Source: Camelus ferus (Eukaryota). From it: a DNA stretch of 64,000 nucleotides. Where the stretch lies: contig NC_045696.1 of the NCBI RefSeq assembly GCF_009834535.1, positions 74,588,001 to 74,652,000 of the forward strand. Reading direction: 5' to 3'. The notes under the pieces are model-generated. The model searched no databases, was not told where the DNA came from, and was given only the letters and a program-made list of their open reading frames with translations. Position numbers and translations under genes: made by a program. Of this stretch, positions 1 to 64,000 are shown piece after piece. The stretch's first letter is position 1. Each line of letters begins with the position of its first letter.

Positions 1-1333
1 AAGAAAGAAAGAAAAAAAAAGCACAGGTTTGAAACAGAAACCAGGCAAAAAGACAGCTGTGAATAATAATCACGTTGCCTGGCACTTAGTGATCCAGGGC
101 TCCCGCCCTCGGCTGCCCTCCCCTGTGTCCCCCACCACTAAGAACCCACCCGCTCCCTAGTAAGTAAGACAGTGTAGGTGGTGACTTTGTCAGGTTTCTT
201 GGCCCTGGTTGGTGTTTAAAGCTCTTTTAGAATAATTCCAATTCCAATACATCAAATTCCAAATCTTCAATTTGAGACATATGGTGCCGGTCTCCTATAA
301 GGCAGCTGCCCTCAGAATTTTCATGAAATAAAGAGAGAATGAGATGCTCCAACCAGTATTTTTCCCCCAAAGGAACTGTCCCCCAAAACAATGACTTAAA
401 TAACTGAACAGAGGATTTAATGAGCACTTCCCACCATAAGTCAGGGGCATGTCAATCAAACATTGCTCAGACACCAACACAGCCACCATGTGGACAAAAC
501 ACACAGACACAGAGAAAAGAACAAACCCTACACCCCAGTACAGCCAAACATGTCATTAAGCCCCCAAAGGAATGTTTCCTCTCTTTGGTTAAAAGCAATT
601 AATTCATGGGTATACTCAAAATGACAAAAATAAAGAGAAAAGATTAACATAAATCTTAGTCCTATAATTAAAATTAACTGTGTTTATCAATAAAAGCAAC
701 CACGCCATGCATTATTCAAGGCCTCCTGCTAGGAACCAACAGCACAAGAGAAAAATCTCAATAAATTTGCAAACATTCAACAGGTAAGAAATCTCAATTT
801 ACATCTGTTTCCAAAGAGAGAGTGAAGGTGAATAAACCAGCCAGGAAGCCACTGCTGGTTCTTCTCCCAGTTCCCAGAGGTCTCACACTCTCAAAAAACA
901 TAGATACCCCTTTTTCTGTAGACAGAAAATGCATTTTGAAGCAAGGTAAATCGTTCCTAAAATGTTGACATTCAACAGAGAAACTTTCAAAGGACCTGGA
1001 AACACTGGGCAAAACTGCCTAACCCAGTATGTCCAACACCCGGCCGATGGGAGTCCCTCTAAACAGCTGGAGTCCGTGTCTGAAACTAGCAACTTCCCTC
1101 CCACTTCCCTCTCTCATCAAAACTTGCCTTTTTTCGAACTTGGGAAAATGTTCCCAACTTTTCTAATATGAAGAATGTTTTAATATCAAAATTTTACCAC
1201 CCCACCCACCAAAATAGGGATTGTATTTAGATCTTATTCTTTGAGAAAGCACTGTTAGAAACGTTACATGAAAACTTGGAAAGCAAGCGAGGTAGCAGAA
1301 GGCCCTTTTGTGTCACCCAAGGACTGTCTAGGG

Positions 1334-1511
1334 TAGGAGCTGGCGTACTGCGATGACCCAGAGGCCAAATCCAGCCCACAGCCTGCTTCCATACTGCCAA
1401 GGAGAAAGGGGGAAAGGGCAGGGACAGAAAGATGAGATGACAAGTGTGTGGCCTGTGAAGCCTGAAAGGTCCACTCTCTGACCCTCCAGGGAAAAAGTCT
1501 GCTGGCCCCTG
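1334..1511 (+). mobile_element. MER58-like hAT-Charlie MITE with 8-bp TSD gtctaggg
   Basis: ggccaaatccagcccacagcctg ... gaaaaagtctgctggcccctg resembles MER58; identical 8-mers at 1326-1333 and 1512-1519. Confidence 0.75.
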
Positions 1512-1643
1512 GTCTAGGGGAATGAACTTAGCTCATCTCACTGCTTACTACTGATTAAAGAAGGGTTCCAAACTTAGTGAAGTTACTTGTTAACGTGTAG
1601 ATTTTTGACCTGTACCAAAAAATTCTGTCCAGTGGAACAGACA

Positions 1644-2065
1644 TGGGCATGCCTCAGAGACACTGCGGGTTCAGTTCTAGACCACCACAATAAAGCAAAT
1701 ATTGAAATCACAGGAATTTTTTGGTTTCCCAGTGTATATAAAAGCTATGTTTACACGATGCTGTAGCCTATTAAGTGTGCAATAGCATTATGTCTATAAA
1801 AGCAATTTATGTACTTTGGTTAAAAAATACCTTATAGCTAAAAAATGCTGACCATCATCTGAGCCTTCAGCAAGTCATGATCTTTTTGCTGGTGGAGGGT
1901 TTGAAATATCGCGAGAATTACCAAAATGTGACACAGAGGCAACAAAGTGAGCAAATGCTGTTGGGGAATGGTGCCAAAAGTCTTGCTTGACGCAGTGTGG
2001 CCACGAGCCTTCAATTTGTAAAAAGTGCACTATGTGTTAAGCACAGCACGGCGAAGGTATGCCCG
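1644..2065 (-). mobile_element. Tigger1-derived non-autonomous TcMar element (Tigger1a-like)
   Basis: Degenerate TIRs (tgggcatgcctc / aaggtatgcccg vs CAGGCATACCTC) and Tigger1 terminal sequence (ttcagttctagaccaccacaataaagc). Confidence 0.75.
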
Positions 2066-3712
2066 TGTAGACTGCCTGCCATCCCAGGGCTACAAGGATC
2101 AAGCCATCAGGCACTAGAGCTGCCCTCTGTAGTTTCCTTGGAACACTGATCTGCTTTTCATAACAGACTAAAGTTTCTTTACCTTTTAAGTAATCTGTAA
2201 CTTTCTGTATTTGCCTTTAAAACCTTTTATTGTCACCCTGGTTGAATGAAATAAGTACTGTGTCACAGTGACCTAGGATCCCATTTGACCACATTTTTTA
2301 AAACCTTTTGATATCTTTGACAAACTTCCCCAAGTCAAATTCTAAATGAAGCTCTCCTGACCTCTAGCAAACTTTGGGATGCTTCAAAGGGCCCTGAAAC
2401 ATCCCAAAGAAAGATATTAAACTAATTAGATTGATTTGGTATGTTAAATTACATGGGAAACATTGTTAAACAGATGGTGATAAACCTTCTTGCATTATAT
2501 TGTATGGGTAAATGTCATTCGTATGGATATTCCAAAAATTATATGGAATCTCTAAAAATCTGGTATGTCCTGGTTACCAGTCATAATTGAATGTTACCAG
2601 TCATAATTCTAGTTACTATCTTAAAATGTTGTACATCTTAGAAATAACCAAGTTTTTTGTCAACTGCATTGTAATGATATCTTTAACTATGTCATTTTAA
2701 AGTCTTCTGTCATTTATAGACAGTCACTGTTTTACTTTGATGCTTTTAGAAAATGAAGACCTTCAAGATCCATAAAAAAGACTTTCTGACAAATACAAGT
2801 TTCTGATGACTTACACATATCACGGAACTACTTTTAGAACGAACCACTGAAGTGGGCAAGAAATTACAAAACCAATGGAAAACCTGATGGCTTCATCCAG
2901 ATCAACAAAAATTAATTACATAGGACTGAATGATGGCTTCATCCAGATCAACAAAAATTAATTACATAGGACTGAATGAACTGATAAATATGATTTATAA
3001 TTTTATGACTTTTTGTATGAAATATTAGTGGCTTTTAATCATTGTTTTCCAGAAACCCTTTCTTCTTATGCTAACTATGACTTACAGCAAATTGATAAGG
3101 TATAACTTTGTGCACAAAGAAACATTTATCTTTCCCTCTCTACCTGGGCCCTCCCGAATCTGGCTTCTCCAGCTGGCTCCCCCTCTGGACTTGATGACTT
3201 ACTGCAATCCAGACTGCAACCAGTTACACTAACCATTGTTTTAATTTGTTCTCTTTGTTGTTTCAGGCTGTCTATACCTTGACTCTCTCTCTGCTGTGCT
3301 ATGACCTTACTAACACCACTCGCTAGATGACTGATCTTCTGCTTTGTAAGACTGTTGTCTCTTGCTTTACCTGATGTGTAACCAGGCCTCTGACAAAATT
3401 AATGGTGTCTACACATCCTGAGGCCATCGATCACATAGAGAGCTCTATACAGAATAACCGTAACAGTGCAACTCTAGATATGGGAAGAAGTAATAAAGGA
3501 AAACACTTCCTGGATCATAATAAGCCAGCAGGAATCAGACGATCCCGAGAACTTCAGGTTGCCAACAGGGTCTAATTCAAAAACAGCACACCGAATGGCC
3601 TATCAACAAAATCCTCGTCTGACCTAGGAATGAGAATTCTTAGTGCTGCAGGACAAACTGGTCACAAAATGCCTCCCCAGTCTTGGTGGAATTTATGACC
3701 AAGAGAGGGCAC
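2066..3712 (+). mobile_element. Deleted ERV1-type (MER4-group-like) provirus: 5' LTR stub plus non-coding internal sequence ending in a polypurine tract
   Basis: 21-bp identity ctacaaggatcaagccatcag at 2090-2110 and 3746-3766; purine tract aagagaggg at 3701-3709 just before the LTR; no ORF. Confidence 0.65.
2885..2976. repeat. Perfect 2 x 46-bp tandem duplication
   Basis: tgatggcttcatccagatcaacaaaaattaattacataggactgaa at 2885-2930 and 2931-2976. Confidence 0.95.
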
Positions 3713-4168
3713 TGCGGGCAGGGAGTGTTGCCGGCCATTTCGGTTCTACAAGGATCAAGCCATCAGCCACTGCAGCCACCCCAGTGGCGTGCCCTGAGGG
3801 GAATTCAGTACAGAGAAAACACAGGAACCATTCTATGCGCTGGATACTAGCCTTAGAGAGTTAGATGCAAATCTGAAGAATGATTTCAGTGAGCGCAGAC
3901 TCTTGCATCTTCCCATACATAGAAAAGCACTCAGAATATTAACTTGTGATGTCTGTTTTTTGTGATTAGCAGTAATCTTTTCATGTTCCACTTTTTTTTT
4001 TTTTTTTTTAAGCAAAAACTCCCATACATTCTGTCTCCTGTCTTACCTCTTCAGAGCAGTCCCTCAGAGCTCTCTAAGAGCCTGTCTTCCAGGCTGTAGT
4101 TCTCAGCAAGGTCCCTGGGTAAAACTTAATTTGCAACTTCTAGGCTGTGTGTTTTTCTTCCGTCAACA
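3713..4168 (+). mobile_element. ERV 3' LTR (TG...CA)
   Basis: Starts tg after the PPT, ends gtcaaca, and shares its 5' end with the stub at 2066-2130. Confidence 0.75.
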
Positions 4169-6189
4169 CCTATAACTTCAAGGAGTTACGATCCTGATAA
4201 GACACTAATTTGATATCTAGATCAGCAATCAAATTATCTTTAAATATCCTAGCTTTTCAGATGCTTTTGAACCTGCATTGACAACTAAGTGGTTCCCTAA
4301 TTAATGACTCAAAGAAAACCTGTGGTACGTGTTGTTTATATGTACCTGACAGTCATGATTTTTTGCCTTTTTGGAAATTACAGTTCAGTAACACATAATG
4401 ACCAAAAGCAACGCTAGACTCAAGAGTGCAGTTAATTTATATTTTATAAGCCTTTAAAGCATCTACAACCACTTGAAAAGCAGCAGCATCTCACGAGGGC
4501 ACGACACACTATTTAGTGAGGCTACAGAGTGCTCAAAATACAGAAACACCAAAAGACTCCTTGAAACCACCACCAAGACCCCAGGGGCCCTGCAGAATTC
4601 CAGGGAGAAACCCATACTGAGTTTTCCAATTGAATCTTCCTAACCTGAATAATCTGTTTCATCACCCATCCCTTACCAACAGAGGGGAACATGTCATCCC
4701 CAATTTACCAACATCTGACTCACAAACACCTTCCACCTGCAAACAATCTCTATCCCCCACAGCCTGGTTTCCCTCAGTCCTGCTCCAAGACAAGACCCAG
4801 GTGCATGGTGTGGGGCAGAGGGTGGATTTGGAGCTTTTAGAGAACCACTGAATTCCCAAAAAGAGAAAAAGGAGGATTTGGGTACATCAATAACAGCTTA
4901 AGGCAGCTGACAACATGGACAGACTCTTTAAAGGTCGACAAATTGCCTCTTCAACCCCAGCCAGCTCAAAATTACCAATCCACCAGGCCTTCTCTTTTTT
5001 ATACTGCCTAAACAACAAAGATCAGACACTTCCCGCCAAGCTTAATAGTTCTCGGTCACCCACACTTCAGTGTAAATTAGTTTACTCCCCAGAGTGGCTT
5101 CCTCTTGACTTCCAGTAGCACCACTGAAATGGATAGATGCTGACGTGGGATGAGAACGAGAGCCCAGATGGACTGAGCGAGTGTGTGTGGCTCTCAAGTG
5201 GACCACTGGGGCTCACTTCCCTGGGCACCACACCTCTGCTTTCCTGAGCCTGTCCTGGCTGCATTCCTTAGGGAGCCCTGCGCCTCGGGAGCCCCACCGT
5301 TATGGAAATGAAACGTCTCTCTACTCCCCTTGCTGAAAAAGCCTCAGCTGCAGCAGATGTCGGCACCATTACAGCAGCATGGCTGAAGGAGCCAGAGCAG
5401 GTTCTGAGTAATCACAGCCTAATCACATTTTAATTACACTAGCAATCAGTGAGTTCTTAAAAAAAAGAAAAATTAAATGCTCATAAAGTGCAACACAGAA
5501 ACAGAAATGATTCTGCAAAGGGTAGAAGCCCAGAGAGGTCAGACTGAAGGCTTCATTGCCCACTTCTTCAAAATTTAAAAAACTCAACAGAAAGTCAAAT
5601 GTAGCCCTTAAAATGGGTAGGACATGACAATAAAATAGAGCCTTCTGGAAAGGACTCCTGCCTCCATTCCCATTCAGAAAATTTCAAGTAAGATGACTCA
5701 ATAGGGGGTAAAGGAGAAAATGCAATCTTTAAAATCAGCCAGACCCAAATTCCAAGGAGGTTCTACCACAAGCAAGTCAATAACCTTGTCAGTTACCGCC
5801 TCTTCCTCTGAATACTTCGTGTAAGGAGGGAAAAGCCGTAGCGGAAAGGCCTGGCACTTAGTGGACACCCATAAAGGACAGCTGTGACTTCACCAAGTGC
5901 TAACAGCACTGACCCTTTTAATCAAAGTAGGTAACATTTAAATAAAAGTCTGATGCAATGACACTACTTCCTCATTCAAAAAGATGGCAATAGTCATTTT
6001 TAATTAACGTATTTCCTAAAGGAAGAGTTTAATACAAGTGCTTCTTTAATCCCTGTCCTTGTAATAGTCACTTTTTTTTTCCAATTCAAACACCTACCTT
6101 GTCATTATTTTCAGCATTAACCTGGTACAGTGATGTTCCAGTGGCCACTAGCCTCTTTCTTAAAGAGTAACCTAACTTTGCTGTTAAGG

Positions 6190-6370
6190 TGGTGGTTCTC
6201 AATTTAAGCTGAATTAGAACCACCTGGAGGGCCTATTAAACCGCAATTGCTAAGCCCGCCCCCAGTGGTCCTAATTCAGAAGGTGTGGGTGAGGCCCAAG
6301 AATGTGCATTTCCAACAAGTCCTCAGGTGATGCAGATTCTGCTGGTCTAGGACCACACTCAACCCAGTGC
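6190..6370 (+). mobile_element. MER5A-like hAT-Charlie element
   Basis: gtggttctcaa...ttagaaccacctggagggc...catttccaacaagtcctcaggtgatgc...ggaccacact. Confidence 0.75.
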
Positions 6371-7989
6371 TTTGAGAGGCTCAACCCTTCTCCTCTCAGC
6401 TCACACATGACAGGGAGGGTACATGACAGACACTCATATGCCCAGAACCTCTGCTGAGAACTGTGGGACAAGATTCCTTCTGCTGGATTTTAACCTGGAA
6501 AGATACAGCAGTAGGAGGCACTGGCAGCCACCTTGTGGCCGTGACGGAGATCCTGGCTGAGACTGGAACCAACCCCAAGGAAGCAGAGCCAAGAGACACA
6601 CCCAGATAAAAGGGTTTGAGTCCCAGAGTCAAGGGCATTCCCGAAGGCAAGTCTTCCTGGGACTTTCCAGGAAAGTCTTGTCTTTTACGATACAAGACAT
6701 CCCTTTTTGCTTAGACAAGTTTGGCTCAGCAATTCAGCTACTTACAAAAGAACCCTGAAAACTGAGCTTGTTGGCTTTACTTGGTTTGTCTCCCTGTCTG
6801 TTTTGGCTCTCCATTTTTCTCCTAGATAGCAAGTGCTTAAACCTTTAAAATGTCTTCATTATCTCCAGGTCAAATGTCCCAACCAATTCATCAATCAAAA
6901 CAAAAGTAAAAAGCAGTAGCTTGGGAATCTTGGGAATGTAAACAACCCACCTACACAGAACACACATTTCCCTCTCCCAGGGTAGAACCTACGACTTTAG
7001 TGTAATTCTAATCAAATACCCACTGAATGGCCAATTACAAGGTCAGGAACTTTTCAAAACTCAGTAGAAACAATTTAGAAAATATAATGGGAAAAAATAT
7101 TACTCATAAGTAACACAGAAAATTAATTCTGAGAAGTAACTAAACCAGAAATGCACGGACATATATAAAGAAAACCATATAGCTTTGCAGGGGCAGGAGA
7201 AGGGGGAAATGAAAAAAAGGAAAAGGGTTACGTTTCTGGCCAGAAAAACTCAATATTGTAAAAATATGAGGTATTCCCAAATTAATATACAATATCTGAA
7301 ACTCTCATACAAATCAATTTTTTTAAAAAAATCTAAAAACCTCAATAAAAATGGGGAAATAGGCCAAAGGCAATGAGGAAGCGATTAACACAAGAAAAAC
7401 AACTAGGCAATAAAGATATGAAAACCACGCAGGGTGCGCAGCCCATGGGACACACTGCCTGGAGGGATGGGACAGGAGCACACGGTGATGCTGTGTTTCC
7501 GGGGGCTAATGGGGGCATCTGTATTAAAACCTCAGCACTATGCAGTTCTGACTCCAAAGCTTCACTTCCAGAAACTTACCCTAGAGAAATAATAAGTGAG
7601 AGCCCAAGAATGTTCATTACAGCATCATTTTTGGTAGAGAAGGGAGGGGAGGAAGGGAGGAGGGAAGAAGTGAAACAACCTTAAGTGCTGAACAAGTACT
7701 TACTACCTGCATAAGGACGGAAAGAGGCATTGGTTGTACTTCTGGGCACTGAATTCATCCTTTTAAGAAATGTATTATTTAAAAATTGTGGCCATCACCT
7801 TCTGAATATGCAAATAACCCTACTATTTAAAACTTTCTGAAATTGTCTTTTATTTAAATAATAACTAGTTGGCCTAAAATTAGATATGTACATATTATGG
7901 TACAATGAAACATCATTCATATATGCTCAATGACCTAGATTTGCAAAATGTACACCCTTAGTTAGGGAAAGAGAGGCTATATAATATAC

Positions 7990-8160
7990 ATAGGTATAGT
8001 ATAAAGCAGACAAGCACCCAGGATACACTGTACAGCACAGGGAAATACAGCCCTTACTTTGTAATAATTATAAATGGAGCATAACCTATAAAACTACTGA
8101 ATCACTATGTTGTACACCTGAAACTATTACAAATCAACTATACTTCACTTTTTAAAAATA
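7990..8160 (+). mobile_element. L1 3' UTR end, laurasiatherian/cetartiodactyl type
   Basis: ctgtacagcacagggaaata...gaatcactatgttgtacacctgaaact...aaatcaactatacttca followed by an A/T tail. Confidence 0.75.
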
Positions 8161-9714
8161 GCACGTATAGAATAGAATGTCATATTTTTATAAATATATT
8201 TATATTCATTTTTATATATTGCAAAGAAAGATCTAAAGAATATACACCAAACATTTAACAGTGGTTATGACTGGGTAGTATGATTGTGAGGGATCTTTAT
8301 CTTCCTCTTTCATATGTCTGTATTTTCTCAAGTTGCTAAAATTATCACATATCCTTTTAATTATAAGAAAAATAACATAAATGTTAATTTTTGTAAAAGG
8401 AAAAAGAAACGTGACTGACATATGGGTTCAGGTGCTAATGCAGCAAAGTATAAGAAATCACCTCTTCCCTTTCCTGTGACTTACGCAATACAGCACAGCA
8501 GTGCACTGCCAGTTCCTCCAGATGGCACTTAGTGGAGGCACTGAAAACACTGTTCCCTTGCCCACCACCACCTAGCATTCATTTAATTCTTCATTCAGCC
8601 ATTCTCTTGCTGATCACCTCCCATGGGCCAGGCACAGTGCTGGAAAGGCTACTTTAAAAATATCTGTTCTTCCAGAAAATCAGATGCAAAATGCATTGAG
8701 TGAGTTAGGGTGGTTTATGCTCTTTGCATAATTAAAATTTTCACCTCCTACTGCCCATAGATTCTGCATATCCTGTGTGATTTCTCATGGTGCTTTCTCC
8801 TTCCCCACCCTCGCCCACAAGCGCTCTAAATTTGGAAGCAACAAGGAGTAAGGCCATAGAGTTTGGCCCAGAGTGCATTTAAATTTAAGAGTGCTTGAAC
8901 ACATCATCATGACATCCTTCTCTACGCTGCAACTCAAAAGCCAGGGACATCTGCAGGTGACGGAGTTCAGTGAGCCTAGGGAGATGATCTGGCTGGTCCA
9001 TGTCATTAATGACCATCTCAGAGGGCAGCTGGCCCCTGCAAGCTCCATCAGAAGACAGGAAACCCTAATGATCAGACTCTCCTTCCCTCTGCAGCCAAAT
9101 ATCTTGGCAGCTTTACAATAGCCCCATCTTGTGGTTGATTTCTTCTGCAGGAACTCACCACCCCTAAGGAAAAGTCCATTACAGAAAATCAGGGAATCAG
9201 AGAACCGATGGACATGTAACACAAAACCATGAATTATTCAGTAACTTGTCCATTACAGCTTTTAATACTTTAGGTGAGTCAGTGATTTCCAAAAATACAA
9301 GACCCGTTAGATGAACATGGAAGTCGGGAGAACTACATCTCATCCTTTTCTTACCTACTCAGGATCGAAAAGAGTTTCAGTGAAGAAATTCCTATCTCAT
9401 ATAAATGAAGTAAGTTTCCTTTCCGCTCTCTGTCTCCACAGTTAGATCAACACACCCCTGTTAGGTCTGTCTAGACCACTAATGAGCAGAGCTGCAGCTA
9501 AATGATTATAGGAACAAATGCTGCTATAGTAAATTTAATTAAATCCAATTATTATTAACTTGGTAATTTCTATGTGCTGGATACCACAAGCTTAATAAAA
9601 GTCATATGGTCTGTGTCCTCCACAAGCTCCCAGGCGCCTGGGAGACACAGGTATGTACGTAACTCATTTTATTGCACGAGGAATGTGACACCTCTGATAA
9701 TAGAACACACTACG

Positions 9715-9870
9715 TTACAGTGGCTCCAGGCACGGGCTCTGGAGGCGGACTGCCTGGGCTGGAACTCGGGTTCCACTCAGCACTAGCAATGTGGCCTCGG
9801 CAAGTTACTTCGCCTTCTCTACCTCAGTTTCTCCATCTGGAGAATGGAGGTAATAACAGGTTGCTGTGAC
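9715..9870 (+). mobile_element. MIR SINE
   Basis: Core ggcaagttacttcgccttctctacctcagtttctccatctggagaatggaggtaataac. Confidence 0.7.
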
Positions 9871-10244
9871 GCTGAAACATGACACACACGGCGGTGCTGT
9901 TGGCCCTGGTGTAACTGCGCCCAGCATGTGCAATACAAAGGGACCGAGGACAAGGGCCTGGGGAAGCCGTCCAGAGAAATGGAATCTGTGGCCAAGTTCT
10001 GAGTAACGGTGAGGACTTCAGTGCGCAGTGACGGGAAAGACAGGTGAGTCCCATCAAAGGAGGAACCTGACCAAAGGCCTGGAGGTAGGGAAGACGGGGT
10101 GGAGGACGTGGCTACAGGACCAGGCCTCCGAGCTGTGGGCACCGGGGGCACAGGAGAAGCAACGCCGAGATGAGCAGGCGGGGATCTGACCGAGGAGGTG
10201 CGGGGCCAGTAGCCTGCAGGCAGGGCCAGCCCAAAAAGCAGGGC

Positions 10245-10440
10245 ATCACAGTGGTGAGGAACACGGGTTCTGAGTCTGACTCTTAGCTCCAGCTCTGAAG
10301 GGCTATGTGACCTTGGGCAAGGTTACCTAATCCTTCTGTGACTCTGTCTTCTCATCTGCAGAAGGGGTGTGGTGGGGACTAAGTAAGCATTTATATGACA
10401 AGTGCCTAGCACAGTGCCTGGCACAGAATGACATACCCAA
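10245..10440 (+). mobile_element. MIR SINE
   Basis: ctatgtgaccttgggcaaggttacctaatcct...agcacagtgcctggcacag. Confidence 0.7.
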
Positions 10441-10871
10441 GTGTCTGCCGTGAGAAGGCACCTCTTCCTGCCACCCCAGCAGCCTTCAGAAAGTGACCAG
10501 GAGTAGGTCTGGGCAACGACAGGGTCAAGGGTGCTTTTCAACTCTTCAAATATATCACCATGAAAATCAATGCTGTCTTTTGGACAAAAACGTCCACAGT
10601 CCAGGATAAAATTCCACCTCCAGGCTAGACGAAGAGCTGGCGCTAAACTGAGGCGCACACACTACCAAGTGACATGACAGTGAGTCTGTCCCAGACTCTC
10701 TGAGTTCACCCTGGCCTCTGCAAAGTGGCCAAATACACCATGTATGAGACGGGACCTGTGCCAACTTCTGAAGGATGGCAAAAGTTTTCACACACGCACG
10801 AGCGGGAGCGGAGGGCAGGAGCCAAATGCATACTCACAGCTGCTCCCGCAATCCCTACGACGAGAACTTAC

Positions 10872-11025
10872 TTCCAGATCCATCCTTGACTCTAGGTCCT
10901 TCAGGCTTGGCCTCAGAAATAATGTTCGCATTGGCATTATTCTCCATCTCGATCACAAAGTCACTGTCCTCCTCAAACTCAGAGTGGCTAAAGATCCAAT
11001 CCAGTGCTCTTTCCAGGTTACTGTT
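10872..11025 (-). CDS. USP13: USP13 exon 19 (154 nt), end of UBA2 [51 protein letters not shown]
   Basis: Acceptor ttttatcag|AAC, donor GAA|gtaagt. Confidence 0.97.
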
Positions 11026-12484
11026 CTGATAAAACAAAAGCACTGTTACAATGTCTGCAGTCCCTGGGCCTCATTCTCTCCTGACCGTTTAAACTAGGCC
11101 TGAATTCATTAGTCCTAAGGGCATCTGAGTAAGCAGCCCTGACCCTGCACGTGAAACGCACTGTCAGTTGACACTGTGCAAGTCTCCCCACCCAGGTCTG
11201 TCGCTGGATTCAGCAGAAAGCAGCTCGGCATTCCAGAGCCCGTTTCAGTCTGAGCTCAGCAGTTCTGCAGGCTGACGCTGATGATGATGGAGGCAGAAAG
11301 CCAAAGAGAATGGCATTTGTTCAAGTGCAGCCCCTTCCAAAGCCACACTAACTGCACACACTATATTCTCTACCAACTGTATTTGCCACAGATAACCCTG
11401 CAGGGTAGAGGGCCAACACGGGCCCTGTGTCAGGGCCTCCTCTCCCTCAGTGCTGGCTGAATGGTCAAACAGCAGTAGAGATAAGATTAATGCCTTGATT
11501 AGTGATGATCACACTGGTTAGCTAAGTGAAATTGTTTTAAACTGAACTCCATGTAGTTCAAATCAACAGACCATGAAAACATTTCCGTCTTCCTCCATTT
11601 GACATATCATTTAGACATAGATTCTCCAAATTAAACAATCAAGCAAGTAAAATAAGTGGGGCATAAGCAAGTATCCTGAGTGCAACTGAATCTGGATGAG
11701 ACATTTCAAGCATTTTAAAGGGAAATAGACAGTCCAACCATACTGCCATGAGCCAGGTGGGAGCTGCTGTGACCTCAGCAAGGGACCCCGGCCAGCACCC
11801 AGCCAGGACAGGCAAGAAAGAATCGGGAGCAGATATCCACTCAAAAATGGATTATGGTGTAAAAAATAAGTATTTTCCCTTGATATTCAACAGTTATCTG
11901 CACTACAAGAGGAAGACTTCTATCTGCCCTCCAGTCTCATGGTCCCTTCTCTCCTGATACCATCAGGGTGTTCATGAATACCTGAAGAATCTTTCCTCTC
12001 TGCAGAGAGAAACAGAAGCAGAGAATTCCAAGAAGCCTTCTCTATGAGGATTTTTCAGAGACCTTGCTCCAAGGTCTTGGTGTCAGAAAAACACGATTTC
12101 TCCTAAAGAACTGCCTTATTGAACACAGAATCTCAAGCATTCTTCTTAGCTCTAAGACCACAAGCGAGCTCCAAGTCAAATCTCTGACCTCCTGCTAATA
12201 AACATTAAGATGATACAGTTTCTTGCACTTTGGTCATCTTGCTCTTACTGTATTATCTCCCCCCCCCTCCTTTTTTTTAAATCTCCTATTCTTAAAATCT
12301 CTGTACGATTCCCTCAATCATTTATTTTAGCAAATAAATCCCTGTGGGGCATGGTGGGGTATAGCGTGAGACAGACATGATTTTAAATGATCAAAGGACA
12401 TTAGAAAGTTTCAGCTGCTACTGACAGAAACACAAACCACCTCCAATAAAAGGAAGGTGTTCCCACACAGTCTCTCATGCTTAC

Positions 12485-12651
12485 CGTTGCTCGTAGTGCC
12501 TGAATAGCCTGATTTCGATGGAATCCCATGGAGGTAATAATAGCTATAATTTCCTCCGGAGGCTGGTTATCCAGTCCAGTAGCACCAAAAACAGAGGCTC
12601 CAGCAGAAGCTGCTCCTCCATAACCAGGCATGGTCAGTGGTTCAGCAAAAT
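12485..12651 (-). CDS. USP13: USP13 exon 18 (167 nt), linker and start of UBA2 (D)[55 protein letters not shown]
   Basis: Acceptor ttccccag|AT, donor ACG|gtaagc. Confidence 0.97.
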
Positions 12652-12729
12652 CTGGGGAAAGCAACACACTCAGACCCTTTTCTGTTCTGGGTCTTGAAAT
12701 AAACAACACTTTAGAGCTAAGAAGAAAAA

Positions 12730-13810
12730 GTACCTAAAGTTATGATAATCAAGACTGTCTGATACTGGCATAAGGATAAACATATAGATTGAGAGACCAA
12801 TCAAATAGAACTGAGAGTTCAGCTAGAAACCCACATCAACTGATTTTCGACAAGAGGTACCAAGAACACTCAATGGGGAAAGGACAGTCTTTTCAACAAA
12901 TGGTGCTGGGACAACCACATATCCACATGCAAAAGAATAAAGTTGTTCCCCTACCTCACACCATATACAAAAATTAACTCTAAACAGATCACTGATCTAA
13001 ATGTAAGAGCTAAAACTACAAAACCCTTAGAAGAAAGCATAAGAGAAAATCTTCATGACCTTGGGTTACACAACGGTTTCTTGGATACAACACCACAAGC
13101 ACAAGTGACAAAGGAATAAACTGAATTTCAACATAATTAAAAACTTTTGTGCTTCAAAGGACACCATCAAGAAAGTGAAAAGACAACCCATACAACGGGA
13201 GAAAATATTTGCAAATCATATATCTGTTAAGGTACTTGTATCCAGAACTCTTAGAACTTAACAAAGACAAATAACCTCATTTTAAAAACGGGCAAAAGAT
13301 TGAATAGACATTTCTCCAAACATACATAAATGGCCAATGAGCATATGAAAAGATGTTCATCACTAGCCATCAGGGAAATGCAAATCAAAACCACAATGAG
13401 ATACCACTTCTCATCCACTGGAATGTGAATAACAAAAACAACAACAAGGCTTGGTGAGGATGTGCAGAAAATGGAACCCTCATACACTGCTACTGGGAAT
13501 GCAAAATGGTACAAACACGGCTGAAAACAATTTGGCAGGTCCTCATAAACACGGAATTATTATATAACACAGCAATTCTACTCAAGAGAAATGAAAACCA
13601 TTATGTCCATACAAAAATTTGTGCACAAAAGGCTTATAGCAGCATTATTCATAACAGCAAAAGAGTGGAAAAACCCAAATGTCCATCAATTGATGAAAAG
13701 ATAAATAAAATATAGTATGCCCACATTTTTCAATGGTCTTTTTGCTACCACATTATACATTTTAAAAGGGTGAATTATATCCCAATTAAGCTATTATTTT
13801 AAAAAAGATA
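12730..13810 (+). mobile_element. Degenerate L1M (L1MB-like) ORF2 3' end and 3' UTR, antisense to USP13
   Basis: L1 ORF2 C-terminal signatures (caactgattttcgacaag, cttttcaacaaatggtgctggg, gaaatgcaaatcaaaaccacaatgagataccac); many stops and frameshifts. Confidence 0.9.
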
Positions 13811-13993
13811 AAATACAAAAATTATGACTTTGCTACACAGGCAAAAAAATCTTTCTTCCCCCAACACAGCATATTGTGAGCTGAAAAGTCATTTTTTAGA
13901 GGACATTCAGAGGATAGGGAAGGACCAAGGCTTAGTCAGCATCACTGAAGATGGTTTCAGACTCCAAAGTCATTCCATTTTCTGACCACCTAC

Positions 13994-14137
13994 CTGGCTC
14001 TTCCATGTGAACAATGATCCAGTTGAAGGCCACCTCAGCTCCCATATTTCCAGTAAAGTACACAGCCTTCCGGCACGCTTCTAGAGGGAAGCCCATCTCG
14101 GCCAGCTGCATCACTGATGACTCATCGATGTCTGATG
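13994..14137 (-). CDS. USP13: USP13 exon 17 (144 nt), UBA1 (P)SDIDESSVMQLAEMGFPLEACRKAVYFTGNMGAEVAFNWIIVHMEEP
   Basis: MGF UBA motif; acceptor ctgtag|CA, donor CAG|gtaggt. Confidence 0.97.
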
Positions 14138-14724
14138 CTACAGAGCACAACAGGACATGCTGGTGTAAGAGAGTAAACCCTATTTCTTCTGTCTTAGCTT
14201 CTCTCGGTCCCCTTGCCCACAAGCTACCCAAAGATGAAGCTGTTTTCATTTAATGCGCAGATGATGGTTTAACTGTGTTTAGTTTTAAGCCATCCAAATA
14301 GTAAGCTATTTGAGCTGAATTTTCATCTTTGGCCTAAGTAGGAACCATGGCAATTACCTGAACAATCCAAGCACTGACAAACGATTCTCTAATTTCCTAT
14401 GAGACCTAGACCTAGCGTGCTCCCAGAACCATTTCAGCCTCTCAGATCATTCTCAAGACCTCCACAGCAGCCTCTCCCAGACTGAAATTTGAATAGGAAA
14501 ACATTATCTATATGCCAAAGAGCCTGTTCCCTAAATCTCACAGGAAGTTATAGCGGTCCTTCAGGTATATTACAATCAAAGGAAGTAAGCAGCTTAATGC
14601 TAAGATAGAAGGAAAGAATGCATTTTTCAATTGTATACACTTAAGATATTAAGATTGCTTTACAAATTTAACCTTAGCTTAGATACAGGTTTTCTTTTCA
14701 TAATATGCAGATATTGGCAGAGAT

Positions 14725-14845
14725 GTGTATATCCACGTGTGTGTATATACACACACAAATAGACTTATATGTATATATACATACATGCTTCTATGGATAT
14801 GCATACATGCACTTGTATGTGTGTGTACACAGACACACCTACACG
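14725..14845. repeat. Degenerate (TA/TG/CA)n simple repeat
   Basis: Alternating purine-pyrimidine tract gtgtgtatatacacacac...tatatatacatacatgc. Confidence 0.7.
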
Positions 14846-16947
14846 TGCTCTCAAATTACACCAAAGGTGGGTTGGGAACAGGAGCACAAAATATATCCCT
14901 TATGTGTCCATGTCCTGAGGTCTCTCATCTACCAAAACCTCAGCCAAAGACAACAGTCAGTACAACTCAGGAACAGAGAAACCTGTCCTACAAAAATTAT
15001 ATTGAAAATGTGTTACCAAAGTTCTCTTTCATGAAGAAGATACACAGAACATCCTATCAAGATAAACTTTTAAGAAAGCAATAATGTCAGACAGTGATTC
15101 CCAAATTGTGTCTCAGAGTATCCTAGTGTTCTAAGAGAGATGCAATTACTGAACCACAAAACAGGGGGTTTCCTTGGTCAAGTAAGTTTTTTAAACATAC
15201 ATTCTCTATTCTCCACTTAGAAATTTACAATGTAAGCTAACAAAGTGAAAATTCCAAAGTCCTGCAGGAAAGAAACTATGAAACTCTTTGTAAGACTCTT
15301 TTCTCTAGAATGCAGTTAAGTAGTGAAGCTTAATAAGGCTATCTATGTATGTATATAACAGCTTATTAAATTGAAAAGTCTAATTCCATTTCTCTGTAAA
15401 CGAACCAGGCACAGGTAAAGAACAGTAGAAGGACAGGTACCCACTGCTAACAGTGGTCACGGATGGGCGCTAAAACCAGAGGTGACTCGTATTGCTAATC
15501 CATAATTCCCAAATATGTTTCTACTTCTGTAGTAAGAAAACAATCAAAGTTACTCCTTTTAAAAATCTGAGAAAGACAGGATGTAAATGTAAATTAACCT
15601 CCACTAATTCTGTTTTCTCCTGTGGAATATGGGTAATTGCTGGTAAGACAGCAGGCTTAGATCAGGAGGATATCAGTGGCCAAACCACTTAACGCTGGAA
15701 AATCGCTGAGCTGCTGAGGTCAGACAGGCTCCTCTGATACGGGCAGGTTCAACCACCCATCACCTCCCCGGGGCAAGATCTTGGAGGCCAGCTCTCTGCA
15801 GCATCAGGGGCAGCCAGCAAACATCTCACATTCCAGGAAAGGTCAAGTGACATGAAACGCACACTCATCTCCAAGCCCTGGCTCTGGTCCCAGCTCTGGG
15901 TCTCTGAACTTCCCTGGGTCTCAGTTTTAACCTCTGTAAAATGTCACCTGCTCTGCCCTTCTTACCATGATAATCAAGTGAGAATCTGGGCTTTGTATTA
16001 ATAGTAAGGTTATATACAGTTGAAAGAATCTGTGGAGTAATAAATACAACATGACTCACTGTAACCATTCGAAATTAGTAACAGCCGTTGTTATTAGTAC
16101 AGATTATTCAGAGGCAGTGGTTTGCCCATGACCCACACTGACCCTAACAGCTTCTCTCAGCAATCAGCAAATCATAATTGACCCAAGAAAGGATATATGA
16201 AGGTCGAAGACACCTGATCAACACGTAAAGTGCTTGCAATGTAAAACACCTGAACTTCTAAATTAACAATGGTGTCTCCAGAACAGCTTTACAGACAAGA
16301 AGATTTAGACTCCCTCTTCCTCCTAAATACGTAAGTTATTCACTATAAATAGTTGATTTTTTAAATGTTCTTTTTAGAAAACCAAGAGCATCAACTCCCA
16401 CAGGATTAAGGAACTAAAAGGCTACAAAACTAAAAAGCAATCCAATGAAACTAATAACCTTAAGAGTATTAACTAACACTACCATGTCCTGGCAGTCGTG
16501 TGTCTTCATTACGTGTCCAGAAGTAGGAGTGGAGAAAGTGACAGGCCACTGCACCACCACTGCAGAGAGAGGCCTACTCGCGCAGCCAGAAGGGGAAGAA
16601 AAGCCATCATTATCCCCCTTTCACACACACAGAAACTGAGGCTCAGAGAAGTTAAGTCAGTTATTCTAAGTCACACAGTCACAAGTGGCAGAGCCAAGAT
16701 TCCATCACAGGGCTGGCTGGCACTCTCGCTAACGGCCGCTCTCCTGAACCACAGAGCCACCTCATCACCATGTCACTGGTTTAGATTTGCCGCTACCTCA
16801 ACCTGCAGACCAAGAATGGTTCCCACCCAGGAAAAGCTGCACATCCACACGCAGAGAACAACACCCCTTTACTGAACCCCCACAGATAAGCGTGTCAGGC
16901 CAGTAACAACTGTAGGACACTGAGAAAAAAATGTAAAAGATACATAC

Positions 16948-16974
16948 GGTCTATCAATTGGTTCATCAGGCGAT
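16948..16974 (-). CDS. USP13: USP13 exon 16, 27-nt microexon, (D)RLMNQLID(P)
   Basis: Acceptor tttaatttccag|AT CGC CTG ATG AAC CAA TTG ATA GAC C|gtatgt; it supplies exactly the residues between exon 15 (DDSK) and exon 17 (PSDID). Confidence 0.93.
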
Positions 16975-18324
16975 CTGGAAATTAAAGGAGAAGGCAGGAA
17001 GTGAGATCAAACCATGGCAGAGAGTTCTAGAGAAAGAAAGAGTTAATCCAGAGCACTTACCAACCGCCCACCCCTTGAGATCCCACACAGTTGTCAGCCC
17101 CTCCACTCCCCACGCAGCCCCCGCCAGCCTGCAGGATAAAGTCATTCCAGTAAAGAGAGGAAAACACCAGGTTTGGGGCATTCAGAGCAGATAAAAACAT
17201 GACGCTCTGCTTATCATCTTAATGAACCAGATAATTTCTCTCCCTGTACTTCTAAGAGCTCTATATAACTACTGGCCAAGGATTCTGTTATCAGCATCAG
17301 AGAAAGCAGGAGCAACGCTAGCAAACCATCTTGTATTTCTCGGTCACACAGACTGATCTCTTCTTCCTCGAACCCCTTTAATGAACCACCTGTACCACTA
17401 ACCCAGACTGTCCCACCTACAGCCCCTCCCCTACTGGCCATCCTCTGTAACTAGCATCTGACTGGGCATTAGAGAACAATGTGACCGTCTCGACCCTCTC
17501 TTGCTCCTCCTGGATTCCCCTTACCCTTCTTTTGCACCTGAACGTGATCACCCATAATATTCGTGGCTCAGCTGATGGGAAACCCCATGGCAGAGGGGCC
17601 CAGGGTGCTCTGTTTAGTGCACTATTAGCTGATTTACCTAATTAACTCATTAGGAAGGTGAACAGTAAACAGGTGAGCAAGCGAACTCAGAATGAAAGTG
17701 ATTTCATCAGAACGCCTGAGCTACTCATGAAACCAAGATTTCTCCATGCTGTTCTTGGACTCAAAAAGGCAATTATTTTTTGCATGTCCTTTTCCCTTAA
17801 AAAGTTAAGGACTCTGAACAATGACTACTTAAGCATTCACAGAGTGAATGAGAAACTCAAACTGCTGTCTTGCTGTGAAGCAGTGACGAAGCTGGGGTGG
17901 TGAGATGCAGACTAGATTTTTAAAACCAATGCATATAATATTGTTGAATTTGCCCTTTAGGTGTCCAAAGGAATGACACAGACCCCTAGCCTAAGAGCCC
18001 ACTGAAAACACAGGCCTCCTCTTCCCCACAGGTGCGTTAGGGGGAAGAGGAGGGAGGGAGGCAAGACCAGAGGCAACAAAACCTAAAAGCCTTTTGGAGG
18101 TTTGCTGCCCTCTGTGGCAGGTCCATTTCGACTGCTCACGATGGGTCCGTGCCACTTCTCATGTCTATTTTAAGTTTACAGGTGCAGCCAGGCTTCACAT
18201 CTGTGTGTCTATGGTGGGTTACAGCACAGGAAGGCACCAAGGGACAGCTGAGTGGTGAAAAAGGACTATTCCAGCAGAGGAGCGGGGGATGGGTCGAGAA
18301 GGTCCTGCTGGCAGAATATGGTAC

Positions 18325-18447
18325 CTTTGGAGTCATCAGGAATAACTATGGGGGGGCTGATGTCCGGAAGTTCCTCCTCTCCTGGCTGCAACCCCCTGGC
18401 TCGGAGATGGTTGATATCAAGTAGGTCTGGCATGTCAATTGAAACAT
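18325..18447 (-). CDS. USP13: USP13 exon 15 (123 nt), (D)[40 protein letters not shown]
   Basis: Acceptor tttcacag|AT, donor AAG|gtacca (weak). Confidence 0.95.
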
Positions 18448-20825
18448 CTGTGAAATGAGAAAGATAATATTCACTGGACTCTCCAAATACACACAATCAC
18501 CTCCTAAAACCAGCACTGCTAACTCTATGCACACGTGTCTAGGCAGAGCCAAGGGATGCTTTATAGTTCCCTGAGTAAAGCACTGGACCAGAAGAATCAC
18601 TGAGACTAGTTAGATTTTAATGCAGAATCAGGGGAAATACAGGGGGTGGCAGGATTTCACACGGAACAAGATCAAATGAGGTAAGGCCAGAGGTCGCACA
18701 CTGGTAGCCCAGAGAATGTTTGTTGCCCAGCTTTGTTTGATGTTTTTTAAATGGTGGCAACAAATTCCAATTTTTAAATCAGAAAATTTAATTTGAACAT
18801 CCAGATTTCCAGCTTATTTTGAAAAACAAAAGGCTGTAGCGTATTCTCATACTGGTGACAACTGCCTGGGGCTGGTCTTCAGCTTCTAGGCAACATGTGC
18901 CCCCTGTGCCGGTCTGCTACAGACCCCACCACTCCCTATTGCCCCCATGATCCAGAACATATTTATGTGATTCTGATTCTTATGGTAGAGAACAGCTTTC
19001 CTAATCCATGACTTTATTCAAAACAGGAATACCCAAGAAAGACCAAGGCAGCTACAGCTGTATGTTTCTCAGACCCAGCCTGCTTCTTTCATTCACATTA
19101 TCACCCTGGTTAGGCATTTGAGTCTGCAACCCCTAGTTTATGTCTTTTCTCAGATCATGACTGGTATTGTGATTATTCGACCTAAGGTAATAAAAAAGGA
19201 TGAAGCTTTAAAGAAATTAATTGAATCTCAAGTGTATTCATCTTAAGGGAATTTTTTTTTTTTTAACATTCTCAGCTCAGCTGTCATTACGTTGACTAAC
19301 TCAAATAAAAAATGTATCAGTCTAACAGCCTGTTGAGATTGAGTACTGCACACACTCAGATAGGGTAATAACTGGAAAATGGGTTGAAACGCTGGTGCAG
19401 GGTATGTCTCTTGGGCTAGCAAACAGAACCTGAAAACACTATCCTCCAAAACAGTTATGATGCCAGGTACATAAATCCTAAAACAACCAGCCACGGAAAA
19501 AGCTTAGTTTAAAAAGATTTTTTTTAATCTCAGGGGACAGCAAAATCAAACATAATGCCTGACCCACAAAATCAATACAATTGTTCCTCAATAGAAAAAT
19601 TCAGGTTCATTAATGAAAGCTTTGGGGCTGCTTTAAAGTCAGCAAGCCTACAAGATCTGTTCTGAATTTAGCCTTTACAGAAATTCCAAGGACAAAAGAA
19701 AATAAGAAAACTGTTTTCGAGGCAGTTCACAGCCTTTAGAAGTCAGTTTTCTCTCTCAGGAACTTCTCAGGTCCACGAGGAAAGGCTGAGTGATGAACAA
19801 CCTACCCTCTGCCCTCCTCCCTGCCCACAAAATTACTCCACCAGGAAAAACAAAAGATGCTGCAGACTCAGTCCCAGGCTGCTTGATGCCACGTGGAAAC
19901 GGGCTCTATGTAAGCCATAAGTGCCAGAGGTCTCTGGGAAAACACTCCTGCTAATTTTACATTCTTCCTACCTATCCCCTCTAGATGAGCAGATGAGTGC
20001 TTAATTAACCAGCATAAGACTTGTGTGATTTTTTAAGTGCTCAACATAAAAACTTTAAAAGACTGGCAAATGGTCCGAGGTACTTGCTTGAGAAACCAGA
20101 GGGTAAAACTGGATATCCTTCCACAGCACTGCGGACAGCCTAACAACACCTTGACATTAGACTGAAATGAAGAAAATGTTCTTATACATTGTCTAGTCAA
20201 GGGCTTTTATGATCAGCAAGAAGAAAGCCCAATTAAGCCAGTCACATCCCTTTCCTGACTTTTTAATACAACTGACTACTCACGTTATTATTAAAACGTG
20301 TATGATTTAAGCAAATGCCATTAGCCACACCTGCCCGCTTCAGAGGCAGAGGAGAGATGCTGAGAGTGTATCTTCAATTACTTACACCCCCAAGCATGGT
20401 TTTTGGAGCAGCCACACTAGCGGATCAGCATCACCTGGGAGCTTGTTAGAATGAAGAATCCTAAGCCCCACCCCTGATCTGCTGAATCAGCATTTCACCA
20501 AGATCATGTGAAAGTTTGGGAAGCATCATTTATTTGACAATGTGAAGGTCCTGTTCACTCTTAGAATCCAGTCTTTCCAGAACCTAGAATCTGGTCTTTA
20601 CAGAACCTATTATTAGAGGGATGGGTTAGCATGTGGCAATTTTTTTTTTTTATTTACTGTCAATGCTTATCATATATTTTTATCTTTCAAAAGAGAAAGG
20701 TGGGAATCATGGAAAAGCAATGTAATGAAACTTTCTGACAGCCAACCCCAGGGGCTCTTTCACATGCCATGTTTTTCAAATGGCTAATTTGATGTTTTAA
20801 GCAAAAGCATGCAAAAGATACCTAC

Positions 20826-20914
20826 CAAATTTTTTGGGAACCCAGTCAAGACCAAAAGTGAACTTCTTTATCTGCACTACCAAGTATTCAGGGAATGAGG
20901 CAAAGCGGGATGTT
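20826..20914 (-). CDS. USP13: USP13 exon 14 (89 nt), [29 protein letters not shown]
   Basis: Manual translation; acceptor tttcccag|A, donor TTG|gtaggt. Confidence 0.96.
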
Positions 20915-23519
20915 CTGGGAAACACAAGGGGATTAGATCAATGAAACAAGGCAGTAAGAATTATGAATACAGTTCATGAAGCATCAAAAGCTTTGTCTGA
21001 GGCATACCCAGCAGTTCCCCAGACGGCACTGAAGAGGAGCAACACGCAAGCAGACACGAGCAGACACACACTCACCCCTTCACCGTTCATCCTGGCCTCT
21101 TCACAATAAGAAAATGTTTAACAGAGGAGAACACTGTCCCTGGAGAAGGATTTTGGGCATGTTGCAAAATTATTACTTTTACTTTGCTGTGGCATTTTAT
21201 ATTTCTGGAAAGTTGTCTTCAACCAGAAATATGTTTTCTTCTAAAACCCTTGCTGGGATTTAGTATACACATATGTAGGTGTGTGGGGGCACGTGTGCTT
21301 TATACGTCTGTGTATGAGGTCTAAAAAGCTCCCCAAGAAATCTGACACCTCCCCCAATTCCACCAAGAGTCTATCTTGTGATAAAGAGTTGGCATCAGGA
21401 GGATTTACTGGAACTTTGGTTGAGGTTGACAGCTGTAAATTCTAGGGCCTCACTAAAAACTACTGTAGCTAAAATCCACGGTTACAAGGTTCCTAAAGGT
21501 AGGTAGGTGGGTGGGTGTGTGGGTGTGTGGGTGTGTATTTTATACGTGTATATATATAATGGGGAACCTAAAATATCTAAATCTGGGCCTTAAATTTAAA
21601 AAGTAATACATATGGTCAATGTCTTGAGTTTCCCTTCAAACTTTCAGGAATGCTGAATTGCTTGAACTTGAGTTTGACAATTTCATGCACAAACTATTCA
21701 ATTTATACACCAAATTCATGCCTGGTTCCAGCTCATTCTCTCCACATTTACTATCTTGCTTATAACAACCATTTCTATTTGAGTGGGTGTAGTAGGTACA
21801 TGGAAAAAAGAAAATTAGCTGTAGACAGATACCATAGGTGTCTTTTAAAATAAAAGATCTCAGAACACGCTCCCTACAAAGTCCACTTTTCAAAATCTAG
21901 TCTTTGCCTTCTATTCAGAGCTCATCTTCCTAGAGTTCAGAAAACAAATGCAAATACATTACTGCCCCCTAGTGTAGACGAGAAGTCACTGCACAGGGGC
22001 TGAGGGACTATCCAAAGGGTATCAAAACACTTGGATGCTACTTAATTCACTCCAAATCTGACCCTCCTTGAGGCACCATTTTCACATTTACAAAATGGAT
22101 GTATTAATAACATCTACCTGCAGGGCTGCACAGTGTTCGTGAAATGATATGAAACTGCCCAGAACACTAGGAGGTGCATGATTATCGTCATGAAAGAGCC
22201 AGAATCTGTGAGGCCTTGGTCACCAACTTGGTCTGTCACTGATCTGTATTTTGCCTCGGGCAAGTGACTTAACCTCTCTATATCTCAAGTTCTCCATCAC
22301 AAGGAGGGCAGAAGGGTACAGGCAATCACTTAATGGAGTTCTTAAGAAAAAACAACAAAAAACAAAACAAAAATAAACAAGCAATTAACTGTCCTAAGGG
22401 ACTGATCTGTTATGAGCCTGGCTCACGCTCCAGAAATTACGTATTATCTCTAATCAGGTTTTCCTATCTTTTGAGAAGTAAACATCATTCTTAAATATAT
22501 TAGAGTCCTCAATTTCACCAAAACTAACAAACTCCATCTGATATTTTCAACTACTGTAAAAAATGTCACCTCCCTGACCCCTTCCTCTTACCACGTTAAT
22601 TTAAAATCTGGAAAATATAACAGTGAAATCAAGCAAAAGTCATTAGTAAATCTGTGATTTCCAAGATCTGGTTCAGGAACCCCCAGACGATTGCAGTTGT
22701 TATGTGGTCAGAACCTGGGTGAGGAATCAGCTGGCAATACCAGGGAGTGGGGAGCAGCGGAGGGAACTCAAGGCTGGGGTGGGGGTAATTTAACACATCA
22801 CTTTATTATGGGTAACTACCAACCTAACAGTAGATTCGCAGGTTAGACGATGCCCACATTATATTTGCCCTGTTGGGTAAATATTCTTTAATTCATCGTT
22901 GTAACCTGTATAGGATCTCAAGTTGAATCACACATGTAGTAACTGCTCGACATAAATTTGTTCAAATCAATCTCTAACTTAACACCTGACATTCATTAAT
23001 TGCAGGTTTGGGACATTAAGTTTGTTAGTTAAATCCAGCAAAGTTATAAATTATGTACCACTTACTCTTTTATTCCTAAAATTAATTCCTGGAATTAAAA
23101 TTTTCTTAAAAAGTTATGTATTTAATAAAGACCATTAGAATATAAATCATTCAAAAAGATCCAGATAGACACAGAGCAATTTCAAGAACTGTTATGGGAA
23201 ATGAATTAAGACATTAAGCGCTTAGAACCCTGTCTGACAACACTAATGCATTGTCTATTGACAACCTATTACCATTATTTAAAATATAGCAATTGTTCAG
23301 TAATTACAATTCAGGCAAAAACACTATGAAAGCCTTATTAAGAAAAATATATATAACTGTCCCTCTCCTGGAAATTAAGACTATCTATTTTATTGAAAAC
23401 CTGGCAACTGAAAAAATACAGTTCTATCCTTTCCATGAAATATGTTGAAAATATAATAATTAATCAACCACAGCCAAATTGTACAATCCATGGCCAAAAA
23501 AAAGATAGATATAATGTAG

Positions 23520-23775
23520 TAACAATTACAGTACATACCTACCCTGCCAGGCACTGTGCACAGCACCGTACAGCTTATCTCGCCTTAGTCCTCACCCCAA
23601 CCTTATAGAGAAAGTACTATTTTTATCCTCAGTTTATCAGTATCCTCAGTTTACATAAAAGGAAATGGGCTTATGGAGGTGAGGTCACTTGGCCGAGGTC
23701 ACCTACTAGTAAATTCTACACTGAGAATTCAAACACTGCCAGTCCACCTAAAGCTTGGGCTCTGGAACCCCATAC
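23520..23775 (-). mobile_element. MIR SINE with an internal 13-bp duplication (tatcctcagttta at 23624 and 23641)
   Basis: tgccaggcactgtgc...ggaggtgaggtcacttggccgaggtcac. Confidence 0.7.
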
Positions 23776-24289
23776 CCTGCTTTTCTCTTCATAAATGATA
23801 AGGTCAAGACAAAATTTCTCCCTGTTGATCCTTAATCTGTGAGCTGCTTGAGGGGAGGGACTAGGTCTTTTCAACTCACTGCCTAGAAAACACCAGGTGA
23901 GCAGTCATAGCCGCTTGCTGAATGGAATTTCCGAATGCCAGCATCCGTCCGAGGCGCTGTCGTTCAGGGCTGATGAGGGGAAGAGTCTTTATGTCTGGTC
24001 CATTCTGACCCAAGATCTACCAAGAGGACATCTTTTGCCTCTTTCTGGCCTTAAAGGCTTTGGTCTCACACAAGAAAAACTCAAGGCCCCAAATTAACAT
24101 CATAAGGTGATCAGGGCTAGATTGCTGGACAAAAGAAAGAAAAAAGATCTGATAGGAATCCACTGAACTGGCTTCCCCTAAACTAATATTTGAAACATAA
24201 GACATAATAAGGAATAAACAAGGCTATGTAAGGATTATAAAGATAAAAGCATAAGCAAGGATGGTAAGGAGCAAGGGACACTGTACACC

Positions 24290-24510
24290 TAACAAGGATT
24301 AAGAGTTCAAACTTCGAACATGAATGATTCCAAGTCCGCCACTTAGCGGTCAATGACTTCTCCTTTTACTCGCCCCTCTGTAAAATGGGGAGAATATGTA
24401 ATGGCTCCGCCCCACCACAGTACTAAGAGGGTTCAGTGACAGCTGATGGGAAGCACTCAGCACATAACCTGGAACAAAAACGTGCCATAAATGGTAGTTG
24501 CTTTCTGACC
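24290..24510 (+). mobile_element. MIR SINE
   Basis: ctgtaaaatggggagaat...agcactcagcacataacctggaaca. Confidence 0.6.
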
Positions 24511-26531
24511 CTAAAACACTGTTTTCTCCTTTCCCACAAAGGCCAGTTTTCAATTATTAACAATTGTGATACACCTAGCATTAATTTTCTTTCCTATACA
24601 TAAAACCATAAGAGCACATTTATATGTAAAAAAAGAGAAAAAACATGTTTAAATCCACTGTGAAGGATTAGAGACAGCAGAAAGCTCTCCTCAAGGATTC
24701 TAGATGATTATATGAGCACTGCCTGCAACTAAATATTCTGTAGCATTTGAGGAGAAAATCAGGTCAGTGGGCGTCATTCCTCCCTTCAGATGAAAGGACA
24801 CTGGGCGGCAACTTTGCCCCTGGATAGACCACAAGCTGGGAAGTGGACAGACGAAGAATCCAGGTCTCCTGGCTGCTAGCCAAGGGTCAGAAATCCCATC
24901 TCTGGGGAAGGTGAATGCCTCCCAGCTCCACCACAAAGACGGGCCTTTTCCTAGTGAGGAGCGGCTCCTTCCTGCAGGCCCAGAGAGCAGGTCACACCCT
25001 GCATTCCTAAGACATGGGGCCGCTTTCCTGAAGAGCAGAGAACGGCGACCAAGCGGCCAGGCCAAAGATGACCACTCTGCAGCGCACACCTGATGCTGGG
25101 GGTTTTTGAGGCTGCCAGGCCCTAGATTGCTTCCACCTTCCATACAGAATCAGAATGAAAGGGCAAGAGAAGGATTAATGTTTCAGCACTCATCAGCCCA
25201 CTGTTGATAAGTGAAAATAAATAAATAAATAAATAAAATCAACTTGTACACCTTAAACTTACCCAACATTGTATGCCAATCATATCTCAATAAAGCTAAG
25301 AGAAAAAAATTAATTGTTTCCACTACTAATATTATGTGTAGGTTTTTAACTGCCCAAAGATGGGTCCATGTTGTAATGAAGTGAATCTCAAACACTTAGC
25401 CTGAACTCACCAACTGTGATCTGCAAGGACACACCCCTCCCCAAAGCCAAGCAGTCCTAGGGTGAAAACTTAACCCACAACGGATAACTGATAACTGAAT
25501 TATCATTAATCTCATCTGGATATAAAGAAACTTGGGGGAAAGAAATTATTTTAAGAAAAGATGGCTTTTTCGTAGCTTTTGAAATAAATTCTTTTTGGTT
25601 TTCCATGTTTAACACATGAAGTTGATTATCTGAAACAGAGGAATCCTGGGGGATGCTGTCACAGAGAGTAAGGGATTGAGGTTTGACTGCTACATGAGGT
25701 TGTGATTAAAAAACCAGCAGTAGCTTGTCCATCCCCCTCCCTTCACATCAGCCAGGGCCCTGTTAGCCTAGAAGAAAATGGCTGAGAAGTATCTAAAAGT
25801 GGTGAGAGTCCCAGAGCCTAACCTTCAGCCCTCCTCTCTTCTTATGCCACTGTAAGTACTCTTTTTCCAACGATATGAAGGGTGCTGGCAAGGACTTAAC
25901 TGTATCAAGTCAATTAAGGTGTCAAGTGGAGGAAAAGAAGTTTGTACCTGATACAAGGCTCACGATATGGAAACAGAGTACCTCCTGACCATGTCCTGAG
26001 CAGCTGCTTGTTGGAAGGACGCTCAGGAGCCGTGATGTCCACCCTGTGATGCACTGAGACCCCCGGTCTCTGGGTAGCAACACAGTCACCACTTTAAGCC
26101 AAATCTTTAGTTGTGGAATTAAAACCTATCACAGTGGAGTTTAAATACTGAAGACTGTCCTAAGTATTTTTATAATTTCTTCATTAATATCATTCTTGCC
26201 ACAGGAAGAAAGGATTCTCTGCTACACCCTCTTGGCAGATAAAAGAAAGGAAAAACAAATTCCCTACAGAGGATAAACTACAAAGTTGCTTTTTTAAAAA
26301 AAGAAAAAAAAAAGCCCTTGCACATAATAGAGATTACAAGCCTGTCTTACTGGGTTGGTCTCACACAAGAGAGGCTGTGACAGCTATGGCGTGTAAACCC
26401 TAGTCCCACCTGCTACACAGGGGCAAGCACGCACAGACTCACGCAACACCCGCCAACCCTCCCCTCCCCCCGTCCCCGCCTCTCAAGGTCCCCCCCTCAC
26501 GCTGCCGCCACCACACAAGCGTGTACATGCT

Positions 26532-26550
26532 CACACACACACACACACAC
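26532..26550. repeat. (CA)n microsatellite, read as (UG)n in the pre-mRNA, abutting the exon 13 donor
   Basis: cacacacacacacacacac immediately next to ttac (donor). Confidence 0.9.
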
Positions 26551-26554
26551 TTAC

Positions 26555-26729
26555 TTCACACCCGCAGACTTTGCTTGCAGGGCGCTGCTCCAGAAATCAT
26601 CAACGTTTTCTGGTTCAGAAAAGGCCTGAAGGCAGGCGCTGAATGGTATCTTGGCACGAACCAGCTCGGGAAGGGGTCTTCTGTTTGCTTCTGCCTCCCT
26701 TCTCGTTAGCTCGTAGGCGATTAGTTCAT
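26555..26729 (-). CDS. USP13: USP13 exon 13 (175 nt), (D)[57 protein letters not shown](K)
   Basis: Acceptor ttactcag|AT, donor GAA|gtaagt. Confidence 0.96.
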
Positions 26730-28718
26730 CTGAGTAAAAGAGCAAACGAATGACTTTGCAATCTCTTTTCTTGAAATGAGAAAGACCTCCCTGAACAACG
26801 AACAGTCTCCCCCGAAGGCTTCTGGGCAGAGGCAGGGCTGCTTACTCGCTGCCCTCCACAGAAACAGAACCAGAGAAGCCTGCCGAAGGCCTGCTTACAG
26901 TGGCAGTGACAGGCTGCGTCACGCTATTTGTGTTTTTCTGACCCCTTTGAGACTGAGAGGGGGGACTGCGAACTCCGGCCCAGGTGAGAGGTTCGGGCCA
27001 TGCGTGTGATGTAAGTGATGCATGCATCTGGTCCTTCGTTTGTCCAGAGGTCAAGTGTGTGGACCCCAACACCCCCTCCAATCACAAAGTCTTCACACCA
27101 GAGAATCTCACATTGAAATAGACCTGAGCTTTCCTTTTCCGGGCCCTTCACTATGGTTAGAGGTCTTGGAGGGTGTGGGCCAAGGGGCAGGATGAGCTAT
27201 AAGGACCGCAGTTATCCAAGGCACCCAGCCCGTGATCCTAACCAACGCCGCCAAGACAACTCCATGCTGGGGGTACCCAGCACTGCAGAGAGCACAGCGG
27301 CCAACCTGCAAGGCCTTTCTACACCATCCCTGCTCAAATGATTAAATACCAAGGGGAAGGAAGTGAGCACACCGTAAACTTCCCAAGAGTCAGCAGATTT
27401 GCTCCTGGAAACTACCCGTAAGTCAAAATTTTGTATAGATTTCAAATGGACCTTTCTGGAATTCCTTTTGTGTTACCAAAACAACAACGACAACACTCCT
27501 GACTTATCAGCTTTCAGGCACACTGCTGTACCCCGTGTCTTCCTACACACATCTGAACATGCTTCTGAAGTTCAGTCCCCAGGCCACAGTCACTTCATGA
27601 TGCACTTCTACCTAGGATGCTAGCAGTAGGTGTCCCCAGCAATCCATTTCCTGAGACTAAATTATAAATCTCCTTTCTGGAAAGAAAGAAGTTACCGTCA
27701 TAGACTATAAACAGTGAGTTAGAGAGGACGCCAGCACTGAGCAGCACATGTAAGGCAGGGTCCCTGAGGTAGGCGAGAGAAAGCAAGTAAGCCCTGTTCT
27801 AAAAAGGAAGCACACTACAGATCCCCCACCCTCGGCGGGGCATTTATTCCACTTTGTATGATAAATGAGAATTAAAACACTAGTCAAAAGCTGCATGAAC
27901 CTAGAGAAAAGGGGAATCATTCCATCTTAAAATCATCACTTTCCAATGAACACAATAAAATGACGATCCCCGCCAAAAAAAAGAGGAAAAAGGACACCCA
28001 GGGAGTCTTTGAACTTTACAGAAATGACCAATTCACAAGAGATAAGCAATCTGGCAGATATTCAGCCCTTCTCTGTTTCTAAGATGTGAATTCTAAGAAA
28101 TTACTGTTCTGCCTGGGAAGAACCAGATCAGACTGACGGAAGGAACTTCCCCCTGAGACCCCCCCACCCACCTGGCTATGGTATCTGCTTTCTTGCTTGC
28201 TTCCAAGGTCCAGAGACCCTTCTAAGGGGCCTCACCCCACTAACAGCCCTGACTCTATGTCCCACAACAGGCATCTTACTCAGATGTCAAAGCTGGACTG
28301 TGTTAAGAGGCCTCTACTTCAATGCCCCACAGCAAAAAAAAATGCAGTTCTGATCATCTCCCTCAGACTCTACAGCACAACTTATGAGTGATAAGGTTAA
28401 AGAATTTTTCCACATATATAATCACAAATAATTTCCTCCTAATTAAGCTGACTCCAAACCAACCAGCTGGTCAAATTTACAGGCCCTGAAGTAGGTTCCA
28501 CCTATAACCCCTCCACAAAAATCTGTGATGCATTTGATTCCTCGCAAAAGAAAGTCACGTGGGGACCAAGGAAAAGATGAAAAAAAGAGACATGAGACGT
28601 GCAAACCAGACTCCCTGGGTGCTGGGTCTACTCCCAAGTGGCTAAACCGTGGTGCCTCTGATTGGAAGGTTTTTGCATATGAAGAAGCACACTGCTCGTT
28701 TCTGCTCTGGAACGTTAC

Positions 28719-28872
28719 CCTTGTTGGTTGCTGCCTCCATGGCCACAGGTAACTGCATCAGGTAATCCACCCTCTCCGTGTAACGGACTTTCCGGGTCTG
28801 ACAGCACTGAATACGTTCTTCCACCAAAAACCGAAAAACATCACTCGGGTTTTCTGAGCCAATGCGGTTCCT
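28719..28872 (-). CDS. USP13: USP13 exon 12 (154 nt), [51 protein letters not shown]
   Basis: Acceptor cttcag|AGG, donor AGG|gtaacg. Confidence 0.96.
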
Positions 28873-29970
28873 CTGAAGGTGAGATTATATCAGGTTAGTA
28901 AACTCACTAATATTAAGCCAGGAGTAAAAATGAGCAGAAAATCAAACATGAACCAGGTGCAAAGAGCTAGGGTTACTAAGCATTCCTGGGCATGCCAGTT
29001 CTCCAGAGGACTTTAAAAAGCAAACCCTCGGTATCTACCTAAAAAGTCCAAAAATGGGGGATTGGTTAAAAATCATAGTTCATCATGTGAATTAATCTTA
29101 TGCAGCCATTAAAAGTCATGGCAGAGGGACTGACCTAGATAGACTTAGGAGATGAAGGAGCCCAACTTAAGGAAAAGGGGAAGGAAATCAAGGACTGCCC
29201 TGGAAAAATTAAACCAAGTATGATATGAATACATAGATGCACTAATGTAAATTATACACAAACAGAAAAGAAATCATGTTGTATTCAAGTATGTAATGAC
29301 TTGTTCACAACAGGTTAAGTGAAAAACTCTGCTTACAAACCAGCATGGAGAGAATCGATTGCACCTGGAAAGGACTGAGGGCGAGGGAGAGGGGCTCACA
29401 CTAAAATGTTAGCACTGCTTGTTTGTGGGGCTGAAAGCATGAGAAATTTTGAGTTTCTACTTTGTGCCTCTCTGTTTCCACGAGGAACATATTTGTCATC
29501 AGGAAAAAAAAAAAAACAGTTGTTTATTAAGAGGGGAAAAAAGCCTTTAACCATGAATTCTCAGTGGCTTTTAAAAACCACAGTCTTGAATGTGATTCGC
29601 CTCTGCTCTGAGCCAAGGGTGACCATCTCGGAGTGATGCCAGGACACCAAATGCCACACAGGACTCTCAAGGAGCTTGTCACAGAGACAAGAAAACACAA
29701 ACAGCGAATGAAATAATGGATAACACTCCTACAACACGGGCGAATTAGGAGAACAGGAGCCCACCAGTGCCCCGGAGGCCAGGGCACGGGGAGCGATCGC
29801 ATCAGGTGTGCTGAGCAGACAGCGCCTCCAAGAAGCAGACTGTGGAGGAGCTGGTTTGGGGGAGACTGAGCCGGGGGCAGGGGGCATCTCGGCCACGCCA
29901 GTGTGGACCGCACGCGGGGGCTGGGCACACCTCTCACAACCCCTTCAGGCATTTCTGATAAGTGACCCAC

Positions 29971-30096
29971 CTCGACTAGATTCACCAAGTGCAAGAAAAA
30001 TTCCTGGGCATCCTGCTGTCTGTTGGAGGAGAGCTCCGGGTGGCTCTTGCTCACAAAGGCCTTAAACATGCGCGGGGAGATCCCGTTCTGTTGAGG
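29971..30096 (-). CDS. USP13: USP13 exon 11 (126 nt), [42 protein letters not shown] (QQDA box)
   Basis: Acceptor tttttag|CCT, donor GAG|gtgggt. Confidence 0.96.
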
Positions 30097-33000
30097 CTAA
30101 AAAATAAAAATAAAGCCAACTCACAATACGTTCATCACACGAGCAGTGCTCAGTGGAAGGCAGAGCAGGGATGACCATTAGCCCCAATTTTCAGATAAGA
30201 AACTGAAGCCCACGGAAGCACAACAGGGATAATGGCCAACGTGCACTGTGTATTAGGTACCGGGCACCGTACAATGGATGACCCTGACGCAAAATGGGCC
30301 ACAGGATGGGGCCCTCCCTGGACTCAAAACTAAGGCTCAATAAACACTCCGCTTTTCTTCCTCACAGAACTTGCTCCAGGCTGATGGCCAAGCTGGTCTG
30401 TCCACGACAGTCCATTTGAGAGCAGGCAAGAAATGCACTGGGTTGGGGGGAAATCCTCTGAAGGAAATAAGGAAAACTCTGCAGCAGCTCCATCCCTCCC
30501 TCCCCCAAGGGAACCCGAGAGGAGCCCTGGTAGAGACCAGGGTACTTGCAAGAGAAGGAAATGGCTCTAACCGCAGCAGAGCCACTGGGCTCGTGAGCCC
30601 ACCCAGGGCTGTTTCTGGAAAAGAGCAGAGGGAGCCCCCAGGAGCTCACCCCTCACTGGAAACACGAAAAGAGGCTGGCCAGAGCTGCTAGTATAGGAAG
30701 AGCAGGGACAACTGTGGCAGGACGAGGACGTGTAACTTCCCCAGCTCAGAAGGCAGCCAGGCTCCTCCAGGGAGGACGCCGCAGAGATGCTGCGAGGGCG
30801 GCCAGCTGAAGAGATTCGGACAGGAGCCGGAGTGGGGGGTTACAGAGCTCACCGCAACAGGGCATCAGGGAAAAGGCCCTTTAGGAGGTCCCTGAGGGGA
30901 CAAGCAGGGGTGGGAGACACCTCTAAAGGATCACTGATATGCCCCCACAAAACGGCTGGCCATGGCAGAAAACACACAGCAGCCAAGAGAGCCAAACGCA
31001 CTAGCTCAGTGAAAGGTTCTACCTCTTCTCCAATCTCCCAACCCTATATCCTTGATGCGGGAGGGGCCAGAAGGGGTGGGAGGAGGCAAAGAGGTGAAGC
31101 AAAGACACAAAAGGACGAGAACCCTTCTGCACTGCTGGTCTCCAAGGCTCCCGAGCTTGGTCATGGGAGAAGCCATAAACTGGCTTTGATGTGAACTTGG
31201 CTTTTTAATGCTGGCAGTCTGCTGGAAACCACTAGAAATCTAGGCAGTCTGCCTGAGGCAGAGTGGAACACCCACATCACCTTCAAGTAAAGAGGCGGGC
31301 TCAGAATAAAGCTGTTTCCTGAGTCCCCTCTAAGTCCAGCCCATCTAATAAAGGTGCTACGTGCCACCTCATTTAACCCTTACAACAGCCCTACAAAGGA
31401 GGTACTGCCATGACCCCCATTTTATAGCTCAGGAAACTGAGGCTGCCAGAGAAGTGCCACGTAGGTCTGTCAACAGAAAGTGGCCTTACGACCGGATTAT
31501 CATGCAATTGACAGAGAACAGAAGCAGGATTCCAATTCTAGGCTCTCCGCAGCAAAAACGGAGGCAGCTGTAGCATATTGTAGGTCTCTGAGACAAACTT
31601 CACCTGGCCAATCCAGCAGAAGTAACTCGTGTGCTCTCTGCAAAGGTGGGGCTGCTGCCCAACCACTTCTCAAAACTTCCTCGTGCTCAGCTTCCAGGCC
31701 CCTCCCCCTCCTCCGAAGGCCAGAGAACTTGCTATCTGGGCCATCTCTGGGTACACAGCACAACCAGCCTCCTACTTTCTTTAACTTCTCCTGCTTCTGG
31801 CCAGTCTCCTCAGCCTGACTGTGGTCCTTGGAGGCGGAGGCCCTGTCCCATACTCCTTTGAGATCTCTGGGACATCGGGATCAATGCCTAGGGTTGAGAG
31901 ATCACGGCAGGTGTGCCCAATCACAGTCAGACACAACAGGTGATGGGAAAACTGCAATATCTATCTCCCTGCAGCCATGGGGCAGCTCTACATATAAAAT
32001 CTCTCCAATGTGTGTGTTCTAAGCAATGTTCCTAATAAAACTCAGGTGAATTTTCCTACCTTGCTTAAAAAAAATTGGCATCCAGTATTTACCAACCACC
32101 TACTTCATGCAGAGCATTATTGCAGATTCTGCCCTCCAACAGCTGACAGACAACAAGGAAGATAAGAGACAAAATGTATCTGTAACAAGCATTAAGGAGC
32201 ACTGCAGAGGACCTGAGACAGTGCTGGCAGCTTTAACTGTTAGTTAAATGATCAATTTAACTACTGTTACATCTTCTGAGAAGTATGTAGAAGTAGAAGT
32301 TGTAACGTTCTTCACTCAGTGCTGATGTACATCCACAGAGTATCAGCTGACACATGCAAAAATAATGCCTAACCTTTGCATGAGGGCTAACATTTAGTCA
32401 TTCATTCAAAAGAAATTTACCCAGTGGCATAACATGTCAGATACCATCTAGGTACGTGGATGAATATTTACTAGGTGCAAGGCATAGTTCTGAGTACTTT
32501 ACATGCGTATCTTGCTTAAATCACCCAACCTCACAAGGTGATGATGATGATGATTATCATTATCTCCTCCACCTGACAGATGAAACTGAGGCAAAGAGGA
32601 GTTAAGTAACTGACCCACTCACACAACTAGAAAAGTCAATCTCTCTGTCTCTCTGTGTCCATCTGTCTGTCCTTCTCTCTGTCTCTCCTGTCCTAATGCT
32701 GCTTCTTGCATACATGTGTCTAGTTCTCATCTCTGATGTCCCTGAACCCCTCTTACCAGCTCCTGAGAAAAGAAGACAGTGTGTCCCGGACTCTGGGTAA
32801 GCCCTCTTCAAACCCACACACCTCTGGGGCCAACATTACAGGCCAGGCCAGCAATTACATCTCCACTCTCGGCAGCATGGAGGCCCACGTGGAATAAACC
32901 TGCTTGCACCGTGCATTTCGGTTGAGGCATTCACATCAGTACAACTCACTGCCCGCTGCGGGCGGCGTTACTCCCTACAAGCCGTCTTGGAGCTTGAGGT

Positions 33001-36000
33001 GGCTGCCAGTCCCATCAAGGCAGCTGCTTGGGAAAGTTTACTAACTCGTTGAAAGTTAGTAAATTCTGAAAAGCTGGCTGCTACTCCATGCCACCATGTG
33101 GTCATACAACTGGGAGGAGACGTTTCAATGAAGACCACGGTGAAAACTCCAGAGATTCGGCCCTGCACTTGGACAGTGGCCCAGCCTCACTCATCCCCCT
33201 CCCACGCCTCTTGTCTCTCAGTGCCCATTTCATTTCTTTGTTTCCCGTCAACTGACCTTGCTTAATCCTTCGTTCAACAGGCAAGCTATAGCTTGAGAAT
33301 TGACGATCATCGAGAAGTTATTTGAAAAACTTCCTCAACAGAGAGAGACTGCCTCTCCCTCTCCACGTCCCGCTGCAGACCGGCTCCCGGCTTTCGCAGC
33401 TGGGTTTGATTTGATCTCAAACTCGGCTACCCCACACTCAGTGCCTGAGCATCAGCTGGCCCCTCCGCCCGCACCTACGCCCCACACCGATCCTAGCCCT
33501 GATTTCTGAGGGGAGGTCTCACTCATGCTCAGGATCAGCTATTACTGTGGTCCCCTCATGTCTAATGTACATGAAAGTCAGGCTGTCAAAAAATTGAGCA
33601 TGAACCCAGTGAAGCTTCCAGATCTAACTTCCATCTTATAAGAAACAAAAGCTAAACCACATCGCAAGGGAGAAATCCTTAAAGCAATCCTGGGGCAAAT
33701 GATCCAGCTCCTTCAACCTATCAATCACTTGCAAAAAGAGGGGAACTTGAAAAAGATGTCTTTGATGCTGCAGCGAAAACCTAGATACGGGCTGGGCGTT
33801 GGCGGATACATTTTGCTGCTGTGCTTCTAACACTTTAAACAACTTTTAACATGATACCAATGTTTAAAAAAAGGCAGTCTAGTTATAGGTGCATACTGCG
33901 TACCTACAGGTGAAGAGGAGGATGTTGGGTTTCGTGTTAAAATACTGCAAGGAAAGGAGAGGATGGGGGTGGTAGGGAAAGACTGAGTTCAGGGGGAATA
34001 AAGACCCCAGACAGGCAGACTGGTGACGCTGCAGCTACACGATGGTACAGGGGAGAGTCATTATACTCTGCTCTCTGTCTGTGTATATTTGCAAATTTAA
34101 ATAATTTTTTTAAAAGGTCTGGCTCTGGAATAAGGCAGTTACTTAAAAGAAACCAAAAAGCCAAAACAAGTACCGAAGACCTAAATCAAAGAAATACCAC
34201 ATTTTCTGGTTGGCCCAGGGCCAGTGACATCACCTGTAATATCCCCTATGGGCCTATCCCCAAACAGGGTGAGAGAGAGAGACCAAAACTGACCAAGAGT
34301 CAGACCTGCCTTCAGGAAGCTCACACTCTCAGTGTGAGCTGGCCCTGGGGCACCAGAAGCGATGGCCAGTCCCAAAACTAACTTTATAAGAGGGAGCGCC
34401 AGGTAGTCTCCAAAACAGCAACCACCTAAGGACCCTGTCATATTTATAGGCTACTGTACTTACTTTCTCCATCAGCAATTGCAAAACAGATCAGCTAAAA
34501 TTAGAGAGAGGACTATGGTGTTCAGAATCTTTCCCAAGTGCTTACACAGGACTTTGTTTAATGCTGCACCAAGAAGGCGGCTGGACACTGTCCACTCACA
34601 TTCCTCTGAGCCTAATGCTTTAATTAACAAACAAGCAGCAAGAATGAGGCTTTGTATCACTGTAGAACAACATTTGTACAGATATTTACATTGGAAAACC
34701 AAGGGAATGAGAAAAAGATACACGTAGCTCAGCCCGGCCCCTGTAAGCAGGTGTTTGCCATCTGCTGATTGAAACGTTTAAAGCATAAACCCTGAACCAG
34801 TAGTTCCTAACCCAGGTTCAAATCCAGAATCTCCTAGGCTAAAAGAACAGAGGATATTCCCCAGGCTATATTTCATATTTCAAAAGGTGACTTAGAAATG
34901 TCACATCTGTCCAACACAGGAAAACAGAGGTTAGTGAAAACAGTTCTTATGTTTGGAGCTAAAATTACATCACCTGGAAGTAGATCATTGATTACTTCAT
35001 GTTAGTCAAAAATCGAGACCAGTAATTACGTGTCAAGGATTAGCTAGATGGGAAATCAAATGAATTATCGTTTAAGAAACTGTTCAGAATACAGAATTGT
35101 TTAAAAAAAAAAAAAAGCTATTTTCGGAAGGAAAAATAAATTAAGGCGTATTCAGCATTAAAATGTGAAAGCGCTGTCTTAGAGTGCGTAAAGATCAGGA
35201 ATATATTTTTTGGAGAAGAAAAAGTATCCTTTCATAGTGAGGAAGCTTTATCTACTACAGATGCAATTTAATTTTAAAAATCAATTCAACAAACTTATAT
35301 AGAAATGGCAGTGCCCAAGAAAATAACTGCAAACCTTTTTATAGAAGAAATATATAGTAAGCCTGTGTATATAAAAACTAGATTTCATCTTGGTCTGTAG
35401 CAGAGCAATTTAATATCAGGAAGTGTATACTCTAGAAGTGACCCAGCACGTAAGTAGCCCAAGATACCGGGCTACCTGGTAATTCTGCAAACCTTAAGCA
35501 GCCCCTTTGGCCATCCACTTACCAGCATCCACACACTGAGACACAGGGAGCCTGAAACAAGTACGGGAGCCACAGTTACGCAAGCAGGACAGTGCGGTGG
35601 TCAAAAGCAGACTCAGGCGCCAGACTTGCTGGTGTAAACCCCCGCTCCCCTACTCCCTAGTTTTGTAATGTAGGCAAAGATTCTGTGCATCAATGACCAT
35701 ACAGGAAGAGCCTGGCCATCTATGTGAGGCTAGTTATTGGTATCACTGGCTGTGTAAAAAGGAGTTCCTGCCACATGGCTCTCCCGTGTTCTCTCCCCTC
35801 CACCACACATTCCTCTCGTAATCTATCCTCCTCTCTGCTTCAGCACATATTCCTTCCTCTCTTGGAGCATTTCAGGCTCATCTACAAGATAAAAACGCCA
35901 GAGGCTAGGGACAAGATCACCTGACCAAAGGGCTCCTGAGACCTGAAAGAATAAAGATACTCAAAACCGTTTCTCTGAAACCAATTGCTGGTGAAAATCC

Positions 36001-38348
36001 TGATGCCTCAGAAAGTAACTCCCTCCACTGTCAAGAGGAGTGGAGATTGTTACAATGAATTACTTGTCTGCTGCAGTAACAGCTTGAAACTGACACCTCC
36101 AGGGCCACAAAGAAAATCCTGTGGTCAATTTAAGCTCATTTTGAATGTTAATGGGATCCTATTGATCCTGGCACCTCAGAGCTACTGGGGAAAGGACTTT
36201 ACAAATCATCTAGCTCAAGGGTCACACACCCAAATACCATGCGCACCAGCCAGGTCATGAACCACAAAGGGACTGAAGCCAGCTGGGGACTGTGTGTCCT
36301 GTGTGAAGGGAGGGCTATTACTCAGCTCCAGCCAACCTGCTGTCCTTGGCCTGGGACTGCCAGAGGGTCTGAGTGTTTAAAAGAACCTGGAAATTCACAG
36401 ATTTGTGTGGGAGTCAAGCAAACACACCAGCAGGACAAATGGCCCAAATGCTGCCAGGTTACACACCCAGAGCCAGACAGGGAGGGGTTCTCACCTGCAA
36501 GCCTCAGAGCCCTGAAGATCACACAGCTACCACACTAAGTCCATGGCAAGGAGGGGACAAGGGTCCCCAGCCTTTCACAGACTAAATTACATGCCTTGCT
36601 CATATAGGAAGTATTTTACTCCCTAATGTAAAAGGATACTGTGATATTAACAAAACCAAATTTTACTGCCAAATTTTACTAAACCGATGACTTTTCACTT
36701 CACATTTTCTCAAATGAAGAGATTCCAAAAGCACAGCAGTCATATATTGGATACATTTTCTTTACATTAGAGAGGGGACCGTCACACTTGCAATATTCAC
36801 AACCCTCGGAGAGACCAATCTGCCATTCGATGGCTGAAACTGCAGGGTTACGGGACTTGCACACAGTCTACAGATCCTTGCTGGGACAGGAGAGAAAGCC
36901 AGGATCCTGAGTCCCAATCCAGTCTCCTCCTGTTCCAGCAGGGAGCGTGGACTCTGCCCCAAGAGTGGTCCAAGGAGTGACAGCCTGGATGAAAATCCAG
37001 GATAAATGCCATCAAAAACAAAATTTTGGACCAAGTTTTTTCACCATCACCTCTTCGAAGTTTCACAGGAACTCAGAGGTAAAAGCAGCCTGGATAACCC
37101 CATACCCCAGCCCTACACCCAAACCATCCGAACTGAGGGTCTTCCAGTCTCAGGCGGACAAGGAACTCATGATCTTGCAACTGCCAGATAACAATGCAAC
37201 TGAAGAACTGAAGTCTTCCTGCCTCACAACACTCTGATCTCCAGGCCTGGCCACTCCAAATGTCTAACCCTCTCTACCCTCCTCACAACCAACTTCCTTC
37301 TCCCCACCCCAGACACTGCCTCTATATGTTCCCTTCCTAATCTCCCTTCTCCTGTTTGATCCATTTCCCCAACTAATTGGCTTCATTATGAAGATGTACT
37401 TATTCACTTTTGATTCTTGCTCTCAGTCTGCAGGCATCCGTCAAGGATGACTGACTGAAGATAGGAGCCCACAGGTCACACACTTGACAAACAATTGAAA
37501 GAACTTGCCCACTAAGTCAAGACAAGGTACTGTGAAGGCAGAGGAGGTGCTGGGGAAGTGGGATATGCATTCCAGCCAGGACATCTGCAACAGTGGGAGC
37601 CAAGGCTGCCAAATACAGCTGCCTAAGCTGTGCACTACAGAATTCCAAGAGCACTGCTCAAAAAGGCCAGGTGGCAAGTGGCGCCCTCTGGAGATGTGTA
37701 ACAGAGCAGCCCAGGGAGGGGTCAGGGGCCCATCCTGCTGGCACATGGAAATGCAAGTCTGGCTATATTAGGAGATGAAGCACATCTTTCAATTAATCAA
37801 TGAATAGTGATTAAATGGCCAACTAAGTTTCTTACACTTACAAACCCTCCGCCGCTTACCAAAAATGAGGACTGCCCAGCCCTCCCCAGACATTCAGAAC
37901 CCTCAGTTCCAGAGGGAACAGCAATGTGCGTGTTGTTTTTTTAACAACCAGCCTCCTGAGAAACCCTAGCAAACAAAATTGAGGCTTAGGAGAAGAAAGA
38001 CACTAGGAAGGCCAAGACTGTGTTACCAAGGGGAAAATGTTTATATTTTTATAAAGTTTATTCCTTCTACTTCAGCTCTATTTTATGCAGAATATTATTT
38101 CTGAAGACCATTAACGATGGCAATTACATATAATCCACGAAGCAACTGCCACTAGAAACCCCAGCCCTGGCTACTCCTCACCACAATTTTTAAGAGCGGA
38201 CACACACCGTGGACCCTAAAATGAAACAGCTATTCTGGCAGCTTGCTACATTTACAGCCACCATTCCCCAAATCACAGGAAATCCACCCTCTAGCTGGGA
38301 AGGTCCCTCCTTCCTACATATCGACATGGCAAACACATGGACACATAC

Positions 38349-38442
38349 CTTATGCTCCTCCTTCATCACCTGTTCAATGAGTTCAGATTTCACGGGAGGT
38401 TTTGAATACTGGCCTGAGAGAAGGCCATGTCCTAACTTAGTC
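38349..38442 (-). CDS. USP13: USP13 exon 10 (94 nt), [31 protein letters not shown]
   Basis: Acceptor ctgcccag|G, donor AAG|gtatgt; within ORF 38190..38537. Confidence 0.96.
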
Positions 38443-38818
38443 CTGGGCAGGAGGGAGAAACAGACAAAAAGGTCATTGTTGTTTCCTCTCAGAGATATTA
38501 AAATTATCCACAAATTCCAACAACTACAGCTGAACACTGTGTCTCAGTTACTCGCAAATAACTCTTTTGATTCTGCTTGATACTGATTGAAATGTTAAAT
38601 TTTCTCAGCACTTTATAATTTTACTAATTATATATATAATATATAATACATAAAATTTAACTTATAAATTTACTAATTCTTATAAAAGCAACACATGCTC
38701 ATTTTAGAATACTCTTAAAAATACAGAAAATAAAGAACTGACTTTAATTCTGCAACCCAGAGACTACTATAAACACTTTATCAGATACTTTTCTTAAAAG
38801 CTACAATTGGTTACTTAC

Positions 38819-38890
38819 ATCTGTGTATTAAAATCTTGTGTTGGATCTAAAGGAGAGTAGTCAAATATTCTTGGAAGATTTCCTACATAC
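38819..38890 (-). CDS. USP13: USP13 exon 9 (72 nt), [23 protein letters not shown](M)
   Basis: Manual translation; acceptor ttttctag|G, donor GAT|gtaagt. Confidence 0.96.
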
Positions 38891-39067
38891 CTAGAAAATG
38901 AGAAGCAACAGTCAAAACAGAGGAACTGAGGGAAAAACAGAACCAAAATAAGCTGTCATCCTGGCTAAGACCTTCTTGCCTTCCTGTCAAAATTAAATCA
39001 TCTACCCGAAGAGAAGTTTTTCCTGCAGCCATGCTTCTGGGCCCCGCTGAAATGTTTGTGCTTCTCT

Positions 39068-39235
39068 CAGTGGGTCTCAACCCTGGGTGCGAGTTAGAAT
39101 TCCCTAAAGGATTTCTTGAAAAAATGCAGAAACCAGAGCCACCGCCCAGGGGTTCTGATTTCACTCCCTGGGATTGGGAATCTTTTACAAGTTCCCCAGG
39201 TGATTCTAACATGCAGCCAGAGTCAAGGACCACTG
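39068..39235 (+). mobile_element. MER5-family hAT-Charlie element
   Basis: TIR-like ends cagtgggtctcaa / aaggaccactg; internal acaagttccccaggtgattctaacatgcagcc. Confidence 0.75.
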
Positions 39236-39789
39236 GCTTATGCCATCACAACTACCATCTCGAAAATAAAAGGTAAAGTTAGGAATTATCTCAATCATGT
39301 CAAAATGAATAATGATGACAGTAAGAGTGACAACTACTGTTTCTGGGGGGTTTCCTCTGTTACCTGATTAAGTCTTCATTACAACTATATGTGGAGGGGA
39401 TTATTATCGCTACCCCGTTTGAGAGATGAGAAATTGGGAGGCAAATTCTTCAGTGAGATTCCAAAGTCACCCAGGAGGGAGTGATGAAGCCCAGAGGGGA
39501 CCCAGGCAGCCTGGCTCCCATGCGGTGCTCTGAACCACTCTGCCAGCTGGACCTGCCCCGGCCACAGTCTCCTGCAGTCCACAACCCCTTTCTGACCAGT
39601 CTATCCCGACTGAGCAGCGCTAACTGTACCCACCCGCCTCTCATCTCAGTGCACAATCATTCCCTTCACTTCTTACGTTCTTCTTCTGTTTCATACCCCC
39701 TGCTTTGAGCTGTTCACCTTTCCCTCTTGAGGCTTTGACTCTCTGAGCCTGAAGGTTCTAGGAAGAAGGATCCAGAAGCAGATCCCTTT

Positions 39790-40135
39790 CCCTGGCCCTT
39801 CCTGCACTTGCTCTGCCCACTTCTCTGACCTCACTCCCCCTCACACACAATGCCCCGGCCACTTCCCCTTCTTGCTGCCCAGGGCACGCCAAGCTCGCTC
39901 CTGCTTCAAGGTCAGGCATACACTGTCTCCTTCCTGGAACTCTCTCTACCCATCCCTGTTCTTTTTCAGGTCTGATTAAAAGTCCCTCCCCACCCTTCCT
40001 AAAATCCCCTATCAGCCCACCCTGGCTAACTTTCTTCTTGGCATGCATCACTATTTGCAATTATATTAATTTATTTATGTTCTTGTTTATTATTTATCTC
40101 TCTAGGGATTACATACTAGAATATAATCTCCATGA
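39790..40135 (+). mobile_element. L2 3' fragment
   Basis: ctctgacctcactcccc...tcaggcatacactgtctccttcctggaactct...atactagaatataatctccatga. Confidence 0.6.
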
Positions 40136-41859
40136 ACTACATAACCAATTTCTGTAACTGACTACCTTTAACCCAAAAGGAAAGGAATTATTTCAATAAA
40201 GCCTTAGCAGAGAGCCATGATACACTATAGTTAGTAATGACCTCTAATTAGATCCCTCAACAACTAGGAATTTCTCGGACCTGCTGTCTACAAACTCAGA
40301 ATTTGTATCTGAGGTTATGGACCAACACCGAAATTAACAGCACATGTCTCTGGAACAGTCCCATTCAAACAGCTTTTGGATGTGTCACTAGGCAACAATT
40401 CCATCTAGAAATTTTCAGTGGACCAAGAGCCAAATAATAGATAAACCAAACTTTGGAACCAAACCATATTCAGAGTCAGAGATTGCATTGAAGAGCTGTT
40501 AATAACATACAACATGATAAACGTTATAAACCTTAGCTCTCATACAATCCAGTCTTTCTCATATCTCAAAACCTGACAAGACAAAAGAAAACCTACTGAG
40601 AATATGAAGATTAGTGAAAAGCTTAGGTTTTCAGGCAAGATTGCTGGAGAAGAATAAAGTTAAAGGGGGTTGTAAACCATCAATATCAGAAAAGTCCATT
40701 TTGCTAGTAATTTATATTCCTTTTCTAATCAACAAGGACTGTCCTCCATTAAAACAAAATTAAATTAATATGCAGCAGTAATGTGGGATAATTTTTAAAG
40801 AACTCATTATATCTTCAATTTGTAATCTAGTGGTTTTCAAAGCAAAAAAACAGTTTTGCTATCTGACAATCCAAGCTGTCATTCAATTTGCACACCAGTT
40901 TATTTAGATTTGCTCCCCATCAGAATTATTTTGAAATGTAAACTGGGTTCAAGCAGCAAACAGGGTATCAAGGAGTCAGACTAATGTTCCTGAATTCCAC
41001 TGTGGTTGTGCAGAAGTCATTTAATTTCTCTGTGAGTCACTCTTTCTACTTGCAAAATGGAAATATTGCTCCTAGACGCAACTCCACTGAGTTAGTCCCA
41101 CTGGGGAAAAAGGAGTTTCCAGAGCAAGTATTTCTACCCAGTGAGACTTGGGAAAAGAACAAAAAGATCAAGGTATGGATAAGTTGCTCATTTTCTTATA
41201 CAGTAAATGTTTAGGAAATGGAATATAAAATATTAGATGACATAAAATTCTAAAACTCTTGAAACGAGACTTGAGAGGCAAGAGATTCAAATCTTAAATC
41301 CAAAATACAGACATGAGGTACATTTTTTCATTGAAGAAAAACTTCAGAAAGTTAATTGTTCATCAAACTTTGAAACGTAGAAAATATTTTCAAAAACTAT
41401 AGACTGTAAAGCACTAAAAACGCTGCTGGGCTTTGTAACAAAAGAACGTAAGTCTCTTCCATTATAGTTTAAAAGAAATAATAATTATATAACATCTACC
41501 ATAAGGCCATAGAGCTTTCCTTCAATATTGAAAAAAAAAAAAAAATCTTGGAGCATGAGAAAGAGAAGATGAAGCTACATTGTTCCCCAATCAAATCGTA
41601 ATACAAGTAAGACACAAGGGTCAGAATTCATAAAAATAATACAATGCATGATGCAAATCTTCGAAAAGGTTTTCCCATTTCAGAGCTTCAAACTTGCTCC
41701 TCCTTTTGTCCAAAACCCTGTTTCCACTCCTCCTGCACATCATTCAAGGTCAGTGTCCTTTCGTGTGTCCTTTCTTCAAAGAGATCCTCCCTGACCACCT
41801 CATTCCCTTCTCCTTCATGGAACTCACCATGTTTACAACCATGCAGTTGTTCTTAGGAT

Positions 41860-42520
41860 TACAGATCTTCCTTGACAAAAGATGCGGTTATGTCCTGACA
41901 AACCCATTGTAAGTTGAAAATATCTTACACTGAAAATGTATTGCAGGGGAGAGGGGACAGCTCAAGTGGTAGATCCTGGGTTCAATCTCTAGTATCTCCT
42001 CTAAAAATAAAATAAGCCTAATTGTCCCCCTCAAAATATAAAATTAAATAAATAAACCTAAAAAAAAAGAAAAGAAAAAACAATCCCATTTAAAAAAACC
42101 TTACATATTACAAAAAAAAGAAAATATACTGCATACACCTAACATATCAAACACCACAGCTTAGTGTCACCTACCTGAAACGTGCTCAGACCACTGACAT
42201 TAGCGTAGAGTTAGGCTAAATCATTTAACACAAAGCCTGTTTGATAACAAAGTGTTAACTACCTTATCTAATTTACTGACTACGGTACTGAAAGTACAGA
42301 ACAGAAGGGCTGTCTGGGTCCAAAATGGTTACTCTTGGGATCGAGTGGCAGACCGGGAGCTGCCCAGCATCACAGGGGAGTATGTACCTCAAGCCACTAG
42401 CCCAGGAGAAGAGCAAAACTCAGAAATTCGAAATACAGTTTCTACTGAATACATACCACTCTTGCACCATCATAAAGTCAAAAAATCTTAAATCGAATCA
42501 TCACAAGTAATAGGCTGTCT
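41860..42520 (-). mobile_element. MER6-like TcMar-Tigger element interrupted by a SINE
   Basis: cctgacaaacccattgtaagttgaaaata...tacagtttctactgaat...gcaccatcataaagtcaaaaaatc. Confidence 0.7.
41946..42119 (+). mobile_element. Camelid tRNA-derived SINE (Vic-1-like), internally deleted, 14-bp TSD
   Basis: A box (agctcaagtgg), B box (ggttcaatc), A-rich tail; TSD gaaaatgtattgca (41932-41945) / gaaaatatactgca (42120-42133). Confidence 0.8.
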
Positions 42521-43215
42521 ATGTTTATTTAATGTCTGTTTCCCCAGGGAGGGCCAGGCACCTATCCTTTTGTGTACCACTGAACCCCCCACACCCAGCA
42601 CAATGCTGATCAGAATAGAACCCACTGTTTTTGCCCAGATGGAAAAATGAAAATCTGACATGGAAAACTGACCATAGATTTCCAAAGCCAGGAAAAGTAA
42701 AAAAAAAAAAAAAAAAGAGGTAAGACTTCAAATACCAAGAGAGGAAAGAAAAGGATATTTGATACACATGACATATATGACATATAATCACCCTTAAAGC
42801 CATCAGTGGTCAACTCCACGTGGGTGAAAAATGGCCTTTTGTTGTTCCTAGCCTGCTGTCTGCCTGTCAGTGTGTCCGAGCACGCATGTGTCCTCTTCCA
42901 TACTTGAACCAAGGTGGAAACCTACCTGCTCTGGAAAACATTAGAGATTATTTCCTAAATTTAGGCAGCAGCTGCCCATGAGCTGCAGCTGCCAGTCTCT
43001 GCGGCTCCCTGTCCCAAGCACAGCCTACATTAGAAAACGGCCAGAGGCAGCCACTCCACCCAGGGGAAGGGAGGAGGAAGAAGGCAACTAAATGCGCATA
43101 GTTAGCAAGCACCCTAAATCAGTGCCTCCCAATAACTTGTGGTGAAGGGCCAACTCGTTTGTTGATTTCAACTCATATAAATGATACCTTCTAAAATACA
43201 ATAAAAAATGAATTA

Positions 43216-43437
43216 CAGCTGAGCCTTGAACAACACGGGATTTAGGGGCACTAACCTTCCGCACAGTCGAAGTTCCACGCCTAACTTTACAGTCAGCCCT
43301 TTGGCTTCAGGGTTTCTCCATACGTGAGGTTTCAACCTACCGCAGATCATGTAGTACTGTAGCACATATTTATTGAAAAAAATCCAAATATAAGTGAACC
43401 AGTGTAGTTTAAACCTGTGTTGTTCAAGGCTCAACTG
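43216..43437 (+). mobile_element. MER8/Tigger2-type MITE with TIRs and TA TSD, apparently nested in an older hAT element (about 43120-43600)
   Basis: ta|cagctgagccttgaacaacacggg ... cctgtgttgttcaaggctcaactg|ta. Confidence 0.85.
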
Positions 43438-43879
43438 TACTGGAAAAACGAAATGCCATTTATAAAACAGAGCAATGTCAAACTGCTACAACAATTTCTG
43501 AATGCTCACTCCCAATCTCCATACTGGTCTCACTACATACAGATCCATATCCAATAGTCAAAGGCCCAGCGCCATCTGGGAATCACATTTTGAGAAGGAA
43601 AAAAAATTGAAAAGCCTAAATCCTTTAAGAAACTCCACTCACCAGGAAGGCGACACTGACCCAACAGATCACTGACTCTCTCCTAGTGCATCTATAGAAG
43701 AGATTTGGCAGGTTTGCTGTGAAGATTAATGATTATTATATTCTTGGCATACAGGGTGATGGTCTAAAAATGGAAGCCATTATTAATACGACAAATGCCC
43801 TGTTGATGTTTTTCCGTTTACAGAATTCTCCCTAGCTCAGCGGATCCCCATAACCCTCGGCAAGGGTTCTCACCCAGCG

Positions 43880-44205
43880 CAGGGCGAGAAGTCACAGCGC
43901 AGGCGGTGCGGCGAGGTGTCCTGCCACCAAAGAAGAAGGGCTTTCCCGTGCACTCGCCCGGCTGCACGCGGCGGGGCGGGGCGCCAGGCAGGCTTTGCGC
44001 CCGTTCTGCGGGAGACACTTACGCTCTCTGGAACTCCGGGATGCTGAAGATGGCCTGCATCACAGGAGCTCAGATAGCAGCTATTCCCCAGGTTCTTGAG
44101 CCCCGTGTAGCCGGGGCCGTACATGGGCTTCAGCTTTGACCCTGTCTCCTGGATCACTTCCCACTCGCTGACCCGCGGCTTGATGTCGTTGTCCCGGAGC
44201 CCGTT
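43880..44205. promoter_or_regulatory. Small intragenic CpG-rich patch over exon 8 and the start of intron 8
   Basis: Dense CpG (gcgcaggcggtgcggcg, cacgcggcggggcggggcgcc) against a CpG-poor background. Confidence 0.5.
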
Positions 44206-44211
44206 CTCTGT
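44023..44211 (-). CDS. USP13: USP13 exon 8 (189 nt as assembled, 188 needed for frame), catalytic Cys box [49 protein letters not shown][+1 nt][14 protein letters not shown]
   Basis: Acceptor ccccag|ACA, donor AGC|gtaagt. The frame switches at 44065-44066 (AGC TCC TGT GAT instead of AGC TCT GTG ATG). Confidence 0.95.
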
Positions 44212-44704
44212 CTGGGGCAACATCATTGAGGAAAAACAGCTTTAACGATGATGATCGCTCTAAGATCATGTCTCAAAAATTATTTCTAACAGCAATTGAT
44301 GTTTCTGCCCTTTTCCCCCCAATTAAACAGAGAAATAAGTAACTTCATGAAAAGAGACTAAGACGGTGAAGGCTGTACAAGGCAGATGTACTTAATGCCA
44401 CAGAACTGTACATTTTAAAATGGTTAAAATCGTGAATTTTATATCTTCTGATAATTTTTTAAAACCAAATTAGAAGATTTAAAAATAGAAGAGACAAAGG
44501 CTGAGAGGAAAGGAGATAGGAGAAAGAAAGAAAAATAGGAATCAAAAAAGAAGCAAGTAGAATAATTTCAAGAGCAGACACAATGCAACACAGCAAACAA
44601 AAAAGCAAGGCAGTTGCAGAGGAAAGTGGAATAAAACAATGGGGCTTGGGAGTAGCTCAGCATAGGAGGAAGGTTAAAGAAGAACAGTAAAAAATTTGGT
44701 GAGG

Positions 44705-44860
44705 AGGGGAGGGTAATAGCTCAGTGGTAGAGCGCCTGCTTAACATGCATGAGGTCCCAGTTCAATCCCCAGTACTTCCATTAAAAATAAATAAGTAAAC
44801 CTAATTACCACCCCCCGAAAGAAAATAAAAATAAAGAGCTGTGAAAATAAATTTAAAAGT
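44705..44860 (+). mobile_element. Camelid tRNA-derived SINE (Vic-1-like)
   Basis: ggggagggtaatagctcagtggtagagcgcctgcttaacatgcatgaggtcccagttcaatccccagtacttcca followed by aataaacctaattacc tail; tRNA-Ala-like head. Confidence 0.85.
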
Positions 44861-45451
44861 GATATGAGTGAGAAAAGGAAGTCAGAGATACATAATGAGA
44901 GCGAGATGGCCTGGGCGGGGATAAAAGGGCTAAACCAAAACACATACACTTAAATCAGCTCCTCATAGGGACAAACGTCACCTAGTCACAATCTCAGCCT
45001 GAAAACAGTATGAAATGAGGCAGAGTGTTTCTATCAACAATAACATGTTGGCCTATTCTTTCCACCCCTATCCCCAGCCTCCTCCCCAAGCCCTGCTTCC
45101 CTTCCTGAAAGTAATTAAAGTGATATTGGTCATAGATCATTTTAAAGGTCCTCTCCCTGTACCTGCTCCCTTTAGTGAACAAAGAGTGATTCATGCAACT
45201 ATCCATCAAAGGAGACAGAAATTTTGCAAGTAAACTCCAGCTAAAACAAAATGGTACTTGATGAGGTACCATTTTTATTATAACATAAAAAAAAAATTAG
45301 CCAATAACCAAAAGAAAACAATAATTAAAGTTCAAGAAGTAAGTGCCAACATTAAAACCTATAAAATGAAGATTTGCACTACAGAAATTATATATTGTAT
45401 AAATCAGTTTCCCCGCAAGACAGAAAAAGAGACAAAAGTAGACCTGCTTAC

Positions 45452-45546
45452 CCCATGCATATGAAGCATATCAATTCCAAAATGTGCTAAGTGCTTGGCC
45501 AAATGAGGATCCAAAACAGGTTCCTCTTCTTGGAAAGAATAAACAT
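45452..45546 (-). CDS. USP13: USP13 exon 7 (95 nt), (D)[31 protein letters not shown]
   Basis: Manual translation; acceptor ctctctag|AT, donor GGG|gtaagc. Confidence 0.96.
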
Positions 45547-46419
45547 CTAGAGAGTGAAGAGAAAATAAGCACTGAGATCTTCAATCAACTCATTCAATAT
45601 TCAACACATACTTACTGAGCTCCTACACGCACTTGGACTATATAAATGAACAAAACAAAACCCCCTTGTGAGTCTCAACTGGGGAAAAGACAGATGATAA
45701 TAAATATAATGGGTATATTTGTAAATATACTCATATAGCAATTCTTCTGATAGTTCAGAAAGTAATTTTTTAAAAGGTTTTCTGAAACAAGAAAAAGAAA
45801 ACAGTGCATAAAGTTAAAACAACTTAGAATCAGACAAATATAAATGCCGAGTATTTGATTGTTCTAACCCAAACCCCAATAGCATCACTGTAAGTTGAGG
45901 AAGAGGGAAGGGTGAGGAAGGAGGTGACCCCTATTGCACCCGGAGGGAGAACCTGTGAAGAACAGAGAGAACACACAGCCTCGGGGTGGCTGAATGGTGG
46001 CACTGGGGAGTAAGTCCAGGACAAAACAAAATTCTGCCTGTGGAACCCTCTGTAGTCTCAGCCCTACCATCTCTACCTGCCCCCTCCCCCTCTCTCTTCT
46101 CTGTCAGTGTCCACACCTCACAGAGCTGGTGAGGGACCTGTGAAGACTGCAGTGCTTCCAAACATGCCGCCTGCAGCACATAGGAAACAGTGATGCGCCA
46201 GCACCACGGGGAAACTCCGGAGGCTCCGCCCCCAGGCCACGCCCCCGCCCCCGGCCGGACAGATCAGCCTGTTGGCCTCGTGGGTAACCCATTCAAGGCG
46301 CACTGGTGCTGGGAAGCTGGGTACCGAGGGGGGCGGCTTCCCTCCTCAGGGTCCTCACAGCCCACCCGACAACATAATGCTTTAGACCGTTCCTGGCTTC
46401 TTCTCCAAGTGTGGGGCAT

Positions 46420-46552
46420 GGATTCAAAGCAACAGCATTCCCTGAGAGCCTGTTAGAAATGCACAATCTCGGGCCCCACCCCACACCTACTGAATGGGAA
46501 TCTGCATTTTAACAAGATCCGAGTGTGCACAGTAAAGTCTGAGAAGTCCTGC
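46420..46552 (+). mobile_element. MER5A-like fragment
   Basis: tgttagaaatgcacaatctcgggccccaccccacacctactgaat...ctgcattttaacaagatcc. Confidence 0.7.
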
Positions 46553-47229
46553 CTAGAGCTTTCGACAGCTATCAGAACTGCTGCCTCTTCTGTCCTCAAA
46601 CAGCTGTGCAGTGTGGCAGAGGGAAACATTTTCAGGCCCATTTTGCAGATCAGAAAATAAGGCTTAGAAAAGTCATTTGCCTCAAACAGCACATGCGGCC
46701 CAGAACTTAGATATTCTGACTCCTGGCCCAGTCCTTTTTCCTTTGCACCAGACTATTTCCTTAGATCTCTCAGGAGACCAACAGACTCAGTGAAGCACCA
46801 GGCTGTTAACAAGAAGGGAGTGAAAAGCTGCAATTTCTTTGCTCCTAAATTTGAAAAACAAAATCAGAAAATAGATATAAAGATATTATTCTTTAGAACA
46901 GTAAAAGACTGTTCAAGGAATTTCCTACTCTTTGGAACATCACCAAGAGGAGAAAGAAAGTAACATACAGGAACTATGGTGACCCTCCAACCCAAACCCA
47001 GATACGTGGAGTCTCACCTGCCACCCCAAAAAAGTCAATGTTTCTACTATTAATAGATTAAACATTATATAGCTTTTTCTTCTATACCTCCTCCCCTAGA
47101 GGCCTATTTTAACTTGCGGATGGTAGCCTTCATTTATTTTCTTCTTTAAATATAACTTAGTGCTCTCAAAGCAAAAACAAAAGAAAATCCCCAGCCCACT
47201 TAAGAAAAAATTTCTTAAAAGTTTAAATA

Positions 47230-47231
<2 letters not shown>

Positions 47232-47263
<32 letters not shown>
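47232..47263 (+). repeat. Poly(A) tract, about 32 nt
   Basis: Uninterrupted A run. Confidence 0.9.
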
Positions 47264-47266
<3 letters not shown>

Positions 47267-50200
47267 ATTTGAACTAATAACTTAAATACAGCAACAATAT
47301 TTCTAATCTATGACAAGTGATAGGAAATACTGGCTGAAAAGTGAAAGTGACACTCCTTTGGCATTTAATTCTGGTAATTATTAACTAATGAGAGAGTTTT
47401 CAAGACTCAAGACATTAAGCCCCTAATTATCAGAGCCCCAACAGAAAATAGTAAGATTGCTAGAAATGCACCATTGGCATTGGTCTAGGATTTTGAAATA
47501 AGTGAAAATCACATAGAATTCTATTGTTCTTAAGCCACTAGGCTCCTGCCACAGTGAGAAATTTAACATTTCCTATCTCCAGTCATTAACTGCTCCAAAA
47601 ATATGACATGATTTGGTCAGACATAATAGTTACTTCTTACTCCAATGACAAAAACAGTTTAGTGAGTAACACACTAGAAATCTAAAACTGAACTGTGATC
47701 CTTAAACTTGGCAATCGTGAAGAATTTATAAATGACATGTAGTCATAGAAAAAAAATTTGAAGTAGACTCAGGAGCTGAAAATCCTTACACATTTTTCAC
47801 TGGGAAACTCATTTTACCTCCAACTTCAGCTTAGCAAAGTCAAGTCTTAGCTCAGAAACTACTGTAGCACATAAGCATTGCCTGACAAGTATTACCCTCC
47901 CCGACTTCTACTTGAACTTAAAAATTTGGAGCCAAGGAACACAGTTAGGAAGTTCACAGAAAGATCCTGCTAGGAATAGCCCAGCAGCGTTTCATGAGTA
48001 ACCACATTCACTTTAGAAGGAAACTAGTCATTGCTTCATTTCAAGTTAAATGACAAGTTAAGCCATGGAGGGCACAGAGAGATCCACAGAAGGGAAAAGG
48101 TAAAAGAAAAGGTTTAGAGCATGAATAACCCACTGATGTCATAAGCATGTTAGAAAATAGTGTGTGTATTAAGTTCCAAAATTAACTACAGAAAAAATTA
48201 CAGCACAAAGATAGAGACTAAGACTCAGACAACAGCTGAGAATCTGTCAGAAATTATATAAAAATGGTAATAATTTCTTATCTCTGGGAAGGTTTTTTTT
48301 TTTTGCTTTTCTATTTTTTTCCAAATTTATTATGTTTTGATTGAAAAAAAGTTTTATAATTAATTGCCAAAGATTAAAATGTTTCTATATGATGGCATGC
48401 TATTAGGTACGGCTAGTATATGACTGGTCATCCTTGTTCATACACAGGGACTCACTCACTCACTCATTCATTCACCCATTCATTCACTGTATTCAGCAAA
48501 TATTTATTGAATACCAAATATATACAAATACTGAGGATATAATATTAAGTAAGATAAGCAGGATCCCTTTCCTCGTAAGTTTAAACTTCCTTATTTCAAA
48601 TAATCTTATACGAATGCTGGTTTGGTATAAATGACCTCAACAGACGTCTTCTTTGGCTAGCTATGGTTTACTTATTTGACTTCAGGCTTTCTTCCTAACC
48701 CCTAGAAAATGGCAGGAGTTCAGACCCTTCCCTCAGATCCCCACACAGGAAAGCAGAAGGAGAGAGGTAAAGATGTACCTCAACAAGCTCCTGTGTTTAG
48801 AAAAAATAACAAAACCAGAGAAGCCAGCCTCACTGCTCTGTTCTCACAGCTCAAATGGAGAGAAAACCAGAACTCTTGGTTAAACACCAAGTCATAAACC
48901 AGAGAGGAAAGGATGAGGAAAGGTTCTCTCCAGAGTAAGTGTGATCTACCTAAACTGCATCTCTCCTCGAGTTTTTTGTGTGTGCCCACAGAGCATCAGC
49001 CACAGACAGGAAAAAGAGAAACAAGAGACTACTCCAGCAATTAGTCTAAAAGACCAAACACAAAATGAATGAACTTAGAGGTATGTACAATCACCTTAGA
49101 CAGTATAACTCCCAGGCCTGACACAACCTAGACTGTGGCCAGGAAAGGAAAACAAGTAAGAGTAAAAAGATGTCAATAAAATTTTTAAAAAAGAAAAAGA
49201 AAAAAGGTGAATCAGAGAAGCAAACTTTATTGGTATGTCTGTCTTCCTCCATCTGTTTACTCTACAAATATTTACTGAGCACCTACTACGTTTGAGGGGC
49301 TGTGCTAGATGCTAGAGCTGTAACAGTGTACAACAAACATGGTGCTCAGGCCCTGCTGTCCGAGGTGACCCCCAGTAAGCACAGCTACAGGATCTCGTGA
49401 AAAGTGTCACGATGGAGCAGCACAAGGTGCTACGGAGGCACACAAGAGGGGCACAAGCCAGGTCAGAACTAAAATGAAGTAGGCAGGGCCTTGACTCCAA
49501 ATCTTTGGGCTGATGCCAAGTTGAGGGTGGGGAAGACCAGAGAAGAAAAACCACCTTGAGATGCTGCTAAGTTGGTGCAGGGGCCACTGGGATAGTCGAC
49601 TTCACAGCTGCCATGAGCATCTCTGGAAGACTCTCCTGCAATCACCAAGGCTTCTTCTCAGGCAAACAAATTTCCATGATGGAAGAAAAAAAACACCCTC
49701 TTCTGCCTCCAACTCTCTTCATTTGCTTCCCACCAAGAACATCATCCTTGTGTTGCCAAATGAATGTCTCCTCCCACAGAGGAAAGCGTTTTGTTTGTTT
49801 GTAGGGTGATGTGCTGCTTTGTTTGTTTGCTGCTGTACCCATGGGGAACCAGAGTGGAATCTGATAGGGGGCCCACTTTTATCACCCAGCAAGCACAATG
49901 GCGTAGCCTGTGGGATCAAGGCTTCTTGGGAGAACTAATTCTAGGTTGACACCTCAAGATGAGTTAGTTTCTCACTGAACAGGTATATTCTTATTAGGGA
50001 GAAAGAAACCAGGATAATCAGATCACATTACCATTAAATATCTGAGTTCACAACCTGCTTGGATTCCATGTTCACTAAGCAACATTCTAAATATAAATCA
50101 GGCTCCCACAGGGAAGGAATGTACTGGTCAAGTTGACATAAACATCCCACTTAACAAGCAGTTGTGGTTCTCCTTATAAACTAAAAAATGAATGCCCTGA

Positions 50201-50893
50201 CTTTGAGATTCTGTCTCTTGTGAGTTGAATTAGCCTCAGTGAGCCTAGTTCATAGCGAGTAAGGAAATTGGGCCCTCGGCAATGGTACCTTCGTCAGGAG
50301 GTGGTCACCCCACCCCCAGATAGAGAGGCCTCAACATCCACAGGTCTCATCATCAGACATTTAAGGAAATTTTATGCATGTTTTCATTAATTCACTTGGC
50401 ATTTAAACAAACAATAAAGTACAACTAGCAATCTATTAAACAGATTCCAAAGAAATGAAAATAGAATTGATGTATCCCATAAACTAATATAAAATGAAAA
50501 TTAGACTAAAAATAATCACTGGTGTTAAAACCAACTCTGCACATGATAAGCTAGAATCAAATCCTGATCTATTGTCAAAAAGTGAGCTTTTTCTTTTTGG
50601 CTAAATGAATTCAAGAATCCTCAACACAGGGTGCATGTTCTACATTGTTTTTACCAATGTTCAATGCTTTCTATGATTGAAAATGAGTATTTATTCAAAT
50701 ACTCTCAATTATATGATAAGAATAATCTTAAAAGTTCTCCCTCTTCTACCAAAAAAAAAAAAAAAGAAAGAAAACCTAACTATAGCAGATAATGGGTTAA
50801 TATTCTTAATAGCCAAGGAGTTTTAAAAACCAGTAAGAAAAACACCTACACATACACCTACTGGAAAAATCAGCCTAAGAAATTCACAAAAAG

Positions 50894-51073
50894 GTGGGGA
50901 GGACAGCTTAGCTCAAGTGGTAGAGCATATGCTTAGCATACACAAGATCCTGGGTTCAATCCTCAGTACCTTCTCTAAAAATAAAGAAGTAAATAAACCT
51001 AATTACCACTTCCTAGAAAAAAAAAAAACTAAATAAATCAATAAATCAGTCTTTAAAAAAATATTTTAAAAAA
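50894..51073 (+). mobile_element. Camelid tRNA-derived SINE (Vic-1-like) with perfect 17-bp TSD, inserted in an old L1M fragment
   Basis: TSD aagaaattcacaaaaag at 50877-50893 and 51074-51090; A box, B box and A-rich tail present. Confidence 0.9.
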
Positions 51074-52158
51074 AAGAAATTCACAAAAAGAACTACCAAC
51101 GGCCAAGAATACTATGAAAAATGTTCAGCCTCACTATAAAGCAAATTAAAACAAGATAACAGATTAGCAAAGGTTTTTTAAATTTCTGAATACTCAGAGT
51201 TGTCAAAGATTTGTCGAAAGGGATATTTTCATACATTTCTGGTGTGAATGTAAATTACTATGGCTGTTTAAAAGAGAAACTCAGCAATTAAAAATTTTAA
51301 AGTTTCAACTCTCAAAATGTTTATTGGAATGTGTCCTAAAAAAGAATCATTACACAAACACCCAAAGATTTGCATAAGTACAAAGATGTTCATCAGAATA
51401 GCAAGATTGTAACAAACTCACAGGGGAATAGTGAGATGACTTATGGAATTATCATGGGATACTTAAGAATATTTAATGATATGGAAAATATAATTCAGTG
51501 TTAAATTGAGTAAATAAGGAATAAAACTTTATACCGCATGATTCAATTTTTTGTAAAAATGTGGGGTATGTGTGTGTGTATTTGTATAAGAACTGATCAA
51601 GGTCTTAGAAAGGAAAAAAGACTGAGAGGAAATATGTTGATTGTTAGAAGTGATTTGTCTGGGCAGGTGGTAGTACCAGTGATTTTTACTTCTCTAAACT
51701 TTTCTCTCTGTTTTCTAAATATGTTACACTGAACATCTGCTTTTCATATACCCAAAGGGCAAATATAAAACTTTTCCTTCCTCAAGTTGAAAGGTAAGAA
51801 ACTTTAGATTAACTCTAAATCATAATTTGAAAATAAGTTTCACGCTAGAAAAAAAAAGGCTTCTAGAAAATTAAAGATGCATAGGGAGCAGAATTAATCC
51901 TTGCCTTTATTATTAGCATACATTTAAACAGAATCTAATTACTTATATACTTATAAACCAGTTGGTTCCTTTAACAAAAGTATTCATGCCTACTATGTGT
52001 AAGATTTTGTATGGAATCCAAAGATGGGTAAGACATAGCCCTGACTTCAAACACCTGAAATTTTACAACAAAGCCTCCTATACAGGTAACTGTAGTCCTG
52101 GACAGGAGGTTCTGAGAACCGGATCTAATAACCAGCCTTATCAAAAAATACTACATAA

Positions 52159-52375
52159 TTTGATGAATTTTGATAGATGTATACACCAATGAAACCACTA
52201 CCACAATCAAGATAACTAACACTTCCATCACTCCCCGTCTATCAAAATTCATTAAATTGTACATTTGAACTATGTGTAGTTTACTGTACAGGAGTCATAC
52301 CACAATAAAGGTGTTTAAAAAAATAAAATAAGAAAGTAAAAAAAAAAAAAAAAAAAAGAAATTCAATGAGAGGAA
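52159..52375 (+). mobile_element. Short 5'-inverted L1 3'-end insertion with perfect 16-bp TSD
   Basis: TSD aaaaaatactacataa at 52143-52158 and 52376-52391; inverted segment followed by a sense L1 3' tip with aataaa and poly(A). Confidence 0.8.
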
Positions 52376-53569
52376 AAAAAATACTACATAAGACAGCACC
52401 GAAAATAGAAACATCTAAATTAACCTTTCCTTGCAATTGTACCCCACAGAATGACTACACTACAAACCCTTCTCTCAGTAGATCCTACAAGGACAATGAC
52501 GATTACCATATAAAGCAGGCATTCAACACAGCAATGACCTGGAAGCACCGTGCTATAAGCATAAAACATTGGCAAAAGCAATGTAGAACATGCACCCTGT
52601 GTTGCACCCTGGATCCAGCTGCATGTCCTGGATTTCTTCTTCAGATCCTGGAAAGCTCAGAATTCGACTTGGCTTGTGTAGAGGTTTATTAACTTGAAGG
52701 GAAATGTTTGGCACCAGCACCTGAGATTCTTGAAGCTACTTTTCTCTAAAGAGTTAAAGTAAGTCCACTAACCTTTGGAAGTAGGAAAATTACCCAAAAG
52801 GTGAATCAAAAGAATCTTGACACAACCTAACTGCCAGCCCTCAATTATAAAACAAATGAGAAATGAAATCAGTTCAATGAAAAGGGCGTGGCTGACCAGG
52901 AGTGCACCATATTTAGTGAAAACACCCTTACCAGTTCTCTCTGAGGCAGGCTGATTCAGTCAGGGAAAGATAACAAAGAAGGAGAGAAAAGACACATGTC
53001 TTAATATTTTTCCTTAAAAAATCATCTTACCTTAAAGTAAACAAGAAGAGACTAAAACCTAGACAGATGGAGAAGACTGACCTAGGTGTTGGTCCAAGTC
53101 TGTGCTTCATAAATGGTTTCAGTGATGCTTAGATGATGGGTTCTTAAGGCCACTGCTCAGTATTTAAGTTTCTCATTATTAACCCTGATATTATTTCCCT
53201 TTTCCCTCACAAAATGATAGAAGGAATTTACTGTACAAACATAACCAAAAGCTAACATTTTAGAGCATATGGTGTGAGAGCATAAAGGAAACCAGTGGTG
53301 AAGCTGACAGTACAAGCAGGAACCACTTCTAACCCTTTGCTGCACTGGAACACCATCACTGCCAGCTGATGTCAGGGACGCGGAACACACAGTATCCTTT
53401 AAAACCCACCTTCCCCATTTGTTCCTAAAATGATAATAATTCTTATAATGAATTCTAGGGCTTCCTCCTACTATTCTAATGGTGGATTTGATCATGCACA
53501 TTCATATCACAAGTCTTGGTTCCTGCTTCTGTCCTCTCAGCCAAGAGATATACAGAAAGACACTAACAA

Positions 53570-53790
53570 GAACAGCTACCTTATATCAAGACCCTGCTGT
53601 GTGCACTGGGCTACGTGCTCACGCCCCTTAATAAACCTGTGAGAGAGACACCATGATTATCCTCAAGATAATCTGAAGCTTAGAAGGATCTGAGAACTCG
53701 CCCAAGACTTCACAGCTAACAAGAGGCAGAATCAGGATTTAAACCTGGGCTGAGTCCAAAGCCTACGCCCTCCAACCCCAGAGATTAAGG
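53570..53790 (-). mobile_element. MIR SINE just downstream of the exon 6 donor
   Basis: cccaagacttcacagctaacaagaggcagaatcaggatttaaacctgggctgagtccaaagcc. Confidence 0.7.
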
Positions 53791-53850
53791 CACTGGCTGA
53801 ATCTAAGAGGGAGCCTCTGAAAGCTCCCAAGTCAGTAAAGGCACACTTAC

Positions 53851-54035
53851 CTGCCCCGTCAGGAGTGATGGTTCCCAGCTTCACAGCTAGAGGGTAGCCC
53901 AGGTCTCTGTAATGTTCCAGCGCGTGCCCGTTGCCCCCGGAGCTGTCAAAGAACCACTTTCCACACAGCACAGAGCCGTCAGTCAAATTCAACCAGAGGT
54001 TTTCCCGCAGGTCACACCTGGCACACTTCCAACCA
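53851..54035 (-). CDS. USP13: USP13 exon 6 (185 nt), ZnF-UBP domain [61 protein letters not shown]
   Basis: CxxC...C...H zinc ligands; acceptor tttccag|T, donor CAG|gtaagt. Confidence 0.97.
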
Positions 54036-54264
54036 CTGGAAAGTCATCAGAGAGCAATCAGCACAGCCGGGGCATCAGGCGTGATTTGAAAATGAACATC
54101 TAAGAAAACAGAGTGTCTCTAGCTAGGGGTCCCAGGAGATGGTCAGTGGAATAACAGAGACTCATTCCAGAGCTACAGGACCACTCAGTACCCTGTCTGC
54201 CCCTCTGGTGGGGGCCAGCTCCTCCCAGCTCCAAGATGGCTCTTTTACTTTAGAAAACTGATGC

Positions 54265-54405
54265 AATGAATACAAATATACTTATGTTCACGTAAGATTG
54301 AAGCATTATGCTGTACACCAGAAACTGACACAACATGGTAAACTGACTATACTTCAACAACAACAAATATATATATATATACACAAAAAAAAAAAGAAAA
54401 AGAAA
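54265..54405 (+). mobile_element. Lineage-specific L1 3' tip with (TA)n/poly(A) tail
   Basis: ttatgctgtacaccagaaactgacacaacatggtaaactgactatacttca followed by tail. Confidence 0.75.
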
Positions 54406-54924
54406 AAATTGATACAGAACCTGAGGACAGGAGGAAAGGTCATTTCCTTAAAATTACTACATGAGGGAAAGTGAATCCTGAATAAGCTTAAAACACTAAA
54501 GATCCCACGTGTACAAACATCTAAAGTCTAAAGCATTAGCCACAAATAGTAAAACTAGTTTCATCAAGACTCTACGACACTGACAGTCTAAATTAGGTAG
54601 AAGGAAAACAACTGAAAGTTAAATGTCAGGTATGTGCCAGGTGCTTTACAGAAGTTTCATCATCGTTTAATTCTAATAAACATCCTTCAGCATCAGCATT
54701 ACCATCCCCATTAACAAAGGGAGACAGGCCCAGAGGTATCCTGCCTTCCCTAGGCCCACACAGAACTGGGATGCAGTACAGTCAGGGTTTAACCACACTG
54801 GACACAGTCCTCATCCACCTGCCCTTTGCCTCTAGCACCTGCCTCTGGAAACACACCAGCATCTAATTACAGGAGGTGCCAAAGTAGTCTAAGGAGCATT
54901 CCAGCCAAAATGTGCGGAACACTG

Positions 54925-55385
54925 TTGTAAGTCTTCCTAAGTTGGGTTCCCCAAGAAGCAGACCTGAGACAAAGATTTGAATGCAAATGGCTTGTTTGGG
55001 AACTGATCCCAGGACGCACCCTAGGGCAGTGGGGGAAGAGAGACTGAAAGGACAGAAAGCCAGCGCAAGGACTGTCAACAAGCTGATGGCCCCATGGGCA
55101 ACTGGGGCTCAGTCCCTCTGGGGAACTCCAGGAGGCAGGCCCCTACCTGAGGGTAGGGATCTAGGGTAGTCCTCCTCCACTCTGCAGTCACTGGTTGAGA
55201 GCTGTTCCAGGAGGACGGGAGGGAGCATTAACTCCGTGGCATTTCTGACTGTCCCACGCAGTGGCCTACCTGGCTCTGCAGGCAGAGAAAGCCCTCAAGC
55301 AAAGAGCTGCAGGTGCTTGCAGCCGAGGGCCTTAGGGCGGGGAGGGGCTTGAGGGTATGGGCTGGCCATGTTCAGCATCTATTAC
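54925..55385 (-). mobile_element. Old ERVL-type solo LTR
   Basis: gggttccccaagaagcagacctgagacaaagatttgaatgcaa...cagcatctattaca; subfamily not assigned. Confidence 0.6.
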
Positions 55386-55546
55386 ACAGGTACAGATAAT
55401 TTTAGAGAGAATTTTTTAGCTTATTTTTAAGAAAAGGCATCTGATAAGAAAATATGTAACTACTAATTCAGTGAAGAGGTAGAAAAATAAATATTCCTTC
55501 AGCCAGTTTTAGGGGGTAGAGTTCCACTTTGCTGTCTGACCCTCAC

Positions 55547-55689
55547 CTTGGAGGAATCCTGACTCCGTTGTCCAACTGCGTGAGGTTATTGGCATATTTG
55601 GATACTGGCAATTCATTTTCCCATGTGTCTGGGTCCTGCTTTCTATACGGAGACTTTGAGCTGAGAACTGCATCACAAGCAATTGTTAC
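55547..55689 (-). CDS. USP13: USP13 exon 5 (143 nt), [47 protein letters not shown](S)
   Basis: Manual translation; acceptor cttacag|GTA, donor AAG|gtgagg; absent from the ORF track. Confidence 0.96.
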
Positions 55690-56409
55690 CTGTAAGACAA
55701 ACCCAGATGTAATACATTAAAACAGTCTGAGAGAACAGCAACTTCTATAAGGTGAATTTAAAAGTTTATTAATAAATACAGCTTAATTCAAGAAAATTCA
55801 AACAGCTCAGTTACCATGAGAGCAAGATGCTACTTTCCTGACACCAGCACTTTCTCGCTGGGTCTAGCTAGGTTTTGTCCAGGCCTGGAGTATGCAATAT
55901 TAACAATAACACAAGATAGCAAAGAACCAAATCCACTTTGTAAACCCAAGCACAGGAGTCAGATTTAACAATTCCTACCTCTTAGCCAGCGAAGTGAGAA
56001 GCATAAGGTGAACAATTTACAAGGGTGAAATTAGCAACAGGAATGCCTAGGATTTCCCCAAGTGGCGTGTTTTCCTCCTAACAAATATACACCCAGATAT
56101 CCAATATCCTTAACTCATCACACAATGACAGGTGTTCAAGGGCACTTGAATGGAATGCAAGCAGCACAGCTCCTTCTTAATCTGGTGCAAATGTGACCCT
56201 GGATGGGGACATGCCTAGGTGTCTCTGTGCCAGATCAGTCCACGTCCTGAGCAAATCTGTGATGTCCAGCTTGGCACCAACTTACCATGGGGAGGGCAGA
56301 CTCTCTGCTTTCTCCCAAACCCCACTGATTCTGGACATATGCCTCTCACCACATTCGCTATTTGCTTAATGCTATAAGCTATTTCTGCTCTCTTTAAAAA
56401 CACAGTCTG

Positions 56410-56960
56410 ATAAGCATGTAAAATGGTGTAGCCACTTTGGAAAACAGTTTGGCAGGTACTCAAATGGTTTAAGAGAATTACCATATGACCTGGCAATCCC
56501 ACTCCCAGGTATACACCCAAAATGAATGTGTCCACACAAAAACTTATACAAATATTCACAGAAGCATCATTCATAACAGCCAAATAGAAGAAATAACCCA
56601 AATGCCCATTAACGATAAGTGGATAAATAAAATGTCATATATCCATACAATGAAATGTTATTCAGCAATAAAAAGGAATGAAATACTGATACATGCCACA
56701 ACATGGATGGATCTTGAAAATATATGCTAAGTAAAAAAAAAAAAAAAAGTCAGCCACAAAGAACCATGTATTATATGATTCCTTTTATATGAAATGTCCA
56801 GAATAGGCAAATCCATAGAGACAGAAAGGAGATCAGTGATTGCCAGAGACTGGGGGGATGAGAGGTTGAGAGGAATTGGCTGTCGGGATAATAAAAATAT
56901 TCCAAAATGAGACAGTCATGATGGATTCCCAATTCTGAATATAATAAAAGTCAGTGACTT
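56410..56960 (+). mobile_element. L1MB-like 3' end
   Basis: gtaaaatggtgtagccactttggaaaacagtttggcag...atgccacaacatggatggatcttgaaaa...aggcaaatccatagagacagaaag. Confidence 0.88.
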
Positions 56961-57544
56961 GTTTTAAAAAAAAATTTTTAAACAAAAATCTGTATTCTAC
57001 AAGACTGGCATCCTGCACAGTTAGCTGAACTTCACGCAGAATATTTCCCCCTGGGGAGCACTGACCACTGACCCCAGAGCTAATGAGGAGACAACAGAGG
57101 AAGCTCCCTCAGGGGCCCTCCCACCCCCCACCCCCACCCAGGCCATGAGCAGTTCCTATCAGTCCTTCAGCCAAAATCTATTTGGAATCTACCTCTTCTC
57201 GATTTCAGTCACACGCATCCTCATCTCAGCCACCATCCCAGCTTATCGGGATGGCCACACAGCAGCCTCCTTCCAGTCCCCTTTCTTCCGCTCTTGCTTC
57301 CTCTTCTCTGCCCAGCAGCCAGAGTGATCTGCTATGAACATTAGATCCTATCCTTCTCCAACTTAAAATGCTCCAGGGTTATACTAAGCACCACCAATTG
57401 ACAGCAAGGGGCTAGGCACGGTCAGGAAAAGAAAAAGGTCCCTGCCCTCCAAAAGCTCATACTCCATTTCAGATCAGGCAATCAGGCCTCCGTGAATATA
57501 TCTGAATTTTTTTTAGCTGGGGTGGGGGGTATTTATTTGGTAGA

Positions 57545-57750
57545 AATTTGTAACCAAAGTATACTTGATTTGCAATGTTTTATTAGTTTCAGGTGTACAA
57601 CATAGTGACCTGATATTTTTATAGCTTATACTCCTTTTAAAGTTATTATAAAATATTGGCTATATTCCCTGTGCTGTATATTATATCTTTGTATCTATTT
57701 ATTTTATACCTAGTAGTTTGTACCTGTTAATCCTCTATCTTGCTTCTCCC
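57545..57750 (-). mobile_element. L1 3' end, cetartiodactyl type, same sense as USP13
   Basis: ttagtttcaggtgtacaacatagtg...ggctatattccctgtgctgtata. Confidence 0.75.
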
Positions 57751-58283
57751 TAAACCTTTTAAAAGATAGTCCCATTTATCTCCCACAAGCAAATGTTACA
57801 TAATTACCTTTCCTTTCAATTATCAAAATTCATCTCCACCCCCTTCCAGTAACGCCCTTAGAAAACAGGGTTGAGTTCACCATTAGCCGCTTTCTGATTT
57901 TAAGGGTGGACATGCTGCCTCAGCACTGCTGGCTCCACATCCTAATCTTTTTAGTCTGGCCTGTTATAACTTTGTTTCACTAACGACCTTGATCCCTTCC
58001 CTGTCCTCCCATGAATCTTCTCCACCCCATGAGGTCTTTTCAAAGTGTTCTAGTTTGCAATGCACAATGACTTTGACCACTATTTGGATGTAATATTCTC
58101 TTTCCTTTGAACATCCTTCCTGGTGATACTCAACAAAATTCCCTTAAACAGTCTGAGACACTATAAAACAATGACCTAGTGTTCTCAGAATACCATCTAA
58201 AATCACTCAGAGGCCCTTTTTATGGATCACAACTGAAGGTCAGGATCCATTATCCTATAATTATACTGTGAATTATCTCATGT

Positions 58284-58700
58284 TCAGGGCTGTTCTGGAA
58301 TTGGCTCAAACTGGCTCACATAATTGATAGTTGAATTTTAAGAAATTCTGCAAGAGAGTTGTTAAACACAGTCATTATTAAAAATTAAATTATAAAAACT
58401 CACAACAAAATATACTCTTAAAAGGTAACAAATATTCAAAACTCTTTACTCCCTAGTTGTGTTACTATATCTTACTATTAGCTTTATGCTCTTGGGGTCA
58501 TTTAGGTCCATATCATGTGAACAGTGGAACCTCTATGTGATGGTGTCCTACTGCACATACCTTCCCAATACTGTGATCTGTGCTGTTAGCCTGAAATCGG
58601 CCACGGTGGGAGGATTTCCACCACAGAAATCAGCAAACACTAGAGCACAGGGCTCCTCCCCCAGGGAGCTGGTTGCTAACCATTCCCAAGCACACCAATG
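58284..58700 (+). mobile_element. MER63-like hAT-Blackjack element
   Basis: ggctcaaactggctcac...gttgttaaacacagtcattattaaaaattaaattata...ccaagcacaccaatg. Confidence 0.7.
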
Positions 58701-60439
58701 CTCAAGTTTCTGAGTCAACAAATAGGCACTGAGTCCCAGGCTCTAAGATCCCTAATGAGCCCCCAAATGCGATGTCTCTGTGACCCTTGCATCACTAAGA
58801 GCTGGTTTAACTCTCTGGCAGAATTTATAGAGTACCTATCTGAAACCAAAATTTTTTGTGATGAGAAGCTCAAGAGGTGATGGAAGAGTCACTTGGTGGG
58901 GTGATTTGGTGCTCAGTAATTTTTGCTATTTGAAAGCTTCAAAAGAGAATTATCAAACACCAAAAATGTAGTGAAAGCATGAAAAGAAATTATAGTAACT
59001 AGCATCTGTCATATAGGTAAATCTTACCAGTTACTGTCAGATAAATCCAGGCTTTTCCTTCTAGCTCCCTACCTCACCTTCCAAACAATTCTCTCCCTCT
59101 TTAATTCTTAAAGCATTTCTAAATTCTAAAACACTCTGTATTAAAAATTGTAATATGTATTGCTGGATTCAGATTTCTATGACACTTCACTTTTCTGTAA
59201 GTGTTCATACTTAGAATTATGTTCTCAATATAAGAATAATTGAAAGTACTTCAAGTTTTTCACATAAAGACTTCTTAAGTGAGTGAGAGAAAAATCATTT
59301 CTCATGACATTCATTCACAGCGTGCTGCTTCTTTTCTGACAGCAGACATAGGAGTTACATTAAACAAGAACCGTAAGAACTCTCAGTGTCATATAGATAG
59401 AAGCTTTGTATATAACATCAGGTAATGGGACAAGGTAAGACCATATTGTCCATTCATATATTTCACCCTTGTAACAGCCATGTGAGTCAAACAGGGAATT
59501 GGAGAAAGCAGAGGTAATTTAATTCACACATTGCTAAAAGCTATGCACTCAGGACTCAAAAGGCTATGCTATATCAGATAATTAAAGGGAAGAGCTACCA
59601 TAGCTAAACATACAAAATTTTCATTTCTCTGGTCTTATGTTTAGGTATGAAGTAGGTCAAAGAGGTTGAATGGTAGAAACCTGGTTCCTAACGACAGTGG
59701 AACCCCAAGCACAAAAGTCCCCTCTCCGCAGGGGCGAGTGAGGAGGTGGCTGTAGATACAGAGTCACACAACATCCAGGAGGATCGGGACCCCCAAGACC
59801 TGGCTTTGGTCCTGGCAGAGTTTGAGGAGGGAAAAAACGAACTGGCACGTGTAACTCTATCGACCCCAACCTCTGACCGCGCTACCTGCGGCCAGGCTCA
59901 GAAGTCAGGCGGCAACAGAGAGGGAGAGAGGGAGAGAATAGGGAAGGGAACACAGGAAAGAAGGATGCAGCGGTGGAGACAACACAGGAAATGAGGGAAG
60001 AACAGGAAAACGGTCTGGGTCCCCACAGGATTTGAAAATCAAAGTGTAACAGAAACTGGTTTCCTACCACCAACCCCAGCTTCACGTTGTTCAAGAAGAC
60101 GTAAAGTCACTCTACAAAAAAGAAAGGAGAAGAAGAGGAGGGGAGGGGAGGGCAGGGAAGGGGAAAAAAAAAACAAAAAAACTCACCACTAAACCTAAAT
60201 TCTAAAACCTAGAAAGCTGTCTTCGTCCTGGAACAAAACTAACAAGTGGGTTCACAGCCCCCACAGTCCTCCTGCAGACCCGGGATCAGTAAATATTCGG
60301 TTATTTTTATAACTGTGCTGCTGTGTTCTCAGTGGGGCCCTTTTATGTTTCCCAAACAAAATTCTACGTGGAAGGCCAACGTGCAGGAGAGAGAAAATTT
60401 TAGGCGTTCCTCTGATCGGAAGGCAGCCCCTCTCCAGCA

Positions 60440-60770
60440 GCCCTGGCACGTCTCGGGGGCGCGGTCTGAAAACCTAGGCAACAGACTGTGATTCACAGGT
60501 GGCAAGAAGCCAGCCCGCCTGGAGGAGGCCGCCGGTGAGCAGTGAAGCCCAAGCAGCCCCGAAGTCACAGGCGGCGGAGGGGACACCGCCCAACGTTCCT
60601 GGAATGGAGCCTCGCAAGGCCCTCTCCAGGAGGGAGAAGCGATCTGCCCTGCTCCAGCTCACTCTCCTCTCCTCTCGCTCGACCCGCCTTCCCCGCCTCC
60701 CAGCGCACGCACACGGCACACGCACACACACCTGACACAGAGTCACGCGCATCTAGCTAGCAGCCGTGCA
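60440..60770. promoter_or_regulatory. Small intragenic CpG-rich patch just downstream of exon 4
   Basis: GC/CpG-rich (gggcgcgg, ggccgccgg, ggcggcgg, cgcacgcacacgg). Confidence 0.45.
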
Positions 60771-60781
60771 CACTCACTGAC

Positions 60782-60903
60782 CAGGGCTGGTAACTCCTCA
60801 ATATTTGGCAGTGCTATTTCATAGTGGTCTGGAAATATAACAAGCTTGGCTTCATCTTCATATTCATAATCGTCGCTATTTAAATCATCATCAGTATCTA
60901 GAT
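60782..60903 (-). CDS. USP13: USP13 exon 4 (122 nt), (D)[40 protein letters not shown]
   Basis: Acceptor ttttctcctcag|AT, donor CTG|gtcagt; peptide visible in ORF 60743..60967. Confidence 0.96.
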
Positions 60904-61282
60904 CTGAGGAGAAAACAAAAACAGAGAACAAGAAAGTATAAGAGCACATTCTACACCAAGGCAGCACTCACTAGGAAAGCCAGAAATCCACGGGGACGAC
61001 AAACCACGGGCCGACGTTCACAATTCCCGCCTCTGATGTTGCCACCCATCGGCCTCAAACCAGGAATAAAAGGCTTTTTCCAAGTTGCCGAAGTTCTACA
61101 TCCGTATCTACTCGGGACAGATGTACAAAGAGGACTGAGCCACATCACACAGCTTTACCACTGAAATAGACATCTGTGCTAGATACTCAATTCTTAAAGA
61201 TGTTTAGAGGAATAGGCTGGTCCTTATTATCTGTTGGGTACCTGGCTCCTGATTTCCCAAGAATGGGCTGGAATGTTTTTCA

Positions 61283-61510
61283 CAGCACAGTGGAAGACAG
61301 CACATAGGTTTGAGAGCAGATAAACCTAGGTTCAACTCTGGCCCCCAAAACTTAATGTTTCTTTAAGCAAGTCATAAACTCTGTAAGCCTTAGTTTCCTC
61401 ATTTGGAGAATGGAGATAACACTTATCTCACACAGTTTATACGGGGAATAAATAATAAATTATAAACAAGAGACCTGGCACATAAAAAGCTGTCAGTAAA
61501 TGGTAACAAT
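61283..61510 (+). mobile_element. MIR SINE
   Basis: cctaggttcaactctggcc...gcaagtcataaactctgtaagccttagtttcctcatttggagaatggagataac. Confidence 0.75.
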
Positions 61511-64000
61511 TATTTTAAAATAAAAATCTCGATTTCCCTCCCTCTCTCTCTCCCCCTCCCTCTCCCTCCCCACTAAGAGTTGTTGATATACTGCACAGTA
61601 AATCAGAGGGGGAAGCCCCATGATATAAGTAGTCCTGTTGTGCTTGGGCTGTGGAGAATTCTCAGTAAGAAATCTAGCCTGTTGTCTATCAAGTCATCGC
61701 CTCTTTGCTTGGCTAATCTCTGGGAAGGATAGGCAAAGACTCAAGGAAATGTCTTGTCACAATATTTACATGGACATTTCAGTCTTGTGCCCACATGGGT
61801 GCCAGCATCCCAGATCATGTTTGTATATTTAGATGTTTAGAACTATGGTGACAAAGAGCCATTGAGCCATGTTCCACCCACACACACACAAACCCACACA
61901 CAAACATGAGCTCTGTAAATAGGAGAAAGCTATTTTACTAGACCAAGCAGCCGCCTGAGAAACAAAGTATCTAGATTCTGTTATGACCATGTTGTATGCC
62001 TCCAGCCAAAAACCTGGTATCTTTTTATGTACAGCTCTGCTCTTAAATTCTCAAAGGGAGAGCAGTTTTAGTGGAAAATGAGATACAGCTAAAATGCAGT
62101 CTACACATTTTAATAAAAGATTCCAAATAATAAGAATCAGGTATGCCAAAATAAACAAACTACATTGTTAGAAAGTTATAAGAGGTTATTTCGACAAAAA
62201 GCAACGTTTAAAAAAGAACCTAAGAGTTTAAGAACTAACTAATGGCATTTACTTAAAGAAAATGATTCAAATAAAGGCAGGCATTATATGTGCGATAAAA
62301 ATCTGAATGCCCCAATATCTACAATGTTTAAAAATTAGAACCTCAATATTCAGTGAGAATGGTGTTCAATCCAATAGAATATTATTTAAATGATATTTAG
62401 TTAACTACATAGAAACACGGAAATGTTTATGCCACGTTAATGTTAAAAATGCAAAATTCATCTTCCCTGAAAAGTCTTTGTAGCAGTTAAAATCATAGAC
62501 AAAAATTAGAAGGAAATCTGGACAAATGAAAATCGTGAGTGGGGGAGCTTTATTCTTAAATTTTTCTTTATTATTATGTATAATAAATTTAAGTAACCAA
62601 AGTACAAATCTTTCATTTTTGTGTACAGATTCAACTCATGTAACACATTATCTATGTGTCTCTTTTTCACAGAAAATATACTTAATGCTAATTCAGATCT
62701 TACCTGGCCAAAAACAGTGATAAACTAAGCCCCCCGACCCTGCCAAAAAAAAAAAAAAAAAAAAAAAAACTGCTCTGATATTGACTAGGTACTAAGCCTG
62801 GGCAAGTTCTTTCCAAGTTCATTTTCCTCATGAGTAAGCTATGAGTAATAATTACCTACCCAAGACTTTGAGAGGATGAAATAAAGTAAGTTTTTAAGGC
62901 ACCTAGTACAGGATCGGTAGGTATTAGGGGCTCCACAGACAGTAGCTGCCACCCCCCTTACCACCACATCATCTCTTCCCTACGCTCCACACAACTAACA
63001 TGATTGGCAGCTCCAAAGCAATCCTGAAATAAGCTTCAGGAGGACCAGGATATCATGGGGGATCTTCTGTGTGATCTGAGTATAGAGAAGATGCAAACTT
63101 CAAATGCTTCCAGGCTGTAGCTTTAAGAGCAGGAAATGAGTCTAATTCACCTTCCATAACCTTAGCCCCAGCCCAGCGCCCAGCGCCCAGCACACACCAC
63201 ACATTCAGTACATGCCTGTGAAAGGAGACTTTAGGAAGTTCACAACACCAGCATGCCAAGGACAAGAGCAAGGCCAGAGCATCCAAAGTGTTGTTAGAAT
63301 TTTTTTTAATTGGTAACTGATGCATTGTTTAAACAAGGACTGCTGTCATGCAAAACGCAGAGCTTTGATGAGCTCCGTTACACTTAGTTTATAGTTTACT
63401 TTTATTTTAAAGTCAATGGGATCGAAGGGCACCACGATCTTTCCCAGACATCTTAATCCAATGCAGGGGAAAGTCACCAGAGGTAACCTACACTCTGATT
63501 CTAAGGGACAAATCTAAGGTTTCTCCTCAATACATGTGACCCCCACAATCCTAGGTATAAATCCACCTTTCTGTATTTCTCTGACTGGAGTCTCACCACC
63601 CCAAAAATACCTAGTTGAGGAACCTACAGAGTAACCACAGCCTAAGAACCAGCAAAACAAAGACTCCCAACCTCTCCAGCAGCTAAATTCCACTGGGAAT
63701 ATTAACTGGCAATCCTGGGTTCTTTTTCTAAGTCAAAAAAAATTTTTTTTCTAATACCTCTTCCTCAACTCTACTTCAATGATCCTCTCAGATTCCTAGA
63801 AGTGGCTGGGACCACAGCCATTTCCAAGAAGTCACTACAAAGCAGCACAGTCGAGGAAAGAATCCCTAAATCAAACGAGAGCTCTGAAGCCTGGCTCAGA
63901 GTTCTCTCGGCCTGACCACGTGGACTTTAACTTATGAGCTGGAGATGAGCAGGCTGCTGCTCCGGGGCTGTGAAATCTCACGAACTGCTCAAGAAGGCAC

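What the first reader, a model, noticed from the sequence alone, without database searches (positions are those of the whole stretch)
44061..44070. 1-bp frameshift four codons after the catalytic cysteine of USP13
Seen: exon 8 reads GGG AAT AGC TGC TAT CTG AGC TCC TGT GAT GCA on the minus strand. Removing one C (plus-strand gg at 44065-44066) restores AGC TCT GTG ATG CAG GCC = S-S-V-M-Q-A. The exon is 189 nt, while the phases of exons 7 and 9 require 188. As assembled, splicing to exon 9 gives [27 protein letters not shown] (TGA at 38861-38863), upstream of many junctions, so an NMD target lacking the His box and UBAs. Inference: the other 15 exons and all splice sites are intact, so this is an assembly/sequencing indel or a very recent loss-of-function allele, not an old pseudogene.
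Basis: partly seen in the sequence, partly recalled or inferred. Interest (0 to 1): 0.8.

Follow-up and report, generated by a model that had tools for sequence, protein, structure and literature searches.

The report
Assembly insertion error in camel USP13
The one-base frameshift just after the catalytic cysteine of the camel USP13 gene is really in the assembled sequence, but it is almost certainly a sequencing or assembly error and not a broken gene.

Summary
Exon 8 of USP13 (window 44211-44023, minus strand) is 189 nt where 188 are needed. The coding-strand CC at 44066-44065 shifts the frame four codons after the catalytic Cys, and translation stops at TGA 38863-38861.

Everything else in the gene is intact. 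It has 21 coding exons and 20 GT..AG introns. With one C dropped it reads as an 863-aa frame, 97.9% identical to a mammalian USP13. It has only 3 lineage-unique substitutions, so it is not an old pseudogene.

The same assembly carries the same kind of lesion in genes that cannot plausibly be null. BRCA2 exon 11 has three frame breaks and the last exon of desmoplakin has one. Epiplakin-like repeats have three, and 4 of 57 protocadherin exons have one each. Eleven of these 12 breaks are one extra base, like the USP13 one. Unique long exons show about one break per 15 kb.

Verdict: assembly or consensus insertion error, about 0.9; real recent null allele, about 0.07. Low interest, except as a warning about this assembly.

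The parts
44023..44211 (-). USP13 coding exon 8, 189 nt as assembled (188 needed); holds the Cys box
   Evidence: AG acceptor, GTAAGT donor; frame 0 up to SS, next frame afterwards
44077..44079 (-). TGC codon of the catalytic cysteine (GNSCY)
   Evidence: aligned to the USP5 Cys box in PDB 3ihp
44065..44066 (-). CC on the coding strand (GG on the plus strand); one of the two bases is the extra one
   Evidence: dropping one base gives a 2592-nt, 863-aa open frame
38819..38890 (-). coding exon 9 (72 nt), read out of frame as assembled
38861..38863 (-). premature TGA, codon 373 of the as-assembled reading
45452..45546 (-). coding exon 7 (95 nt), ends in phase 0
60782..60903 (-). coding exon 4 (122 nt)
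55547..55689 (-). coding exon 5 (143 nt)
53851..54035 (-). coding exon 6 (185 nt), ZnF-UBP
   Evidence: PF02148 E 4.6e-14
38349..38442 (-). coding exon 10 (94 nt)
29971..30096 (-). coding exon 11 (126 nt)
28719..28872 (-). coding exon 12 (154 nt)
26555..26729 (-). coding exon 13 (175 nt)
20826..20914 (-). coding exon 14 (89 nt)
18325..18447 (-). coding exon 15 (123 nt; donor GTACCA)
16948..16974 (-). coding exon 16 (27 nt)
13994..14137 (-). coding exon 17 (144 nt), first UBA domain
   Evidence: PF22562 E 1.3e-16, PF00627 E 1.9e-11
12485..12651 (-). coding exon 18 (167 nt), start of second UBA domain
   Evidence: PF00627 E 2.9e-7
10872..11025 (-). coding exon 19 (154 nt), end of second UBA domain

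Best explanation
The extra C is an error of the assembled consensus, a one-base insertion made during sequencing, gap filling or polishing. It is not a property of the animal's gene. The real locus most likely reads one C at this place and encodes a normal 863-aa USP13, with ZnF-UBP, Cys box, two UBA domains and His box.

Shown here: the lesion itself, the intactness of the rest of the gene, and the presence of many lesions of the same type in other genes of the same assembly, including indispensable ones. Inferred: that the USP13 lesion belongs to that class. No reads were seen.
For: (1) It is a single lesion. There are 21 exons and 20 GT..AG introns. With one C dropped in a script the CDS is 2592 nt with one terminal stop and is 845/863 identical to P0002. 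Only 3 residues are lineage-unique, against 1-21 (median 4) in 11 other mammals.

(2) The same assembly has the same kind of break elsewhere.
- Last exon of desmoplakin: a frame-2 ORF of 794 aa (100% identical to PDB 5dzz over 94 aa) runs into a frame-3 ORF of 308 aa (PDB 1lm5, E 2e-133).
- BRCA2 exon 11: frames go 2>3>2>3, with BRC repeats in all pieces.
- Epiplakin-like tandem units measure 1570, 1570, 1570, 1569 and 1569 nt, with three single extra bases.
- 4 of 57 protocadherin exons each have one +1 break and no other stop.

(3) Of these 12 breaks, 11 are +1, like the USP13 one.

(4) Rate. Unique long exons show 4 breaks in about 59 kb. That predicts about 0.15 breaks per 2.6-kb USP13 CDS and, by inference, more than a thousand across all coding sequence.

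(5) Weak support: 15 of 24 listed runs hold 0.98 of the 126 sampled words of window 43470-44670, and none holds 1.00. One assembly-only base would remove about 3 of 126 sampled words.
Against: The 0.98 word share could equally come from the filtered places in the same stretch. It therefore does not discriminate.

Most long exons sampled are intact: the SACS-like 3854 aa, XIRP2-like 3128 aa, plectin-like 2073 aa, RAG1 1056 aa and others. Errors are therefore patchy, and nothing shows that exon 8 lies in a bad patch.

The protocadherin and epiplakin breaks lie in paralogous or repeated DNA, where errors are easier to make than in unique DNA like USP13. Some protocadherin breaks could be natural pseudogenes.

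Usp13 knockout mice are viable (recalled, not checked here), so a real null allele is not biologically excluded.
Confidence: 0.9

Rival explanations
1. A real, very recent germline loss-of-function allele of USP13 carried by the sequenced animal, heterozygous or homozygous. Its mRNA would stop at codon 373 in exon 9 of 21 and would be expected to undergo nonsense-mediated decay. Any protein made would keep the ZnF-UBP and the Cys box but lack the His box and both UBA domains.
For: The base is in the assembly and the exon is single copy. The rest of the gene is intact, which fits a very young allele as well as it fits an error. USP13 loss is tolerated in mice (recalled, not checked here).
Against: The same assembly shows frame breaks in BRCA2 (3) and desmoplakin (1), which cannot all be real null alleles in a healthy reference animal. 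Eleven of the 12 breaks are of the same +1 type. The prior for a real frameshift in the catalytic core of a gene about 98% identical across mammalian orders is far below the roughly 0.15 expected errors per CDS. No run holds all sampled words (weak).
Confidence: 0.07
2. The extra base is real and is bypassed during expression by +1 ribosomal frameshifting on UCC-U, or by transcript slippage or editing. Decoding UCC, skipping U and reading GUG would give the normal S-S-V-M-Q sequence.
For: The mRNA would read AGC UCC U GUG. UCC followed by U is the shift codon of the antizyme +1 site (recalled from memory, not checked here).
Against: The codon after UCC is the sense codon UGU, not a stop, so nothing would pause the ribosome. 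Every other mammalian sequence seen reads straight through in frame: 120 listed proteins and 15 ORFs. A recoding signal would therefore have to be brand new. No stimulatory element was looked for or seen. The assembly-wide error pattern explains the base without any new mechanism.
Confidence: 0.005
3. USP13 is an old unitary pseudogene, or is being lost, in camelids.
For: Only the frameshift itself.
Against: There is no second lesion in 2.6 kb of CDS and all 40 splice dinucleotides are canonical. The protein shows 3 lineage-unique changes, within the range of other mammals. The ZnF-UBP and UBA domains score above the Pfam cut-offs.
Confidence: 0.005

Closest known systems
Gene-fragmenting indel errors of long-read or gap-filled genome assemblies
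   Same: A single-base indel in an otherwise perfect, conserved gene, with many similar breaks in other genes of the same assembly. The abstract of PMC12007338 (seen in the search listing) states that higher error rates of long-read assemblies introduce frameshifts and premature stops that pseudogenize genes.
   Different: How this assembly was made is not known to me. The strong excess of one-base insertions (11 of 12) is my own count on a small sample. Several breaks are not in homopolymer runs.
Mammalian USP13 (isopeptidase T-3), paralogue of USP5
   Same: 21 coding exons. With the extra base skipped the sequence is 97.4-98.5% identical to 10 of the 11 other mammals compared (95.2% to Arvicanthis). 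ZnF-UBP, Cys box, two UBA domains and His box are all present. The USP5 paralogue lies elsewhere, at C34:16.48 Mb.
   Different: As assembled the frame breaks at residue 350 and stops at codon 373.
Antizyme-type programmed +1 ribosomal frameshift (recalled, not checked here)
   Same: The same shift codon context, UCC followed by U; skipping the U would restore the frame.
   Different: The antizyme site has a stop codon after UCC and is conserved. Here the next codon is a sense codon, and the in-frame version is what all other mammals have.

Membership tests
USP13 orthologue (peptidase C19, USP5/USP13 subfamily) | Cys box with the catalytic cysteine | tested here: met
   [13 protein letters not shown] in exon 8; aligned to the USP5 Cys box, PDB 3ihp, E 6.9e-15
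USP13 orthologue (peptidase C19, USP5/USP13 subfamily) | Uninterrupted reading frame through the catalytic core | tested here: not met
   As assembled: 2593-nt CDS, stop at codon 373. Met only if one base is ignored.
USP13 orthologue (peptidase C19, USP5/USP13 subfamily) | His box in the last exons | tested here: met
   Exons 20 and 21 lie outside the window (L031) and align to P0002 residues 805-863 without a lesion inside the exons
USP13 orthologue (peptidase C19, USP5/USP13 subfamily) | ZnF-UBP and two UBA domains | tested here: met
   PF02148 E 4.6e-14; PF22562 E 1.3e-16 and PF00627 E 1.9e-11 (first UBA); PF00627 E 2.9e-7 (second UBA)
USP13 orthologue (peptidase C19, USP5/USP13 subfamily) | Single-copy, intron-bearing locus distinct from USP5 | tested here: met
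   1 DNA match for the exon. USP13 exons lie on C1:74.58-74.69 Mb and the USP5-like exons on C34.
Assembly consensus indel error | The base is absent from the raw reads | not testable with these tools
Word shares of 0.98 in 15 runs and 1.00 in none are ambiguous.
Assembly consensus indel error | Lesions of the same type in other genes of the same assembly, including indispensable ones | tested here: met
   BRCA2 exon 11 has 3 breaks, desmoplakin 1, epiplakin-like repeats 3, protocadherin exons 4 of 57; 11 of the 12 are +1
Assembly consensus indel error | Isolated single-base lesion in an otherwise constrained gene | tested here: met
Unitary pseudogene / lineage gene loss | Several lesions and relaxed constraint | tested here: not met
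   One lesion only and canonical splice sites; 3 lineage-unique residues against a median of 4 in the other mammals
Programmed +1 ribosomal frameshift | Slow-to-decode or stop codon after the shift codon, and conservation of the out-of-frame arrangement | tested here: not met
   The next codon is UGU. All other mammalian sequences seen are in frame.

The most novel reading that the evidence does not exclude
The CC is real. The sequenced camel would then carry a natural null allele of USP13 that truncates the enzyme four codons after its catalytic cysteine. That would make it a spontaneous large-animal knockout of a deubiquitinase tied to autophagy and ER-associated degradation. Some protein might even be rescued by a +1 shift on UCC-U.
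Probability: 0.06. Interest if true: 0.45.

Novelty: not a real feature. Interest (0 to 1): 0.1.

Why it matters
For USP13 biology it matters little. The gene is best read as intact, and an annotation that calls it a pseudogene or a truncated protein in this assembly would be wrong.

The practical point concerns the assembly. It carries single-base frame breaks, mostly one extra base, at roughly one per 15-20 kb of the long exons sampled, including BRCA2 and desmoplakin. Any frameshift, pseudogene or gene-loss finding from this genome therefore needs read support before it is believed. Gene models built on it will under-call proteins.

Tried and rejected
(1) Laying reads. I did not send it again, so there is no read evidence either way.

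(2) Word shares of runs. Fifteen runs hold 0.98 and none holds 1.00. This fits one assembly-only base, but it fits the filtered places equally well. I treat it as ambiguous.

(3) Metagenome contigs. An exact pattern that allowed either one or two Cs gave 0 matches. A protein-guided scan gave 25 loci, the best at 63% identity and none mammalian.

(4) ORFs from public read assemblies in the protein collection. Nine clusters came back, and I saw 15 of the 35 members of the main one. All read straight through (…[16 protein letters not shown]) except P0128. None has this animal's intron-encoded start or its Ser at residue 325. Twenty members were not listed.

(5) Exact look-up of the frameshifted 118-aa ORF. 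It is not in the collection. Only 2 of 9 control ORFs from the same window are in it, so the absence says nothing.

(6) Camelid USP13 entries, which might carry a 'low quality protein' label. None was among the 120 proteins listed or the 15 of 513 cluster members listed.

(7) Earlier notes of this scan. There is nothing on this locus and no note with the word frameshift.

(8) Literature. 'USP13' plus 'camel' gave 14 papers; none of the 10 listed is relevant by title or abstract start. A search on camel genome-assembly indels gave nothing relevant among the 8 listed.

(9) Old pseudogene: rejected.

(10) A second, intact copy or haplotig of the exon: none found (1 match).

Full report
**What is there.** On the minus strand, window 44211-44023 is an exon of 189 nt. 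It is bounded by an AG acceptor and a GTAAGT donor. In frame 0 it encodes ...[19 protein letters not shown] and then [14 protein letters not shown]. The expected continuation [13 protein letters not shown] stands in the next frame and begins right after the coding-strand CC at 44066-44065.

The exon aligns to the Cys box of human USP5 (PDB 3ihp, E 6.9e-15), but only up to that point. The best proteins in a 5.8-billion-protein collection are all USP13; 120 were listed, with 84-98% identity over the first 49-50 residues (78% over the longer alignments of P0025 and P0027). The Cys codon is 44079-44077, so the shift lies in the fourth codon after it.

**The whole gene.** The window is G000:C1:74588001-74652000 of a 2.09-Gb assembly. 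Earlier notes of this scan call it a camel genome (not checked by me).

USP13 spans C1:74583292-74694458 on the minus strand and has 21 coding exons. Exons 4-19 lie in the window. All 20 introns are GT..AG. As assembled the CDS is 2593 nt, and the first stop is codon 373, TGA at window 38863-38861 in exon 9, after ...[14 protein letters not shown].

With one C left out, in a script only, the CDS is 2592 nt with one terminal stop. It gives 863 aa, 845 of them identical to the mammalian representative P0002. The ZnF-UBP (exon 6) and both UBA domains (exons 17-19) pass Pfam cut-offs. The His-box exons 20-21 are intact.

Against 11 other mammals the read-through has 3 lineage-unique residues: T325S, F440L and P768S. 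The others have 1-21, with a median of 4. So there is no sign of relaxed constraint, and the gene is not an old pseudogene. The exon is single copy and no intact second copy or haplotig exists. The paralogue USP5 lies on C34.

**The direct test failed.** I chose the repeat-free stretch 43470-44670 after mapping interspersed repeats at 43203-43455 and 44676-44852. Fifteen of 24 listed public runs of 'organism A' or related samples hold 0.98 of its 126 sampled words, and none holds 1.00.

One assembly-only base would remove about 30 of 1171 words, or about 3 of the 126 sampled, which gives 0.98. Those filtered places could explain the missing words equally well. I therefore have no read-level evidence.

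Other routes to independent sequence also gave nothing:
- metagenome contigs;
- ORFs from public read assemblies;
- an exact look-up whose controls were found in only 2 of 9 cases;
- cluster listings.

**Indirect test: is this assembly prone to such breaks?** I used Pfam families to locate long single exons in the same genome and read the open frames around them.

Protocadherin exons: 57 were found. Of these, 53 are open for 788 aa or more and 4 are short. Each of the 4 has exactly one frame change of +1 and no other stop.

Unique long exons of genes that cannot plausibly be null:
- The desmoplakin last exon runs from a frame-2 ORF of 794 aa into a frame-3 ORF of 308 aa, overlapping by 71 nt. 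The first ORF is 100% identical to PDB 5dzz over 94 aa. The second matches PDB 1lm5 at E 2e-133.
- BRCA2 exon 11 is cut into four ORFs in frames 2, 3, 2 and 3 (399, 657, 201 and 474 aa). BRC repeats score in the 657-, 201- and 474-aa pieces. That makes three breaks: +1, -1 and +1.
- Still open are the SACS-like (3854 aa), XIRP2-like (3128), XIRP1-like (1856), RAG1 (1056) and plectin-like (2073) exons, plus four other plakin exons of 1807, 1819, 860 and 638 aa.

That is 4 breaks in about 59 kb of unique long exons. The gene names other than desmoplakin, BRCA2 and RAG1 are inferred from the family and the exon size.

Epiplakin-like tandem repeats have units of 1570, 1570, 1570, 1569 and 1569 nt. 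The units differ at four columns, and three of those differences are single extra bases.

In all, 11 of 12 breaks are one extra base (or, formally, two missing). Some are in short runs and some are not in runs at all. The USP13 lesion, a doubled C, is of the same kind.

**Weighing.** At 5-7 breaks per 100 kb, a 2.6-kb CDS is expected to carry about 0.15 of them. By inference the whole coding genome would carry more than a thousand. A healthy reference animal cannot be null for BRCA2 three times over and for desmoplakin, so at least those breaks are errors.

A real frameshift in the catalytic core of a gene about 98% identical across mammalian orders has a much lower prior. I put the assembly error at about 0.9, a real recent null allele at about 0.07, and recoding or old pseudogene at under 0.01 each.

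Caveats:
- the sample is small;
- errors are patchy, and most long exons are clean;
- the protocadherin and epiplakin cases lie in paralogous DNA;
- no read was seen.

**Comparison with what is known.** The gene is an ordinary USP13 orthologue. The lesion matches the well-known class of gene-fragmenting indels in error-prone assemblies (abstract of PMC12007338, seen in the listing).

One curiosity: the mRNA would read UCC-U-GUG, and UCC-U is the antizyme +1 shift context (recalled, not checked). The following codon is a sense codon, however, and all other mammals are in frame. I give that reading almost no weight.

Searches for 'USP13' with 'camel' (14 papers, 10 listed, none relevant by title or abstract start) and for camel assembly indels found nothing in print on this locus.

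**Verdict.** The assembly-error branch is strongly favoured. It is not a biological feature and its interest is low. The useful by-product is the warning that frame breaks in this assembly should not be taken as gene loss without reads.

Noticed in passing
L041 4428-4498 (G000:C20:5045428-5045498): The desmoplakin last exon changes from frame 2 to frame 3 between plakin-repeat domains B and C. Both halves are about 98-100% identical to human PDB chains. This is almost certainly an assembly insertion.
   Followed up: yes
L045, reverse complement, 1686-1768, 3608-3656 and about 4209 (G000:C14:17331501-17338500): BRCA2 exon 11 is cut by three single-base frame changes (+1 in an A run, -1 in a T run, +1 doubled T) in about 4.9 kb.
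   Followed up: yes
L042/L043, G000:C25:866215-874063: Epiplakin-like near-identical tandem units of 1570, 1570, 1570, 1569 and 1569 nt. Three single extra bases break the giant ORF into pieces of 2065, 881, 881, 1079 and 1221 aa. A further break near C25:865350-865933 was not resolved.
   Followed up: partly
L034 1379-1422; L035 2263-2492; L036 1682-1758; L037 1656-1705 (G000:C3:98.33-98.72 Mb): Four of 57 protocadherin cluster exons each carry one +1 frame change and no other stop. They could be assembly errors or very young pseudogenes.
   Followed up: partly
G000:C3:19395346-19395525: An intronless 92-aa open frame, 76% identical to USP13 residues 804-862, spans what are exons 20 and 21 in the gene. 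It looks like a fragment of a retrocopy.
   Followed up: no
protein P0128: An ORF from a public read assembly of another, more distant organism also changes frame a few codons after the USP13-type Cys box (…NLGNSCYMGTVLQ, then an out-of-frame tail). This may be another sequencing error at the same exon.
   Followed up: no
window 43203-43455 and 44676-44852: Interspersed repeats in introns 8 and 7. Many copies across the genome are 74-91% identical. The exon and about 1.2 kb around it are unique.
   Followed up: partly
window exon 8 (residue 325), exon 11 (residue 440), exon 19 (residue 768): Three residues are unique to this sequence among 12 mammals (T325S, F440L, P768S). They may be real camelid changes or substitution errors of the assembly.
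   Followed up: no
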